Shown: positions 1 through 60,689, numbered from the stretch's first letter. The stretch is DNA of 60,689 bases from Chthoniobacterales bacterium (GCA_038240495.1 JBBSDS010000001.1:1-60689), one strand, 5' to 3'. Notes: generated by a model from the sequence alone, not told the origin. Made by a program: numbers and translations.

Positions 1-3000
1 CCGAGTCCGTCGAAGCCCTCGGGCATCAGCGAGCGGCCGGTGTTCTCGCGCTTTTTGATGTCGGCGACTTTCACCTGCTGCACACCGGCGAGGCTCTTGA
101 GCGTGATGGTCGTCGGGTTTTCCGACTCGATCACTCCGGCAAAAAGCTGGCCGTCCTTCGTCTCGAGATTCCACGCGACGAAGCTCGGATCGACCTCCGC
201 ATTCGGATCGACGATCGCCGTGAGCAACTCGCTCGCGCCGTGCGCGCCCATGCCGGTGAGCCCCGGCCCGATGTTCGCGCCGAAGCCGCCGAAGTTGTGG
301 CACACCGCGCACGTCGTGTTGAAGAGCACCTTGCCCTTCGCCGGATCGCCCTTCTGCTCGACGGTCGGCATCAGCTTCGCGATCGCGTCCTTCTTCGCCT
401 TCGCGAGCGGATTGAGTTCGTCGAGCATCTTGCCCGCGCGCTCGGCCACCTTCTTGTCCGCGTGCGTGCGGAGGCGGAAGGCGTTCGCCGGTCCGAGCGT
501 GGTCACATCGACCTGCTTCGCCTGCACCGCGTCGAGAAAGGCGCGCGTCCAGTCCGCGCGCTTGAGCACGGCGTCGAAAGCCGCGGGCTGCGCGTCGGGC
601 GGGAGCGTTCCATACGCGGTGGAAAGTGCGGCGCCCACGCTCACGTCGTCCGTCTCGCCGAGCGCAGTGATCAGCGCCCGCTTGAAACCCGCGCTGCCTG
701 GCTGAGCGAGCTGCTTCACGATGGTCGGAAGGATTGCTGCATTCGTCGCCCGCAGCCCGAGCAGGCTGCGCGCGGAAGCGACGCGATCTTCGTCGGAGGC
801 GACCGCATAACCGAGCGTGCCAATGAGCGTCTCGGTCATCTTTGAAACTTCGGCCTTCATCGCGCCGGCCTTGTCCCAACTCGCGATGAGCGGCAGCGCA
901 CTACGCTGGGCCGGTCCCTGGCCTTTGATGATACTGGCGAACGCGTGCTGAAGCTCCGACGTGAATTCGGGCGCCGACTTCACCGACCTCGCGAAGACCT
1001 CGAACACATCCGGCACCACGGCCTCGCCCGCACCCGGTGTGATTTCACCGAGGGCGATGACCATCTTCGTCACGGTCGCCGCGTCCTGCCGGTCCGCGGC
1101 AGACTGCGCCGCCGCGGCCAGGAGCTGGATCACTTCCGTGGGGTTGTGCCACCACAGCCCGCCGCGGAAGACGGCGAGCGGACTATTCGCCGCGATTCCG
1201 ACAGCGGCGCTGCGCTGAAAATCGTCGTCGAGCTTCGGCCACGCGCGAACGAGGGCCTGGGCGGCGGGCTCCTCGATCCCGGCGACCGCCAGCCCTCGCA
1301 ATGCAGCGACACGCACCTGCGGATCGCTGTCCACGAGCAGCGCGCCAAACGCGCCATACTGGTTGGTGGAAGTGACGAAGTTCCGGGTGCCTTTATCCCC
1401 CTGCGGGAACGTGTAACCTGGCAGCTCCGCGAGGAGAGCCGCGTTGCGACGCATGATCGGATCTCTATCCGCGAGGGCAGGCGTCCATTGCAGCATGAGT
1501 TCGTCGGCATCGCGCTGACCGAGAATCCAGAGCGCCGCCACGCGTGACTCCGCAGGCCTGGACGAATCGAGAGCCAACTTAAGCAGCGATTGATAGCCAA
1601 AGTTTTTCTCCATCACCGCAGCGTGTTTTTCCTGCTCGCCTTCCAACCAAAGCCCGTCCCGCTTCGGAAGCGGATTCGGCAGTGCCAGCAAAAGCCGGCT
1701 CGCCGTCATCCGCACCACGCGATTTGGACTCTCCAGCGCCTTCGCCAGCTCGCCAACATCCGCCTTCGACAAATCTGGCACCGCGAGCTTCTTCGCGTCC
1801 TTGTGATCGATGCGCCAGATGCGGCCGAAGTAGTGGTCGCGGTCGGGGCGGACGGCGGCGTTGACGTTGTTGTGATCGGGGCCGCGCGTGTCGTTGTGGA
1901 TCACGGCCTGGTTGTAGAAATCGCAGACATACATCGCGCCGTCGGGGCCGATGCGCGTTTCGATCGGGCGCCACCACATGTCTTTGCTGCGCACAAATTC
2001 CGTCTCCTCGCGACCGGGCAATTTGTGAAACGTGAAGCTCGAACCTTCCGGCGTGAGCCGCGCGTGGTGGATGATATTGATCGTCGGTTCGGTGCAGAAG
2101 TAATCGCCGTTGTATTCCTTCGGCCAGGTGCCGCCGTCGTAGATCGCGCAGCCCGCCGCCGCGGTGAAGGAGCCGACCCAATCGATCTGCACATACGGCA
2201 GGTCTTCCGACTTGATGAGCGGGAAAGTTTTCAGCGACGGCTCGACGACCTTGAAGCTCGGCGTGTTGCCGATCTTGCCGCGCGCGAGCGCATACTCGGG
2301 GAGCACGGTCTGCATGAGGAGCTGGCCGCTCGTCGGCTGCGTCCACATCACGCGATTGTCGCCGGTGATGGTGAGGCCCCACGTGTTGCCACCCTTCGAT
2401 GAGTATTGTTCGATCTTGGACCCATCGGGCCGGAAGCGCACGACGCCGCTGCCGATTGTGCCTTGAGTCTCGCCCTTCGCGTTCTTCACCTCGCTCGACG
2501 AACTGTAGCCGTGCGTGGCGTAGATCCAGCCGTCCCAGCCCCAGCGCGGGTTGTTGATGACCGCGTGCGTGTCCTTGATGCCGAGGCCGGTGTAGAGCTT
2601 CTCGACTTTGCGCGCTTTGCCGTCGGGGCCGGGATCGTGGATGAAAAGGATGTCCGGCGCTTGCGTGACGATGACGCCGTCCTGGTGGAAGACGAAGCCG
2701 GTGACGAGTTCGAGGCCCTCGTAGAAGACCTGCTTCTTGTCCATCACGCCGTCGCCGTCGGTGTCGATGAGGATGCTGATTTTGTCCTGCCCCTTGCGCG
2801 CCTGCTCGCCAGGCGTGGGGTCGATGCCACCGTGATCTTTCCACTCCTTGCCGCGGTAGTCGGGCCGCATTCCGCGCCGGCCATTCGGATACTCCGGCGT
2901 CTCCGCGACCCACAAGCGGCCCGCGGGATCCCAGTCGATGCACATCGGCTTCGTGATGAGCGGTTCGGCAGCAATGACCTTCATCGTGAAGTCGGGATGC

Positions 3001-3857
3001 ACCTCGAGATTCGCGAGCGTCTGTGCCGGCTTTTGCGGCCCGCCGTTCGGATAGGTGAGCGCGGAGATTTCCTCCGGCTTGGTGAATTCATCGAGGTTCG
3101 TTCGCTTGCCCGCCCACGCGATCCCGCGCAGCAGGATCGCGCGGTAGTGGGGCATTTCAAACGTGTCGTAGAGATGCCCCGGAATGCTCACAAAGGCGCG
3201 GTAGTTGTCCTTCTCGTAAGTCCACATCTGCGGCTGGATGTCGTAGATGTTGGCCTTCCCGCCTTCCGCGGGTTTCTTTCCCTCCTTCACCTTCGGCGTG
3301 TAACTCGAAGCCAGCACGCGCACGTCCGGCGAAATGTCCATGTCATAGTAGAGTTCGTCGTCGAGGTGGAAATTTGACGCGCCCTTCGTGATCGGGTGCC
3401 CGCCGCCGATGGATTGGTTTTCCGTGTAGTAAAGATCCATCGGCCCTTCCTTCCACTTCGTCGTCCCTTTCACCCACGAGCCGCCGATCACGCTCTTCCA
3501 CCAAGCCGATTCCTTCATCGCCACGGACGCCGCGTGGATCACCACGAACCCACCACCGCGCTTGGCAAAATCCTCGACGCGCTGCTTCTCCTCCGGCGTC
3601 GCGTCGCCCGCTTCATCGGCGTCCACGATCACCACGTCGGTCCGCGCGAGTTGCTCGGCGCTCGGCCAGCCGATGGCTCCCTCCACTTTCATCCCGCGCT
3701 CGGTGAGCAGTGGCACCCAGTCTTTGAGAAAGTGCGGATGATCGTGCGCATTTGGCCCGTGGGTCTTCACGCCGGACCGGATGAAAACACGCAGCGGATC
3801 GGCGTGGCCGGCAGCAATGAAGACGAAGAGGGAGAGGAACAGGAGGAGGCGTTTCAT
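1..3857 (-). CDS. PVC-type heme-binding CxxCH multidomain protein (signal peptide, ThuA-like domain, beta-propeller dehydrogenase-like domain, helical repeats, cytochrome c); 3' end runs off the window
   Basis: Absent from the ORF track (no stop inside the window). Manual translation from ATG 3857 gives MKRLLLFLSLFVFIAAGHADPLRVFIRSGVKTHGPNAHDH (ThuA-like), later HPDFTMKVIAAEPLITKPMCIDWDPAGRLWVAETPEYP; the CAVCH heme motif at about 297-311 is in the same frame. Confidence 0.88.
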   Translation of the reverse strand, partial: MKRLLLFLSLFVFIAAGHADPLRVFIRSGVKTHGPNAHDHPHFLKDWVPLLTERGMKVEGAIGWPSAEQLARTDVVIVDADEAGDATPEEKQRVEDFAKRGGGFVVIHAASVAMKESAWWKSVIGGSWVKGTTKWKEGPMDLYYTENQSIGGGHPITKGASNFHLDDELYYDMDISPDVRVLASSYTPKVKEGKKPAEGGKANIYDIQPQMWTYEKDNYRAFVSIPGHLYDTFEMPHYRAILLRGIAWAGKRTNLDEFTKPEEISALTYPNGGPQKPAQTLANLEVHPDFTMKVIAAEPLITKPMCIDWDPAGRLWVAETPEYPNGRRGMRPDYRGKEWKDHGGIDPTPGEQARKGQDKISILIDTDGDGVMDKKQVFYEGLELVTGFVFHQDGVIVTQAPDILFIHDPGPDGKARKVEKLYTGLGIKDTHAVINNPRWGWDGWIYATHGYSSSSEVKNAKGETQGTIGSGVVRFRPDGSKIEQYSSKGGNTWGLTITGDNRVMWTQPTSGQLLMQTVLPEYALARGKIGNTPSFKVVEPSLKTFPLIKSEDLPYVQIDWVGSFTAAAGCAIYDGGTWPKEYNGDYFCTEPTINIIHHARLTPEGSSFTFHKLPGREETEFVRSKDMWWRPIETRIGPDGAMYVCDFYNQAVIHNDTRGPDHNNVNAAVRPDRDHYFGRIWRIDHKDAKKLAVPDLSKADVGELAKALESPNRVVRMTASRLLLALPNPLPKRDGLWLEGEQEKHAAVMEKNFGYQSLLKLALDSSRPAESRVAALWILGQRDADELMLQWTPALADRDPIMRRNAALLAELPGYTFPQGDKGTRNFVTSTNQYGAFGALLVDSDPQVRVAALRGLAVAGIEEPAAQALVRAWPKLDDDFQRSAAVGIAANSPLAVFRGGLWWHNPTEVIQLLAAAAQSAADRQDAATVTKMVIALGEITPGAGEAVVPDVFEVFARSVKSAPEFTSELQHAFASIIKGQGPAQRSALPLIASWDKAGAMKAEVSKMTETLIGTLGYAVASDEDRVASARSLLGLRATNAAILPTIVKQLAQPGSAGFKRALITALGETDDVSVGAALSTAYGTLPPDAQPAAFDAVLKRADWTRAFLDAVQAKQVDVTTLGPANAFRLRTHADKKVAERAGKMLDELNPLAKAKKDAIAKLMPTVEQKGDPAKGKVLFNTTCAVCHNFGGFGANIGPGLTGMGAHGASELLTAIVDPNAEVDPSFVAWNLETKDGQLFAGVIESENPTTITLKSLAGVQQVKVADIKKRENTGRSLMPEGFDGL

Positions 3858-4012
3858 GGCGGTGGTTTGTGGGAAGTAAAAATTGCCGCGTGTGCTGGTG
3901 GCACGCTGACAACCGCGAAGATGATACGAGTCTGAGGCGCGATGGCATGCCTTAAAACCACGATCGCCTATCGCCGAAGCACACGGTCGGAGCCGAACAG
4001 AGGTTTCGTGGA

Positions 4013-4408
4013 CTAAACGATCCGATCCGCGCTTTTGATTCCCGGGATTACGGAAAAATGTCGATCGTGCGTGAGCACGACGGCACCGATCCGCCGGGCG
4101 CAACACGCGATGACGATGTCGGTGAGCGGAATGTTTTGGCCCGAACGCGTCAGTTTCCACGCGGTGATCTCTACGTCGGACCACAAAGCGTTGTCGGTCG
4201 GCACGTAGAGCATCACGTCCCAGCGCGCCTGGAATTTTTTGAGCAGTGCCGGTTCGCGCAAGCCCCGTCCGACTTCGCCGCGGATCACGCCGCACGTCGC
4301 GATTTCGCGCACGAGGGCGATCTGCTGCAACTCGCGCATCGGGTCGCGCGCTTCGCGCATGTGCTGGATGTACCAGCAGCTATCGACGAGAACGGGGCTT
4401 GGGCTCAC
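4013..4408 (-). CDS. vapC: VapC-family PIN-domain ribonuclease toxin
   Basis: PIN motifs VLVDSCWYI, GEV, PLTDIVIACCA, VLTHDRHFSVIPG. GTG at 4408 is the probable start and overlaps the antitoxin 3' end. Confidence 0.85.
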   Translation of the reverse strand: MSPSPVLVDSCWYIQHMREARDPMRELQQIALVREIATCGVIRGEVGRGLREPALLKKFQARWDVMLYVPTDNALWSDVEITAWKLTRSGQNIPLTDIVIACCARRIGAVVLTHDRHFSVIPGIKSADRIV

Positions 4409-4670
4409 GTTTCCTAGCTGTTGAATATTTGAGGGGTGTCTCGGCAACGCGAGCCGTTTCTTCCTCTTCGAGGGCAGATTCGTCAAAAGCGTTCCGCCAC
4501 TCGGCCGGCGTCAAGCCGATGTCTTCGGCGAGCAACGCCCGGAGTTTATTTCTCCGGTCGATCTCTCCCAAAGCGTAGTGAATGGCCTCCGTCTTGGTCT
4601 TGGCACCGGTAGTTTCTCTGACTCTCTCGAGCAAGTCGTCATCAATATTGAGGGTCAATTTCATAGCCAT
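4380..4670 (-). CDS. vapB: VapB-family ribbon-helix-helix antitoxin
   Basis: MKLTLNIDDDLLERVRETTGAKTKTEAIHYAL, directly upstream of and overlapping the PIN gene. Confidence 0.85.
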   Translation of the reverse strand: MAMKLTLNIDDDLLERVRETTGAKTKTEAIHYALGEIDRRNKLRALLAEDIGLTPAEWRNAFDESALEEEETARVAETPLKYSTARKREPKPRSRR

Positions 4671-4746
4671 CACTTATACATATCGCATCCATACATTCAA
4701 CTGATTTCTTGCGCCTCGCTTTATTTTTCTCGATGAGATTTTCCCC

Positions 4747-5586
4747 ATGCCGCCAACTTTCCCTCTTTCCGAAAAGCACACCGTCGGCGCCGATACTCGC
4801 GAGTGGAAAGTGACGGCGCAGGAATGTCCGGCGCTCGCGTTGCACCACATCGCGCACGTCGGCGTGGCCGATGCGGCGGAGCCTTACGAAATGGTGCGGA
4901 TGGATTTGAGCGGAACATACCTGCTGTCGTGCTTTGGCGGCAAAGGGCGCATCCTGCTCGACGGGCGCTGGCGGTATTGCCGCGAGGGTTGGGCGTGCCT
5001 CGCGCCGCCGCATGCGTTGCTCGCCTTTCGCGCGGAGCGTGGAGCGCGCTGGGAATTTACGTGGGTGCGATATCAGCAGCCCGCGGATCAGAAACCGCTG
5101 ATGTCGTCGTCGTCGCCAGCACTCGCGCGATTCGATCCGCTGCCGCTGCGCTCTGCGGTGCGCGGACTTTTTTATGAAATGCAGAGCCAGACTGCGCCGA
5201 TGGCTGTGACGCATTGGGTGGAGCTGATCAATACCTACGTGCTGCGCTTCGCCCGCCCGTGGCAGACCGACGATCGCCTCGGGCATTTGTGGGAGCATGT
5301 CGCCGCGCGGCTCGGCGAACCGTGGTCGCTCGATTTGCTCGCGCGGCGTTGCCATCTCAGCTCGGAACACTTGCGGCGCCTCTGCCGGCGGGAGCTGGGC
5401 CGCAGTCCGATGCATCACGTCATCTTTTTGCGGATGCAGCAGGCGGCGAAACTGCTCGCTACGACCGACGACAAAATCGAGACGATCGCGAACGAAGTCG
5501 GTTACGCGAACCCGTTCGTTTTTTCGACCACGTTTAAGAAATGGGTTGGCTGGCGACCCAGCGATTACCGGGCCCGGAAGCTCTGA
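4747..5586 (+). CDS. AraC-family transcriptional regulator
   Basis: C-terminal double HTH: WSLDLLARRCHLSSEHLRRL...IETIANEVGYANPFVFSTTFKKWVG. Confidence 0.92.
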   Translation: MPPTFPLSEKHTVGADTREWKVTAQECPALALHHIAHVGVADAAEPYEMVRMDLSGTYLLSCFGGKGRILLDGRWRYCREGWACLAPPHALLAFRAERGARWEFTWVRYQQPADQKPLMSSSSPALARFDPLPLRSAVRGLFYEMQSQTAPMAVTHWVELINTYVLRFARPWQTDDRLGHLWEHVAARLGEPWSLDLLARRCHLSSEHLRRLCRRELGRSPMHHVIFLRMQQAAKLLATTDDKIETIANEVGYANPFVFSTTFKKWVGWRPSDYRARKL

Positions 5587-5684
5587 CTGAACCTCTAACC
5601 AAGCGGTGGCCGGATGATCGCAATACCGATCATTTCGGCGACGCCGAAAGCGCGCTGAACGATCTCGGGTAGCTCGCCAATCTG

Positions 5685-6455
5685 CTATTTCATCAGCGTT
5701 CCGAGGAGTTGCTGGTAGCGCACCGGATCGAGCTTGAGCACGTCGGCGGCTTGTTCGCTCGTCGGTTCCCACATGCTGTCGGGCAGTTTCGGTGCGAACT
5801 CCACATGCTCGAAACGCACGGTGATATTCCAACCCGGCTTCGCGACGGAGATGCGCGCCGGTTTCGCGTCGCCGCGCACCCACACCCGCGCGGCCCAGCC
5901 TTGTGCTTTGAGCGACTTCGCCAGCTCCGGCATGAGGAAAACATCCATCACCCGGCACGGCTCGCCGTCGAGTGGTTCCGAGCCGATGTCCTTCACCTGG
6001 AAGAGCACGGGCAAGAGGACGAACTGCTTTTCCGGAATCGGCAGTTCAAATGGTTCGAGGCGAAATTTTCGATCAGCCTTTGGCAACTTCTTCTCCGACG
6101 CCGCGGCTTTGAGCAGCGGTTCGATCTTGCTCCCCGGGAACGCCCACAAATCCTGGCCGTTGCGGCAAATTGTGATTTCCTCGCCGAGCACCGGACCGTG
6201 CAAGCGCAGCTTGTCGGGATATTGCACCGCGATGTCCGCCTCGATCCCAAGCAAAGCCGGCGGCGTGTCGGTCAACTGCTCCAGTCGCGCGGTAAAGGCG
6301 AATGCGCGGTTGGGATTCGTGGTCGTCTTCGCGAAGACATTCACAAACGGCATGAGCATTTTGCCGAGAAGATCGTAGCGATTCTCCTCCTCGGCGCGCG
6401 TGGCGATGGGAATCGTGAGCAGCAGGGCGGCGAGAGTGAGGCGAAGGAATTTCAC
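5685..6455 (-). CDS. Exported protein, probably LolA-like fold (DUF2092-like)
   Basis: Signal peptide MKFLRLTLAALLLTIPIATRA; YPDKLRL, GQDLW and GEPCRV segments resemble LolA-like carriers. Divergent from tolQ. Confidence 0.55.
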   Translation of the reverse strand: MKFLRLTLAALLLTIPIATRAEEENRYDLLGKMLMPFVNVFAKTTTNPNRAFAFTARLEQLTDTPPALLGIEADIAVQYPDKLRLHGPVLGEEITICRNGQDLWAFPGSKIEPLLKAAASEKKLPKADRKFRLEPFELPIPEKQFVLLPVLFQVKDIGSEPLDGEPCRVMDVFLMPELAKSLKAQGWAARVWVRGDAKPARISVAKPGWNITVRFEHVEFAPKLPDSMWEPTSEQAADVLKLDPVRYQQLLGTLMK

Positions 6456-6504
6456 AGTTTGTCTTTGAGACGGCGCGTGTCTTCACTACAGCAATCCTCT
6501 GCGC

Positions 6505-7269
6505 ATGGCCGCAACGCTTTTCCCGACCATCTTTCTCGCGTCCAACGGCGGCCTCGTCTTTGCCTTTGAAAATTCGACGCTGCCGGGAAAGACCATCATC
6601 CTGCTGCTTTTCGTGGCGTCGATTTTCAGTTGGACCGTGATGGTCACGAAGTGGCGCGTCATCCGGCACGCACAGCGCCGGCGCGACGAGTTTCTCGATC
6701 TTTTCCGCACTGACCGCCAGCCGCTGCGCATCTACACAGACCGCATGCGCTTCGACGGCGCGCCCGTTTTTGCCGTCTATAAAGCGGGGTGCAAGGAGCT
6801 GACATTTCAGCTCCTCGGCTCGGCGGAAGTGGACGAGACTTTTCGCGCGCGGCTCGACAGTGCGGCGAAAGTCTCGCCAGCGCAGATGCGTGTAGTCACG
6901 ACGGCGATGGAGCGCGCGGTCGGCGAAACCGCGCTGCGTATCGAATCGCAGATGATCGTGCTCGCTACGGCTGTGAGTGGTGCGCCCTTCCTCGGACTAC
7001 TCGGCACCGTATGGGGCGTGATGGAAACATTTGCCGGCGTGGCCGCCTCCGGCTCGGCGAATCTCGCCGCGATGGCGCCGGGTGTGAGCGCTGCGCTGAT
7101 CACGACGGTCACAGGCTTGCTCGTCGCGATTCCCGCGATGTTTGGCTACAACTATCTCGTGACCACGATCCGCGCGATGATCGTCGAGCTGGATAATTTC
7201 GCCGCGGAACTCGCGAGCGAATTCGAGCACAAATACGTGGACCACAGCGAACGCGGGGGATGGAAATAA
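6505..7269 (+). CDS. tolQ: MotA/TolQ/ExbB proton channel protein
   Basis: APFLGLLGTVWGVM and APGVSAALITTVTGLLVAIPA signature. Confidence 0.9.
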   Translation: MAATLFPTIFLASNGGLVFAFENSTLPGKTIILLLFVASIFSWTVMVTKWRVIRHAQRRRDEFLDLFRTDRQPLRIYTDRMRFDGAPVFAVYKAGCKELTFQLLGSAEVDETFRARLDSAAKVSPAQMRVVTTAMERAVGETALRIESQMIVLATAVSGAPFLGLLGTVWGVMETFAGVAASGSANLAAMAPGVSAALITTVTGLLVAIPAMFGYNYLVTTIRAMIVELDNFAAELASEFEHKYVDHSERGGWK

Positions 7270-7289
7270 ACCGACTCTGATTCGCTCTC

Positions 7290-7706
7290 ATGCGCCGCTT
7301 TTCCGATCGCCACAGCCTCCAAACGCTCAGCGAGCTGAACGTCACGCCGTTGCTCGATCTCGCGTTTGTGCTGCTCATCATCTTCATGATTACGACGCCG
7401 CTCATGGAAAATTCCGTCGATCTCGTCATCCCGACGAGCGAAGCGGCGAAGCACGCGGTCGATCCCAAAGCGGTGCAGACGATTTCCATCAATCGCGATG
7501 GGCTCATGAAACTCAACGGAGAGACGGCAGCCTTGCCGCAGATCGAAAGCGAGCTCCTGGCCATGCAGCAGTCGCGCCCGGAGTTGGCCGTCGTCATCCG
7601 CTCGCACAAGGAATTGCCGGTGCAAAAGCTCATCGACGTGATGGACGCGGTGCAGCGCGCAAAGATCACGAAAGTCGGCGTCGTGACCAATCCGGAAGAG
7701 CCGTGA
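7290..7706 (+). CDS. tolR: ExbD/TolR biopolymer transport protein
   Basis: ELNVTPLLDLAFVLLIIFMITTP motif; follows tolQ. Confidence 0.9.
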   Translation: MRRFSDRHSLQTLSELNVTPLLDLAFVLLIIFMITTPLMENSVDLVIPTSEAAKHAVDPKAVQTISINRDGLMKLNGETAALPQIESELLAMQQSRPELAVVIRSHKELPVQKLIDVMDAVQRAKITKVGVVTNPEEP

Positions 7707-7816
7707 GTGCGCGGCGTCCCGGCGGGCAGCGGCGCGAGTCACGAAATCTTCGGAAGGATCGGCCGGCGTTCCGCGTCAAAGCTGGCGACGTTTTCCGTCC
7801 TGTCCTTTCCTGATCC

Positions 7817-8743
7817 ATGCGTCCCGACCGAGCCTTTCGACGAAACCTGCTGATCGTCGCCGTGCTGCATGTCGGGTGCATCGCGGTAGTCTATGTCGCT
7901 GGACTGTGGGCGGGGAAACCGACTGCGCCGCAAGTGCTGTGGCTCGATGGCGGCTCGATGGGTGGCGGTGAACCGGGCGCGGGCGAATCGAATGCGGCAC
8001 CGGAACCCGAACCGCCAAAGCCGGAACCACCGCCCGAGCCGGTGCGGATGAAGCCACCGCCACTTCCGCCGCCGGAACACGCCGCGCCGAGCGAACTCGT
8101 AACGCCGAAAGCCACGCCCGAACCAACGACGCCAAAGCCGTCCACGCCGAAACCCGAAACACCAAAACCGGCGACGCCGAAACCAACCACGCCGAAGCCG
8201 ACTCCGAAGGTCACGCCCAAGGCTTCTCCCAAACCTACAACACCCAAAGCGACGCCGGTCGCCGACGGCGATTCCACGCCGAAACCAAAGGCTTCGCCGT
8301 CCGACAAACCGAAAGGCACACCTAGCGCGGCCAAAACGCCGGGCGCAGCCGCTTCCGACAGCAAGACCTCCGGCAAAGCCGGCGGCAACGGCGCGGGAAC
8401 CGGCAATGGCAAAGGCCCGGGCAAGGCCGGTGGCGGCAGCGGTGCATCGGAATTCGGGTGGTATTTTTCGATGATCCACGATCGCTTTCACACGCGCTGG
8501 GAACAGCCCACTTCCATCGTTCGCGCGGCGCAGGATTTCACCACCACCCTCAAGCTCCGCATCGCCAAGGACGGCACGCTTCTCAGCCACGAACTCGTGC
8601 AATCGTCGGGCAACACGGTGATGGACGACTCCGTCATGGCCGCCGCGGAAAAAGTGCATCAGATCGATCCGCTGCCCGCCGGGCTGACGACCGGAGACGT
8701 ATTTGAAGTGAACATCGCCTTCAAACTCGACCAGGGGCAGTAG
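7817..8743 (+). CDS. tolA: TolA/TonB-family energy transducer
   Basis: N-terminal TM with His (VAVLHV), Pro/Lys/Thr-rich linker of TPKP repeats, C-terminal TonB_2-like domain (SSGNTVMDDSVMAA); lies between tolR and tolB. Confidence 0.8.
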   Translation: MRPDRAFRRNLLIVAVLHVGCIAVVYVAGLWAGKPTAPQVLWLDGGSMGGGEPGAGESNAAPEPEPPKPEPPPEPVRMKPPPLPPPEHAAPSELVTPKATPEPTTPKPSTPKPETPKPATPKPTTPKPTPKVTPKASPKPTTPKATPVADGDSTPKPKASPSDKPKGTPSAAKTPGAAASDSKTSGKAGGNGAGTGNGKGPGKAGGGSGASEFGWYFSMIHDRFHTRWEQPTSIVRAAQDFTTTLKLRIAKDGTLLSHELVQSSGNTVMDDSVMAAAEKVHQIDPLPAGLTTGDVFEVNIAFKLDQGQ

Positions 8744-8822
8744 AACGATCCCGAGAGTCATCTGCGGTTTTACGATAGGCTTTTGCCAAGGTGCAGCATT
8801 GCGGCGCGAGCGCCCTTCCCCC

Positions 8823-8959
8823 GTCATTCTGAGCGAAGCGACGAACCTCTGACTTCGCTCCGGCATCTGCCGCGTGGCGAAATAAGGTCGCTTTCATCCG
8901 ATGCGCGCGCGTTTGAAGAAAGGCAGAGATCAGAGGTTCTTCGCTGCGCTCAGAACGAC
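8823..8959. repeat. Intergenic palindromic element, GTCATYCTGAGC...GCTCAGRAYGAC family
   Basis: Arms gtcattctgagcgaagcgacgaacctctga / tcagaggttcttcgctgcgctcagaacgac. Related copy at 19063-19178 and partial copies near 37727-37757 and 54397-54415. Confidence 0.85.
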
Positions 8960-9060
8960 GTTTTTTTTTGACTGCGCTTCGCGACGCTTTCCATCTTCCG
9001 CTCGATTGTTTCGTCATTAGCATTCCGTCCCCGATCGAATTCCGCTACGCTCCGCGCACC

Positions 9061-10215
9061 ATGAAAAAAACCCACGCGCCCTGCCTCCTCGCGTCACTCT
9101 TTCTCGCCGCCGCCGCACTTCTGCACGCGGCGGAAACGCCCACCATCACCGTCAGCAAGAGCGATAAACTCGCCATCTCCATCGGCTCGCTGAGCGGCGC
9201 GGACAGCGCGCAGGTCGCGAAGATTTTGCAGAACGATCTCGCGATGTCCGGCTACTTCAATCTCGTCCCGGCCGCGAGCGCAGGCTTCATCGTCGGGGGC
9301 AGTTCCAATGGCGCGAGTGTCGCGGGCACGGTGACCGATCGCGCCGGCAAGACTGTTCTCAGCAAGACTTTCAGCGGCACCGCGCGGAGCAAGGTCCACG
9401 CATTTGCCGACGAAATCGTCGAGACGCTCGCCGGCACCAAGGGCATCGCCAGTACCAAGGTCGCCTTCGTCGCCACCAAAACGGGAAACAAGGAAATCTA
9501 CATCGCCGATGTCGATGGATCGGGCGTCCACCAGCTCACAAACGACGCCAGCATCAGCGTCAGCCCCAAGCTGAGTCCCGACGGACGCTCGCTCGTCTAT
9601 ACCGGCTACAAGAGCGGCTACCCGGACGTTTACGAAATCCAACTCGGTAGCGGCGCGCGCAATCGCATCATCAAGTTTCCCGGCACCAATTCCGGTGCCG
9701 CGTATTCGCCGGATGGCAGCAAGCTCGCCGTGACTTTGAGCAAAGATGGCAACCCCGAGCTTTACGTCACGAGCGCGGGTGGCGGCGGCGCGCGCCGATT
9801 GACGCGCACGCCGGGCGTCGAGAGCTCGCCGACGTGGTCGCCCAACGGCGATGAGATCATTTACTCGAGCGATGATCGCGGCACGCCGCAGCTCTATCGC
9901 ATTTCTTCCGGGGGCGGCACCGGTCGCTTGATCAGCACCGGGCAGGGCTACAACACCGAGCCGAATTGGTCGCCCGATGGAAAAAAGGTCGCCTTCACAG
10001 TTCGGAGCGGCGGCTTCTCGATTGCCATTCTTAATCTCGACAGCGGCAATTCGCACATCGTCGCCTCCGGCACTGGTCCGTCATGGGGCGCGGATTCGAG
10101 GCATCTCATTTACGCCGACGGCGGCGCGCTCATCCTGCTCGACACGCAGACCAGTCAAAAGACAACGGTCGTCAGCGGCCTCGGAAAAATTTCCGAGCCG
10201 ACGTGGTCGCGGTGA
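9061..10215 (+). CDS. tolB: TolB-like periplasmic beta-propeller protein
   Basis: Signal peptide, NDLAMSG N-domain and PD40 repeats (SPKLSPDG, AYSPDG, PTWSPNG, PNWSPDG). Confidence 0.9.
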   Translation: MKKTHAPCLLASLFLAAAALLHAAETPTITVSKSDKLAISIGSLSGADSAQVAKILQNDLAMSGYFNLVPAASAGFIVGGSSNGASVAGTVTDRAGKTVLSKTFSGTARSKVHAFADEIVETLAGTKGIASTKVAFVATKTGNKEIYIADVDGSGVHQLTNDASISVSPKLSPDGRSLVYTGYKSGYPDVYEIQLGSGARNRIIKFPGTNSGAAYSPDGSKLAVTLSKDGNPELYVTSAGGGGARRLTRTPGVESSPTWSPNGDEIIYSSDDRGTPQLYRISSGGGTGRLISTGQGYNTEPNWSPDGKKVAFTVRSGGFSIAILNLDSGNSHIVASGTGPSWGADSRHLIYADGGALILLDTQTSQKTTVVSGLGKISEPTWSR

Positions 10216-10228
10216 AGCAGTGATTTTT

Positions 10229-10356
10229 TCCGGGTGGAGCACGCGGCTCGCGTGCGGCGTTCGGCGGCCCGCCGAATGTACTCAAACAAACGTGAACTGA
10301 TCGGTGTTTGCGGCGAGCCGCCGCAAACAGCACTCGGGCCGAATGCTCCACCCGGA
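10229..10356. repeat. REP doublet (REPIN-like), TCCGGGTGGAGCA family
   Basis: Terminal inverted repeat tccgggtggagca / tgctccacccgga with internal hairpins. The same REP lies next to the RAYT domain at 60161-60211. Confidence 0.85.
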
Positions 10357-10369
10357 CATCTGCCGGACG

Positions 10370-12889
10370 CTATTCTGAGCCGAGGGTGTGAATCGTGTTC
10401 ACGACTTCGCTGCGCAGCTCTGCGCCGTCGGCAGATTGGATGCCGAACTTGATCGCCATTTGCATCACCGGCTTGATGTCGGGGATTTCGAGGAAGACCG
10501 ATTTTTTGTCGGCGGAAAGCGTGGCGGATTTAACGGTCAGCGGATCGTGCTTTTTCTGCGCCATCTGCACCTTGGTGAATTGCGCCTCGCCGTCCTTGCC
10601 GAGTTCGCCCGGCTTTTCAGTGGCGTCGAGCGTTGAGATTTCCGGAGAGCCGTAGGCGCTGGACCAAATGTAATTCCACACCTCCACGTTCCAGTTCTGC
10701 GGATCGTTCGCCGTCGCAGGATCGAGCGCACATGTGAAGTCGAGTTTCACGCCGCGCTTCGTCGCGTGCAAACCGATGGGCATGCGCACGGGCGCGCCGG
10801 TGTAGCGCACGCGTTGGAAGGCGCCGTTTTTCACACCGGTCGTCTGCCAGCCGCGCAGGCCGGCGACGTAGAGCTGACCATCTTTCGGATTGAAACGAGC
10901 GCGCATGATGCCGCTTTGAAAATTCAGCGAAAAGCGGACGACACCGCCCTGCACGGAGGGATGCGCTCCTGCGCGTCCCACTTCTCCGGCATTTTGATCG
11001 GCAGGCGTTTTTTGATCAGGGACGCGCGGGAGCGCGTCCCTCCGAACCGCTTCCTTCATCACGCCAAAGACCGAGCAAGTGCCGTAACTCAGGTGCAGCA
11101 GTTGATCTTTCCACGGACCCCACTTGTCGCTCGTCACCCAGACCTGATCGCCGCCCGAGTTGTCCACGCGCCTTGGCAGCCAGCAGAGCGGGCGGTCGTA
11201 GTCGGTCGGCGGCGGGTCGCGATGCGCGAGCGGCACCACGCCGTAGAAGCCGCCGGGCTTGATCCAATTGATTTTGCAAACGGGCGTCCAGGTTCCTTCG
11301 TTGTCGCCGCTCGTCAGCTCGCCATGCGGGCCGCAGCCGATGCCGTTTGGCGCGCGGAAGCCGGTCGCGATCACCCCAAACTTTTTGCCGTCGGCCGAAA
11401 CGCGGAACATGCTGCCGTGGTGCGCGCAGATTTCGTCAAAACCGCGCCCGCCATTTTTCACCGGACCGGCTTTGGCGAAATAGAAATTCCCCGCCGAATC
11501 AGTCTGCAAGTCGAAGACGAATTCGTGAAAGCTCTTCGTCACCATCACGTCGTGGTTGAAGGCTTCGTAGAAGTCGCATTCACCGTCGTTGTTCAGGTCC
11601 TTGAGCCGCCAGATTCCGTCACGGCAGGTCACGTAGATTTCGCCGTTCACGATCTTCAGCCCGAGCGCGTGGTAAAGCCCGCTGGCAAAGCGTTTCCACG
11701 TCACGTGCTCCAGCTTGTCGTCGATCCCCGAGACGATGAAGACATCGCCATGAAAGGTGCAAACAGCCGCGCGACCGTCTGGGAAAAAATCGAAGCCGCC
11801 GACAAACATCGGCGCGTTCCAAGGATTCGGATCGGGGAGCTTGATCGTATCGACGACGTACGCCTCGTCCATTTTGTCAGACACGTCACCTTTCGTCACA
11901 ACGGTCTCCGGCCAGTGAGCGGGCCCGCCATCCATCGCTTCCTTCGGATCACGAATTGCAAGCCCACTGAGCTGTTTGCGGGAGGCATCCAACAGGTTGA
12001 AGACGCGTTCCCGTTCGGAGGTCTTCCCTTGCCAGATATAGAGCTTCGACAAATGCTTCCCATGAAAGAACGCAGAAACCAACCATTGGTGGTTTGCGCC
12101 ACAATGTGTTGCAGAAGAAAAGCCTGACTCAGCTCGATGAAGATCCACTGAAACGGTCGATGTTTCTCCACGTGTGCAAGCATCTAAATTGAAGGAAGTA
12201 TCTTCGCCGGATACGCTGGTCCCTCGATCGACGACCCCCGTATTCGAAGCGAGCAACGCGAAAAACTGTCCTACTTCGTGGGAGAAACTAAGTGTTCGAG
12301 TGACGAATCCTTGGCCGTCAACAATCTCGAAACCTGGTTCTTCAAGTATTTGGACATCGCCGAGTTGCCATTCCAGCACGACGCGATTTCCTGATTGATG
12401 GAAGCCCTTGAACTGCACCTCCTCCTTGAGCAAGGGGCCATAGGTTTCACCATGACGCACGAGGTCGAGCTTTTCGAGATGCGGGTCCTCTTCCGCCAAT
12501 TCTTCATCTGTCTTTCCCTTGCGGATCGGCTTAAAAGCCCAGCCTTTCACAGCGTCGTTGACGAATAATACCTCGCCCATCGCCGTGGGAAATTCACCGC
12601 GGGACATTAGGTTCATCGGCGTCGTGAATTTTCCTGTCCACGCGCCGGCCATGCGGCAAAGGTCGAGGTCGTATGCGACCGCCGCCTCGCCCTTTTCACC
12701 GACCTTGATCGCGATGCCTTTGAGCGCGGTTGTCTTCATCGAGCCATCGGGCTGCTTGCCGACGCCGATCGTTCCGAGAATCCATGGTCCCGGCGCTTCA
12801 CCGGTCGGCGTCGCCATTTTCTGGGCGTGGAGGCTGACGATGCACGCGCCGACCAGCAGCGCGGTGAGCGGGAAGAGGGGGATTTTCAT
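10370..12889 (-). CDS. PVC-type exported beta-propeller protein (DUF6797-like), no cytochrome c domain
   Basis: Signal peptide; motifs AYVVDTIKLPDPNPW, WKRFASGL, DLNNDGECD, GDNEGTWTP, ARFNPKDGQLY. Paralogous to 28149-30764. Confidence 0.8.
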   Translation of the reverse strand: MKIPLFPLTALLVGACIVSLHAQKMATPTGEAPGPWILGTIGVGKQPDGSMKTTALKGIAIKVGEKGEAAVAYDLDLCRMAGAWTGKFTTPMNLMSRGEFPTAMGEVLFVNDAVKGWAFKPIRKGKTDEELAEEDPHLEKLDLVRHGETYGPLLKEEVQFKGFHQSGNRVVLEWQLGDVQILEEPGFEIVDGQGFVTRTLSFSHEVGQFFALLASNTGVVDRGTSVSGEDTSFNLDACTRGETSTVSVDLHRAESGFSSATHCGANHQWLVSAFFHGKHLSKLYIWQGKTSERERVFNLLDASRKQLSGLAIRDPKEAMDGGPAHWPETVVTKGDVSDKMDEAYVVDTIKLPDPNPWNAPMFVGGFDFFPDGRAAVCTFHGDVFIVSGIDDKLEHVTWKRFASGLYHALGLKIVNGEIYVTCRDGIWRLKDLNNDGECDFYEAFNHDVMVTKSFHEFVFDLQTDSAGNFYFAKAGPVKNGGRGFDEICAHHGSMFRVSADGKKFGVIATGFRAPNGIGCGPHGELTSGDNEGTWTPVCKINWIKPGGFYGVVPLAHRDPPPTDYDRPLCWLPRRVDNSGGDQVWVTSDKWGPWKDQLLHLSYGTCSVFGVMKEAVRRDALPRVPDQKTPADQNAGEVGRAGAHPSVQGGVVRFSLNFQSGIMRARFNPKDGQLYVAGLRGWQTTGVKNGAFQRVRYTGAPVRMPIGLHATKRGVKLDFTCALDPATANDPQNWNVEVWNYIWSSAYGSPEISTLDATEKPGELGKDGEAQFTKVQMAQKKHDPLTVKSATLSADKKSVFLEIPDIKPVMQMAIKFGIQSADGAELRSEVVNTIHTLGSE
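10954..11044. repeat. REP-like palindrome inserted in frame inside a CDS
   Basis: 26-bp arms cggagggatgcgctcctgcgcgtccc / gggacgcgcgggagcgcgtccctccg, 24/26 complementary. Confidence 0.85.
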
Positions 12890-13015
12890 GCGGGAGGACG
12901 GGACGCCGATTTAGACAGGCGCTTGCAAGGCGCGCAATCTTCGCAGCAAGCCGGTGTCCGCAAAAAACCTCTCGCCTTCTGCGGGAGTTTTGGAACCCTC
13001 ACCCGCGCTTTGCCA

Positions 13016-13618
13016 ATGAAACATCTTGGATCCATTTTTGCCCTTATCTTCGCCGTGCTGTTTCTCTCGACCGCGCCCGGTCGGGCCGTCAGCACTGTCG
13101 TCATCGATGCCGGACACGGCGGCCACGATCGCGGGGGCGCGCCGGGCCAGCGCTACGCGGAAAAGATTTACACCCTCGACATCGCCAATCGCGTCAAGGC
13201 ACGGCTGCGCGGTGCCGGCTTTCGGGTCGTGATGACGCGCGACGGCGACTACTTCGTCGGTCTCGGCCAGCGATGCGCCATCGCCAATTCCCAGCGGGAC
13301 GCCGTGTTCCTGTCCGTCCATCTCAACTCCGCTCCACGCGTGAGTGCCGAGGGGATCGAGACGTATTTTTACACCCGGCAAAGCGCCTCGTTTGCCGCTG
13401 CGGTTCACCCCCGGCTCTTGCGGGCTGCCGGCACGGAAGACCGCCACATCCGCTGCCGCGGATTTTACGTGATCCGCAATACGCGCATCCCGGCCGTGCT
13501 CGCGGAGTGCGGATTTTTGACGAATCCCGCGGAAGGCGGCCGGATCGCGGGTTCGTCGGCGCATCGCCAGCGGCTCGCCGAGGCGCTGGCGGATGCAGTG
13601 ATCGCCAAGTATAAATAG
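13016..13618 (+). CDS. N-acetylmuramoyl-L-alanine amidase (Amidase_3)
   Basis: VVIDAGHGGHD, FLSVHLNS, PAVLAECGFLTN. Confidence 0.93.
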   Translation: MKHLGSIFALIFAVLFLSTAPGRAVSTVVIDAGHGGHDRGGAPGQRYAEKIYTLDIANRVKARLRGAGFRVVMTRDGDYFVGLGQRCAIANSQRDAVFLSVHLNSAPRVSAEGIETYFYTRQSASFAAAVHPRLLRAAGTEDRHIRCRGFYVIRNTRIPAVLAECGFLTNPAEGGRIAGSSAHRQRLAEALADAVIAKYK

Positions 13619-13627
13619 GGCAAGGTC

Positions 13628-15118
13628 ATGATCCTCACCGGCGCCCAGATGAAAGCGCTGGAAGAGCGCGCCTTTGCGGACGGTGTGAAGGCGGTGGATT
13701 TAATGGAGGAAGCGGGCAAAAAGATCGCGCAGGCGGTGACGCAGTTTTTTCCGGGAGCGGGAAAATGCGTGGTCTTCTTTGGCAAAGGGCACAATGGCGG
13801 CGATGCGCTCGTGGCTGCGCGGCATCTGGCGTCGTGGAGTTGGGAGATCGAATTGCGGCCGGCTTTTCCGAAAGAATCGTGGAGCGAGCTGACCGCGAAA
13901 AAGCACGCGGAGTATGAAGCCTTCGCGGGCAGTTTTGAGGAAACGGTCTGGCGCACGCAAAGCCCGCCGGCATTCGTTGTTCTCGATGGGTTGCTCGGAA
14001 TCGGCGCGGGTGGTGCGCTGCGTGATCCGATCCGCAGCGCAGTGCGCGAAATCAACCGACTGAGGACGACGGCCAACGCCCGCGTATTTGCCATCGATCT
14101 GCCGACCGGGCTCGATCCGGATTCCGGCGCGGCGGACCCGGATGCAGTTGCGGCGGATTTCACGCTGACCATCGGCTTCGCCAAACGAGGGCTGCTGGCC
14201 GATTGCGCGACGCCGCTCGTTGGCCGGCTCGCGGTGCTCCCATTGGACGAACTCACAGCTCGTGTGACCGGCACCGGCGATACGGTTGCGACGCCCGCGA
14301 ACTTAGCGTCGCTGCTGCCCCGTCGCCGCTTCGACATGCACAAGGGCGACTGCGGTCGAGTCGGCATCGTCGCGGGTTCGCGCGGCTTTGCCGGTGCGGC
14401 TGTCCTCGCCGCGGAAGCTTGTGTGCGAGCGGGTGCCGGGCTGATCACGCTTTTTGTCACGGAGGACATTTATCCGATCGTCGCGGCTGGCATTGCTCCG
14501 GAAGTGATGGTGAAACCCGTCGCATCGTATCTCGAAGTCTTCGACACGCCGTGCGACGTGCTCGCGACTGGTCCTGGGCTCGGTCGTTCGCGTCGCGACG
14601 AAGTGCTGGAACTCATCACCCGTGCCGAGCAGCTGACGATCATCGACGCCGACGGCCTGAATCTTCTCGCCACACAACTCGACATCCTCGACCGCTGCGC
14701 TGGCCCGCGCCTGCTCACACCACATCCCGGTGAGATGGCCCGACTCGATCCCGCATCGAAAGGACGTGCGCGCCGCGAAACGGTCGAAGCTTTCACCGCC
14801 CGCTGGCCGCATACGCTCCTGCTGAAAGGCTCGCGCACGCTCATCGGCCAGCGCGAGCATCCCGTTTCTTACAACACGACGGGCTCGCCCGGCATGGCTA
14901 CCGGCGGCATGGGCGACGTGCTCACCGGCGTTTGCGCGGCGCTCGCCGGGCAAGGCCTCGCGCTTTACGACGCCGCGCGCCTCGGCGCATGGCTCTGCGG
15001 ACGCGCCGCGGAAATCGCTCTGGTTGTCGGAGGCGAATCCGAAGAATCGCTCACACCCACCGCGCTCACGGCTCACCTTGGCCGGGCCTTTGAGGAATTG
15101 CGCGCCGGTTGCCGGTGA
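13628..15118 (+). CDS. nnr: Bifunctional NAD(P)HX epimerase/dehydratase
   Basis: GKGHNGGD, DGLLGIG, HKGDCG, LTPHPGEM, ATGGMGDVLTG. Confidence 0.95.
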   Translation: MILTGAQMKALEERAFADGVKAVDLMEEAGKKIAQAVTQFFPGAGKCVVFFGKGHNGGDALVAARHLASWSWEIELRPAFPKESWSELTAKKHAEYEAFAGSFEETVWRTQSPPAFVVLDGLLGIGAGGALRDPIRSAVREINRLRTTANARVFAIDLPTGLDPDSGAADPDAVAADFTLTIGFAKRGLLADCATPLVGRLAVLPLDELTARVTGTGDTVATPANLASLLPRRRFDMHKGDCGRVGIVAGSRGFAGAAVLAAEACVRAGAGLITLFVTEDIYPIVAAGIAPEVMVKPVASYLEVFDTPCDVLATGPGLGRSRRDEVLELITRAEQLTIIDADGLNLLATQLDILDRCAGPRLLTPHPGEMARLDPASKGRARRETVEAFTARWPHTLLLKGSRTLIGQREHPVSYNTTGSPGMATGGMGDVLTGVCAALAGQGLALYDAARLGAWLCGRAAEIALVVGGESEESLTPTALTAHLGRAFEELRAGCR

Positions 15119-15206
15119 CAAAGACAGGCTGTAAATCCGCCGGACCTTGCGCCATACTCGTCACTTGTCTAAAGCATCCCATTCCCCCACCTTGCACCTT
15201 TAAATC

Positions 15207-16235
15207 ATGCAGAAAAACTCCGGCTGTCTTTGGATGCTGGCGGGCTTTGGCCTCTGCCTTGGATTCCTCTTTGTCCTCGCGGTGGTTTTCATGGGCAGCT
15301 CCGGCACTCATGCGGTGACGAAGGCGACCGCGCCGAAATTTGAGGAAGCGATCGTCGTCGATTCCAAGCCGTCGAAGGACTCGAAAGATCCCGACGCCAA
15401 GATCGCGCTGATCTATCTCCGCGGAATCATCAGCGCCGCCGAACCCGGCACGCTCGGAGCCTCGATGGTCGATGACCTCAAGCTCGAATTCGAGCAAGCC
15501 GCGACCGACGAAAAGGTCAAAGCGATTGTCCTCTACGTCGATTCACCCGGCGGCGAAGTGACGGCCTCGGATTCGATTTACAATGCCGTGCGGAAGGTGC
15601 GCGATGGCGGCTTCGGCGTGAAAAAACCGGTCGTCGTTTACATGGGCTCGCTGGCTGCGTCGGGCGGCTACTACGTGTCCTGCGGCGGAAGTTGGCTGAT
15701 GGCCAACGAGACGACGCTCACCGGTTCCATCGGCGTCATCATGCAGACGGTGAACGTCCAGGATCTGTTCGGCAAAGTCGGCGTGCAGATGATCACTTTC
15801 AAAAGCGGACAGTTCAAAGACATGCTCAGCATGTCGCGCGAGATGACGCAGGAAGAGCGGGATTACGTGCAAAAGATGGTCATGGACAGCTACGGAAAAT
15901 TTGTCGGCATCGTCGCCAAAGAACGAAAGCTGAATGAAGACGATCTCCGCCACGGCCTCGCCGATGGACGTGTGATTTCCGGAAAGGACGCGCTCGCGGC
16001 GAAACTCATCAATGCCACGGGCGAAGTTGAAGACGCTTACGCCAAAGCCATGGAACTCGGCAAAGCCAAAGGTGCAGCGGTCATTCGCTACGAGTCATCC
16101 TTCCGATTTGGCCGCCTCCTCCGGCTGCTCGGCCAAAGCGAAAAATCGAAAGTGGAAGTAAACATCGGCAAATCGCTGGTGCCGAAAATCGAAGCCGGAC
16201 GGCTCTACTTCCTGCCAAGCTTTTACGCGCCGTAA
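15207..16235 (+). CDS. sppA: Signal peptide peptidase SppA (S49, short type)
   Basis: DSPGGEV, AASGGYY, TGSIGV, ADGRV motifs. Confidence 0.93.
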   Translation: MQKNSGCLWMLAGFGLCLGFLFVLAVVFMGSSGTHAVTKATAPKFEEAIVVDSKPSKDSKDPDAKIALIYLRGIISAAEPGTLGASMVDDLKLEFEQAATDEKVKAIVLYVDSPGGEVTASDSIYNAVRKVRDGGFGVKKPVVVYMGSLAASGGYYVSCGGSWLMANETTLTGSIGVIMQTVNVQDLFGKVGVQMITFKSGQFKDMLSMSREMTQEERDYVQKMVMDSYGKFVGIVAKERKLNEDDLRHGLADGRVISGKDALAAKLINATGEVEDAYAKAMELGKAKGAAVIRYESSFRFGRLLRLLGQSEKSKVEVNIGKSLVPKIEAGRLYFLPSFYAP

Positions 16236-16238
16236 CGC

Positions 16239-17054
16239 GTGCCGGCTCCCGTTCACATTCCGGCTGCGACCTGGTTCTTCGCGGTCGCTGCCATTTGCTT
16301 CTATGCGCGGATGGCGCGTCGCATCGCGGCCGACGGAGGGAAAGTGCGCACCACGGACCTCGCTCTGCCCGAACTGCTGATGAGCATCGTCTTCGCAGGC
16401 TTTTTCTGCATGACGACGGTCCTCGGCATCCGACGTCACGCCCACGAAGACGCCGTGGTCACCATCGACGCGGTCCTGCCGAATTCGGTGCTCTTCGTCG
16501 CCTTCACCGCCGGGATCGCCGCTTTTCTCCGCTATCGCGGCCTGCGACTCGCGCACGTTTTTGGCCTCGATCAGGTCACGCCACTCGCCGCCATCGGCTG
16601 GGCTTGCGGTCTGCTTTTCGCCGCCATGCCGATCGCCGGCGCTGCCAATGCGCTCACCATCCTCGCGCTAAAAAACCACATCTCGCCGCAGCCGCTCGTC
16701 GAACTATTTAGCCACGTCTCCCGGCAGCACGACTACCTGTCAGTCACAAAAATTCTCGTCTCTGGCGTCCTCGTCCAACCGGCCTGTGAAGAGTTTCTTT
16801 TCCGCGGATTTTTCTACGGCGTGTGGAAGCGTTATCTCGGCGCCATACCCAGCGGGTTCCTGTCCTGCCTGCTCTTCGCGGCGTTTCATACCAGCCTCAT
16901 GGCGCTCGCCGGGCTCTTCGTCCTCGCCGTCTGCCTGAACCTGGCCTACGAGCGGACCGGTTCGTTGCTCGTTCCCATCGGGATGCACGCGCTCTTTAAT
17001 TTCGTCAGCCTGCTCTTCCTCTATACGCAGGCGCAGTTTCCTCTGCCGGCGTGA
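16239..17054 (+). CDS. CPBP (CAAX/Abi) intramembrane metalloprotease
   Basis: EEFLFRG, FAAFH, GMHALFN motifs. Confidence 0.92.
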   Translation: MPAPVHIPAATWFFAVAAICFYARMARRIAADGGKVRTTDLALPELLMSIVFAGFFCMTTVLGIRRHAHEDAVVTIDAVLPNSVLFVAFTAGIAAFLRYRGLRLAHVFGLDQVTPLAAIGWACGLLFAAMPIAGAANALTILALKNHISPQPLVELFSHVSRQHDYLSVTKILVSGVLVQPACEEFLFRGFFYGVWKRYLGAIPSGFLSCLLFAAFHTSLMALAGLFVLAVCLNLAYERTGSLLVPIGMHALFNFVSLLFLYTQAQFPLPA

Positions 17055-17983
17055 GCGCTCCGCGAAAAGTGCGCGCGTCCGGCTCCGCGACGCTCTCCGA
17101 TTTGGGCGAAGATCGCCTCGTCGCCGAACTCACGCGTCACCTCGCACTCGGCCCAGACGTGCGCCGCGGTGCTGGTGACGACTGCGCCGTGATCGGACGT
17201 CCGCGCGATGTGCGCTGGCAATTGCTGAAGACCGACGCCGTGATCGAAGGCGTGCACTTCCTCGCCACAGAAGACCCGCGCCGCGTCGGCTGGAAAGCGC
17301 TCTGCCGGGCGATCAGCGACATCGCCGCGATGGGCGGCGTGCCGGCGCATGCGCTGATCACGATTGCGGCTCCGCCGGAAACGCCAGCGGTGCGCATCCG
17401 CGGCATTTACGCTGGCCTGCGCAAGGGCGCTCGGAAATTTGGCGTGAGCATCGTCGGTGGCGAGACGGCGCGTTCCCCCGGCGCGATTTTCATCAATGTC
17501 GCGCTCACCGGTTGGGTGGAGCGGACGCGTTGCGTGTTCCGCTCCGGCGGCTTGGCGGACGATGCCCTTTACGTCACGGGCCGGCTCGGAGGCTCACTCG
17601 CGGGCCGGCATCTCGACTTCACTCCCCGCCTCGCCGAAGCGCGCTGGCTGGTGGGGAGTTTTAAGATCCACGCGATGATGGACCTGAGCGACGGCCTCGC
17701 CGCCGATCTTCCGCGCCTTGCTTCGGCCAGCCGATGCGGTTTCGAGATTTTCCACGACCACCTCCCGCTCGCGCCCGGCTGTACTTCCGCTCAGGCGCTG
17801 GCCGACGGTGAAGACTACGAACTGCTCGTCGCTCTCGCCCCGGAGGACAGCGCAAAACTCGAGCGCGCGTGGCGCGCGCACTTTCCCAAGGTCGCCCTCA
17901 CGCGAATCGGGCAACTGAACGCAAAATCCAAAATCCAAAATCCAAAATTGCCTCGTGGCTTCGACCATTTCCCACAGCGCTGA
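17051..17983 (+). CDS. thiL: Thiamine-monophosphate kinase
   Basis: [37 protein letters not shown]-terminal GFDHF. Confidence 0.95.
17922..17949 (+). repeat. Heptamer tandem repeat (CAAAATC)x4 inside the thiL 3' end
   Basis: caaaatc caaaatc caaaatc caaaatt. Confidence 0.85.
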
Positions 17984-18383
17984 AGAAACGGTCACCTCTG
18001 GCTGTGCGATCGCGGCCACACTTCGGCGCGGCGACATTCTCGCGCTCTGCGGCGAACTCGGCGCGGGCAAAACGCACTTCGTCAAAGGCGTCGCCGCCGG
18101 TCTCGGCGCGGATGCCGCGGTCACGAGCCCGACATTCACGCTCATCCATGAATACATCGGCGGACGGCTGCCGATTTATCATTTCGATTTTTACCGCCTC
18201 GAAGATGAGGACGAAGCGCTGAAGATCGGCCTCGACGAATACCTCGACGGCGACGGCATCTGCGTCATCGAGTGGGCTGATAAGTTCCCCGCGCTCCTGC
18301 CATCCCACACCCGCTGGCTGCATTTCGCCCACCGCACTGACGGCGCGCGGACGATCGACGAATCCACCGAGCCGCACGCATGA
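17955..18383 (+). CDS. tsaE: tRNA threonylcarbamoyladenosine biosynthesis ATPase TsaE
   Basis: [26 protein letters not shown]. Confidence 0.96.
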
Positions 18384-18985
18384 TCACGCTGGCCATCGAC
18401 ACTTCGACTTCGCGCGGCAGCGTGGCGCTCTTGGCTGATGACGTCTTCTTGCTTGACGAATCATTCACCGCCGACCGCAGCCACAGCGCCTCCCTTTTCG
18501 CGGTGCTGGAAAGGGCGCGAGCGCTTGTGGACCACGTTGATCAAGTAGCAGTCGGCCTCGGGCCCGGTTCCTTCGCCGGAGTGCGAATTGCAATCGCTGC
18601 CGCCATCGGCCTCGAACTCAGTCTCGGCGCGAAGCTCGTCGGCATTCCATCGGTCGCGGCGCTGGAATCGACGGCGCCTGCTTATGTCTGCGTCGGCGAT
18701 GCGCGGCGGGAAACTTTCTATTTCACGCGCGTGAAGCGAGGTGTCTGCCTCGAAGGCCCGCTGCTCGCGACCGAAGCCGATTTGTACAGGCTGCTGAGCG
18801 CATGGGCAGATTTGCCAATCCTGGTCACTGCTGAGTTGCCCTGCGTCCCGGCCACGCAGATCGCACTCCCATCCGCCACGATTCTCGCGCGCTTCGCTGC
18901 GGATGATTGCGGAATCACGGCCACGGGCGATCTCGAACCGATCTACCTCCGCGAACCGCACATCACGCAACCGAAGCCGCGTTAG
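18380..18985 (+). CDS. tsaB: tRNA threonylcarbamoyladenosine biosynthesis protein TsaB
   Basis: LAIDTST, GPGSFAGVRI, DARR, EPIYLR. Confidence 0.95.
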   Translation: MITLAIDTSTSRGSVALLADDVFLLDESFTADRSHSASLFAVLERARALVDHVDQVAVGLGPGSFAGVRIAIAAAIGLELSLGAKLVGIPSVAALESTAPAYVCVGDARRETFYFTRVKRGVCLEGPLLATEADLYRLLSAWADLPILVTAELPCVPATQIALPSATILARFAADDCGITATGDLEPIYLREPHITQPKPR

Positions 18986-19062
18986 CAATCGGGCATGTCA
19001 TTCTGAGGCTCTCACAAAACGGGTTTTTTGCTGGCAGCGACAATGAACCTTCAAAAAAACGA

Positions 19063-19178
19063 GTCATCCTGAGCGGAGTTCCGTCTAGAGGCGAAGGCGG
19101 GACGGAACGGAGTCGAAGGATCCCGGCGCTGGTTAAGTCGCGGGATTCTTCGACTGTGTTCGCTGCGCTCAGGATGAC
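19063..19178. repeat. Intergenic palindromic element, GTCATCCTGAGC family, between convergent tsaB and ribD
   Basis: gtcatcctgagcg ... gtcgaaggatcccg / cgggattcttcgac ... cgctcaggatgac. Confidence 0.85.
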
Positions 19179-19201
19179 ATTGCATTGAGGGGAAGTTGAA
19201 T

Positions 19202-20275
19202 TCAAAGCGCCCGATTTGCGGGCGGGTATTCGACCTCGCCGGTCAGGCACAGATTGTCGCCGAGTCGCTCGTAACGCGGATTTCGAATCCTGACCGACTC
19301 CGCTGTCGCACCCGCGCCACGCCCGCCAACGCATACGACCGGTCCGCCACAAAGCATCGGCGCGACGTAGAACTGCACGCGCTGAACTAGCCTGCGGTCG
19401 AATGCTTCACCAAGCACCCGCATCCCGCCCTCGATGAGTACGCTCGTGATCTGGCGGCGGCCAAGTTCGCGAAGCACGGCGCGGAGTGATTTGCTGCGAA
19501 AAACGAGTGTGCGCTCGCGGTGCGCGTCGGTGAAAACGTGCGCGCCGTTCGGCAATGAACCTCTCCCCGCGACAATCACGCGCCACGGCTGGCGGGCGCC
19601 CGGAATGCCGCGCACCGTGAGCCGCGGATTGTCGGTGCGCAGCGTCTGCGCTCCGATGAGGATGGCATCGACTTGGGCGCGGAGCTTTTGCGCATCGGCG
19701 CGCGCCGTGGGACTCGTGAGCCACTGGCCTTCGCCCGGTGGACGCGTCAGCCGGCCATCGAGCGACATTCCAGCCTTGGCGATGACGAATGGCATCTTCG
19801 AGACGATCCAGTGATTGAAAGCTGCGTTCAGCTCACGGCAGTCCGTTTCCAAGATGCCCACGGTAACGACGACACCGGCCGCGCGCAGCAACTCGACGCC
19901 GCGGCCCGCATGCGCTGGGTTGGGATCGATCGCACCGATGACCACGCGCCGAAGCCCCGCGCGAATGATCGCTTCGACGCACGGCGGCGTGCGGCCGTGG
20001 GTGGAGCACGGTTCGAGCGTGACGTAGAGCGTCACACCGCGCGCGAGCTCCGGTTTTTTCAAAGCGCGCAAGGCCTCGATCTCCGCGTGCGGCAAACCTG
20101 CGCGCCGATGATATCCGCGCGCGATGATGCGCCCCGCGCGCACCACGATCGCGCCGACCGCCGGATTTGGACTCGTCTGGCCCACACCACGTCGTGCCTC
20201 GTGCAACGCGGCCCGCATGAATCGCTCGTCCAACGCGGAAGATACTTTGGGTGAGGGGGAAGAATTTTTGGCCAC
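19202..20275 (-). CDS. ribD: Bifunctional riboflavin biosynthesis deaminase/reductase RibD
   Basis: PNPAVG, HAE, TLEPCSTHGRTPPC, SLDG, DNPRLTVR, IEGG. Confidence 0.96.
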   Translation of the reverse strand: MAKNSSPSPKVSSALDERFMRAALHEARRGVGQTSPNPAVGAIVVRAGRIIARGYHRRAGLPHAEIEALRALKKPELARGVTLYVTLEPCSTHGRTPPCVEAIIRAGLRRVVIGAIDPNPAHAGRGVELLRAAGVVVTVGILETDCRELNAAFNHWIVSKMPFVIAKAGMSLDGRLTRPPGEGQWLTSPTARADAQKLRAQVDAILIGAQTLRTDNPRLTVRGIPGARQPWRVIVAGRGSLPNGAHVFTDAHRERTLVFRSKSLRAVLRELGRRQITSVLIEGGMRVLGEAFDRRLVQRVQFYVAPMLCGGPVVCVGGRGAGATAESVRIRNPRYERLGDNLCLTGEVEYPPANRAL

Positions 20276-20408
20276 GGATGTTCACAGATTACACGGATGG
20301 CGCGTCGCGCGGCATCTCGTAATCCGTGTCGCCTGCGTTCCTCTTTTCACCCGCCGCGGGAGTGGGATTCCCCTTGCGCGCACGGGGCGGAACCCGGACC
20401 TTCGCGCC

Positions 20409-21398
20409 GTGTCCCTCAGCCTGCGCGAGAAGCAAAGCCTCTATCACAGCCTCGGCCAATTGCTCCGCTCCGGCGTTCCGCTCCCGGGCGCGCTCAAGAG
20501 CCTCGCGCAGACTTCCAGCGGTAGTCAGCGGCGGCTGATCCGGCGGCTGAACGAAGCAATCAATGGCGGCAAAACCATGGGCGAAGCCATCGCCGCGCAG
20601 CGCCCGGAGGTGAGCGAGTTGGAGATCGGCGTCGTCACGGCCGGCGAGAAATCGGGACGCCTCGAATACGGCCTGACGCAGCTCGCCGGCTACCACGGCG
20701 CCTTCGCCGCCGCCCGCGAGGGCATCTTGAAAAAGTGCGCCTACCCGGCCTTCGTGATGCACTTCGGCATCTTCCTGTTCCCACTGAAGACGCTCATCGT
20801 CGGAGGCAATGTCACCGCTTACCTGCGCGAGACTTTTGGTGCTCTGGCGCTGATTTACGGGATCGTTCTGATCGTCTTCCTGCTCATCCCGCTGGTTCGC
20901 GACGCCGGCTCGAAAAGCGCGACCATCGATTCCCTGCTCCGCTTGATTCCGCGCGTCGGCAAACTTCGCCGCGCCTTCGCCACCTCTCGATTCTGTGCGA
21001 CTTACGGAATGCAGTTGGACGCCGGCATCAATGTCATCGACGCCCTCGAAGCTGCACAGCGGGCCAGCCTGAGCGGATTGATCCGGGCGGCGATTCGACG
21101 AGCCGTCCCGGAAGTGCGCAGCGGCTCTCAAGTCGGTCCCCTGCTCGCGGCGAGCAGGGCGTTCCCTGAACCGATGACGCGCGCTTTCTGCGTTGGCGAA
21201 CAGACCGGCGAGCTCGACGAGGAACTGACGCGAATGGCCGCCGAGTATCAGAATGAAGCGCTGGCCCGGCTCGAAACGCTCGCCGAATGGGTGCCGCGGC
21301 TCATCTACGTGGGCATCCTGATCTATGTCGGCTACAGCGTTGTGATGATGTATAAGGGTTACCTCTCAGACGTCGGGAAAATCATCGATGGAATGTGA
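20409..21398 (+). CDS. Type II secretion system F / PilC family platform protein
   Basis: Two T2SSF repeats (LLRSGVPLPGAL...GEKSGRL; LDAGINVIDAL...GEQTGELD). GTG at 20409 is the probable start. Confidence 0.9.
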   Translation: MSLSLREKQSLYHSLGQLLRSGVPLPGALKSLAQTSSGSQRRLIRRLNEAINGGKTMGEAIAAQRPEVSELEIGVVTAGEKSGRLEYGLTQLAGYHGAFAAAREGILKKCAYPAFVMHFGIFLFPLKTLIVGGNVTAYLRETFGALALIYGIVLIVFLLIPLVRDAGSKSATIDSLLRLIPRVGKLRRAFATSRFCATYGMQLDAGINVIDALEAAQRASLSGLIRAAIRRAVPEVRSGSQVGPLLAASRAFPEPMTRAFCVGEQTGELDEELTRMAAEYQNEALARLETLAEWVPRLIYVGILIYVGYSVVMMYKGYLSDVGKIIDGM

Positions 21399-21606
21399 GC
21401 CAGTTCGGCTCTATCGTGTTACTTGGTTGATTCGCGGAAAAGAGACATTATGACTCTTTTCCTATTTTCGATCAGAAGACGTAACGATCACTTATCTCAC
21501 TAATCGTCAGTCATTTGCGATGATTTAGTTGAGGGTTGATGCAAGCTGGCATTTCCAAAGCTTGTTAGGAGTCGGTCAAACAATTAACCCACTCACTCCA
21601 AATCCT

Positions 21607-22068
21607 ATGAGCCTCATTCGTTATCAATTCCCTGAACTCACCAACTGGTCGCCAATCGACCGCCTGTCCAGCCTGCGCGACGAGGTCAATCGCCTGTTCG
21701 ATTTCTCTTCGCCGAGCCGGGACAGCGGACTTTTTAGCGGCTGGTCTCCCGCCCTCGATGTGTTCGACGACCAAGACAACTTCGTCGTCAAAGTCGAACT
21801 GCCGGGCATGAAAAAAGAAGACATCAATCTGTCGCTGCACGACGGCGTGCTGACCATCTCGGGCGAACGCAAATCCGAGCGCGAGAACAAGGAGGGCGAG
21901 ACCTTCCGCAGCGAGCGTTACTTCGGCAGGTTCCAGCGCAGCGTCACGCTGCCGATGGCGGTCGATGCCAACAAAGTCAGCGCGTCGTACAAGGATGGCG
22001 TGCTGGCGGTCGCCCTGGCCAAAGCCGAGGAAGCCAAGCCGAAGCAAATCGCGGTGAGCGTGTCCTGA
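21607..22068 (+). CDS. Hsp20/alpha-crystallin small heat shock protein
   Basis: PALDVF, ELPGMKKEDI, ERYFGRFQRSVTLP, ASYKDGVL. Confidence 0.95.
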   Translation: MSLIRYQFPELTNWSPIDRLSSLRDEVNRLFDFSSPSRDSGLFSGWSPALDVFDDQDNFVVKVELPGMKKEDINLSLHDGVLTISGERKSERENKEGETFRSERYFGRFQRSVTLPMAVDANKVSASYKDGVLAVALAKAEEAKPKQIAVSVS

Positions 22069-22133
22069 ATCAAATCCATCCTGCGGGTCCATCGGCCTGC
22101 AAAACATCCACCTCTTATCCAAAGAAAAACTCC

Positions 22134-22520
22134 ATGAACGCAACTTTGAACAAACCCGAAACTCAACCCGCGGCGCCAAATGGCTGCAACCGCGTAAACC
22201 ATCTCACCCCGCTGGCGAATATTCTCGAGACGAAAGACGGCTACGTCCTCGAAGCCGAGATGCCCGGCGTGAGTAAAGATGGCCTCGAACTGACCGTCGA
22301 AAATGGCGAATTGACCATCCACGGTCGGCGCGGCGCAGCGGAAATCAGCGGCCGCGAAGTGTATCGCGAGTCCCGCGCATTTGACTACCGGCGCTCCTTC
22401 GAACTCAATCCCTCGATCGATTCGGCGAAGATCACCGCGAAGATCGACCAGGGAGTCCTCACGCTCCATCTACCGAAGACGGAATCTGTCAAGCCGCGGA
22501 AGATCGCGGTTACCGACTAA
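22134..22520 (+). CDS. Hsp20/alpha-crystallin small heat shock protein, second copy
   Basis: AEMPGVSK, YRRSFEL, AKIDQGVLTLHLPK, KPRKI. Confidence 0.93.
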   Translation: MNATLNKPETQPAAPNGCNRVNHLTPLANILETKDGYVLEAEMPGVSKDGLELTVENGELTIHGRRGAAEISGREVYRESRAFDYRRSFELNPSIDSAKITAKIDQGVLTLHLPKTESVKPRKIAVTD

Positions 22521-22664
22521 CCTCGCGACCATTTTGGTGCTGGTTGTTGCCGACGACCCCACGGGCGAACCCTGTGGGGTCTCGTGCGTACAAGAACGCC
22601 CACCATCCATTCCGCCGCCTCACACCGTCTCTCACAATTCTTCGGACAGTAGTTGAGGAAGGAT

Positions 22665-22780
22665 GGTAGTGGCTCAGTCTGAGAACGAGCGATGTAGAGG
22701 CGGCTCTGTCCGAAGGACGTGCCGCCTTTGCTGGCCAGAGGCGGCACGTCGCCAATGCGCGACAGAGCCGCCTCTACACC
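22665..22780. mobile_element. Partial copy of the GGTAGTGGCTCA-ended MITE carrying a GTAG REP doublet
   Basis: Reverse-complement match to 30830-30965. One TIR (ggtagtggctcagtctg) plus hairpin gtagaggcggctctgtc...gacagagccgcctctac; the second TIR is missing. Confidence 0.75.
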
Positions 22781-22788
22781 GGTTCTTG

Positions 22789-22907
22789 AAAACGCAGAGA
22801 CGCAAAGGCCGCGGAGAAGCAAGGCGTCACGAAGACCTGCGCACCATTTAGATGAGGGCCATGAGATTCATCTTTCGACCCTTCGCGCCTCTGCGTCTCT
22901 GCGTTTT
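22789..22907. repeat. Palindromic element AACGCAGAGACGCA...TGCGTCTCTGCGTT
   Basis: Arms aaaacgcagagacgca / tgcgtctctgcgtttt. Confidence 0.8.
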
Positions 22908-23033
22908 TCCATCCACCGCGCCCTTCGACTGCATCGTTCCGGCCGAGGACAAAATGAGTCCGTTCAAATATCTGGATTTCGCCCCATCGTTGATGGCAGC
23001 TAAGTCGCGACCGCCTTGAAGACTCAGTAGATT

Positions 23034-24233
23034 GTGCCCCCCGAACCTCCACCCGCCGCGCCGCCGCGGCTCGTCTCGCTCGACGCTTATCGCGGCTTCG
23101 TCATGTTGCTGATGATGGCCGAGGTGCTGCGGCTGGCGTCCGTCGCGCGGGCGCTGCCGGAGAGTGCGTTCTGGGCCTTCGTTGGTTTTCACCAGTCGCA
23201 CGTCGAATGGATCGGCTGCTCGCTGCACGATCTCATCCAACCGTCGTTCTCGTTCATCGTCGGTGTCGCGCTGCCTTTCTCGATCGCGACGCGCCTGGCT
23301 CGCGGACAAACGCGCACGCGGCTTTCGATCCACGCATTTGGACGCGCGCTCATCCTCATTGCCCTCGGCATTTTCCTGCGCAGCGTCGGCAAGCTGCAGA
23401 CCAATTTCACCTTCGAGGACACGCTTTCGCAAATCGGTCTCGGCTACGGCTTTCTCTTCCTGCTGGGCTTCCGGCCGGTGCACAACCAGTGGGCGGCGTT
23501 TGCGTTCCTGCTCGTGGGCTATTGGGCGGCATTCGTGGTGCATCCGCTGCCACCGCCGGACTTCGACTACGCCCGCGTGAACGTGAGCGCCGACTGGCTC
23601 GCGCAGCACGGGCTGGGCGGCTTCGCCGTGCATTGGCAGAAGAACAGCAACTTCGCTTGGGCCTTTGACAACTGGTTCCTCAATCTCTGGCCGCGCGAAA
23701 AGCCGTGGGTGTGCAACCTCGGCGGCTACGCGACGATGAGTTTCATCCCCACGCTCGCGACGATGATCCTCGGCTTGATCGCGGGCGAGACGCTGCGCAG
23801 CGAACGCACCGCGATGGAAAAAGTGCGCTGGCTCGCCATTGCAGGGGCGATCGCACTGGCGAGCGGATGGCTGCTCGGTGCGCTCGGCATCTGCCCGGTC
23901 GTGAAACGCATCTGGACGCCGAGTTGGGTGCTCTTCAGCGGCGGCTGGTGTCTGTGGTTGGCCGCAGCATTCTATCTCGTCATTGATGTCTGGCAGAGGC
24001 GCGGGTGGGCGTTTCCGCTCGTCGTGGTCGGCGTGAATTCCATCGCGGCTTATTGCATGGAGCATCTCTTCAGCAGCTTCATCCGCTCCGCGCTGACGAC
24101 GCACTTTGGAAAAAATGCGTTTCTCAGTGTCGGGCCGGCCTACGAATCACTTCTCCTCGGCGGGGCCACTTTGCTCGTGCTTTGGCTGCTGCTCTTCTGG
24201 ATGTATCGGCGCAAGATTTTCCTCCGCATTTGA
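23034..24233 (+). CDS. HGSNAT/DUF5009-family membrane acyltransferase
   Basis: RLVSLDAYRG, HDLIQPSFSFIVG, PVVKRIWTPSW, GVNSI. Start codon uncertain. Confidence 0.88.
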   Translation: MPPEPPPAAPPRLVSLDAYRGFVMLLMMAEVLRLASVARALPESAFWAFVGFHQSHVEWIGCSLHDLIQPSFSFIVGVALPFSIATRLARGQTRTRLSIHAFGRALILIALGIFLRSVGKLQTNFTFEDTLSQIGLGYGFLFLLGFRPVHNQWAAFAFLLVGYWAAFVVHPLPPPDFDYARVNVSADWLAQHGLGGFAVHWQKNSNFAWAFDNWFLNLWPREKPWVCNLGGYATMSFIPTLATMILGLIAGETLRSERTAMEKVRWLAIAGAIALASGWLLGALGICPVVKRIWTPSWVLFSGGWCLWLAAAFYLVIDVWQRRGWAFPLVVVGVNSIAAYCMEHLFSSFIRSALTTHFGKNAFLSVGPAYESLLLGGATLLVLWLLLFWMYRRKIFLRI

Positions 24234-25693
24234 TGAACTCCGTAACCCGCCGTCAGGCACTCCAAACCGCCGGCTCCTTGCTGCTCGCCGGCGCCCTGCC
24301 CAATCTCTCCGCCGCGCCCAGCTCGCGACGCAAAAGCGTGATCGTCGCCGGTGGCGGCATCGGTGGTTTGTGCTGTGCCTATGAGCTGATGGAGCGAGGC
24401 CACGAGGTCACCGTGCTCGAGGCCTCGCGCCGCACCGGCGGGCATGTGAAGACGATCCGCGATCCACTGCCCGACGGGCTCTACGCCGATGTTGGCGCGG
24501 AGCACTTCACGATTCCGGGATATGTGCAGTATCGCCGCTACGTCGAGAAATTCGATCTGCCCTACCTGCCGTGGAAGCGCCGGCAAAACATGTATCGGCA
24601 CATCGACGGCAAATGGTTCACCGAGGCACAACTCGCCGACCGTGATGTGGTGAAGACGTTCGGCTTCAACGAGCGCGAAGTCGCGCACATCGTTGAGCGC
24701 GGCTGGACCGACCTGAGCACGCTCTACTTCGCGCCCTACGCCGCAAAGTTCACCGACGAGTTCCAGCCCTTCAGTATCGGCCTCGATCATCTCGACGAAG
24801 TGCTGCTCGGCGATCTGCTCGCGCAAGACGGCGCGTCCGACGCCGCGCTGCGTTTCATCGGCGGACGCCGCAGCACTCCCGACAAGCCCGTGACGAGCAG
24901 CGATGTGTCCGCGCTCTTTCGCCTGTGGCAGGACGCGATCCGCAAACTCCGCGGACTACCGACATTTTCCCGCGATGTCTTTCATCTCAAAGGCGGCAAC
25001 CAACTCCTGCCCGATACCTTTGCCGCGAAGCTCGGCGAACGCGTGCGCCGCAATTGCCCCGTCACGAAAATCGAGCACGACGACTCCAGTGTACGCGTGA
25101 CATTTACCGAGTCCAACAAGCCACAACAACTCAGTGCCGACTATCTCGTCGTGTGCCTCTCGCCGCTGTTGCTGCCGGGCATCGAAGTCACGCCCGCGTG
25201 GCCCGCGGAAAAGCGCTACGCGATCGAGCACGTGAACATCGGGATGCAATCGCGCGTGCTGTTGCAAGCGCGCACGCCGTTTTGGAAAGGCGACGTGCCG
25301 AGCATCAATCTCGAGACCGGCGACAAGAACATGGCGCTCGTCTATGAAACCGCCGACGACGTGCCCGGCGAGAGTTGCGTGCTGATGGGCAGCGGCGCGC
25401 CGGTGCAAACCGAGGAAGACGCGCTCGCGGCGTTCCGCAAATTCTATCCCGGCAAAGCGAAGGACACGATCGAGCGCGTCATCGTGCACCAGTGGTGGAA
25501 GGAGGAGCCCACGTGCTTCGGCTGCGAACGGCTCGCCTTCCGCTTCGGCGAGCTCCGCAAAATGTGGCCGCACATCGGCGCGCCCGTAGGCCGCATCCAT
25601 TTTGCCGGCGCCGCTTACGACAACATGCCGCACGGCATGGACGCCGCCACACGCACTGCCAATCGCGTCGCTGAAACCATCCACGCAGCATGA
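24233..25693 (+). CDS. Flavin monoamine oxidase family protein with Tat-like signal
   Basis: MNSVTRRQAL twin-arginine leader; VIVAGGGIGGL...VLEASRRTGG FAD motif; GRIHFAG. ATG 24233 overlaps the upstream stop. Confidence 0.88.
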   Translation: MNSVTRRQALQTAGSLLLAGALPNLSAAPSSRRKSVIVAGGGIGGLCCAYELMERGHEVTVLEASRRTGGHVKTIRDPLPDGLYADVGAEHFTIPGYVQYRRYVEKFDLPYLPWKRRQNMYRHIDGKWFTEAQLADRDVVKTFGFNEREVAHIVERGWTDLSTLYFAPYAAKFTDEFQPFSIGLDHLDEVLLGDLLAQDGASDAALRFIGGRRSTPDKPVTSSDVSALFRLWQDAIRKLRGLPTFSRDVFHLKGGNQLLPDTFAAKLGERVRRNCPVTKIEHDDSSVRVTFTESNKPQQLSADYLVVCLSPLLLPGIEVTPAWPAEKRYAIEHVNIGMQSRVLLQARTPFWKGDVPSINLETGDKNMALVYETADDVPGESCVLMGSGAPVQTEEDALAAFRKFYPGKAKDTIERVIVHQWWKEEPTCFGCERLAFRFGELRKMWPHIGAPVGRIHFAGAAYDNMPHGMDAATRTANRVAETIHAA

Positions 25694-27618
25694 AACGACC
25701 ACCCCAGCCGTTGTTGAGATTTGTCATGAGCCTTGTCGCCATCCCCATCTTCGCCCGCGGGGACACGGCGGAGATCGCCGCACTGCTGCAACATCCGATC
25801 ATCGACCCGAATCTGCCGCTGGCGGAAGTGCAGGCGTATTGCGAAGCCCATGTGCCGTTAATGCCGGCGGTGAAATCCGTCGCCGAGTGGGAACAATTCG
25901 CGCGGCAGACACGACGTGACGTGCTCGATAAAGTCGTCTTTCGCGGTGAGGCAGCGCGGGCGTGGCGCGATGCCACGACAAAGGTCGAATGGCTCGAAAC
26001 AATCGAAGGCGGCCCCGGCTATCACGTCAAGAAACTGCGCTACGAAGCGCTGCCCGGATTGTGGATTCCCGCGCTGCTTTATGAGCCCGATCAGCGTGCG
26101 GATAAGATTCCCGTTTATCTGGCGGTGAACGGCCACGATGGGAACGGCAAGGCGGCGCCTTACAAACAGATTCGCTGCATCAATCTCGCGAAGCGCGGTG
26201 TCGCCTCGCTCAATGTCGAGTGGCTGGGCATGGGCCAGCTTCGTGCCGACGGCTTTGTGCATTCGCGGATGAATCAACTCGATCTCTGCGGAGTGAGCGG
26301 GCTCGCGCCTTTCTATCTTGCGATGTCGCGCGGCTTGGACGTCCTGCTGGCGCTGCCGTACGCGGACTCGAAACGCGTCGCCGTCAGCGGACTTTCGGGC
26401 GGCGGCTGGCAGACGATCACGATCAGCTCGCTCGATCCGCGCGTGACCTTGTGCAATCCGGTCGCCGGTTACTCCAGCTTCCGCACTCGCGCCCGCTTCA
26501 CAACTGATCTTGGCGACTCAGAGCAGACGCCGAACGACCTCGCAACCGTCGCGGATTACGCGCATCTCACGGCGATGCTGGCGGGCCGCGCCGCGCTGCT
26601 CACGTTTAATGCGAAGGACAACTGCTGCTTCGCCTCGGATCACGCGATGCAACCGCTCCTCGATGCCGCGGAGCCGATCTTCAAGCTTTACGGACAATCT
26701 GAGCGGTTGCGCACGCACGTGAATTACGATCCCGGCACGCACAATTACGAGGTGGATAATCGCCAGGCGTTTTATCGCGTCGTGGGCGAGAAGTTTTTCC
26801 CAGGCGACAAAAGCTTCAACGCTCAGGAAATCCCGTCGGAGAGTGAGGTGAAGACGAAGGAGCAACTGGAAGTCGCTTTGCCCGCGGACAACACGGACTT
26901 TCATCAACTCGCCATCGCTCTGAGGAAGGACTTGCCGCGCGATCCGCGAATCGTCGAGAAGGATGCGGAAGCGGCGCGGGCGAAGCTGACGGACATTGTG
27001 AAGTTCAAGTCGCACACGGTCGTTGCGCAAAAAACCGGCACGGAAACGCGCGGTGACGCGCAGGCAACTTTCTGGAAGCTGCGAGTCGGTGAGAGCTGGA
27101 CGGTGCCCGCCGTGGAATTGGTCCGCGGTGAATCGAAAGGGACCGTCATCCTCGTCGCCGACAACGGACGCAAGAGTGCCGCGGCGGAAGCGGAAGCGCT
27201 GCTCGCGAGCGGCCAGCGCGTGCTCGCGATCGATCCGTTTTATTTTGGCGAATCGAAGATCGCGCAACGCGATTACCTCTTCGCATTGCTTGTCGCCGCG
27301 GTCGGTGATCGCCCGCTGGGAATTCAAGCGAGCGAGGTCGCGGCCGTGGCTCGTTGGGCGGGCGCACAATTCAAAGACGGACGCGTCGCCTTGCAATCGA
27401 TCGGACCGCGTAGCAGCACGTTTGCGCTCGTCGCGGCTGCGCTTGAGCGCCGGGCGATTGGCGGGCTGAAGACGGTGGAACCTTTGTCCAGTTTGCGGGA
27501 CGTCATCGGCGGAAACCGCACAGTCGATCAGACGCCCGAGTTATTCTGCTTCGGTTTGCTGGACGCGTTCGACGTGCCGCAATTGAAGCAGTTGGTCGGA
27601 GCGGAGCGCATGCAGTGA
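25690..27618 (+). CDS. Exported alpha/beta-hydrolase (acetylxylan esterase-like, two domains)
   Basis: VNGH, GLSGGGWQT nucleophile elbow, DNCCF, GTHNY. Confidence 0.8.
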   Translation: MKRPPQPLLRFVMSLVAIPIFARGDTAEIAALLQHPIIDPNLPLAEVQAYCEAHVPLMPAVKSVAEWEQFARQTRRDVLDKVVFRGEAARAWRDATTKVEWLETIEGGPGYHVKKLRYEALPGLWIPALLYEPDQRADKIPVYLAVNGHDGNGKAAPYKQIRCINLAKRGVASLNVEWLGMGQLRADGFVHSRMNQLDLCGVSGLAPFYLAMSRGLDVLLALPYADSKRVAVSGLSGGGWQTITISSLDPRVTLCNPVAGYSSFRTRARFTTDLGDSEQTPNDLATVADYAHLTAMLAGRAALLTFNAKDNCCFASDHAMQPLLDAAEPIFKLYGQSERLRTHVNYDPGTHNYEVDNRQAFYRVVGEKFFPGDKSFNAQEIPSESEVKTKEQLEVALPADNTDFHQLAIALRKDLPRDPRIVEKDAEAARAKLTDIVKFKSHTVVAQKTGTETRGDAQATFWKLRVGESWTVPAVELVRGESKGTVILVADNGRKSAAAEAEALLASGQRVLAIDPFYFGESKIAQRDYLFALLVAAVGDRPLGIQASEVAAVARWAGAQFKDGRVALQSIGPRSSTFALVAAALERRAIGGLKTVEPLSSLRDVIGGNRTVDQTPELFCFGLLDAFDVPQLKQLVGAERMQ

Positions 27619-28100
27619 AACTTCACGGACCTATGATCATCCGACCTTTTCATCCCGGTGACCTCGACGAACTCAAGCGCATCACGATCGAGGCGTTCGA
27701 TGGTGTCGCGAACGATCAGATTGTTGAACAACAGTTCGGCATCATGGGTGGACGCGATTGGCGTTGGCGCAAGGCGCGGCACATCGATCAGGACTGCGCG
27801 GCGAACCCGGCGGGTGTCTTCGTCGCGGAAGAAGACGGGAAGATTCTCGGTTACATAACGACACTCCTTGACCGCGAAGCGGCCAAGGGTCGCATTCCGA
27901 ATCTCGCGGTGGATGCGGCTGCACGCGGACGCGGCATCGGTCGCCAATTGATCGACCACACGCTGGATTATTTTCGGCGGGAAGGCATGGCTTTCGCGGC
28001 GATCGAGACCATGGTCAGCAATCCCGCGGGGCAGCATCTTTATCCGGCGTGCGGGTTTGTCGAAGTGGGCCGGCAGATTCATTATGCGCTGAAGTTGTGA
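27615..28100 (+). CDS. GNAT-family N-acetyltransferase
   Basis: LAVDAAARGRGIGRQL, NPAGQHLYPACGF. Confidence 0.92.
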   Translation: MKLHGPMIIRPFHPGDLDELKRITIEAFDGVANDQIVEQQFGIMGGRDWRWRKARHIDQDCAANPAGVFVAEEDGKILGYITTLLDREAAKGRIPNLAVDAAARGRGIGRQLIDHTLDYFRREGMAFAAIETMVSNPAGQHLYPACGFVEVGRQIHYALKL

Positions 28101-28148
28101 CGGCTGATGTCCCTCCCAACTCAACCGCCCTTCCAATCCAACCCACTT

Positions 28149-30764
28149 ATGAGCCCCAGAATCGTCGCCATCATCGCCGCGTGCAGCTTGCTCGTCCCGG
28201 CCGTCCGACTGTCCGCCGCGGACCGTTGGGCGCCTTGGATCGAGCCGGATTTTCCATTCTTCTCGTCCTCGGTTGACCTGCGGGAGACCGCGCCAAATTC
28301 GATCCCCTGGAATATCACCCCGCGCGGCATCGTCTTAAATCTTGGGCACGATTGTTGGGCCACCTTTGACACGGAACTGCTGCGAGTCTCCGCGATCTGG
28401 ATCGGCAAAGGCATGACGCCCGAGGCGCTCGGACCGCTTTCGTATCAGGAGGCCGGCAATTTCAAGACGCTCGGTGGACAGGGTAAACTTCCGAAACCAG
28501 ACGGGACGATCTTGCTGAGCAGTGGCGTCTATCCCGGCTGGCAGATCGGCGAACGCGTCTCGCTGGAAGATCCCCGCGAACCGCAGCCGAGCAAGGAGGA
28601 GCCGGGGCGCGGCCCTTTGCCGGCGGAGGCCGGTCGTTTCAAAGCCTTGCGCCTCGTGCGCAACGGCGTGGTCCTCGAATACACTGCCCATGGAGTGCCC
28701 GTGCGCGAATGGATGACGACTTCCGAGGCGCAGGGGAAACCGGTGGTCGAAAGGCATTTCGAAATCGGTCCGTCCGACAAGCCGATGCAGCATGTTCTTG
28801 GGGCCACGGGCTCCGCGTCTCTGGCGATCGGATTTCCCCCGGGGAAACCAGCGCCCAAACTTGTGGAGAAGGATGCGGTGTGGAGCGTGCAGGTGCCACC
28901 GCATGCCGAGCCGATGCAGTTTTGCATCACGACCGGCGCGGGCGCCGCTGGTCTCGGCCTGAAGCCGATTCCGAAGGACGCGCCGGGTGTCCGCTGGCCG
29001 CAGGAAATCACGACGAACGCCACGCTTTCGACCGCCAGGGATGCCTACGTCGTGGATGACATTGCGCTCCCGTTCGCCAATCCGTGGCGGCGCAATGTCC
29101 GGTTGTGCGACATTGCTTTTTTCAAGGATGGTACGGCGGTCGTCTCGACCTTCGACGGTGATGTGTGGCTCGTCCGCGGGCTGGCCGAAAAGTCCGGCCC
29201 GGTGCGGTGGAAACGCTTCGCCTCGGGCCTGCACGAACCGATGAGCCTCGCCATCCGCGACGAACAAATTTATGTCCTCGACCGCAACGGCATCTGGCGG
29301 TTGCGTGACACGGACGGCAATGGCGAGGCGGACGTGCATGAGCTTTTCTCGAACGTCTTTCCGCAGTCGGCGGAGACCCGCGAGTTCCCCAACTCGCTCA
29401 AGCTTGCGCCCGATGGATCGTTCGTCATCGCGAAAGGCGGGCAGCAGGATTCGACGATCAGCAAACTCAACGGCAGCGTGCTCCGCGTCGCGGCGGACGG
29501 GCAGAGTTACTCGGTGCTCGGCTACGGCTTGCGCCAGCCTTACGCGGGAGTGAATCCGCGCACGGGGCTCGTCACCGCCGGAGACCAGGAAGGCAACTAC
29601 ACGCCATCCACGCCGCTCTACATTTTGCAAGAACCCGCGGAATTCCACGGCTTCCTCAGCGCCTTGCTTCCGAAGGAGAAGTATCCCGCGCCGATCGCCG
29701 ATCCGCTGACGTGGATTCCGCACCAGGTGAATGCATCGGCGATTTCGCAAACGTGGCTCTACGGCGCGAAGATGGGCCCGCTCAATGACGCGCTCATCCA
29801 TGTCGGTTTCAACCGGCCCGAGCTTTTCCGTGTGATGCTCAACAACCGCGGCTCGCGCCCGCAGGCCGCGGTGGTCAGCATCGTCCGCGACTTCGACGTG
29901 CCCGCGCTCAATGCCGCGGTGAATCCCGCCGACGGCTCGCTTTATTTCGCCGGATTCCAGGTCGTCGGCTGGGGCACGACTTCCAAGGCGTTGAGCGGGC
30001 TCGCCCGCATGCGCTACACCGGTGCGCCCGTCACGCTGCCGCGCGAAGTCGTGCCGATGGACAAGGGCGTGCTCCTCCGCTTCGATGTGCCGCTCGACCC
30101 GCGCACGGCGGCGGATCGTGCGAGCTACACGATGGAGAGCTGGCATTACCGTCGCACGTGGCAATACGGCTCGCCGCACCTCAAGGCGGACGACAAGCCG
30201 GGCCAGGACTGGCTCACGCCGAGCAGCGCGTATCTCTCGCAAGACGGTCGCAGCGTCTTCGTCGGCCTGCCCGACATGAAGCCCGTGCAGCAGATGCGCA
30301 TTGGCTGGGGCCTTGCGACGCCCGACGGTTTAAAGATCGAGGGCAACGCCTACTTCACGCCGTACGAACTCGCGAAGTTCGATCCGGCCGCCGAGGGCTT
30401 CGGAAAAATCGACGTCGATCTCTCGCCAAAGCCTTCGCTCGCGCCCACCTCTGCGCCGGCGAGCGTGGAGGAAGGCAAACGGCTCTACGCGCTGATGGGC
30501 TGCATGGCGTGCCACGCGACAGATGACGCTGTGCAACCCAAAATCGGCCCGACGTGGAAAGGGCTTTACGGCAAGAAACGCGACATCTTCAAGGGCGGGA
30601 GCGTCGATGCGACCGACGACTACCTGCGCGAGTCCATCCTCACACCGGCGGCGAAAATCGTGAAAGGCTACGAGAAGATCGAGGCCGGCATGCCCGTGTA
30701 TTCGGGCGTGCTCAACGACGCGCAAATCGAGTCGCTGATCCTCTTCATCAAGACGCTCAAATGA
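28149..30764 (+). CDS. PVC-type DUF6797-like beta-propeller protein with C-terminal cytochrome c
   Basis: Paralog of 10370-12889; C-terminal GCMACH...GPTWKGL...YLRESI...MP heme c domain. Confidence 0.85.
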   Translation: MSPRIVAIIAACSLLVPAVRLSAADRWAPWIEPDFPFFSSSVDLRETAPNSIPWNITPRGIVLNLGHDCWATFDTELLRVSAIWIGKGMTPEALGPLSYQEAGNFKTLGGQGKLPKPDGTILLSSGVYPGWQIGERVSLEDPREPQPSKEEPGRGPLPAEAGRFKALRLVRNGVVLEYTAHGVPVREWMTTSEAQGKPVVERHFEIGPSDKPMQHVLGATGSASLAIGFPPGKPAPKLVEKDAVWSVQVPPHAEPMQFCITTGAGAAGLGLKPIPKDAPGVRWPQEITTNATLSTARDAYVVDDIALPFANPWRRNVRLCDIAFFKDGTAVVSTFDGDVWLVRGLAEKSGPVRWKRFASGLHEPMSLAIRDEQIYVLDRNGIWRLRDTDGNGEADVHELFSNVFPQSAETREFPNSLKLAPDGSFVIAKGGQQDSTISKLNGSVLRVAADGQSYSVLGYGLRQPYAGVNPRTGLVTAGDQEGNYTPSTPLYILQEPAEFHGFLSALLPKEKYPAPIADPLTWIPHQVNASAISQTWLYGAKMGPLNDALIHVGFNRPELFRVMLNNRGSRPQAAVVSIVRDFDVPALNAAVNPADGSLYFAGFQVVGWGTTSKALSGLARMRYTGAPVTLPREVVPMDKGVLLRFDVPLDPRTAADRASYTMESWHYRRTWQYGSPHLKADDKPGQDWLTPSSAYLSQDGRSVFVGLPDMKPVQQMRIGWGLATPDGLKIEGNAYFTPYELAKFDPAAEGFGKIDVDLSPKPSLAPTSAPASVEEGKRLYALMGCMACHATDDAVQPKIGPTWKGLYGKKRDIFKGGSVDATDDYLRESILTPAAKIVKGYEKIEAGMPVYSGVLNDAQIESLILFIKTLK

Positions 30765-31843
30765 AACCAGCGAATCTTCGCGAACACCTTCCGGGTTCTG
30801 AACGGGTCCGTTCGTCGCACGAAAAAATTGGTAGTGGCTCAATTTGCAGGTGTAGAGGCGGCTCTGTCGCGCGTTGGCGACGTGCCGCCTGTGGCCAAGC
30901 AAAGGCGGCCCGTCCAGCGGACAGAGCCGCCTCTACAACGCTCGTTCTCAAACTGAGCCACTACAAAAAAATTCAGCGTTTGGTGTTCCACGTTGTCATC
31001 TTCGCCACCGTGCTCGCGCACGTCGCGCATGCGGAACCGAACATCATTCGCGACCTCGAGTTTGCGCAGGTTGGTGACCAATCGTTGAGGCTCAACCTGC
31101 ACCTTCCGCCGGCAGGAGTTCCCGTAAAGAAGCCGCTCATCGTCTATGTCCACGGCGGGGCATGGCGCGCCGGGTCGAAAAGCGACATGCCGCTGGTGAA
31201 GTTGGTGGCCCAAGGCTTCGCGGTGGCGAGCGTGGATTACCGGCTCTCGACTGTGGCGCCTTTCCCCGCGCAGGCGCACGACATCAAAGCCGCGATCCGC
31301 TTCCTCCGCGCGCGCGGCAGCGATTATCAGATCGACGCCTCCCGCATCGCGATTGCCGGCAGTTCTGCTGGCGGGCACCTCGCTGCTTTGGTGGGTGTGA
31401 CGAACGGCGTGGAGGAACTCGAAGGAATCGTCGGCGAATACCTCTCCGAATCAAGCGCGGTGCAGGCGATCATCAGCCTCTACGGCGCATCGAATCTCGA
31501 AAGCATTCTCGGCCAGAGCACGCCGCGTGGGCTCGGCGTTCGCATCCCCGCGCTGCAACTCTTGCTGGGCGGCCAGCCGACGGATCAGCCGAAACTCGCG
31601 CGCCTCGCCAGCCCGGTCGCCCATATCGACGCGAGCGATCCGCCGCTTCTGCTCATCCACGGCGATGCCGATCCGCAGATGCCTTTCGAGCAATCGCTCG
31701 AATTGCAGCGGGCCTACGAAGCCGCGAAGCGGCCGGTGCAACTCGAAGTGATCCACGGCGGCAAGCATGGCGGGTCGGAATTCTACGACGACGCCCGCAG
31801 CGAGTTGATGGTGCGTTTTCTGGAAGCTTCGGGGACACGCTGA
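30761..31843 (+). CDS. Alpha/beta hydrolase (HSL/BD-FAE-type esterase); 5' region interrupted in frame by a MITE
   Basis: HGGAW, GSSAGGHLA, HGDAD, GKHG. ATG 30761 overlaps the upstream TGA; an alternative start near 30980 is possible. Confidence 0.88.
   Translation: MKPANLREHLPGSERVRSSHEKIGSGSICRCRGGSVARWRRAACGQAKAARPADRAASTTLVLKLSHYKKIQRLVFHVVIFATVLAHVAHAEPNIIRDLEFAQVGDQSLRLNLHLPPAGVPVKKPLIVYVHGGAWRAGSKSDMPLVKLVAQGFAVASVDYRLSTVAPFPAQAHDIKAAIRFLRARGSDYQIDASRIAIAGSSAGGHLAALVGVTNGVEELEGIVGEYLSESSAVQAIISLYGASNLESILGQSTPRGLGVRIPALQLLLGGQPTDQPKLARLASPVAHIDASDPPLLLIHGDADPQMPFEQSLELQRAYEAAKRPVQLEVIHGGKHGGSEFYDDARSELMVRFLEASGTR
30830..30965. mobile_element. 136-bp MITE with GGTAGTGGCTCA TIRs, 8-bp target duplication and internal GTAG REP doublet
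   Basis: TIRs gtagtggctcaatttg / caaactgagccactac; flanking direct repeat AAAAAATT at 30822-30829 and 30966-30973. Confidence 0.82.
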
Positions 31844-31898
31844 TCGGGCTCCGTCTTCTGCCTTCCACCGAGCCCGACATCCGGCAGACTCCGGTTCG

Positions 31899-33188
31899 AT
31901 GCCGGCACGCCCCACGTCTGTCCGCCACTGGATCATCACCGCCACGACGCTGGCGGCTTTCCTCATGTATCTGGACCGCGCGTGCCTCGCGTGGATGCTG
32001 GACTCGCACTCCTTCAAGGCGGACATCCCGCTGAGCAAGGATCAGGCGAACACCTTGAAGAGCGCCTTTTTCTGGGCCTATGCGCTCGCGCAGGTGCCCG
32101 CCGGCTGGCTCGCGGAGCGGTTCGGCAAGCGCATGCTGATGACGGTGCTGATCCTGTTGTGGAGCGGCTTCACCGCGCTCACGGGATTTTCCAACGGACT
32201 CCTGATGCTCTTCGTGGCGCGCATCGGCTGCGGACTGGCGGAGGCGGGTGCATATCCGATCAGCGGGAGTCTGCTGAGCCGTTGGGCGCATTTCAATTGG
32301 CGGGGTTTCTCCAGCGGCATCGTGTCGCTCGGAGGGCGGCTAGGCTTCGTGCTCGCTCCGCTTATCACGGTGAAGATCATCCTGCTCGGGGGGAGCTGGC
32401 GCTGGGCCGGTTGGTCGTATGGCTTCGTAGGCCTCGCCGTCGCGTGGATTTTCTGGGTCACCTTTCGCGAGACTCCGGCGACGCATCCGCGCTGCAACGA
32501 CGCCGAGCGCACACTGCTCGACGAGGGTCGCGAGCCTTCGGGCGATTCGGCGGCGGTGACGCACCGTCGCTTTCCATGGCGCGCGGTGCTCACGGACCGG
32601 AGCCTGTGGTTGATGTGCGCCTACCAGATGCTGACGAACTTCGGCTGGGCCTTCGTCATCAATTCGATGTCGAGCTATCTGCGAGACGTCCGGCATCTCA
32701 GCGAAACGATGAATGGCTACATCTCCACGCTGACGCTTTTCATTGGGCTCTTCGGCCTGCTGTTGGGTGGTCTGGTGACTGATCTGCTGACGCGAAAATT
32801 TGGCCTGCGCCTCGGTCGCCTTCTGCCGCTCTCGACCACGCGCTTTGTTTCCGCGGGCATGTGCCTCGCATGCCTCTGGGTGCAGAATCCGTGGATGCTC
32901 GCGGTGTGCCTCGGTCTCATGGTCTTCTCCACTGACTTCGGCCTGCCGGCCGTGTGGGCGTGGGCGCAGGATGTTGGGGGACGCAATGTCGCGCCCATTT
33001 TCGGTTGGGCAAATATGTGGGGCAACTTCGGCGCGGCGCTGCAGGCCAATCTCGCCGGCTGGTTGCTGGCGACCTTCGACAAGAATGGCGACCAGCACGT
33101 ATTGTTCATCGCCTGCGCCGTGGCCTTCACGCTGGCCGGCGTGCTCTCCTTCGGCATCAACGCCGCGAAAAAAGTGGAGAACGCGTAG
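31899..33188 (+). CDS. MFS transporter (anion:cation symporter-like)
   Basis: YLDRAC, AFFWAYALAQVPAGWLAERFG, GLAEAGAYP, NMWGNFG. Confidence 0.92.
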   Translation: MPARPTSVRHWIITATTLAAFLMYLDRACLAWMLDSHSFKADIPLSKDQANTLKSAFFWAYALAQVPAGWLAERFGKRMLMTVLILLWSGFTALTGFSNGLLMLFVARIGCGLAEAGAYPISGSLLSRWAHFNWRGFSSGIVSLGGRLGFVLAPLITVKIILLGGSWRWAGWSYGFVGLAVAWIFWVTFRETPATHPRCNDAERTLLDEGREPSGDSAAVTHRRFPWRAVLTDRSLWLMCAYQMLTNFGWAFVINSMSSYLRDVRHLSETMNGYISTLTLFIGLFGLLLGGLVTDLLTRKFGLRLGRLLPLSTTRFVSAGMCLACLWVQNPWMLAVCLGLMVFSTDFGLPAVWAWAQDVGGRNVAPIFGWANMWGNFGAALQANLAGWLLATFDKNGDQHVLFIACAVAFTLAGVLSFGINAAKKVENA

Positions 33189-33219
33189 GGCGCGTGCGGT
33201 TGGGCGGGGCGAGGGCTGA

Positions 33220-33282
33220 GGTAGGGAAGGCACGCCGAGCCTTCCGTGATTTTCGGGGAACCCTCGGCGAGGCTTCCCTACC
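33220..33282. repeat. GTAG-type REP doublet between convergent genes (possible bidirectional terminator)
   Basis: ggtagggaaggcacgccgag / ctcggcgaggcttccctacc. Confidence 0.75.
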
Positions 33283-33288
33283 ATCGCG

Positions 33289-34392
33289 CTATTTCAAATG
33301 CTCGCGCAGGAAGCGGAGGAAGTTGCCTTGCATGATGCCGTCGATGTCTTCCTGCGCGTAACCGCGCTGGGCGAGGAGCGGTGCGAGCGTTGCGAGGTCG
33401 GCGATGCTGTCGAGGTCCATCGGCGTCTGTTCGGTGCCGAAGCCGCCGTCGAGATCGGTGCCGATTCCGACGTGCCGCGCATTCCCGGCGAGTTGGCAGA
33501 TGTGGTCGATGTGCTCGCAGATTTTCTCGATCTTTAAATTGAAGTCCTGCGGCTTTGATCGCCGGTGTGCCCAGCCGTGGACCATCATGATCGCATCGAA
33601 CGCCATGCCGATGACCGCACCGCGCTCGACCAGCACCTTGATCTGATCGTCGGTGAGTTGCCGGTTCCAGTTCGCGAGCGCTCGGCAGTTGTGATGACTC
33701 GCCCACACCGGCCCGGAGTAATGCCCTAGCGCATCCCAGAAGCTCTCGTCGCAGAGATGCGTGACATCGAGAATGATGCCCAGCCGCTCCATCTCCTTCA
33801 GCAACTCGCGCCCTTTGGGCGTGAGCGGTCCGGCGTCGTCGGTGCCGTGGCCGTAAATGCCCGGCCCGTAATGCACCGGTCCGAGCGCGATCAATCCATC
33901 GACGCGCGACTTTTCCAAATGCCGCCAGCTCAGGATCGAGTCCGCGCCCTCGAGGCTCAGCAGGTACCCGACGGGAAGCGTCTTCGCTTCCTCCGCGGTC
34001 GCGCTTTGCCAGCGCGCTGCGTGGGCTTCGACCTCCGGCCACGTGCGGAGTTGCAGCATCTCGCCGCAATCTTCCATCGCGCGATAATACGCGAGCTGCC
34101 CCTGCGTCTGCGCCCACGCCTGCTCCGGACTGCGCCAGCCGGGGAGATTGTGAAAGCGCGGCGAGTAGCGGGCGATCTGCGTGGCCACGATGATGCCAAA
34201 ACGTCCGCGCCGCAGCTCGGGAAAACAGACGGTGTTGCGCGAACGGTGCCGCTCGCCGTCGGGCGCGACGAACTGCGAGTTGAGTTCGCAGCGGCGGATA
34301 TTTTCCTGCGTCCAGCGCTGGTCGCGATTGAACTCCATCGCGTTCATCGAGATGTCGAGATGGCAGTCGAAGATGAGGCGGGGTGTGCTCAT
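33289..34392 (-). CDS. Membrane dipeptidase (peptidase M19)
   Basis: DCHLD, SLEGAD, LDVTHL, ASHHN, HVGIGTDLDG. Confidence 0.93.
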   Translation of the reverse strand: MSTPRLIFDCHLDISMNAMEFNRDQRWTQENIRRCELNSQFVAPDGERHRSRNTVCFPELRRGRFGIIVATQIARYSPRFHNLPGWRSPEQAWAQTQGQLAYYRAMEDCGEMLQLRTWPEVEAHAARWQSATAEEAKTLPVGYLLSLEGADSILSWRHLEKSRVDGLIALGPVHYGPGIYGHGTDDAGPLTPKGRELLKEMERLGIILDVTHLCDESFWDALGHYSGPVWASHHNCRALANWNRQLTDDQIKVLVERGAVIGMAFDAIMMVHGWAHRRSKPQDFNLKIEKICEHIDHICQLAGNARHVGIGTDLDGGFGTEQTPMDLDSIADLATLAPLLAQRGYAQEDIDGIMQGNFLRFLREHLK

Positions 34393-34767
34393 GGGTTGAA
34401 GAATGAATCAGGAAAGCAGAAAAGGCCCGTCAAAGCGTCTCAGCCATGGACTTTTCCGAATGCCTTTGGAACGGCTCGCAGTCTTTCCAGCAAGGTGGCA
34501 GTGACTTACATCACCGTCACTTAGAAGACCCTTAAGTCTGATTATGAACTGATTCATGGGGGATTAGCTAACTCTGTGGCGAACCTTGTCGGCGAATTGA
34601 TCCCGGACGGGATAAGATAGGCGGCGGCTGGGCGGTTACTTGAATTTGTCGGCCTTGTCCGGCTCCTCGATGAATGTTCCGATCTGGACGTTCGTTGCCT
34701 TGACGTTCCCGGCGTTCTCATCGCGTCCCTTCTGGCCAGGCGGCACGTCCTTCGGATAGAGTCGGTT

Positions 34768-36171
34768 CTACACATCGCGGTCGGAATTTTGCTTGAACGC
34801 AAACCGCTCGAACCGCGGCGCGAGCAGGTGGTGAATGGCGAACGTGACAAGATATGCGAAGGCGCAGATGAGTAGCAGACCTCCGTAAGCGCCGCTCTCG
34901 TCGCCGCGTGCTTTGAACATGTCGAGCTTGTAGCCGCAGTAGAGCGGAAAGATCATCCCGCCGATTGCGCCCGCGAGCCCGCCCAGGCCTGTCACGGATG
35001 CGACCGCCGACTTCGGGAACATGTCGGAGACAGTCGTATAAAGGTTCGCGGACCAGGCCTGATGCGCGGCGCCCGCAAGCGCGATGAGCAGCACGGCGGG
35101 CCAGACGCCTACATGCGTCGCGGCCATCACCGGCACCACGCAGCACGCGAAGACGAACATCCCCGTCTTGCGCGCGCGGGTCACGGTCCAGCCGCGCTGG
35201 GCGAGATAGCCAGTTATCCAGCCACCCAGGACACTTAGGACAGTAATGATGGCATAGATAGTGACCAACTTATCCCAGCTCTTCTTAATATCTAAGTGGT
35301 AAGTCTTCTTAAAGAAATCCGGCAGCCAGATAAGAAAGAACCACCACACCGGATCGGTGACGAACTTCGCGACAAGGAACGACCAAGTCTGCCGGTAACG
35401 CAGCAGACTACCCCACGGCACTTTGGCCACGTGCTCCTCGCGATCGCTCTCGATGTGCTCGCGCTCGGCAGCGGTGAGCGTCGCGATTTTCTCCGGCACG
35501 TTGTAGAACGGAATCCAGAAGAGCAGCCACAGAAAGCCCGCCACACCAGCAAGGACGAAGGCCATGTGCCAGCCCCATGTGAGCGCGACCCACGGCACGA
35601 TCGCCGGTGCGATGATCGCGCCGACATTTGAGCCGGAGTTGAAAATGCTCGTCGCCAGCGCGCGTTCCTTCCGCGGAAACCAGAGCGCGACCGCTTTGAT
35701 CGCCGACGGAAAATTTCCGCCTTCGCCGAGACCAAGACCGATGCGGGCGGTGATGAATCCGCCGACGCTGCCGACGAGCGCGTGCGCCATCGCCATCACG
35801 CTCCACGCGGCGATCGAAATCGCGTAGCCGACCTTTGTGCCGAAGCGATCCACGAGCCAGCCGAAGATCAGCAGGCTCACGCCGTAAGCGCCCTGGAACG
35901 CTGAGTTGACGAGGCCAAACTGCGAGTCGGTCCAGTGAAGTTGTTCGTCGAGGATCGGCTTGATGAGCGAGAGGATTTGCCGGTCGATGTAGTTGATCGT
36001 CGTCGCGAAAAAGAGCAGCGCGCAGACGATCCAGCGGTAGTGGCCGACGTGCGGAGGATGGCCCGCCAGGACGGCTGCCGGAACGAGGTCAGCAGTCGCG
36101 GCGGCGCCCTGCGGGACCGTGAGATCATTGGCGGCTGCGTCGCGCGAGGAGTCGGATGGATTCGTATTCAT
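34768..36171 (-). CDS. exuT: Hexuronate transporter, ExuT-like MFS
   Basis: RWIVCALLFFATTINYIDRQ, GEGGNFP, FNSGSNVGA, TDPVWWFFLIWLP, AHQAWSAN. ATG 36171 overlaps the GH28 stop. Confidence 0.88.
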   Translation of the reverse strand: MNTNPSDSSRDAAANDLTVPQGAAATADLVPAAVLAGHPPHVGHYRWIVCALLFFATTINYIDRQILSLIKPILDEQLHWTDSQFGLVNSAFQGAYGVSLLIFGWLVDRFGTKVGYAISIAAWSVMAMAHALVGSVGGFITARIGLGLGEGGNFPSAIKAVALWFPRKERALATSIFNSGSNVGAIIAPAIVPWVALTWGWHMAFVLAGVAGFLWLLFWIPFYNVPEKIATLTAAEREHIESDREEHVAKVPWGSLLRYRQTWSFLVAKFVTDPVWWFFLIWLPDFFKKTYHLDIKKSWDKLVTIYAIITVLSVLGGWITGYLAQRGWTVTRARKTGMFVFACCVVPVMAATHVGVWPAVLLIALAGAAHQAWSANLYTTVSDMFPKSAVASVTGLGGLAGAIGGMIFPLYCGYKLDMFKARGDESGAYGGLLLICAFAYLVTFAIHHLLAPRFERFAFKQNSDRDV

Positions 36172-37556
36172 TTCTTTTTCTTCGCGGGCTCGATGTTGAC
36201 GTTTTCCAAAGTGAGCGAGCCGGCGTGCTTGAGGACATCCGCGCCCTCGACACCGCCGAACGTGCAGTCTTTCAACCGCACGCCTTCGATCACCGCGCCG
36301 GGAAATGCGGTGACGACCGCGACGCTGCCGCTCGATGCGCTGGTCACGTTTTCGATGCGCACATCGCGCAGCACGGGCTTGTGCGGGCCGTTCGCGCCTT
36401 CCTCGTAATCGAACTCGATCGACAGCACCGCTCTCGCGATGCGCCCGATCGTCACGTTGCGGACGTGGATGTTCTCGATCACGCCTCCGCGCACCGCGTT
36501 CGACTTGAAACGAAACGCGCGTTCGAGATTCGGACTGTCCATCGTGCAATCGGACACGAAGACATTGCGCACGCCGCCCGAGACTTCACTGCCCATCGTC
36601 ACGCCGCCGTGGCCGTCCTTCATCGCACAGCGGCGGATCACGATGTTTTCACTCGGCACGCCAACGCGCCGCCCATCGTTGTTGCGTCCGCTCTTGATCG
36701 CGATGCAGTCGTCGCCGGGTTCAAAGACGCAATCCTCAATGAGCACGTCGCGACAACTCTCCGGGTCGCACCCATCGTTATTTGTGCCGAGGCTGCGCAC
36801 TGTCACGCCGCGCACCGTCACGTTCGTGCAAAGCACCGGATGAATTTCCCACATCGGCGAGTTGATGATTGTCACACCTTCGATGAGCACGTTCTTGCAG
36901 CGATAAGGTTGGATGAAGTTTGGCCGCAGAAAATGGCCATCGCCATACACGCGCTCCGCGACTGGCGTGCCGTCGGCGCCCTGCTGGTCAAGCTTTGAGC
37001 GTGCTGCCACCTGCCAGGTCGGCGTGCCCGTCTCGCGATTGTTCCATGCCCACCACGTTTCCCAATTCGCCGAGCCGTCGAGCGTGCCCTTGCCCGTGAT
37101 GGCCACATTTTCCTGCTCGAACGCGTAGATGAGCGGTGAGTAATTCATGCACTCGATCCCCTCGAAGCGCGTGAGTACCAAGGGCAGATACTTCGTGGGC
37201 TCCGGGCTGAATCGCAGCGTCGCGCCGGCAGCGAGGTGAAGGTTCACATTGCTCTCCGAATGCACCGCACCCGTGACCCACAAGCCTTCCGGCACTACGA
37301 CCTGTCCGCCACCTGCCGCGTGACAGGCGGCGATGGCTTTGGCGATTGCCGCGGTGCAATCTGCGCCGGGCATGGCACCGAAATCGGAAATCACGAAAAC
37401 ACGTTGAGGAAATTCCGGCGCCTTGATGCGAGCTACAATTTTCACCGATGCATCGGCGGCGGGCGATTCCGCGAATGCCGATCCGGGTGCCTTGACGACG
37501 AAGGCCAGCGCGGCGAAGGCAAGGGAATCGATGCGAGGGGGAAACAACATCGCCAT
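36168..37556 (-). CDS. Glycoside hydrolase family 28 (polygalacturonase)
   Basis: NNDG, GDDCIAIKSG, GHGG, RFKS catalytic motifs. Confidence 0.95.
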   Translation of the reverse strand: MAMLFPPRIDSLAFAALAFVVKAPGSAFAESPAADASVKIVARIKAPEFPQRVFVISDFGAMPGADCTAAIAKAIAACHAAGGGQVVVPEGLWVTGAVHSESNVNLHLAAGATLRFSPEPTKYLPLVLTRFEGIECMNYSPLIYAFEQENVAITGKGTLDGSANWETWWAWNNRETGTPTWQVAARSKLDQQGADGTPVAERVYGDGHFLRPNFIQPYRCKNVLIEGVTIINSPMWEIHPVLCTNVTVRGVTVRSLGTNNDGCDPESCRDVLIEDCVFEPGDDCIAIKSGRNNDGRRVGVPSENIVIRRCAMKDGHGGVTMGSEVSGGVRNVFVSDCTMDSPNLERAFRFKSNAVRGGVIENIHVRNVTIGRIARAVLSIEFDYEEGANGPHKPVLRDVRIENVTSASSGSVAVVTAFPGAVIEGVRLKDCTFGGVEGADVLKHAGSLTLENVNIEPAKKKK

Positions 37557-37837
37557 TCAACATGGCGACCGGAGGCTTTTCGCACAACGCTGCTTTCGGC
37601 ATTGCGTATCTATAAAACGGCATTGCTCGGTGTGTGCATTGCAACGACTCACAATGCAGGAAGCGGTGATTTCAGGCGCGCCGTTTTCCATCAGCCAGAA
37701 ATAGTTTCCGTGGAAGATTGCGTGTCATCCTTCGACTGCGCTCCGCTCAGGAAGACACGCGATGTGGAAATAGTTTTTGGCAGTTGCTCTAATCAATTTG
37801 CCGCGACTGCCTGTGAACGAAACAATCATCTTTCAAA

Positions 37838-39202
37838 ATGTCACCGGGAACCTCTTCCGTCGTCACCTCCAGCCGATTTTTGGCTCGTAGCCTCCGGCTC
37901 GGGATTGCCCTGCTCGCGCTGGCGGGAGCAAGGATAGCCCATGCGGATCTCGCGCTCCTCGAGCACTGGCCGAGCGGCGGAAACATTTGCACGGACGCAC
38001 CGCTGCGGCTGACCTTCGACAAACCGCCGGTGCTCGGAAGCACGGGCAAGATCGAAATTTGCCGCGAATCGGATGGTCAGCCGGTCGAGACCATTACCCT
38101 CGGCGAGACACAATATGTGGATCGCTTTGGAGTAAGTGGCGGGTTCTTGTTACGTTACGAACCAGTGCGCATCGAGAGTATGAAGGTAACGATCCGCTTG
38201 CGTGCGCACTTACTCGGCAACGGTGAGTCATACTTCGTGCGCATCGAGCCCGGTGTCTTCAAAGACTTCGCTGGTATCACAGTTGGTTGGAAGTTCACCA
38301 CGAAGGCCGCGCTCGCTCGCAATCCCGATCGAGTCGTTGTCGCTGCAGATGGCAGCGCCGACTTTTGCACCGTGCAAGGAGCAGTGGATCAGATCGAACC
38401 GCACCGCACGGTACCGGCTACGATCTTTATCCGCAAAGGCCGCTATGAAGAACTCGTGCGCGTCGGGCGCGAGCGGCGCCACGTGCATCTCGTCGGCGAA
38501 GATCGCAAGGGTACGGTCATCGCGTGCACGAATAACGACAAGCTCAACCCCGGATGGATTCAGCGCGCAGTGTTCGGTGTCGAGGGCGATGACTTCGTGC
38601 TCGAAAACCTGACCGTCCAAAACACGACGCCTTACAAAGGCTCCCAAGCCGAGGCCGTGTATATCTATGCCGAGCGTTGCGTTCTGCGAATCGCAGATTT
38701 TCTCAGCTTCCAGGACACGCTCAACTTGAGCGGCAGCGTTTATGTCAGTGGCTGCACCATCGAGGGTGACGTCGATTACGTGTGGGGTTATGGCAGCGCA
38801 TTCTTTGAGGACTGCGAATTGCGCACGATGCACGACGGCTACATCGTGCAAACTCGCAACTCAGCGGGAAAACCCGGTTACGTCTTTCTTAATTGCAAGC
38901 TCACCGCGGCACCGGAGGTCAAACGTTGCTGGCTCGCACGCATCGAAACGGCCAGTTTTCCCGGAAGCCATGTTGCCTTCATCCATTGCCAAATGGGCGC
39001 GCACATTGCCGCCGCCGGTTGGCAAGTAACTTGTCCGGCAAGCACCGCGCTGCGCTTTGCTGAGTTCCAGAGCACCGATCTCGCCGGTCATGCGCTGGAT
39101 GTGACAACGCGTGATCCTGCCGCCAGGCAACTGACCGAGCAGGAAGCCGCCGAACAGTCCGCGGCCGCAAAGGCGCTTACACCGACTTACCAAAAGACAT
39201 AA
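37838..39202 (+). CDS. Pectinesterase (CE8) with N-terminal Ig-like domain
   Basis: DGSADFCTVQGAV, GRYEE, QAEA, FQDTL, IEGDVDYVWG; N-terminal LRLTFDKP Ig-like region. Confidence 0.88.
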   Translation: MSPGTSSVVTSSRFLARSLRLGIALLALAGARIAHADLALLEHWPSGGNICTDAPLRLTFDKPPVLGSTGKIEICRESDGQPVETITLGETQYVDRFGVSGGFLLRYEPVRIESMKVTIRLRAHLLGNGESYFVRIEPGVFKDFAGITVGWKFTTKAALARNPDRVVVAADGSADFCTVQGAVDQIEPHRTVPATIFIRKGRYEELVRVGRERRHVHLVGEDRKGTVIACTNNDKLNPGWIQRAVFGVEGDDFVLENLTVQNTTPYKGSQAEAVYIYAERCVLRIADFLSFQDTLNLSGSVYVSGCTIEGDVDYVWGYGSAFFEDCELRTMHDGYIVQTRNSAGKPGYVFLNCKLTAAPEVKRCWLARIETASFPGSHVAFIHCQMGAHIAAAGWQVTCPASTALRFAEFQSTDLAGHALDVTTRDPAARQLTEQEAAEQSAAAKALTPTYQKT

Positions 39203-39248
39203 GCCGATTGATACTATCTCACGATTCTTCGGGCGGTATTTGAGGAAG

Positions 39249-39335
39249 GACGGAATGACGGAATTTTTCTAACTTATGGAATGAACTGGCGGGGCTTCGG
39301 CCTTCCGTCATTTGGTTAAATTCCGTAATTCCGTC
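39249..39335. repeat. AT-rich inverted repeat GACGGAAT family
   Basis: gacggaatgacggaattt / aaattccgtaattccgtc. Confidence 0.75.
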
Positions 39336-39406
39336 TGCCTTTTCCGACAGCGTCAGCTTAACGCCGTAAGATGATATGATACCGAACGCCTTTGAAAAGC
39401 GGTCGT

Positions 39407-39600
39407 CGGAGGGCGGAGCTCCTGCGACGCCGAAACCCACTCGCGGAGGTCGGCGTTAGTGGGATCAGTGTGGGGTTGTAGCGGCGGTATGACCGCCGAC
39501 TGAAGCTACTGCGCACGTTCACGGCGGTCATAGACCGTCGCTACATTTCGTCTTTCGCCAAAATGAGACGCTACTAGGTCGGCCTCGGCGTCGCCGAAAC
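39407..39600. repeat. Nested REP/MITE remnants
   Basis: GGAGGG-type arm at 39407-39432 related to the 10954 element; GTAG hairpin tgtagcggcggt...accgtcgctaca at 39477-39545; TIR-like caaaatgagacgctacta at 39559-39576. Confidence 0.65.
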
Positions 39601-39612
39601 AAGCCGTGAAAG

Positions 39613-41211
39613 CTATGACCGCTGAGCGCGGCGGAGGGTGAAATCGACCTGAAGGCCGTTGGGCTGCCGATTTTTCACTGAGACGCTGCCACCGCAGGCT
39701 TCGATGCAGCTTTTAACGATGGCCAGGCCGAGGCCGGTTCCGCCGGTTTCCCGAGTCCGCGCGGCTTCGGGGCGAAAGAACGGATCGAAGAGCCGATGCA
39801 GCGCTTCCTCCGGCACACCGGGTCCGCAATCCTCGACGGAAATGACGACGTCCGGCCCGCTCTCGACTGCTGAGACGGTGATCGGACCGGTGACGCCACC
39901 CTTGTTACTGCGAACGGGACGGTAGGAATATTTTTGCGGACCATCTTTGCCGCCGTCGGCGGGTGACGGGTTCGCATAGCGCCGCGCATTGCGCACAACG
40001 TTGCCGAGGGCGCGGGCGAGCAGGTCCGGCTCGGCGAGCGCGGTGAGCCCGCCAGAGATATCCACGACGACTTCGCCGCTGTCCTGTGTTTCGCGGGCGA
40101 CGACACGGTAGGCGAGTTCGGCCAGAGCCACGGGCTTGAGTTCCACATTTTTTCCGCCTACGCCGGCTTTGGAAAAGGAGAGCAGTTCATTGACCAGCGA
40201 AGACATCTGCCTCAGCTCCTCGCGCACATCGGCGACGTAGCTGTGCTGCGTCTCGTCGGCGCGCTGATCGAGGATGCTGAGTGCCATCTCCATGCGTGCC
40301 AGCGGTGAGCATAGTTCGTGGGCGATGTCGCCGAGGAAGCGTTTCTGGCCGGTGAAAAACTCGCGCAGCCGTCCAGCCATGTGATTCAGCGCCGTGGCGA
40401 GGCGGCCGAGTTCGTCGGCACGCGTGGTGTGGACCGTGGTGTCGAATCGGCCCTGCGCGATCGCTTCGGCGGTGCCAGTCATCTGGCGCAAGGCGCGCGT
40501 GATGCCGCGGACGAGTGGCAGCCAGAGGAGGACGGACACCGCGAGCACGACGGCGGCACCGATGATCCACGGCTTCACGTCGAAGAGCAGCCCATTGCCG
40601 CTCAGCGATGGCGTGGCGACGATGAGGGTGCAGCGCATCGGTTGATGATTCTGGCGATCGGGCACAGGCACGCGGATCAAGACCCAGTAAAGCGCCGGCT
40701 GGGTGGTGTGGAGAATCGATTTGGGGAAGCCATTTGACGGGAGAGGCATGCCCGAGGGCGGTGGTTCCGGGGGTGGATTTCCCGGCGACGGGGAATCGCG
40801 CCGACTTTCCCGCGATCCGCCTTGGAGCAAGGCCTTGCGCGGAGCCGTGATTCTTTCGATCACGGCCGCAGGCGGCTCCGCGATCTCTCCAGCGAGCCGG
40901 CTGCCGTCATTGCGATAAAGCGCGACCTGCACTCGATAGGCGTCCGCGCTGCTCTGGAGGACGGCGGGCCAGTTGGCGGGCGGGCGCTCGTTCAGTTGCA
41001 CGACGACGACTTCGGCCATGGCCTGCAATCGCTCGTTGGCCGGACCGGCGAGCAGCGAATCCAGTCCCAAGCGGAATTGCGCGCGGACAAAAATCCATCC
41101 CACGATGCCGAGGAAAGCGAGATTGACGAAGAACCAAACGAGGATCTTCGCCGAGAGCGGAAAACGGATCCAGCGGACCGGAGCGGAAGGCGCTGGTGAA
41201 TCAGAAGACAT
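39613..41211 (-). CDS. HAMP-domain sensor histidine kinase
   Basis: Two TMs, HAMP (ADELGRLA), H-box DIAHELCSPL, N-box NVVRNA, DCGPG, GGTGLGLAI. Confidence 0.94.
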   Translation of the reverse strand: MSSDSPAPSAPVRWIRFPLSAKILVWFFVNLAFLGIVGWIFVRAQFRLGLDSLLAGPANERLQAMAEVVVVQLNERPPANWPAVLQSSADAYRVQVALYRNDGSRLAGEIAEPPAAVIERITAPRKALLQGGSRESRRDSPSPGNPPPEPPPSGMPLPSNGFPKSILHTTQPALYWVLIRVPVPDRQNHQPMRCTLIVATPSLSGNGLLFDVKPWIIGAAVVLAVSVLLWLPLVRGITRALRQMTGTAEAIAQGRFDTTVHTTRADELGRLATALNHMAGRLREFFTGQKRFLGDIAHELCSPLARMEMALSILDQRADETQHSYVADVREELRQMSSLVNELLSFSKAGVGGKNVELKPVALAELAYRVVARETQDSGEVVVDISGGLTALAEPDLLARALGNVVRNARRYANPSPADGGKDGPQKYSYRPVRSNKGGVTGPITVSAVESGPDVVISVEDCGPGVPEEALHRLFDPFFRPEAARTRETGGTGLGLAIVKSCIEACGGSVSVKNRQPNGLQVDFTLRRAQRS

Positions 41212-41935
41212 CGGTGCGGGGATCGATGAGCATGTAGCCAGCGGTGCGCACCGTCCGGATGAAGCGCGGAGTCTTGGGGTCGTCGCCGAGCTTTTTCCGC
41301 AGCGCGGAAATGTGGACGTCGATGGAGCGATCGAAGACTTCGTAGTCGCGGTCGCGGATTTCTTCGAGCAGATGATCGCGCGTTTTCACGCGACCCTTGG
41401 CGCGCGCCAGCGAGAGCAGCAATTCGAACTCAACTGGCGTCAGCACGAGCGGATGATCGCCAAGCGCGGCGGTCCGCGCCGCGGGCAGGATGCGCAGCGT
41501 GTCGATCACAATCTCGGCGACGTCATTCGCGGCGGGCGACGCTGCTGCCCGCGTCGTGCGGCGGGTCACCGCGCGCAATCGGGCAAGCAGTTCGCGCGAC
41601 GAAAAGGTTTTCGGGAGATAATCGTCGGCACCGATTTCGAGGCCGACGATGCGGTCCGCCTCGTCGCCACGCGAGGTGAGCATGAGGACCGGGACATCGC
41701 TCTTGTGGCGGATTTGTTTCAGCACCTCGAAGCCGTCTAGCCCCGGCAGCATCAGGTCGAGGATCACCGCCTGCCATTGCTCAGCCGTCGCGCGCTCGAC
41801 GCCTTCCGGGCCAGTGTGGACGGCGCTCACTTCATAGCCAAGCGGGTGGAGATAGTCGGTGATGAGCCGGCAGAGCTTGCGGTCGTCGTCGATGACGAGG
41901 AGGCGCGGGCGGTCGGAGGCAGCGGGCGGGTTCAT
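41201..41935 (-). CDS. OmpR/CpxR-family response regulator
   Basis: VIDDD, LDLMLP, GADDYLPK, DRSIDVHISALRKKL. Confidence 0.95.
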   Translation of the reverse strand: MNPPAASDRPRLLVIDDDRKLCRLITDYLHPLGYEVSAVHTGPEGVERATAEQWQAVILDLMLPGLDGFEVLKQIRHKSDVPVLMLTSRGDEADRIVGLEIGADDYLPKTFSSRELLARLRAVTRRTTRAAASPAANDVAEIVIDTLRILPAARTAALGDHPLVLTPVEFELLLSLARAKGRVKTRDHLLEEIRDRDYEVFDRSIDVHISALRKKLGDDPKTPRFIRTVRTAGYMLIDPRTDVF

Positions 41936-42092
41936 GGGTTTGGAAGCCAGTCAGGCAGAGTACTGGTTTGGGGCGATGGCGGTGGAAAGATTTACACTTC
42001 CTTAACAAAATAGCGGGTCCATGCTCATTCACGCTTAACAAAGCGACGACACGTTTGAATTCCGTGGCGAGAAGATCGCCGCGGACAAACTC

Positions 42093-42473
42093 ATGAAAGC
42101 TTCGCTCTTTTTTTCCACCGTTGCGGTCGCTTTTGTATTCACGGCTGCTCCGCTCCGTGCCGACGAACTGCATCCTGCCGCCGCGTCAGCGGACATGCAG
42201 GCGCTCGTGGCTCAGTTGCTCCAGGCTGTCACTGCGGCGCCGAGTGAGCCGGCGCCGGTTCTGGCAGCAGCGCCCGCTGGCGCAGTGGCGCCGGTCCCGA
42301 AGGCGATTCCGCGCGCGACCAGCAGCCTCCAGACTGGCCGGCTGATGAACGGAAGTCTCCGCACCGCCAGCCTGGCGCCGTCGGCACCTCTCGGCGGCCG
42401 TGGCATGACGGGTGGTGTCGCCCGCCTGAACGACGAGGACTGGCGTCTCCTCTTTCCCGTCAAGCAGCCCTGA
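42093..42473 (+). CDS. Small exported hypothetical protein
   Basis: Signal-peptide-like N-terminus, Ala/Pro-rich; divergent from the two-component genes. Confidence 0.5.
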   Translation: MKASLFFSTVAVAFVFTAAPLRADELHPAAASADMQALVAQLLQAVTAAPSEPAPVLAAAPAGAVAPVPKAIPRATSSLQTGRLMNGSLRTASLAPSAPLGGRGMTGGVARLNDEDWRLLFPVKQP

Positions 42474-42533
42474 CCAAAACCCACGCGCTCCATTTTCCTC
42501 CGCTCGGCAACTTCCCACCAACCCACCAAACCC

Positions 42534-43277
42534 ATGAAAATAAGAACCCTCCTCCTCACTCTGGCCGTCGCCTTCCCGGTCGCTTCCAGCTTCGCCCAAG
42601 GCCCGGGCCGACCGCCCGGACCGCCACCGGGGAAGGGTCCGCAGCAACCCGACGGGCAGCGCCCGAAAGGCCAGGATGGCCAGCGCCCGGATCGCGGTCC
42701 GCAAGATCCTGGCGATCATCCTCCCGGCCCGATGGCGGTGCCGCCGCTGCTTCACGCCCTCGATACGGACGACGACGGAATCATTTCCGCGGACGAGATC
42801 AAGAATGCGCCCGCTTCGCTCGCCACGCTCGACAAAAATGGTGACAAGCAAATCACGCCCGACGAATTGCGCCCGCCGCATCCGGAACAGGGCGGTGGAA
42901 AGAAAGGCAACGGCGATCAATCGCAAAAAAAGGCGGATGGCGATAAGCCCGACAAGAAGGCTGCAGACTGGCCCTTTGCCAAAGACAAGACCGGGAAAAC
43001 CGACGATCAGGCAATCGCTCCAAAGGCCGGTGGTGACCAAGGCGCCAAGGGCACCAAAGTGGCCAAGGGAGACAAGCCGCAGGGTCCGCCGCCTTCGACG
43101 CTCCTGGGCGCTCTGGATACGGATCACGACGGAATCATCTCCGAGGAGGAAATCGCGAAATCGTCTGACTCGCTGTTGAAACTCGACAAAAATGGCGACG
43201 GCCAACTTGGGCCGCGCGAGTACAACGCACCGCCGCAGGGTGGTCCGAAAGAAGTCGCGCCGAAACCCGCCGAATAG
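42534..43277 (+). CDS. Exported EF-hand domain protein
   Basis: Signal peptide and four EF loops: DTDDDGIISADE, DKNGDKQITPDE, DTDHDGIISEEE, DKNGDGQLGPRE. Confidence 0.88.
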   Translation: MKIRTLLLTLAVAFPVASSFAQGPGRPPGPPPGKGPQQPDGQRPKGQDGQRPDRGPQDPGDHPPGPMAVPPLLHALDTDDDGIISADEIKNAPASLATLDKNGDKQITPDELRPPHPEQGGGKKGNGDQSQKKADGDKPDKKAADWPFAKDKTGKTDDQAIAPKAGGDQGAKGTKVAKGDKPQGPPPSTLLGALDTDHDGIISEEEIAKSSDSLLKLDKNGDGQLGPREYNAPPQGGPKEVAPKPAE

Positions 43278-43585
43278 ACAGCCTGAAAGTCACAAGTTCC
43301 AACACGCGCCCGTGCAGCGGAGTCGAACTCGCTGGCGGGCGCGTTTGGCGTCTGGAGCGGCCAGAAAATTCGCCTTGCTCGCAGCGCGGCGCTCGCTTAC
43401 ACCGTCCGCTCGGGCAAGGAGCAAATGCCACCTGCCCCTTTGCCAGAACGCCTTCGCAAGCGCGGCGATGCCGGAGCCGGAACCGGCGGATTTATCCGCG
43501 GGACGACCAAGAAAATTGCGAACCCGAAGTTTAAAATACTGCGCGAGTGTCTGCTCCACACCCGCGCGGAAAGGAAAGCCTCCCT

Positions 43586-44173
43586 ATTCAAATACAGAAC
43601 CGTGTTAATGGTCGAATCCGCGCCCGCGAGGTGCGTGTGATCCTCGCGTCCACCGGCGAACAACTTGGCGTGATGAAGTTGTCGGACGCCATCCGCAGGG
43701 CGCAGGAACTCGGCCTCGACCTTGTCGAAGTCGCCGCCAACGCCAATCCTCCCGTCTGCCGAATCGTCGATTTCGGCAAATTCAAATACGAAGCGGCGAA
43801 GCAGGATAAAGAGAAGAAGAACACCGGCAGCAAGCTCAAGGAGATCAAGTTCCGGGTGAACATCGATGAGCACGATTACGTGACGAAATTGCGGCACGGC
43901 GAGGAGTTCCTCGACAAGGGAAACAAGGTGCGCGTGCAGTTGCAATTCCGCGGACGCGAAATGGCCCACCAAGAACTCGGCATGGCGCTAATGGGTCGTG
44001 TGAAGACCGATCTTTCGGGCATGGCTCAGGTCGAGATGGAGCCGAAACTTATGGGCAAAAGTGTGACGATGACACTCGCGCCGCTACCCGCGAACAAGCG
44101 CAAGCGCCACTTCTACAGCGATCACGATTTGCCGCCGCTCGAGGATACCGACAAAGACGAAGACGACGAATAA
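43586..44173 (+). CDS. infC: Translation initiation factor IF-3 (probable ATT start)
   Basis: RVNGRIRAREVRVI, LDLVEV, PPVCRIVDFGKFKY, KEIKFR, FRGRE. In-frame ATT at 43586 follows purine-rich aaggaaag; GTG 43547 is the alternative. Confidence 0.95.
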   Translation: MQIQNRVNGRIRAREVRVILASTGEQLGVMKLSDAIRRAQELGLDLVEVAANANPPVCRIVDFGKFKYEAAKQDKEKKNTGSKLKEIKFRVNIDEHDYVTKLRHGEEFLDKGNKVRVQLQFRGREMAHQELGMALMGRVKTDLSGMAQVEMEPKLMGKSVTMTLAPLPANKRKRHFYSDHDLPPLEDTDKDEDDE

Positions 44174-45408
44174 GTCGTCGCGCTGGAGCGTACCTGGTGC
44201 GGGGATGGTGAAGCGTTCTGCGCGCTTGTTGCGACCAATGTCCCGGCGGTTTCGCGCGGCTCGGAGAAGAGTGCATTTATCGATGCGGCCAGACACGCGG
44301 TGAGCACGGCCCACGGCAGCAATAGCCATGGCCCCCATGTGCCGATCGACGGTTGGATGAGCAAGCCCTGATTCCAAGGCATCCCGCCAGAGATACTGTT
44401 GTAAAAGGCGAACAGCCCCACGGATGAAGCGGCCGTGACCGCGGCGTACCAGCGTTCCGAACGCAGCAGAAGGAACGGCGCGATCCAGAGCAGATATTGC
44501 ACGCCGAAGCCGGGGGCAAAGACCAGGAAGAACAAAAACGCCAGCGCGAGCGTGGAAAAGAGCGCGTCTGCCGGCTCCGCGCGCCCCCGCCACGCGAGCA
44601 CGAGCACGCTACCGATGACGAGCGCTTTCAACGCGAGGATGACGGTCGTCTGCGCTGCGCTGTACGGCGGCGAGGCCCGGAAAAAATCAGCCATACCCGT
44701 CATCCGAAGCAGGTAGGTGAAACCCCACCAGCCCCAGATGCTATTCTGCGCGAGCACTTGCTTCACAAAAGGCCCCGGCACCACGCACAGCGGCACGATC
44801 CAGCCGGCCAGCGTCGTGGCGACTGCCGCGCCGGTGAAGGGCAGTGCCTTGCGCCGATGCAACCAATAGAAGAAGAATACCGGCGCGACGAGCAGCGGGA
44901 TGATTTTCACCTGACAGGTGAGCCCAAGAAGCAGCCCCGCCCAAGCCGGACGCCCGCGCACGCACGCCACTGCGGTGAGCATGACGCCGAGGACGATGAA
45001 AGGATCAAAATTTCCGTGGTAGCCGGAGATCATGAAGGACACAGGGCTGGCGGCGAAGAGCGCGACCGCCCACCACGCAGGCCGGCCTGTCTTGCGGCGC
45101 AGCCAGAGAAGGAGAAAAAAAGTCGCGAGTTCCGCGGCGATGCCGGGCAGCCGGATCAGGCGGGAGATCACGCGTCCGTGGCCGTCGGCCCAATTCCAAA
45201 TCAGCCCGAGATATTCCGTGAGTAACGGCGGGTGATTGTAGATGGGCACTTCGCGATAGACGGCCGCGACGCCGCGATCGGCGATGACGTGGCCGAACTG
45301 CGCAAAAAATGCGACGTCCGCGGTTCCGATCGTCGTCCACGCACAATAGACCTTGGCCGCCGTCGCGAGGAGCGCGAGGGCGAGGACGAGAAGTTCGGGT
45401 TTCTTCAT
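44122..45408 (-). CDS. GT-C (GT87/PIG-M-like) polytopic membrane glycosyltransferase, copy 3
   Basis: Real start MKKPELLVL at 45408; motifs YNHPPL, SGYHGNFD, KIIPLL, APGFGVQYL shared with neighbours. Confidence 0.75.
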   Translation of the reverse strand: MKKPELLVLALALLATAAKVYCAWTTIGTADVAFFAQFGHVIADRGVAAVYREVPIYNHPPLLTEYLGLIWNWADGHGRVISRLIRLPGIAAELATFFLLLWLRRKTGRPAWWAVALFAASPVSFMISGYHGNFDPFIVLGVMLTAVACVRGRPAWAGLLLGLTCQVKIIPLLVAPVFFFYWLHRRKALPFTGAAVATTLAGWIVPLCVVPGPFVKQVLAQNSIWGWWGFTYLLRMTGMADFFRASPPYSAAQTTVILALKALVIGSVLVLAWRGRAEPADALFSTLALAFLFFLVFAPGFGVQYLLWIAPFLLLRSERWYAAVTAASSVGLFAFYNSISGGMPWNQGLLIQPSIGTWGPWLLLPWAVLTACLAASINALFSEPRETAGTLVATSAQNASPSPHQVRSSATTYSSSSSLSVSSSGGKS

Positions 45409-45422
45409 GGGCGGCTCCCTGT

Positions 45423-46601
45423 CTAAGCAGGCGGCGTGCAGGCGGAGGACTCGACTTGTGAATCTTCTTTCCGCCAGGCTTGTGCGCCGAGGAAGGAGAC
45501 GAGCGTCAGCCAGGGGAGATTGGTCCACGCGACCCATTGTGGAAGAATCTCGGCGGTGGAAATGCCGCGGTTCCACGGCAACCCGTGCGAGATCGTCGTG
45601 TAAAAGACGAAAAGGAAAACCGCGCTCGCCGCCGTGATGGTCGCATACCAGCGCGGTGCATGGAGGAGGAGCACGGGCGCAAACCAGACGAGATACTGTG
45701 CGCCGACGCCGGGTGCGAAGACCAAGAACACCGTCCAGATGACGCAGAGCGTCGAGTTCAGCGCGTATGCCGGAAGCTCGCGTCGCCGCCAGCCGAGCCA
45801 CAGGGCCGCACCGACGATCACCGCTTTCAACGCGCCCATGACCGCGAGTTGCCACGTCGTGAGTCCTTGAAAACCGACGGGCGCAAACGGCGTCCAGCCC
45901 GTCACGTGTAGCCAGTACGTGAAGCCCCAGCTTCCCCAGTTGCTGTTGTAGCCGAGGACATTGTGGAGGAACACATCCGGCATCGCGAAGAGCGGAGCGG
46001 ACCAGCCGAGAAGGATCGCGCCGGTCGCGATGCTGAGGAACGCCGCGCCGCGCCCTCGTGCGAGCCAGAAGAAAAAGAAGGCGGGCGCAAGAAGCAGCGG
46101 GATCACTTTCACCTGACAAGCCAGGGCGAAGAACAGCGCGCACGCGACCACGCGGTCGCGCATGCACTCCCGCACCGCGAGGAGCAGCAGCCACGCGAGC
46201 ACAGAGTCCACGTTGCCGTGAAAGCCGGAGACCATGAAGTTCACAGGGCTGAGCGCGAATAGTCCCAACGCCCACCAAGGCGGCTGGCCGGATTTTTCTC
46301 GCAGATCGAGCAGCACACGCACCGCGAGGAAGTCCGCGACGATGCCCGGCAATCGGAGCAGCAAATTGAAGGCGAAGCCGTTGCCGATTGCGTAAGCCAG
46401 CGCGCAGTACCAGCCGGTGAGCGGCGTGTGATTGAACTCCGGCGTCGCCCGGTATTGCGCGAGCAGACCGTGCTCCCAGATGAACCGGCCGAAGTTGTAG
46501 AACGCGTCGGCGTCGTTTGTGCCAGAAGTCGTCGCGGCGCAATACAGCTTCGCCCCGAGCGCGAGCAGCGCCGCGAAGAGAATGGCCGTGCGCGGTTTCA
46601 T
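45423..46601 (-). CDS. GT-C (GT87/PIG-M-like) membrane glycosyltransferase, copy 2
   Basis: GTND, FNHTPL, SGFHGNVD, KVIPLL, APGVGAQYL. Confidence 0.75.
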   Translation of the reverse strand: MKPRTAILFAALLALGAKLYCAATTSGTNDADAFYNFGRFIWEHGLLAQYRATPEFNHTPLTGWYCALAYAIGNGFAFNLLLRLPGIVADFLAVRVLLDLREKSGQPPWWALGLFALSPVNFMVSGFHGNVDSVLAWLLLLAVRECMRDRVVACALFFALACQVKVIPLLLAPAFFFFWLARGRGAAFLSIATGAILLGWSAPLFAMPDVFLHNVLGYNSNWGSWGFTYWLHVTGWTPFAPVGFQGLTTWQLAVMGALKAVIVGAALWLGWRRRELPAYALNSTLCVIWTVFLVFAPGVGAQYLVWFAPVLLLHAPRWYATITAASAVFLFVFYTTISHGLPWNRGISTAEILPQWVAWTNLPWLTLVSFLGAQAWRKEDSQVESSACTPPA

Positions 46602-46645
46602 GCGAGCCGTGAGTTAACACGCCCCGCGCGTGAACGCGATGCAGG

Positions 46646-47827
46646 TCAGGCGGGACGCGCTTCCGCCGCAAACTCAACCTTCACCGGGGCGAACCGGACC
46701 TGCTTGGCGAGGAACGCCACGAGCACCAACCACGGCAGGATCAGCCAGCCGACCCACTGCGCCGCCGTCGAGTGGACGGTGAAGCCGGTATCCCACGACA
46801 GACCTTTTGAAATAACGGTGTAGAAAGCAAAGAGCGCCACGCTGCTCGCCGCCGTCAGCGCCGCATACCAGCGCTCCGTCGCGACGAGGAAACACGGCGC
46901 GAGCCACACGAGGTACTGCGCGCCGAAGCCCGGCGCGAAGACGAAAAACACCGCCCACACCAGCGTGAGCGTCCGGAAAATCTCGACCCGTTCCACCTTC
47001 CGCCGCTGCCAGGCCAGCGCGAGGACCACTACGACAATCAGCAACTTCAGACCCTGCATGATCGCGGCTTCCGTGGGCGTCGTCTCATCAAAGGTGATGC
47101 CTTGCAAAGCCGGTAGTCCTGTCATCCGCAGGCCGTAGGTGATCCCCCACACGCCCCAAATGCTGCTGTAGCCGAGCACGTTTTTCAAAAAGACCGTTGG
47201 GATGGTGAGCAGCGGGTATAACCAGCCGATGAGGACCGTGAGGATCGCCGGGATGGAAAAGCGCAGCGCCTTTCGCTGCTGCCACCACAGAAAAAAGAAC
47301 ACGGGTGCGACGAGCAACGGGATGATCTTGATATTGCACGCCAACCCGAGGCACAGGCCGCAGAGTGCCGGGCGGTTCGCGGCGCAGGCCACCGCTGCGA
47401 GCAGAATGCTCAGAGCCATGACTGAATCGACGTTGCCGTGATAACCCGAAACCATGAAGGCGACAGGGCTCGCGGCAAAAAGCGCGAGCGCCCACCATGC
47501 CGGACGGCCGGTCTTTTCGCGGAGCCAGAGCAGCGCGAGCACAGCGAAGAAATCCGCGAAGATCGCCGGCAGCCGCAGATAAAAGGCGAAGAGCCGCTGC
47601 TCGCCGCCGGAGAGTCGCAGCGCCGCTTCCGAGAACCAGCCGACGAGCGGCGTATGGTTGAAGAACGTCGTCGCTTGATACATCGCCAGCAGTCCGTCGT
47701 GATGAATGGTGTGCGCGAACTTCCAGAAAAAGACTACATCGCACGAGCCGACCGTCGTCACGGCGCAGTAGAGTTTGGACAGCAGCGCGGCGACCGCGAG
47801 CAGGAGCACGAGGAGACGGGGTTTCAT
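46646..47827 (-). CDS. GT-C (GT87/PIG-M-like) membrane glycosyltransferase, copy 1
   Basis: Start MKPRLLVLL at 47827; GSCD, FNHTPL, SGYHGNVD, KIIPLL, APGFGAQYL. Confidence 0.75.
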   Translation of the reverse strand: MKPRLLVLLLAVAALLSKLYCAVTTVGSCDVVFFWKFAHTIHHDGLLAMYQATTFFNHTPLVGWFSEAALRLSGGEQRLFAFYLRLPAIFADFFAVLALLWLREKTGRPAWWALALFAASPVAFMVSGYHGNVDSVMALSILLAAVACAANRPALCGLCLGLACNIKIIPLLVAPVFFFLWWQQRKALRFSIPAILTVLIGWLYPLLTIPTVFLKNVLGYSSIWGVWGITYGLRMTGLPALQGITFDETTPTEAAIMQGLKLLIVVVVLALAWQRRKVERVEIFRTLTLVWAVFFVFAPGFGAQYLVWLAPCFLVATERWYAALTAASSVALFAFYTVISKGLSWDTGFTVHSTAAQWVGWLILPWLVLVAFLAKQVRFAPVKVEFAAEARPA

Positions 47828-47907
47828 TTGGGCGAGTTTGTTTTTAGCAGGGATTGTGCCTTCAGGATTCACATTGCCAGCCTTGCGGCCTGGCACGGAG
47901 TGCGGGC

Positions 47908-48603
47908 ATGCTCCCCGCCTTGGAAAAGAGACTCCTCCTTTTCGACATCGACGGCACGCTGCTCACTTCCGGCGGCGCCGGCGAACGCGCGCTCCGGCGC
48001 GGCTTCCGCGAGCGCTTCGGGATCGACGACGACTTGGCGACGGTCGAGATCGCCGGCCGCACGGACTCCGGGATCGCCCGCCGCATGCTCGCCGCGCACG
48101 GGCTCGAGGAGACGCCGGAAAATCTCACGGCATTCTTCGACGGCTATCTGCACTTCCTCGCCGCTGAACTTCCCGCATCATCCGGACGATTGCTCCCCGG
48201 CATTCTGCCGCTGCTCGATGCGCTCAAGGCCCGTTCCGATATCGTTCTCGCGCTGCTCACCGGCAACCTCGAACGCGGCGCGGAACTGAAGCTCACGCAC
48301 TACGGCGTGTGGAAATATTTTGAGTTTGGCGCGTACGCCGACGATCACCACGACCGCGATCAACTCGGGCACTTCGCACGTTCGCGTGCGGCGGAAAAGC
48401 ACGGCGTCGAGTTTCCGCCGGAGCGCATCTTCGTTCTCGGCGACACGCCTCACGACATAACGTGCGCCCGCGCCATCGGTGCCAAAGCCATCGCCATCGC
48501 CACAGGAAAATTTTCACGCGCTAAACTCGGCGCCTGCGCGCCGGATTTTCTTTTCGACAATCTCGGCGACGTCACGGCGGTACTGGCAGCATTCGGTCTT
48601 TGA
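47908..48603 (+). CDS. HAD-family hydrolase (phosphoglycolate phosphatase-like)
   Basis: FDIDGTL, LTGN, GDTPHD. Confidence 0.92.
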   Translation: MLPALEKRLLLFDIDGTLLTSGGAGERALRRGFRERFGIDDDLATVEIAGRTDSGIARRMLAAHGLEETPENLTAFFDGYLHFLAAELPASSGRLLPGILPLLDALKARSDIVLALLTGNLERGAELKLTHYGVWKYFEFGAYADDHHDRDQLGHFARSRAAEKHGVEFPPERIFVLGDTPHDITCARAIGAKAIAIATGKFSRAKLGACAPDFLFDNLGDVTAVLAAFGL

Positions 48604-48645
48604 TCAGCCGCGCGGGTTTGCTTTTGCAGCAGGAGCGGATTGGGT

Positions 48646-50871
48646 ATGAAGCAAGTCATGTCCTCCCACGCCGTCTCGCACCGCCGCTCCTTGTCCGCGT
48701 GGATGCCCTTTGGCGTCGGCCAGGTGAAGCCGCAGCATTTTCGCGACATGACGAAGATCGTCTGGCAGAACCGCGACAATCTCGGTTACGCGTGGCAGGT
48801 CATTAGCAAAGGCGTCTGCGATGGCTGCGCGCTGGGCGTCGCGGGGTTGCACGATTGGACCGTGAAAGGCCCGCATCTCTGCATGACGCGGCTGAATCTA
48901 CTCCGGCTCAATACGATGCCGGAACTCGACCACCGGAAGCTCGCCGATGCGGCCAACATGGCGCGACTGGACAACCAGCAGCTTCGCCAACTCGGGCGGC
49001 TCGCCTATCCGATGCTCCGCGAGCGTGGGCAAAAGGGCTTTCGCCGCGTCTCGTGGGACGATGCGCTCGACCGCACGGCGACTAAAATCCGCGCCAGCGA
49101 TCCGAAGCGCGTGGCCTTTTTCGTGACCTCGCGCGGTGTGACGAACGAAATCTATTACATGGCGCAAAAAGCGGCGCGCTTCATCGGCACGAACCACATC
49201 GACAACGCCGCGCGCCTTTGCCACAGCCCGAGTGGAGCGGCCATGAAGGCCACGCTCGGAGTCGGCGCGAGCACATGCAGTTACAGCGATTGGTACAAAG
49301 CGGACGTGGTCGTTTTCTTCGGCTCGAACCCCGCGAACGATCAACCCGTTTCCACAAAATATCTCCACGAAGCGAAGAAGCTCGGGATGAAAGTCATCCT
49401 CGTGAACCCGCTGCTCGAGCCGGGCATGAAGCGCTACTGGGTGCCGAGCAACGCCGACTCCGCGCTCTTCGGCACGGATATCGCGGACTATTGGTTTCCA
49501 GTCACGCAAGGCGGCGACATCGCTTTCCTCTACGGCACGCTCAAAGTGCTCTTCGAGCGCGGCTGGATCGACGAAGATTTTCTTCGCGAAAAATGTGTCG
49601 GCGGTGAGGAATTGAAAACGCGGGTTGCTGCGCTCAGTTGGTCGGAGTTGGAAAAAGGGAGCGGTCTGCCGCGTACGGCGATCGAGGAGTTTGCCGAGCT
49701 GCTGCACCGCGCCAAAAACGGCGTGCTCATCTGGAGCATGGGCATCACCCAGCATCCGCACGGCGCCGATGGCGTGCAGATGATCCTCAATCTCGCGCTC
49801 ACCCAAGGCTGGGTCGGCAGGGACGGCTGCGGCGTCATGCCCATTCGCGGGCACAGCTCCGTGCAAGGTGGCGCGGAGATGGGCGCGTATTCGACGGCTT
49901 TTCCCGGTGTGAAATCGGTGACGCCGGAAAACGCCCGCGCGCTCAGCGAGCAATACGGTTTTCCAATACCGGACTGGATCGGTCTCACAACCGTCGAGAT
50001 GGTCGAAGCCTGCGCTCGCGGTGAGCTCGACGTGTTCTATTGTCTTGGCGGCAATTTCCTCCGCACGCTGCCCGAGCCGGATTACGTCGCCAAGGCGATG
50101 GCAAACATTCCGCTCCGCGTCCATCAGGACATCATCCTCACCGATCAGATGTTCATCGAGCCCGAGGGCGACGTGCTCCTGCTTCCGGCGAAGACTCGTT
50201 ACGAGCAGGACGACGGCGGCACCGAGACGAGCACTGAGCGGCGCGTGATGTTTTCGCCCGAGCTGCCACGCCAGGTCGGCGAGGCGCTTGCCGAATGGAA
50301 AATCCTCCGCGAACTCGCCGTGCGCGTGCATCCCGAACGCGCGGCGCAATTTGGCTGCGAAGACGGTTGGAAGATGCGCGAGGAAATCGCCCGCGTCGTG
50401 CCATTTTACGACGGCGTTCAGCACCTCCGAAAGACCGGCGACGCCTTTCAATACGGCGGTCCGCACCTGTGCGCGGGCGGCGTTTTTCCGACGAGTGATG
50501 GCAAAGCGCACATCTACGCCGTCGATCTCCCCGAGGTCACGCCCCCTGGTTTTTTCCACGTCAGCACGCGGCGCGGGAAGCAATTCAACACGCTCATCTA
50601 CGCCGAAGTTGATCCGCTCACCGGCGCAAATCGCGACGCCATTTTCATGTCCGGCGACGATGCCGGCGCGTTGCATTTGAAACACGGCGACCGCATCGCG
50701 CTCGTGAATGACCTCGGCCGCTACGAAGGCACCGTCTTCATCGCCGACCTCGCGCCCGGCAACCTGCAAATCATGTGGCCCGAGGGCAACGTCATCATCC
50801 GCCGCGGTGTCGTGGACAAAGGCGGCGGCGTTCCCGATTACAACGCCCGCGTCCGTATCGAAAAAAGCTAA
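48646..50871 (+). CDS. FdhF/YdeP-family molybdopterin oxidoreductase
   Basis: GVCDGCALG, RLCHSPS, WSMGITQH, PIRGHSSVQG, TRRGKQFN. Confidence 0.92.
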   Translation: MKQVMSSHAVSHRRSLSAWMPFGVGQVKPQHFRDMTKIVWQNRDNLGYAWQVISKGVCDGCALGVAGLHDWTVKGPHLCMTRLNLLRLNTMPELDHRKLADAANMARLDNQQLRQLGRLAYPMLRERGQKGFRRVSWDDALDRTATKIRASDPKRVAFFVTSRGVTNEIYYMAQKAARFIGTNHIDNAARLCHSPSGAAMKATLGVGASTCSYSDWYKADVVVFFGSNPANDQPVSTKYLHEAKKLGMKVILVNPLLEPGMKRYWVPSNADSALFGTDIADYWFPVTQGGDIAFLYGTLKVLFERGWIDEDFLREKCVGGEELKTRVAALSWSELEKGSGLPRTAIEEFAELLHRAKNGVLIWSMGITQHPHGADGVQMILNLALTQGWVGRDGCGVMPIRGHSSVQGGAEMGAYSTAFPGVKSVTPENARALSEQYGFPIPDWIGLTTVEMVEACARGELDVFYCLGGNFLRTLPEPDYVAKAMANIPLRVHQDIILTDQMFIEPEGDVLLLPAKTRYEQDDGGTETSTERRVMFSPELPRQVGEALAEWKILRELAVRVHPERAAQFGCEDGWKMREEIARVVPFYDGVQHLRKTGDAFQYGGPHLCAGGVFPTSDGKAHIYAVDLPEVTPPGFFHVSTRRGKQFNTLIYAEVDPLTGANRDAIFMSGDDAGALHLKHGDRIALVNDLGRYEGTVFIADLAPGNLQIMWPEGNVIIRRGVVDKGGGVPDYNARVRIEKS

Positions 50872-50882
50872 CGACGCGAGCG

Positions 50883-51692
50883 ATGTCCGAAACCGCCTCC
50901 ATTTTCCTGCGACGCGTCACGGCTGGGAGGGAACCCGAAGAATGCGCCGATGTGGTCGCGGCTGAAGAGCCACTCGAGATTCGCGTGGAAGGCCGCCCGC
51001 TCGCTGTGGTCATGCGGACTCCGGGTCACGACCGCGAATTGGCCGCCGGATTTCTCCTCACCGAGGGCGTGATCAAATCTGCGAAAGACCTCTTCGACAT
51101 CACGGCCTGCATCGCGCCAGGGGCCGCGGGCAAAGGGAATGCGGTCGATGTCGCGCTCGCGCGTCCGGATGCTTTCGATTTTGAAAAGCTCACCCGGCGT
51201 GTCTTCACATCGTCGAGCTGCGGAGTGTGCAGCAAGGCGTCGATCGACGCGGTGATCAAGCGCCGCAAGCCACTGCGGGACGATGTGCGAATCGCGGCCG
51301 ACGTTCTCCTTTCGCTGCCCCGCCGGCTCGCGGCGCAGCAGGAGACATTCAAGCAAACCGGCGGTCTCCATGCGTGCGCGCTCTTCGACGAGACGGGAAA
51401 ACTGCTCATGCTGCGCGAAGATGTGGGCCGGCACAACGCGCTCGACAAACTCCTCGGCTGGGCGCTGCTGGGAAAACGCACGCCGCTCCACGGGCACCTT
51501 GTGCTGCTCAGTGGGCGCGCTTCTTTCGAGATGCTGCAAAAGGCGCACGCCGGCGGAATTCCGGTCGTGGCGGCGATCTCCGCGCCGTCGAGTCTGGCGG
51601 TGGAGTTTGCGAGAGAGAGCGGCCAGACGCTGGCCGGTTTTGTCCGTGGGCGCTCGATGAATCTTTACGCGGGCGCGGAGCGGATCACCTGA
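50883..51692 (+). CDS. fdhD: Formate dehydrogenase accessory sulfurtransferase FdhD
   Basis: EEPLEI, MRTPG, SSCGVC, TGGLHA, EDVGRHNALDK. Confidence 0.96.
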   Translation: MSETASIFLRRVTAGREPEECADVVAAEEPLEIRVEGRPLAVVMRTPGHDRELAAGFLLTEGVIKSAKDLFDITACIAPGAAGKGNAVDVALARPDAFDFEKLTRRVFTSSSCGVCSKASIDAVIKRRKPLRDDVRIAADVLLSLPRRLAAQQETFKQTGGLHACALFDETGKLLMLREDVGRHNALDKLLGWALLGKRTPLHGHLVLLSGRASFEMLQKAHAGGIPVVAAISAPSSLAVEFARESGQTLAGFVRGRSMNLYAGAERIT

Positions 51693-51745
51693 GCGACTGC
51701 TCGGGCGAAGAAACGAGATGGGCAGGTGTGCTTCCCTCCCCGAAA

Positions 51746-52168
51746 TCAGGAGACGATCATCTTTTCCTCGGAGAGCTTGATCACACGGCCTTCCGGATCG
51801 CGAAAATTTGTGTAGGGGCCGACGTTGGTGATGATGATCCCGCGGCGGCGCAGTTCGCCGAGCACGCCGTCCCGGTTTTTCAGCGAGAGGTAGAGATGAA
51901 AGTAGCTGACCATTTCGCCGTGTTCGCAGCGGCGCACGGTTAGCGGGATGCCCCCGAGATCCATTTCACAGTAGCGATCGGAGCGCTCGCTGAGCACGCG
52001 GGCACTGAGGATGTCGATGTAAAAGTCGCGCACCTCTTTCCACCGCTGGGTGAAGATGGTGAGCGAGTAGCACGAGGGATTGGCCGCGACCGCGCCCGTG
52101 AGATCGTCGGCCCTCTCGGATTCGTGGTCTGTGGCAAGGTTGGCGAGTGAGATCATGGAATCTTGCAT
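51746..52168 (-). CDS. VOC/glyoxalase-like protein
   Basis: RDFYIDIL ... FRDPEGRVIKL motifs. Start uncertain (52168 or 52156). Confidence 0.75.
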   Translation of the reverse strand: MQDSMISLANLATDHESERADDLTGAVAANPSCYSLTIFTQRWKEVRDFYIDILSARVLSERSDRYCEMDLGGIPLTVRRCEHGEMVSYFHLYLSLKNRDGVLGELRRRGIIITNVGPYTNFRDPEGRVIKLSEEKMIVS

Positions 52169-52343
52169 AGCAGCGGGTGTGCCTGAGTTATGATTTCTAT
52201 GGATTTTACATTCCATAAGATGATTTTCCTTCCCGCCTCCGCGAATTTTCACAGTTGTGCAGACGGTAGTCCTGTCGAGACTGAGCGGGCTTCTGATGCC
52301 GCTCCACTCATCGATGAGTCATCGTTTTTGCCCGCGCCTCCCC

Positions 52344-53264
52344 ATGTGTTCTCGACTCAGGTTTTGCCTTGCAGCGCTGCTCGTATTTCTTCTGTCGATC
52401 GCCTTGCGCGCGGCGGATTTGCCGTCTGGCGATGCGGTCATTCGCGCGCCTTTCGGCTCCTCCGAGATCGTTGTAAAAACGACCACGCGGCTTGCGGGAG
52501 CGATTCATTCGATCACCTGGAAAGGCCGGGAATTCATCGACAGCGCCGATCACGGCCGACAAATGCAATCGGCTTCGTCCTTCGACAACTCGCCGGAGTC
52601 TCCGCCCGAAACCTTCAATCCAACGGAAGCGGGAAGTCGCCGAGATGGCGCCGGCCCACTTTCGACGAGTCGTCTCCTCGAAATCAGCTCCGCAGAAAAC
52701 ACCCTGCGCACGCTCACGCAGATGGCCTTCTGGCTCGCGCCGGGTGAACGTTCCGGCGGGCAACTCGCGCGCAACATCCGGTCGCTTTCCGACCATCGGC
52801 TGGAAAAGGAAGTACGCATCGGCGCCTCCGGATGGCCGAATATTCTCGATTACACCGCGGCTTATCTCATTCCCAAAGGTGAGCCGCACATCACGGCACA
52901 ATTCGAGGCGCTCACCGGCTATATGCCCGCCGAGTTTAAGCGCTTCTGGCGGTTTGTCCGCGCGACGGGAAAACTGGAGCCGCTCGACGACGGCCCCGGC
53001 GAACAGACCGAACCCCTCGTTTTCGCTACGAGCGACGGCAGCCACGCGATGGGCATCATCTCGCTCGAAACGCCATCGGCGGGCTCGACTGGTCCGACCT
53101 ATGGACGCTTCCGATTTGCCGCGGAGAAGGTGGTGAAATGGAACTGCGTCTTCCGGGTCCGGGGCGGCGTGCAACCCGGTGCGTATCGCTACAGGATGTT
53201 CGTGGCCATCGGCACGCTGGCCGATGTGGAAACGGCGTTCCGCGCGCTGCTCGCGAAACATTGA
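52344..53264 (+). CDS. Exported hypothetical protein
   Basis: Signal peptide; globular Trp/Gly-rich body (DHGRQMQSA, FNPTEAGS, FEALTGYMP) with host-like codon usage. Confidence 0.7.
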   Translation: MCSRLRFCLAALLVFLLSIALRAADLPSGDAVIRAPFGSSEIVVKTTTRLAGAIHSITWKGREFIDSADHGRQMQSASSFDNSPESPPETFNPTEAGSRRDGAGPLSTSRLLEISSAENTLRTLTQMAFWLAPGERSGGQLARNIRSLSDHRLEKEVRIGASGWPNILDYTAAYLIPKGEPHITAQFEALTGYMPAEFKRFWRFVRATGKLEPLDDGPGEQTEPLVFATSDGSHAMGIISLETPSAGSTGPTYGRFRFAAEKVVKWNCVFRVRGGVQPGAYRYRMFVAIGTLADVETAFRALLAKH

Positions 53265-53309
53265 GCGCGTTTCCTTGACCAAAGAAACGGCCCGTCCCGT
53301 AATCACCGC

Positions 53310-54365
53310 ATGGCCTCCCTCACCTCATCCGACCCCGAGCGGACAATCGAATTCGAGTTTGTCCGTGCTACCGAAAACGCCGCGCTCAACGTCATTCACT
53401 GGCTGGGGCGCGGGGAAAAGGAAGCGGCGGATGCCGCGGCGTGCGATGCGATCTACGGCGTGTTCGACCTCGTGGACATCGCCGGCGAAGTCGTCATCGG
53501 TGAAGGAATCAAGGACAATGCGCCTGGTATTTTTCTCGGCGAGCAGCTCGGCACCTGGCGCGTCGGTTCACCGCGCTTTGACATCGCGCTCGATCCGGTG
53601 GACGGCACATCGAACACGGCGAATGGGCTGCCCAACGCGATCTCGGTGATGGCTGCGAGCGAGCGGATGGAAGGCGAAGAACACGCGATGAAAAATCTGC
53701 CGACGTTCTACGCGACGAAGATGGCCTACGGACCCGCAGTTGTGGAGGCGATGGCGAAAGGCATGGAGGCGCTGAGCCTCGATGATCCGCTCGAAAAGAC
53801 GCTGGGCCACCTCGCGGAGGCGCTGGGCAAGCGGGTGCCGGAACTCGTGGTCATGACGCTCAACCGCCCGCGCCATGCGGACATCATCGCGCAAGTTCGC
53901 AAATGCGGCGCGGCGCTTCGCTTGATCAGCGACGGCGACATCACGGCTGCCGTCTCACCCTCACTCGCGGATTCCGGAGTCGATTTATATTTCGGCATCG
54001 GCGGCTCTCCCGAAGGCATTCTCACGGCCGCCGCACTCAAGGCGCTCGGCGGCGAAATGCTCCTGCGGATGTGGCCGCGCGACGATGCGGAACGCGCCGA
54101 AGTCCTGAAGGAAATCAACGAGGAAGAACTCTCCCGCGTTTATCGGATCGACGATCTCGTCCGCGGATCGAGCTCCATTTTCTGCGCCACCGGAATCAGC
54201 GACAGCCCGCTCCTTCCCGGCGTGCGGCTCGTTGGAAAAAAGGCGATCACCCATTCGATCCTCATGCGCGCGAAAAGCCGCACCGTCCGTTACATCCGCG
54301 CCGACCACGACCTCGAAAAGAAGACGATCCATCTCCGCAGCGTGCAACGCGAAGCGAAGATTTGA
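53310..54365 (+). CDS. glpX: Fructose-1,6-bisphosphatase class II
   Basis: VVIGEG, DIALDPVDGT, RPRH, DGD, GIGGSPEG, ATGISD. Confidence 0.96.
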   Translation: MASLTSSDPERTIEFEFVRATENAALNVIHWLGRGEKEAADAAACDAIYGVFDLVDIAGEVVIGEGIKDNAPGIFLGEQLGTWRVGSPRFDIALDPVDGTSNTANGLPNAISVMAASERMEGEEHAMKNLPTFYATKMAYGPAVVEAMAKGMEALSLDDPLEKTLGHLAEALGKRVPELVVMTLNRPRHADIIAQVRKCGAALRLISDGDITAAVSPSLADSGVDLYFGIGGSPEGILTAAALKALGGEMLLRMWPRDDAERAEVLKEINEEELSRVYRIDDLVRGSSSIFCATGISDSPLLPGVRLVGKKAITHSILMRAKSRTVRYIRADHDLEKKTIHLRSVQREAKI

Positions 54366-54473
54366 GTCGGTCGCTCAAACGGTCTCCCGTTTCGGATCAT
54401 CCCGAGCGGAGTTTCGTCGCGGTCGAACGTGGGGCCGGTTTTCGATGTTCCGCTTGGTGAGTTCTCGCCCCGC

Positions 54474-55163
54474 TCACGGCACAAGCAGCACGGTCAGCTT
54501 CTTTGGTCCGTGTGCGCCGAGGACGAGGATGCGTTCGATGTCCCCGGTCCGACTCGGTCCGCTGATGAAGGAGATGAAGCTCGGATAATTCGCGCCGTAC
54601 TTTTCGGCGAGTCGCTCGTAGGCGGCCGCGAGGTCGGGGACGAGTTGCTCCTTTTTCGCAATCACGATGTGGTGCGGCGGCAGCACGCTCAGCGCCCGAC
54701 CTCCCGAACTGCGCACGGTCACGCACACCGAACCGGTTTGAGCGATGAGCGACTCGCATTCGGTTAAACCCGCATCACAGCTTTCGAGCGCATCCTTGTC
54801 GTAGCCGGCATCGGTGGACAGTTGCTCCAGCGTCGCGGGCAGTTTGGCAACGACCCCATCGATCAGTTCGCCCGCATGCAGGGCGATTTTCTTCCAGCCA
54901 TTTTCTTCGGCCAGTGCCGTCAGGTGCTTGGCAGCGGCGGAGATCGAAGTGCATTCGTAGAACTCGGTGCGGAGCACTTCGGATTGCTTCGCGAAGAGCG
55001 CGATCTGTTCCTTGCGCGAGCTATCGACCGGCGGCAGCCATTCGCGGAAGGGCGCGGTGACGGAGTGTGTGGCCGGCTTCGACGGTGCCTCGTGATGCCG
55101 CGGCGAGGGCACTCGCAGCGCTTCGCTGATGCGTCCGAGGATGGCTTCGCGGTCGCCGTTCAT
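54474..55163 (-). CDS. lutC: Lactate utilization protein C (LUD domain)
   Basis: IAQTGS, GRALSVLPPHH, ISGPSRTGDIE...GAHGP. Confidence 0.9.
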   Translation of the reverse strand: MNGDREAILGRISEALRVPSPRHHEAPSKPATHSVTAPFREWLPPVDSSRKEQIALFAKQSEVLRTEFYECTSISAAAKHLTALAEENGWKKIALHAGELIDGVVAKLPATLEQLSTDAGYDKDALESCDAGLTECESLIAQTGSVCVTVRSSGGRALSVLPPHHIVIAKKEQLVPDLAAAYERLAEKYGANYPSFISFISGPSRTGDIERILVLGAHGPKKLTVLLVP

Positions 55164-56737
55164 GATTTCTTTTTAGCCTTGCGCGCACGGGCGTCCGATT
55201 GCTTCCGCGAGCTTTTGGGTTTGGCGCTTTTCGGCGTTTTGAGGGAACCGCCGCTCTTCACTGGCTCAGCAGGTTCCGCGGTCGGTGTTGGTTCGACGCG
55301 GTCGGTGGTCGTCGCCGGCGCGGGCCGAGGCGCGGCCTTTCGATCCCGCCACCAGTCGTGAAAAGATTGCGGCGCGGCTTCGGGAAAATCGCGCGTCTTC
55401 GTCCAGGCACCCATCGGATCGAGCGTGGTGTTGAGGACCAGCGGATGCAGCTTCTGCCCGAGTGGTGCGAGGCGAATGGCGATCTTGTAGGCCCACGGTC
55501 GCTTCATCAATTCACGGAACCCAAACCAGATGAGCCTCTCCCACCAGACCTTCTTTTCCGCGACCGCGTTGCGGCGGTTGTGGAGCAGGTGGTGATGGAT
55601 GTCGATCTTCACCGGACAGGCTTCGGTGCAAGCGCCACAGAGCGATGACGCGCCGCTCAGATGCTTCCAGTCCTGCAAGCCGCGGAAGTGCGGCGTGATG
55701 ACCGAACCGATCGGTCCCTGATAAGTCGTGCCATAGGCGTGGCCGCCGATGTTCTTGAAAATGGGGCAGACGTTCAGGCACGCGCCGCAGCGGATGCAGT
55801 GGAGCGCGTCGCGCTGCTCGGCATCGGCGAGGAGACGCGTGCGGTGATTGTCGAGCAGGACGACGTGGAATTCCTCCGGTCCATCGATCTCGCCCGGCAG
55901 GCGCGGTCCGCCGAACATCGAGTTGTAGCAGGTGAGATGTTGACCCGTTCCTGCTGTGGCGAGCATCGGCAGGAGAAGCGCGAGGTCGGCAAGCTTCGGC
56001 ACCATCTTCTCGATGCCGATCAGTGCGACGTGGATTTTCGGCAGCGCCGTGGTCAGGCGCGCATTCCCTTCGTTCTCCGTGATCGAGATCATCCCCGTCT
56101 CGGCGACGATGAAATTGCCGCCGGAAATGCCCATGTCGGCATTGATGTAATGCCGGCGCATGAAACGCCGCGCGATCATCGTCAGTTCTTCGGGCGAGTC
56201 CGTCGGCGCGCTGCCCAGTTCCTTTTCAAAAAGCGCGCTGATCTCGTCGCGCTTCATGTGCATGCAAGGGAAAACGAAGTGGTAGGGCGGCTCGTGGGCG
56301 AGTTGCTGGATGAACTCGCCGAGATCGCTCTCCACGACTTCGTAGCCGTCTTTTTCCAGCGCGTCGTTGAGATGGATTTCCTCGCTCGTCATCGCCTTCG
56401 ATTTGACGATCGATTTCACGCCTCGCTCGCGAGCGAGATTGAGAATGTATTCGCGCGCCTGCGCGCTGTTACTCGCCCAGAAAACCTTCCCGCCGCGCGC
56501 CGTGAATTTCTCTTCAAACTCGCGCAGGTAAACGTCGAGATGGTTGACACCCTCGTACTTGATCGCCGCCGCCGCGTCGCGTGCCTGCTGCCAGTCGGTG
56601 AAGGCGCTCTCCGTCTTGCCGCGCGCGACCTTGTAGTTGCTGAGCGCCTTTCGCACCGCGGCGCGGCGAGGTTCGTCGGCCGTCGTGCGGTCGGAATCCG
56701 AGTGGAACTGGTGCTGGGGATCCTGGGCGGCAATCAT
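55160..56737 (-). CDS. lutB: Lactate utilization protein B (Fe-S)
   Basis: KSKAMTSEE, ESDLGE, ENEGN, CIRCGACLNVCP, SLCGACTEACPVKI. ATG 56737 overlaps the lutA stop; Lys/Pro-rich tail. Confidence 0.93.
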   Translation of the reverse strand: MIAAQDPQHQFHSDSDRTTADEPRRAAVRKALSNYKVARGKTESAFTDWQQARDAAAAIKYEGVNHLDVYLREFEEKFTARGGKVFWASNSAQAREYILNLARERGVKSIVKSKAMTSEEIHLNDALEKDGYEVVESDLGEFIQQLAHEPPYHFVFPCMHMKRDEISALFEKELGSAPTDSPEELTMIARRFMRRHYINADMGISGGNFIVAETGMISITENEGNARLTTALPKIHVALIGIEKMVPKLADLALLLPMLATAGTGQHLTCYNSMFGGPRLPGEIDGPEEFHVVLLDNHRTRLLADAEQRDALHCIRCGACLNVCPIFKNIGGHAYGTTYQGPIGSVITPHFRGLQDWKHLSGASSLCGACTEACPVKIDIHHHLLHNRRNAVAEKKVWWERLIWFGFRELMKRPWAYKIAIRLAPLGQKLHPLVLNTTLDPMGAWTKTRDFPEAAPQSFHDWWRDRKAAPRPAPATTTDRVEPTPTAEPAEPVKSGGSLKTPKSAKPKSSRKQSDARARKAKKKS

Positions 56738-57453
56738 CTGTTCACGAGGACTTCGGCGAGGTGCAGGCTCTTCATGATGCGCGGGCTGTGGCGGTTGAGG
56801 TAGCCTTGGATTTGCATCAGGCAGCTCGAGTCGTTGCTGACGACGTAATCGACGCCCGTGTCGATGATCGAGTTGCATTTCACTTCGGCCATCGCCGTCG
56901 AAATCTGGGGATATTTTACGGCGAACATTCCGCCGAAACCGCAGCACGATTCGCCCTCGCTCATCTCGATAAGCTCGAGTCCTTTCACCGCTCGAAGGAG
57001 TTCGCGCGGGGCTTCCCTCGTCCCGAGTTCGCGCAAGCCGTGGCAGCCATCGTGAAAGGTCACCCTGCCCTCGAAGCGCGCGCCGACGTCGCGCACGCCG
57101 AGCTTCTTCACGAGGAACTCGGAAAACTCGAAAGTCTTGTCTGCAAGCGCATTCGCGGCTGATTCCTGCGGAGTTTCGTGGAATAACTCGCGGTAGAATT
57201 TTTTGAACATCGCCCCGCACGAACCCGATGCCGACACGACGACTTCGGCATCGAGGAAGCAATCCAGTTGTTTCACAGCGACAACCCGCGCCTCGTCCCA
57301 ATAGCCGGAATTAAACGGCGGCTGGCCGCAGCACGTCTGTGCTTCCGGGTAGTCCACTTCATGCCCGAGGCGTTCGAGAATTTTGACGATGGCGACCGCG
57401 ACGTGCGGGTAAAGCGAATCGATGAAACAGGGGATAAAGAGCGTGACGCGCAT
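56734..57453 (-). CDS. lutA: Lactate utilization protein A (CCG domains)
   Basis: QTCCGQP, SGSC, HDGCH, CCGFGG, SCLMQI. Confidence 0.93.
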   Translation of the reverse strand: MRVTLFIPCFIDSLYPHVAVAIVKILERLGHEVDYPEAQTCCGQPPFNSGYWDEARVVAVKQLDCFLDAEVVVSASGSCGAMFKKFYRELFHETPQESAANALADKTFEFSEFLVKKLGVRDVGARFEGRVTFHDGCHGLRELGTREAPRELLRAVKGLELIEMSEGESCCGFGGMFAVKYPQISTAMAEVKCNSIIDTGVDYVVSNDSSCLMQIQGYLNRHSPRIMKSLHLAEVLVNR

Positions 57454-57562
57454 TTTGAGGAGCAGAATAAGTCAGCAAATAAACCCGCCGACGGCGAGAG
57501 CCGAAACGCGCTCAGTGAAAGGTTTTTGAGGCTATGAAAGACGTCCGCGGCGACTGAAATAA

Positions 57563-57643
57563 GGCCCGCGTAAAACGCTAAAAGACGCAAAATAGAAAAC
57601 TCGAGGTCTTCCCTTTCGCGTCCTTTCGTGTGTTTCGCGGGCC
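57563..57643. repeat. Imperfect intergenic palindrome (CCCGCGAAA..CGAAA family)
   Basis: ggcccgcgtaaaacgctaaaagacgcaaaa / tttcgcgtcctttcgtgtgtttcgcgggcc. Confidence 0.65.
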
Positions 57644-57674
57644 GACTCGACTTTTGCGCAGTCTGTGAGCGTTT

Positions 57675-59150
57675 TCATGGCGCGACGACGAAGGATCGCG
57701 TTCGTCCGCGGCAGATGAAAAGCAGCGCGCGTTCATCCTGCGAAACGGCTTGGACGAGGCGTTCGTACTCGGCGACCGAGCCGACCGGTCGGTGGTTAAT
57801 TTCCTCAATGACATCGCCAACGCGGAGTTTTTCGGCGGCGGGTGCGTCCGGCTGAATCTGCGTGACGACCACACCTTTGACATCCCCCGGCAAAGCGTCG
57901 CGGACCGCTCCGGGGATTTCTCCGACTTCCAAGCCGGTGAAGGCGTTGGAAGTGGCGACGGGCGTTTTGGGTGTCTGCGGAAGCTTGGCCGGACCAAGGC
58001 TCGCGGGTGTTTCAACGATCTCGGTGGTGAATGACTGCTCCTGGCCGTTTCGCACGACGCCGATTTGCACCTGAGCATTGAGCTCGGTTTCTGCGACGCG
58101 GCTGCGGAGGGAGAGAATGTCTGTCACCGGCCGGTCATTGAAGCGGCGGATGACGTCGCGCGGTTTCAGCCCCGCCTTTTCGGCAGGCGAGCCCGGCAGC
58201 ACTTCCGTGACGACCGCGCCCCCCGCGTCGCGCAAGCCAAGTTCGCGCGCGATGTCCGGTGTGAGATTGACCATCGTCACGCCGAGGTAGCCGCGGATAA
58301 TGCGACCGTTTTTCAAAACGCTCTCGAGGGCGCGGCGCGCGACATTGGCCGGGATTGCGAAGCTGATGCCGAGCCACGAACCTTCTTCCGAGTTGGAAAA
58401 GATGGCGCTGTTGATGCCGATGATTTCGCCCCGCAAGTTGAGGAGCGGTCCGCCGGAGTTGCCCTGATTTACAGCCGCGTCGGTCTGGAGAAATTCGACG
58501 CCGCTGTCGGCCATTGCCCGGCGGCCTTTGGCGCTGATGATTCCCTGCGTCACCGTTTCCTGGAGACCGAAAGGATTGCCGACGGCGAAGACCATCTGGC
58601 CGACGCGGACATGATCGCTGTCGCCGAGTGGCAGCGGCTCGATGTTTCGGGCTTCGATTTTCAAAACGGCGATGTCGGTCTGCTCGTCGGTGCCAATGAG
58701 CTGCGCGGGCTCGACGCGACCGTCGGTGAGTTGGACCTCGATCTTATCCATGTTCGCGATGACGTGATGGTTGGTGAGGATGTGGCCTTCTTTTGAGACG
58801 ATGACGCCCGAGCCGAGCGAGGTCTGCACACGCTCTTGCGGCGAACGCGGACGGTGATTGCGGAAGAAAAACTCAAACGGGTCGATGACCGCGGAGCCCG
58901 GTATTTGCACGCGTCGCGAAGTGGTGATGCTCACGACTGACGGGATGACGGCATCGACGAGCCGCGTGTATTCGCTGTCGAGCGCGGCGAGCACCTGCAC
59001 GTCTTTCGGGTCGATTTTCGGTCCCTCGGCCGGGGTGTACTTTTCGGCTGTGCGGTGCTCGCTGTGCAGTTGGGAATTCAGTCGCTGCCAGCGGAAGACG
59101 CCAAAGGCGATGAGCGCGGCGACGAGGAAAATGAAAAGCGAGCGACGCAT
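57675..59150 (-). CDS. degP: HtrA/DegP (Do) serine endoprotease with two PDZ domains
   Basis: GSGVI, TNHHV, TDIAV, QTDAAVNQGNSGGPL, PDZ (GYLGV; GSPAEKAGL). Confidence 0.92.
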   Translation of the reverse strand: MRRSLFIFLVAALIAFGVFRWQRLNSQLHSEHRTAEKYTPAEGPKIDPKDVQVLAALDSEYTRLVDAVIPSVVSITTSRRVQIPGSAVIDPFEFFFRNHRPRSPQERVQTSLGSGVIVSKEGHILTNHHVIANMDKIEVQLTDGRVEPAQLIGTDEQTDIAVLKIEARNIEPLPLGDSDHVRVGQMVFAVGNPFGLQETVTQGIISAKGRRAMADSGVEFLQTDAAVNQGNSGGPLLNLRGEIIGINSAIFSNSEEGSWLGISFAIPANVARRALESVLKNGRIIRGYLGVTMVNLTPDIARELGLRDAGGAVVTEVLPGSPAEKAGLKPRDVIRRFNDRPVTDILSLRSRVAETELNAQVQIGVVRNGQEQSFTTEIVETPASLGPAKLPQTPKTPVATSNAFTGLEVGEIPGAVRDALPGDVKGVVVTQIQPDAPAAEKLRVGDVIEEINHRPVGSVAEYERLVQAVSQDERALLFICRGRTRSFVVAP

Positions 59151-59157
59151 GAAAGAA

Positions 59158-60689
59158 TTAGCTGACTTGTGAAAGCATCAGTTTGCGACTTTCGGCAAGC
59201 ACGCGGCGATAGGGCTGGTTCTCCGGTCGAGCGAGTTGCGGGTCGCGTTCAAAGAGCAGAAAAGCGGCGTTGCGGGCGAGACGCATCAGTTCGTGATCGG
59301 CGAGCAGGTTGCCAATTTTGAGCGGCGCGAGACCGCTTTGCGCCGTGCCGAGAATGTCGCCGGGACCGCGCAGGCGGAGATCCGCTTCGGCAATCTCGAA
59401 GCCATCGCTGGTCTGTTCGAGGATCCGGAGTTTTTCCTCGGAGTCTTTCTCGGACTTCGGTGAGCGGAGCAGGATGCAGTAGCTTTTGTGTTTGCCACGC
59501 CCGATGCGCCCGCGGAGTTGGTGGAGTTGGGCAAGGCCGAAGCGCTCGGCGTTTTCGATGAGCATGAGGCTGGCGTTGGGCACATCGATGCCGACTTCGA
59601 TGACTGTGGTGGCAATCAACGCCTTGGTTTCGCCGCGACGGAACCGCTCCATGATCGCGTTCTTTTCCTCCGGTGGAATGCGGCCGTGGAGCAGCGCGCA
59701 GGGCATCGGCGCGAGGAGTTCCTGCCACTTCGCAAACTCATTCGCCGCGGCCTTGGCTTCGAGTTTTTCGCTTTCGTCGATGAGCGGATAAACGATGTAG
59801 GCCTGCCGCCCCGCTTCGAGATGCTCGCGAATGAATTTCACGGCCTCGGGCAGTTTCGCCGCTTCGCGAACGGCAGTGACGATTTTGCCGCGATGCGCGG
59901 GCAACTCGTCGAGCGTGCTCACATCGAGATCGCCGTAGAGCGTCATGGTGAGGGTGCGAGGGATGGGCGTCGCGGTCATGACGAGCACATCCGGCGCGAC
60001 GCCCTGCCCGCGCAACCGCGCCCGCTGCATGACGCCGAATTTGTGCTGCTCGTCGATGACCGCGAGCCCGAGCCGGGTGAAGCCCGCGCCTTCATAAAGC
60101 AGAGCATGCGTGCCGACGAGGAGGTGAGGCTCGGTGTCGGGGAGCAGCACCGATGGAGTGTCCGGGTGGAGCACGCCGCTGGCGTGCCGCTCGCGGCGGC
60201 CCGCCGCGAGCACTTCGTGCGCTGGCGCTTGTTTCTCGATGCGAAGACTCGGAAACCAGCACCAAGGATAATCTTCGCTTTCATCGACCACTTTGGAGTT
60301 CCACGGATTGGCCAAAATGTAGTGGTACTTTTCTTCGAGATCGCGGTCGGAACGCGTGAAACGATCGAACCATTCCTTTTGCCAAAGCGCGCCCGACTCG
60401 TCTTCCAATTTATTGATTTCATGCGCCGTCCACGATTTGATCGTGTGCATGATTTCCGTGAGGGAAAAGAAAACGGCGGAACCATCGTCCGCAGTTTCCT
60501 TGATCGATGGCTGGATGAGCAGATGGACGTGATCCGGCATCACGCAGGCCGCAAAGAGTTCGTAGCGCCGATCCTTCCAATGCAGGATTGATCCTAAAAC
60601 AATATCGCGCGCCGCTGGTGTGAGCCGGCGTGGATCGATGGTGTTGAAGGCGATCGCGTAAATCGCCCACGGGTGTTCGAAATGGGGGA
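59158..60689 (-). CDS. recG: ATP-dependent DNA helicase RecG (C-terminal part) in frame with a RAYT domain; 5' end outside the window
   Basis: GTHALL, IDEQHKFGV, MTATPIPRTL, QAYIVYPLI, TTVIEVGIDVPNA, AERFGLAQLHQLRGRIGRG, DGFEIAEADLRLRGPG. The frame is open to the window end. Confidence 0.93.
   Translation of the reverse strand, partial: PHFEHPWAIYAIAFNTIDPRRLTPAARDIVLGSILHWKDRRYELFAACVMPDHVHLLIQPSIKETADDGSAVFFSLTEIMHTIKSWTAHEINKLEDESGALWQKEWFDRFTRSDRDLEEKYHYILANPWNSKVVDESEDYPWCWFPSLRIEKQAPAHEVLAAGRRERHASGVLHPDTPSVLLPDTEPHLLVGTHALLYEGAGFTRLGLAVIDEQHKFGVMQRARLRGQGVAPDVLVMTATPIPRTLTMTLYGDLDVSTLDELPAHRGKIVTAVREAAKLPEAVKFIREHLEAGRQAYIVYPLIDESEKLEAKAAANEFAKWQELLAPMPCALLHGRIPPEEKNAIMERFRRGETKALIATTVIEVGIDVPNASLMLIENAERFGLAQLHQLRGRIGRGKHKSYCILLRSPKSEKDSEEKLRILEQTSDGFEIAEADLRLRGPGDILGTAQSGLAPLKIGNLLADHELMRLARNAAFLLFERDPQLARPENQPYRRVLAESRKLMLSQVS
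60161..60211. repeat. REP hairpin flanking the RAYT domain, translated within the recG frame
   Basis: tccgggtggagcacgc is identical to 10229-10244; hairpins gcacgcc-gct-ggcgtgc and gctcgcggcgg-c-ccgccgcgagc. Confidence 0.82.
60230..60689 (-). mobile_element. REP-associated tyrosine transposase (RAYT/TnpA-REP, Y1 HUH) domain
   Basis: PHFEHPWAIYAIAF...AACVMPDHVHLL (HUH)...IKSWTA...LWQKEWFDRFTR...YILANP...DYPW. Confidence 0.88.

What the first reader, a model, noticed from the sequence alone, without database searches (positions are those of the whole stretch)
59158..60689. RAYT (HUH transposase) domain and its REP fused in frame into the RecG helicase core
Seen: one uninterrupted minus-strand frame from the window edge reads PHFEHPWAIYAIAF...VMPDHVHLL...IKSWTA...LWQKEWFDRF...YILANP...DYPW. 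It then runs through a translated REP hairpin (EVLAAGRRERHASGVLHPDT) into RecG motif Ib (LLVGTHALL) and all later RecG motifs. Established: these are the HUH and catalytic-Tyr signatures of REP-associated tyrosine transposases, and RecG normally has its wedge domain and Walker A upstream of GTHAL. Inference: a REP-flanked RAYT unit sits inside recG between helicase motifs Ia and Ib without breaking the frame. It could be a selfish element hiding in a DNA-repair gene as a tolerated protein insert (no intein-like His-Asn/Cys-Ser-Thr junction is visible), an insert removed at DNA or RNA level, or a functional fusion placing an ssDNA-hairpin nickase on a fork-remodelling helicase.
Basis: partly seen in the sequence, partly recalled or inferred. 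Interest (0 to 1): 0.92.

Follow-up and report, generated by a model that had tools for sequence, protein, structure and literature searches.

The report
Hairpin transposase embedded in RecG helicase
A complete hairpin-flanked transposase unit with no start or stop codon of its own sits in frame inside this bacterium's DNA-repair helicase gene recG and is likely made as an extra protein domain that still spreads its DNA hairpins; relatives show such units swapped, lost and placed in other housekeeping genes, which would be a way for a mobile element to live inside proteins without splicing out.

Summary
Observation confirmed. The open frame 59158-60687 (-) holds a RAYT domain (HUH and Tyr intact), a translated inverted REP and the C-terminal half of RecG. 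The window edge is a contig end. The N-terminal half, with Walker A and the 5' REP, lies on contig C536, which abuts in frame (5-nt overlap, no bridging read). In 13 of 28 same-genus genomes recG carries such a cassette (12 intact); 14 lack it.

The ~0.6 kb REP-RAYT-REP unit has no start, stop, intein or intron signature and is under purifying selection (dN/dS ~0.14). Two genomes with 99%-identical recG flanks carry different cassettes, exchanged at the REP feet. All 7 genomes with this cassette type hold 34-81 matching REPs, against 1 of 40 others. Related cassettes sit in alaS, thrS, metH, priA, pfl, valS and others; stand-alone copies also exist.

Best reading: a mobile REP-RAYT unit living as an unspliced protein domain, not a RecG-specific fusion. 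Expression and activity are untested. I found no paper describing it. This scan has reported the same arrangement on other DNA (28 findings, at least 23 genomes, recG included).

The parts
60247..60687 (-). RAYT (Y1 HUH transposase) domain, in frame in recG; its first ~8 residues and the 5' REP lie on contig C536 (2182-2264)
   Evidence: PF01797 27.5 bits, NF047646 73-77 bits, 4ER8 alignment, C536 sequence
60523..60531 (-). HUH motif (His-Val-His, residues 53-55 of the frame)
   Evidence: sequence; aligned to the HUH of 4ER8
60319..60321 (-). predicted catalytic tyrosine (Y123 of the frame, YILANP)
   Evidence: sequence; aligned to YIYINP of 4ER8
60162..60211 (+). 3' REP of the cassette: CCGG, GTGG foot, two hairpins (60171-60187, 60189-60211); inverted relative to the coding strand and translated as a linker
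   Evidence: DNA folding, family scan; linker predicted disordered in the homologue model
59158..60129 (-). C-terminal half of RecG: motif Ib (GTHAL, 60100-60114), motif II (DEQH, 60043-60054), motifs III-VI, C-terminal domain, stop
   Evidence: TIGR00643 339-629; PF00271, PF19833
10229..10358 (.). a RAYT-less inverted pair (REPIN) of the same REP family elsewhere in the window
   Evidence: blastn, REP scans

Best explanation
A ~0.6 kb REP-RAYT-inverted-REP cassette sits in frame in the variable loop of recG between helicase motifs Ia and Ib and is likely translated, unspliced, as an internal domain of RecG, from where the transposase likely copies its REP doublets (REPINs) around the genome and would, rarely, move or swap the whole cassette into other REPIN-tolerant protein loops. 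Shown: the anatomy, the lack of a start, stop or splice signature, purifying selection, the patchy presence, the exchange of cassette types at the REP feet, and the match between cassette type and genome-wide REP type. Inferred: the cassette borrows promoter, start and stop from the host gene; its two translated REPs act as flexible linkers, so both proteins fold; the monomeric HUH domain nicks single-stranded REPs next to the tetranucleotide foot (GTGG would select CC, by analogy with PMC8266576) and strand transfer replaces one REP-bounded interior by another. In-frame REPINs in tolerant loops would be the landing pads, which would explain why insertions keep the frame. RecG is a host, not a partner.
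For: 1) Open frame through both REPs. The 5' foot is in the same frame in all 23 inserted alleles where it was found, and foot-to-foot length is 579-654 nt. 0 of 47 cassettes have an in-frame ATG in the 25 codons before the core; 10 have scattered GTG/TTG. 2) RAYT dN/dS median 0.14 (26 pairs, 0.05-0.24; 2 saturated pairs dropped), host 0.14 (28 pairs); HUH and Tyr motifs are found together in 47 of 50 domains. 3) G008 and G028: 12 differences in 900 nt upstream and 5 in 540 nt downstream, none within 114 nt and 263 nt of the loop, but different cassettes (40-67% identical windows) that switch within a few bases of the CCGG feet. 4) The RAYT tree groups by REP type, mixing host genes and genomes. 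Presence or absence changes at least 12 times on a 54-row recG tree. 5) Type-A REP counts are 34-81 in all 7 type-A cassette genomes; 1 of 40 others reaches 30; 6 independent pairs, sign test p about 0.03. 6) At two of three loci compared, G008 holds a type-A REPIN where G028 holds a type-C REPIN at the same site. 7) This genome's alaS has a RAYT-less REPIN in the loop where P0003, P0006, P0008 and P0009 hold a full cassette. 8) AlphaFold model of homologue P0011: RecG domains and RAYT (400-540) confident, REP linkers 350-399 and 542-574 below pLDDT 50; top matches are RecG 1GM5. 9) TnpA-REP is a monomer (PMC3479197, passages), which suits life as a domain.
Against: There is no expression, proteomic or biochemical evidence. 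The join of C536 and C1 is not bridged. G010 has 40 type-A REPs but no RAYT of this clade. Two replicate tests in other host genes were weaker. Type D carriers have 2, 7, 9 and 30 REPs (others 0-6). Type E carriers have 3-66, while G018 (38) and G150 (23) are high without a known cassette of that type. The threshold of 30 was chosen after seeing the counts. Stand-alone copies of the same clade exist, so embedding is not obligatory, and such copies could be the mobile source. The G008/G028 3' breakpoint is not clean: about 20 nt of loop differ beyond the foot. Host recombination seeded at the similar REP ends could give the same picture. The AU test of type-A monophyly on the host tree did not finish.
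Confidence: 0.62

Rival explanations
1. The RAYT is translated inside RecG and maintains its REPINs, but the cassette never moves by its own catalysis. It entered the loop long ago, and host homologous recombination and gene transfer, seeded in the similar REP ends and flanks, swap and delete it.
For: Classical RAYTs are described as non-jumping (10.1101/2021.07.10.451892, passages). REP types share CCGGG..AGC ends that could seed recombination. Breakpoints scatter by a few to ~20 nt. Scar alleles keep only part of a REP (G010, G023, G024). One cassette per host site, with no identical copies within a genome.
Against: No co-converted flank: no differences within 114 nt upstream and 263 nt downstream in G008/G028. 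Entry into many unrelated genes, some at two sites, needs a non-homologous step. RAYT-less REPINs swap at the same CCGG feet.
Confidence: 0.2
2. The cassette is removed after transcription or translation (RNA processing guided by the paired REPs, or proteolysis in the linkers), so mature RecG is normal.
For: The inverted REPs could pair in the mRNA, and the linkers are predicted disordered.
Against: No Rfam match at E<=0.1 in four loci. No Hint domain among Pfam hits. Junction residues vary freely. The strict frame conservation would be unnecessary if RNA were spliced. Proteolysis would leave RecG cut within its first helicase domain.
Confidence: 0.09
3. A domesticated fusion: the nickase serves RecG at stalled forks or hairpins.
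For: The insert is conserved under purifying selection. RecG and PriA, both fork proteins (recalled), are frequent hosts.
Against: 14 of 28 same-genus genomes lack it, often the sister of a carrier. Subtypes are interchangeable. alaS is the commonest host (28 of 66 embedded loci) and has no use for a DNA nickase.
Confidence: 0.07
4. Assembly chimera or a dead, truncated recG.
For: The window ends at a contig break inside the cassette, and the genome is a fragmented bin (572 contigs).
Against: The matching N-half is on C536. Full-length alleles lie on single contigs in many genomes. A mismatch-free piece bridges RAYT to motif Ib.
Confidence: 0.02

Closest known systems
REPtrons: RAYT / TnpA-REP with REPs and REPINs (E. 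coli TnpA-REP, PDB 4ER8; class 2 of Quentin et al. 2018, PMC6006769, motifs nearest subclass 2.7: DHVH, WQ, YI..NP)
   Same: Y1 HUH domain, inverted flanking REPs with a GT[AG]G-type foot, multicopy REP doublets whose type follows the RAYT type.
   Different: Described RAYTs are separate extragenic genes, single-site, vertically inherited and non-jumping (PMC5581495 and 10.1101/2021.07.10.451892, passages). Here the unit has no start or stop, both REPs are translated, it lies inside housekeeping genes, and it is swapped and relocated. Quentin et al. discarded long proteins as 'gene fusions or annotation errors'. The subclass assignment is by motif only.
Intragenic REPs and REP dimers (Di Nocera et al. 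2013, PMC3733652; Rickettsia RPEs as cited there)
   Same: In-frame palindromic inserts in repair genes, helicases and tRNA synthetases, commonest in the verrucomicrobium Opitutus terrae (section 15); the same is seen here.
   Different: Those inserts encode 7-82 residues and no enzyme; here the doublet carries the whole transposase (~200 residues). recG, alanyl and transposase do not occur in that paper's four held supplements.
Inteins with homing endonucleases (recalled)
   Same: A mobile nuclease gene inside conserved replication, repair and metabolic genes, using host expression signals, with occupied and empty alleles at fixed sites.
   Different: No splicing domain or conserved junction residues; it sits in a variable surface loop instead of a conserved motif; the enzyme is a single-strand HUH transposase recognising its own ends.
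IS200/IS605 TnpA and IStrons (recalled; dimer contrast from PMC3479197)
   Same: Y1 chemistry on hairpin ends with a guide tetranucleotide.
   Different: Scores far below the IS200 model cut-off, no TnpB, no intron, no identical multicopy elements.

Membership tests
RAYT / TnpA-REP (REPtron) | HUH motif and single catalytic Tyr in a Y1 domain | tested here: met
   PF01797 above cut-off; HVH and Y123 align with 4ER8; both motifs found in 47 of 50 relatives
RAYT / TnpA-REP (REPtron) | Score above the curated RAYT model cut-off (NF047646, 80 bits) | tested here: inconclusive
   73.3-77.3 bits; complete copies in G008 and G014 also score 76; IS200 model only 18-21 of 55
RAYT / TnpA-REP (REPtron) | Flanked by inverted REPs with a tetranucleotide foot and hairpin | tested here: met
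   GTGG-footed double hairpins on C536 and at 60162-60211; GT[AG]G feet described in PMC6006769
RAYT / TnpA-REP (REPtron) | Cognate REPs multicopy in the genome, as doublets | tested here: met
   61 hits against 0 in shuffles; 76 REPs and 28 inverted pairs with a looser pattern
RAYT / TnpA-REP (REPtron) | Separate extragenic gene with its own start and stop | tested here: not met
   in frame inside recG; no ATG before the core in 47 of 47 cassettes. It works like a REPtron but is not a canonical one
RAYT / TnpA-REP (REPtron) | Fixed locus, vertical inheritance, tree congruent with host | tested here: not met
   different cassettes in 99%-identical recG; RAYT tree mixes host genes
RAYT / TnpA-REP (REPtron) | REP-dependent single-strand cleavage and strand transfer | not testable with these tools
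   indirect only: REP counts follow cassette type
RecG | Wedge domain plus SF2 motifs and RecG C-terminal domain; TIGR00643 | tested here: met
   halves cover model positions 2-337 and 339-629 (each half is below the whole-protein cut-off); only recG found in this 80%-complete genome; homologue model matches 1GM5 (E 7e-38; Z 35.1, rmsd 8.2, 603 aligned)
RecG | Fork-reversal and branch-migration activity | not testable with these tools
   host part under purifying selection
Intein | Hint domain; N-terminal Cys/Ser and C-terminal His-Asn followed by Cys/Ser/Thr | tested here: not met
   no Hint family among Pfam hits; junction residues unconserved across 50 cassettes
IStron / self-splicing intron | Group I or II intron RNA around the transposase | tested here: not met
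   0 Rfam matches at E<=0.1 in L003, L009, L010, L012
IS200/IS605 | TnpA model score and identical multicopy elements | tested here: not met
   NF033573 17.8-20.9 bits, cut-off 55; one copy of this clade in the genome

The most novel reading that the evidence does not exclude
A class of mobile element that lives as an unspliced protein domain. It is a start-less, stop-less, self-mobile REP-RAYT-REP unit whose translated ends are its own linkers, which seeds protein loops with miniature in-frame copies of its ends and then uses them as landing pads, hopping between RecG, tRNA synthetases, PriA, MetH and other core enzymes of Verrucomicrobiota.
Probability: 0.45. Interest if true: 0.92.

Novelty: new variant of a known kind. 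Interest (0 to 1): 0.8.

Why it matters
Mobile elements that enter important genes are thought to need splicing (introns, inteins) to be tolerated; this one appears to be tolerated as a folded domain. It also bears on an open question in REP biology. RAYTs are described as non-jumping, and their persistence is taken to imply a host benefit. Here there are natural occupied, empty, scarred and swapped alleles with sharp breakpoints, and REP populations that follow the cassette type, so RAYT mobility and REPIN turnover become directly testable. It explains a set of puzzling database annotations ('RecG-like helicase/REP element-mobilizing transposase RayT') that an earlier survey discarded, and it maps loops in core enzymes that accept a 200-residue domain.

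Tried and rejected
Structure prediction of P0011 without an alignment failed (pLDDT 34). Fold searches with the whole model listed only helicases, so the RAYT fold was not tested structurally. The run search listed no RNA holder, which says nothing about expression; small-share runs X2, X6 and X7 hold only relatives' fragments. No piece bridges C536 and C1. An nhmmer REP scan gave 0 hits because my two-sequence model was misaligned; a structure-aware scan replaced it. Two dN/dS scripts crashed. The careful host tree and the AU test did not finish, so the quick tree is used. One of four searches for the orthologous site of a G008 REPIN found nothing. The search of 50% cluster representatives could not be run. 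My interim idea that this clade is obligately embedded was rejected: stand-alone ~217 aa members exist. The labels 'scar' were set by loop length only; for G030, G033, G035 and G036 they are probably just longer native loops. Higher dS in RAYT than in host in all scored pairs may reflect codon bias and is not used as proof of transfer. No complex prediction was run, since no binding claim is made.

Full report
1. What is in the window. The minus-strand frame 59158-60687 is open for 509 codons from the window edge. Its first 147 residues are a Y1 HUH transposase domain of the RAYT type: PF01797 27.5 bits, above cut-off; NF047646 73-77 bits, just under its cut-off of 80, against 18-21 of 55 for the IS200 model; the only PDB sequence hit is E. 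coli TnpA-REP, weak but with HUH and Tyr in register. Residues 187-475 are RecG from motif Ib onward. Between them lies a GC-rich double hairpin at 60162-60211 with a GTGG foot. It belongs to a family with 61 hits in the genome and 0 in two shuffles; a looser pattern finds 76 REPs and 28 inverted pairs.

2. The missing half. The window is the entire contig C1 of a 572-contig, 80%-complete genome. The rest of recG is on C536: TIGR00643 positions 2-337, then a REP in the opposite orientation, then the first RAYT residues at the contig end. The two ends overlap by 5 nt in frame and meet at residue 394 of the full-length homologue P0011. In the probable source run, both sides are covered by mismatch-free pieces of similar depth (7.6-10), one bridging RAYT to motif Ib, but none bridges the two contigs. 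The join is therefore inferred for this genome. It is directly seen on single contigs in relatives. No other recG was found; the hit on C52 is an 1151-aa frame that I take for Mfd (label recalled).

3. Occupied, empty and swapped alleles. Of 28 same-genus genomes, 13 carry a cassette in this loop (12 intact, G018 frameshifted), 14 do not, and G009 is unresolved. The motif Ia-Ib distance is 38-79 residues without and 234-274 with the cassette. On a quick tree of host residues (54 rows, 26 with insert; 9 rows were picked because they hit the RAYT, so the sample is enriched), presence changes at least 12 times. At least three REP-RAYT types occupy the same loop. G008 (type A, as in the window) and G028 (type C) differ at 12 of 900 nt upstream and 5 of 540 nt downstream, with no difference within 114 and 263 nt of the loop, yet their cassettes are 40-67% alike per window. 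The switch falls within a few bases of the CCGG at the 5' foot and within about 20 nt of it at the 3' side. G010, G023 and G024 keep REP-like remnants only.

4. Other hosts and stand-alone copies. In 121 genomes of the family, 62 matches (E<=1e-20) occur in 45 genomes; 60 lie in stop-free frames of 463 aa or more. Of 22 non-recG frames scanned, 13 are alaS, 7 thrS, 1 priA and 1 unassigned. A search for longer proteins gave 1238 hits; the best 120 are RecG, AlaRS, MetH, pyruvate formate-lyase and a D-serine-deaminase-like enzyme, and ten carry two RAYT domains by score. Among 79 named loci, nearly all Verrucomicrobiota, 66 are embedded (28 alaS, 14 recG, 6 thrS, 18 others), 7 are open only upstream and 6 are short. 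Eight frames were scanned and gave metH (2), priA, pfl, valS, Ham1, an HHH_6 protein and one blank; the remaining metH and priA labels rest on shared flanking peptides. Across the phylum the clade was found in 6 of 401 genomes, all in long frames. Stand-alone members exist: 157 near-length hits, many about 217 aa. Of the 120 listed, 77 start with Met and show REP-derived peptides at both ends by pattern, so even these mostly start outside the 5' REP and read through both. They nest among embedded copies in the tree, which groups by REP type, not by host gene. This genome also has a more distant RAYT cassette in frame in carB.

5. Is it translated and active? Indirect evidence says likely. The 5' foot is in the same frame in all 23 alleles where it was located. 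0 of 47 cassettes have an ATG in the 25 codons before the core. dN/dS is 0.14 for both RAYT (26 pairs; 2 saturated pairs dropped) and host (28 pairs), and HUH and Tyr motifs are found together in 47 of 50 domains. An AlphaFold model of P0011 (66-row alignment, pLDDT 75, pTM 0.58) has confident RecG and RAYT domains joined by low-confidence REP-encoded linkers and matches RecG 1GM5 first. No intein domain or RNA family was found. All 7 genomes with a type-A cassette have 34-81 type-A REPs; of 40 others, G010 has 40, G028 has 12 and the rest 6 or fewer. Six independent pairs on starred branches go the same way (median p 0.03; threshold chosen after seeing the counts). Against this: G010 has no RAYT of the clade. 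Two pre-stated replicates were weaker: type D carriers 2, 7, 9, 30 against 0-6; type E carriers 3, 6, 8, 14, 26, 66, with G018 at 38 and G150 at 23 unexplained. Type C counts are broad.

6. How it likely moves. RAYT-less doublets behave like the cassette. At two of three loci that could be compared, G008 has a type-A doublet exactly where G028 has a type-C doublet, both apparently within coding sequence; at the third both share a type-A doublet absent from G017 and G026. In this genome, doublets lie in frame in alaS, a U32 peptidase and two other Pfam-identified genes. The alaS doublet is in the loop where four database proteins hold a full cassette. 36 of 55 type-A REPs have CC just before the GG-GTGG foot. 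In a Marinomonas RAYT, changing the foot to GTGG moved cleavage to CC (PMC8266576, passages), and E. coli TnpA-REP is a monomer able to do strand transfer (PMC3479197, passages). I infer that the cassette is an autonomous REPIN that exchanges with resident doublets at their feet, so only loops already shown to be tolerant, and already in the right frame, are colonised. Host recombination between similar REP ends remains the main rival.

7. Relation to what is known. Known: REPtrons; in-frame REPs in repair genes and synthetases, notably in Opitutus (PMC3733652: passages, sections 15 and 16, supplement search); in-frame REPs inside tnpA-REP itself (PMC6006769, passages). RAYTs are described as extragenic, vertically inherited and non-jumping (PMC5581495 and 10.1101/2021.07.10.451892, passages). 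Seven full-text searches found no description of whole RAYT cassettes inside housekeeping genes; the one paper holding both RecG and RAYT has RecG only in a reference title. The library lacks most subscription papers, and I did not read the supplements of PMC6006769, whose length figure may list such fusions. JGI's automatic names already show the architecture. This scan's own notes report it in 28 findings from at least 23 genomes, recG included; those are unchecked AI notes, consulted after I had stated the same reading, and are not counted as support.

8. Verdict. The feature is real. The protein domain is a RAYT-type Y1 transposase; the element works like a REPtron but fails two defining features (separate gene, fixed vertical locus), so I file it as a new variant of a known kind. 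The swapped-allele pair, the REP-count contrast and the doublet replacement are the strongest results here. Expression and catalysis are untested. Interest 0.8.

Noticed in passing
G000:C4:20280-24404 (L162): carB (carbamoyl-phosphate synthase large chain, 1375 aa) carries a second, more distant RAYT with its own GTAG-footed REPs, in frame; G014 has a similar insert in carB (L115).
   Followed up: partly
G000:C13, C82, C289, C443 (L157, L158, L161, L160): RAYT-less REP doublets in frame in alaS, a DUF1549/DUF1553 cytochrome protein, a DUF7133 protein and a U32 peptidase; the U32 site seems to be the one that holds other doublet types in G008, G028 and G017.
   Followed up: partly
G000:C484:1033-1398, C7:14987-15355, C14:7097-7462: Three short, apparently stand-alone RAYTs, each with its own flanking repeats, so several REP-RAYT systems coexist in this genome.
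   Followed up: no
G010 (L070, L105, L109, L114): 40 type-A REPs but no RAYT of this clade; recG keeps only a decayed type-C 5' REP. Another RAYT appears fused to the C-terminus of a dehydratase-like protein (L114; label from recalled motifs).
   Followed up: partly
L113 (G012:C53): A distant RAYT with REPs in frame inside a 917-aa frame of a different host protein, not identified.
   Followed up: no
G000 REP doublets: In most doublets one end is preceded by CC and the other is not, which may mark a donor end and a target end.
   Followed up: no
L189, L206, L217, L220, L238; G018:C17 (L080): Host frames break in or just after the cassette. Several are large-contig assemblies, so these may be sequencing indels rather than dead genes.
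   Followed up: no
window 57675-59150 (-): The gene right after recG looks like an HtrA/DegP protease with PDZ domains (motifs recalled, no HMM run).
   Followed up: no
L212, L237, L243: Three records titled Bifidobacterium or Bifidobacteriaceae carry verrucomicrobial-type alaS or priA cassettes; likely mislabelled bins.
   Followed up: no
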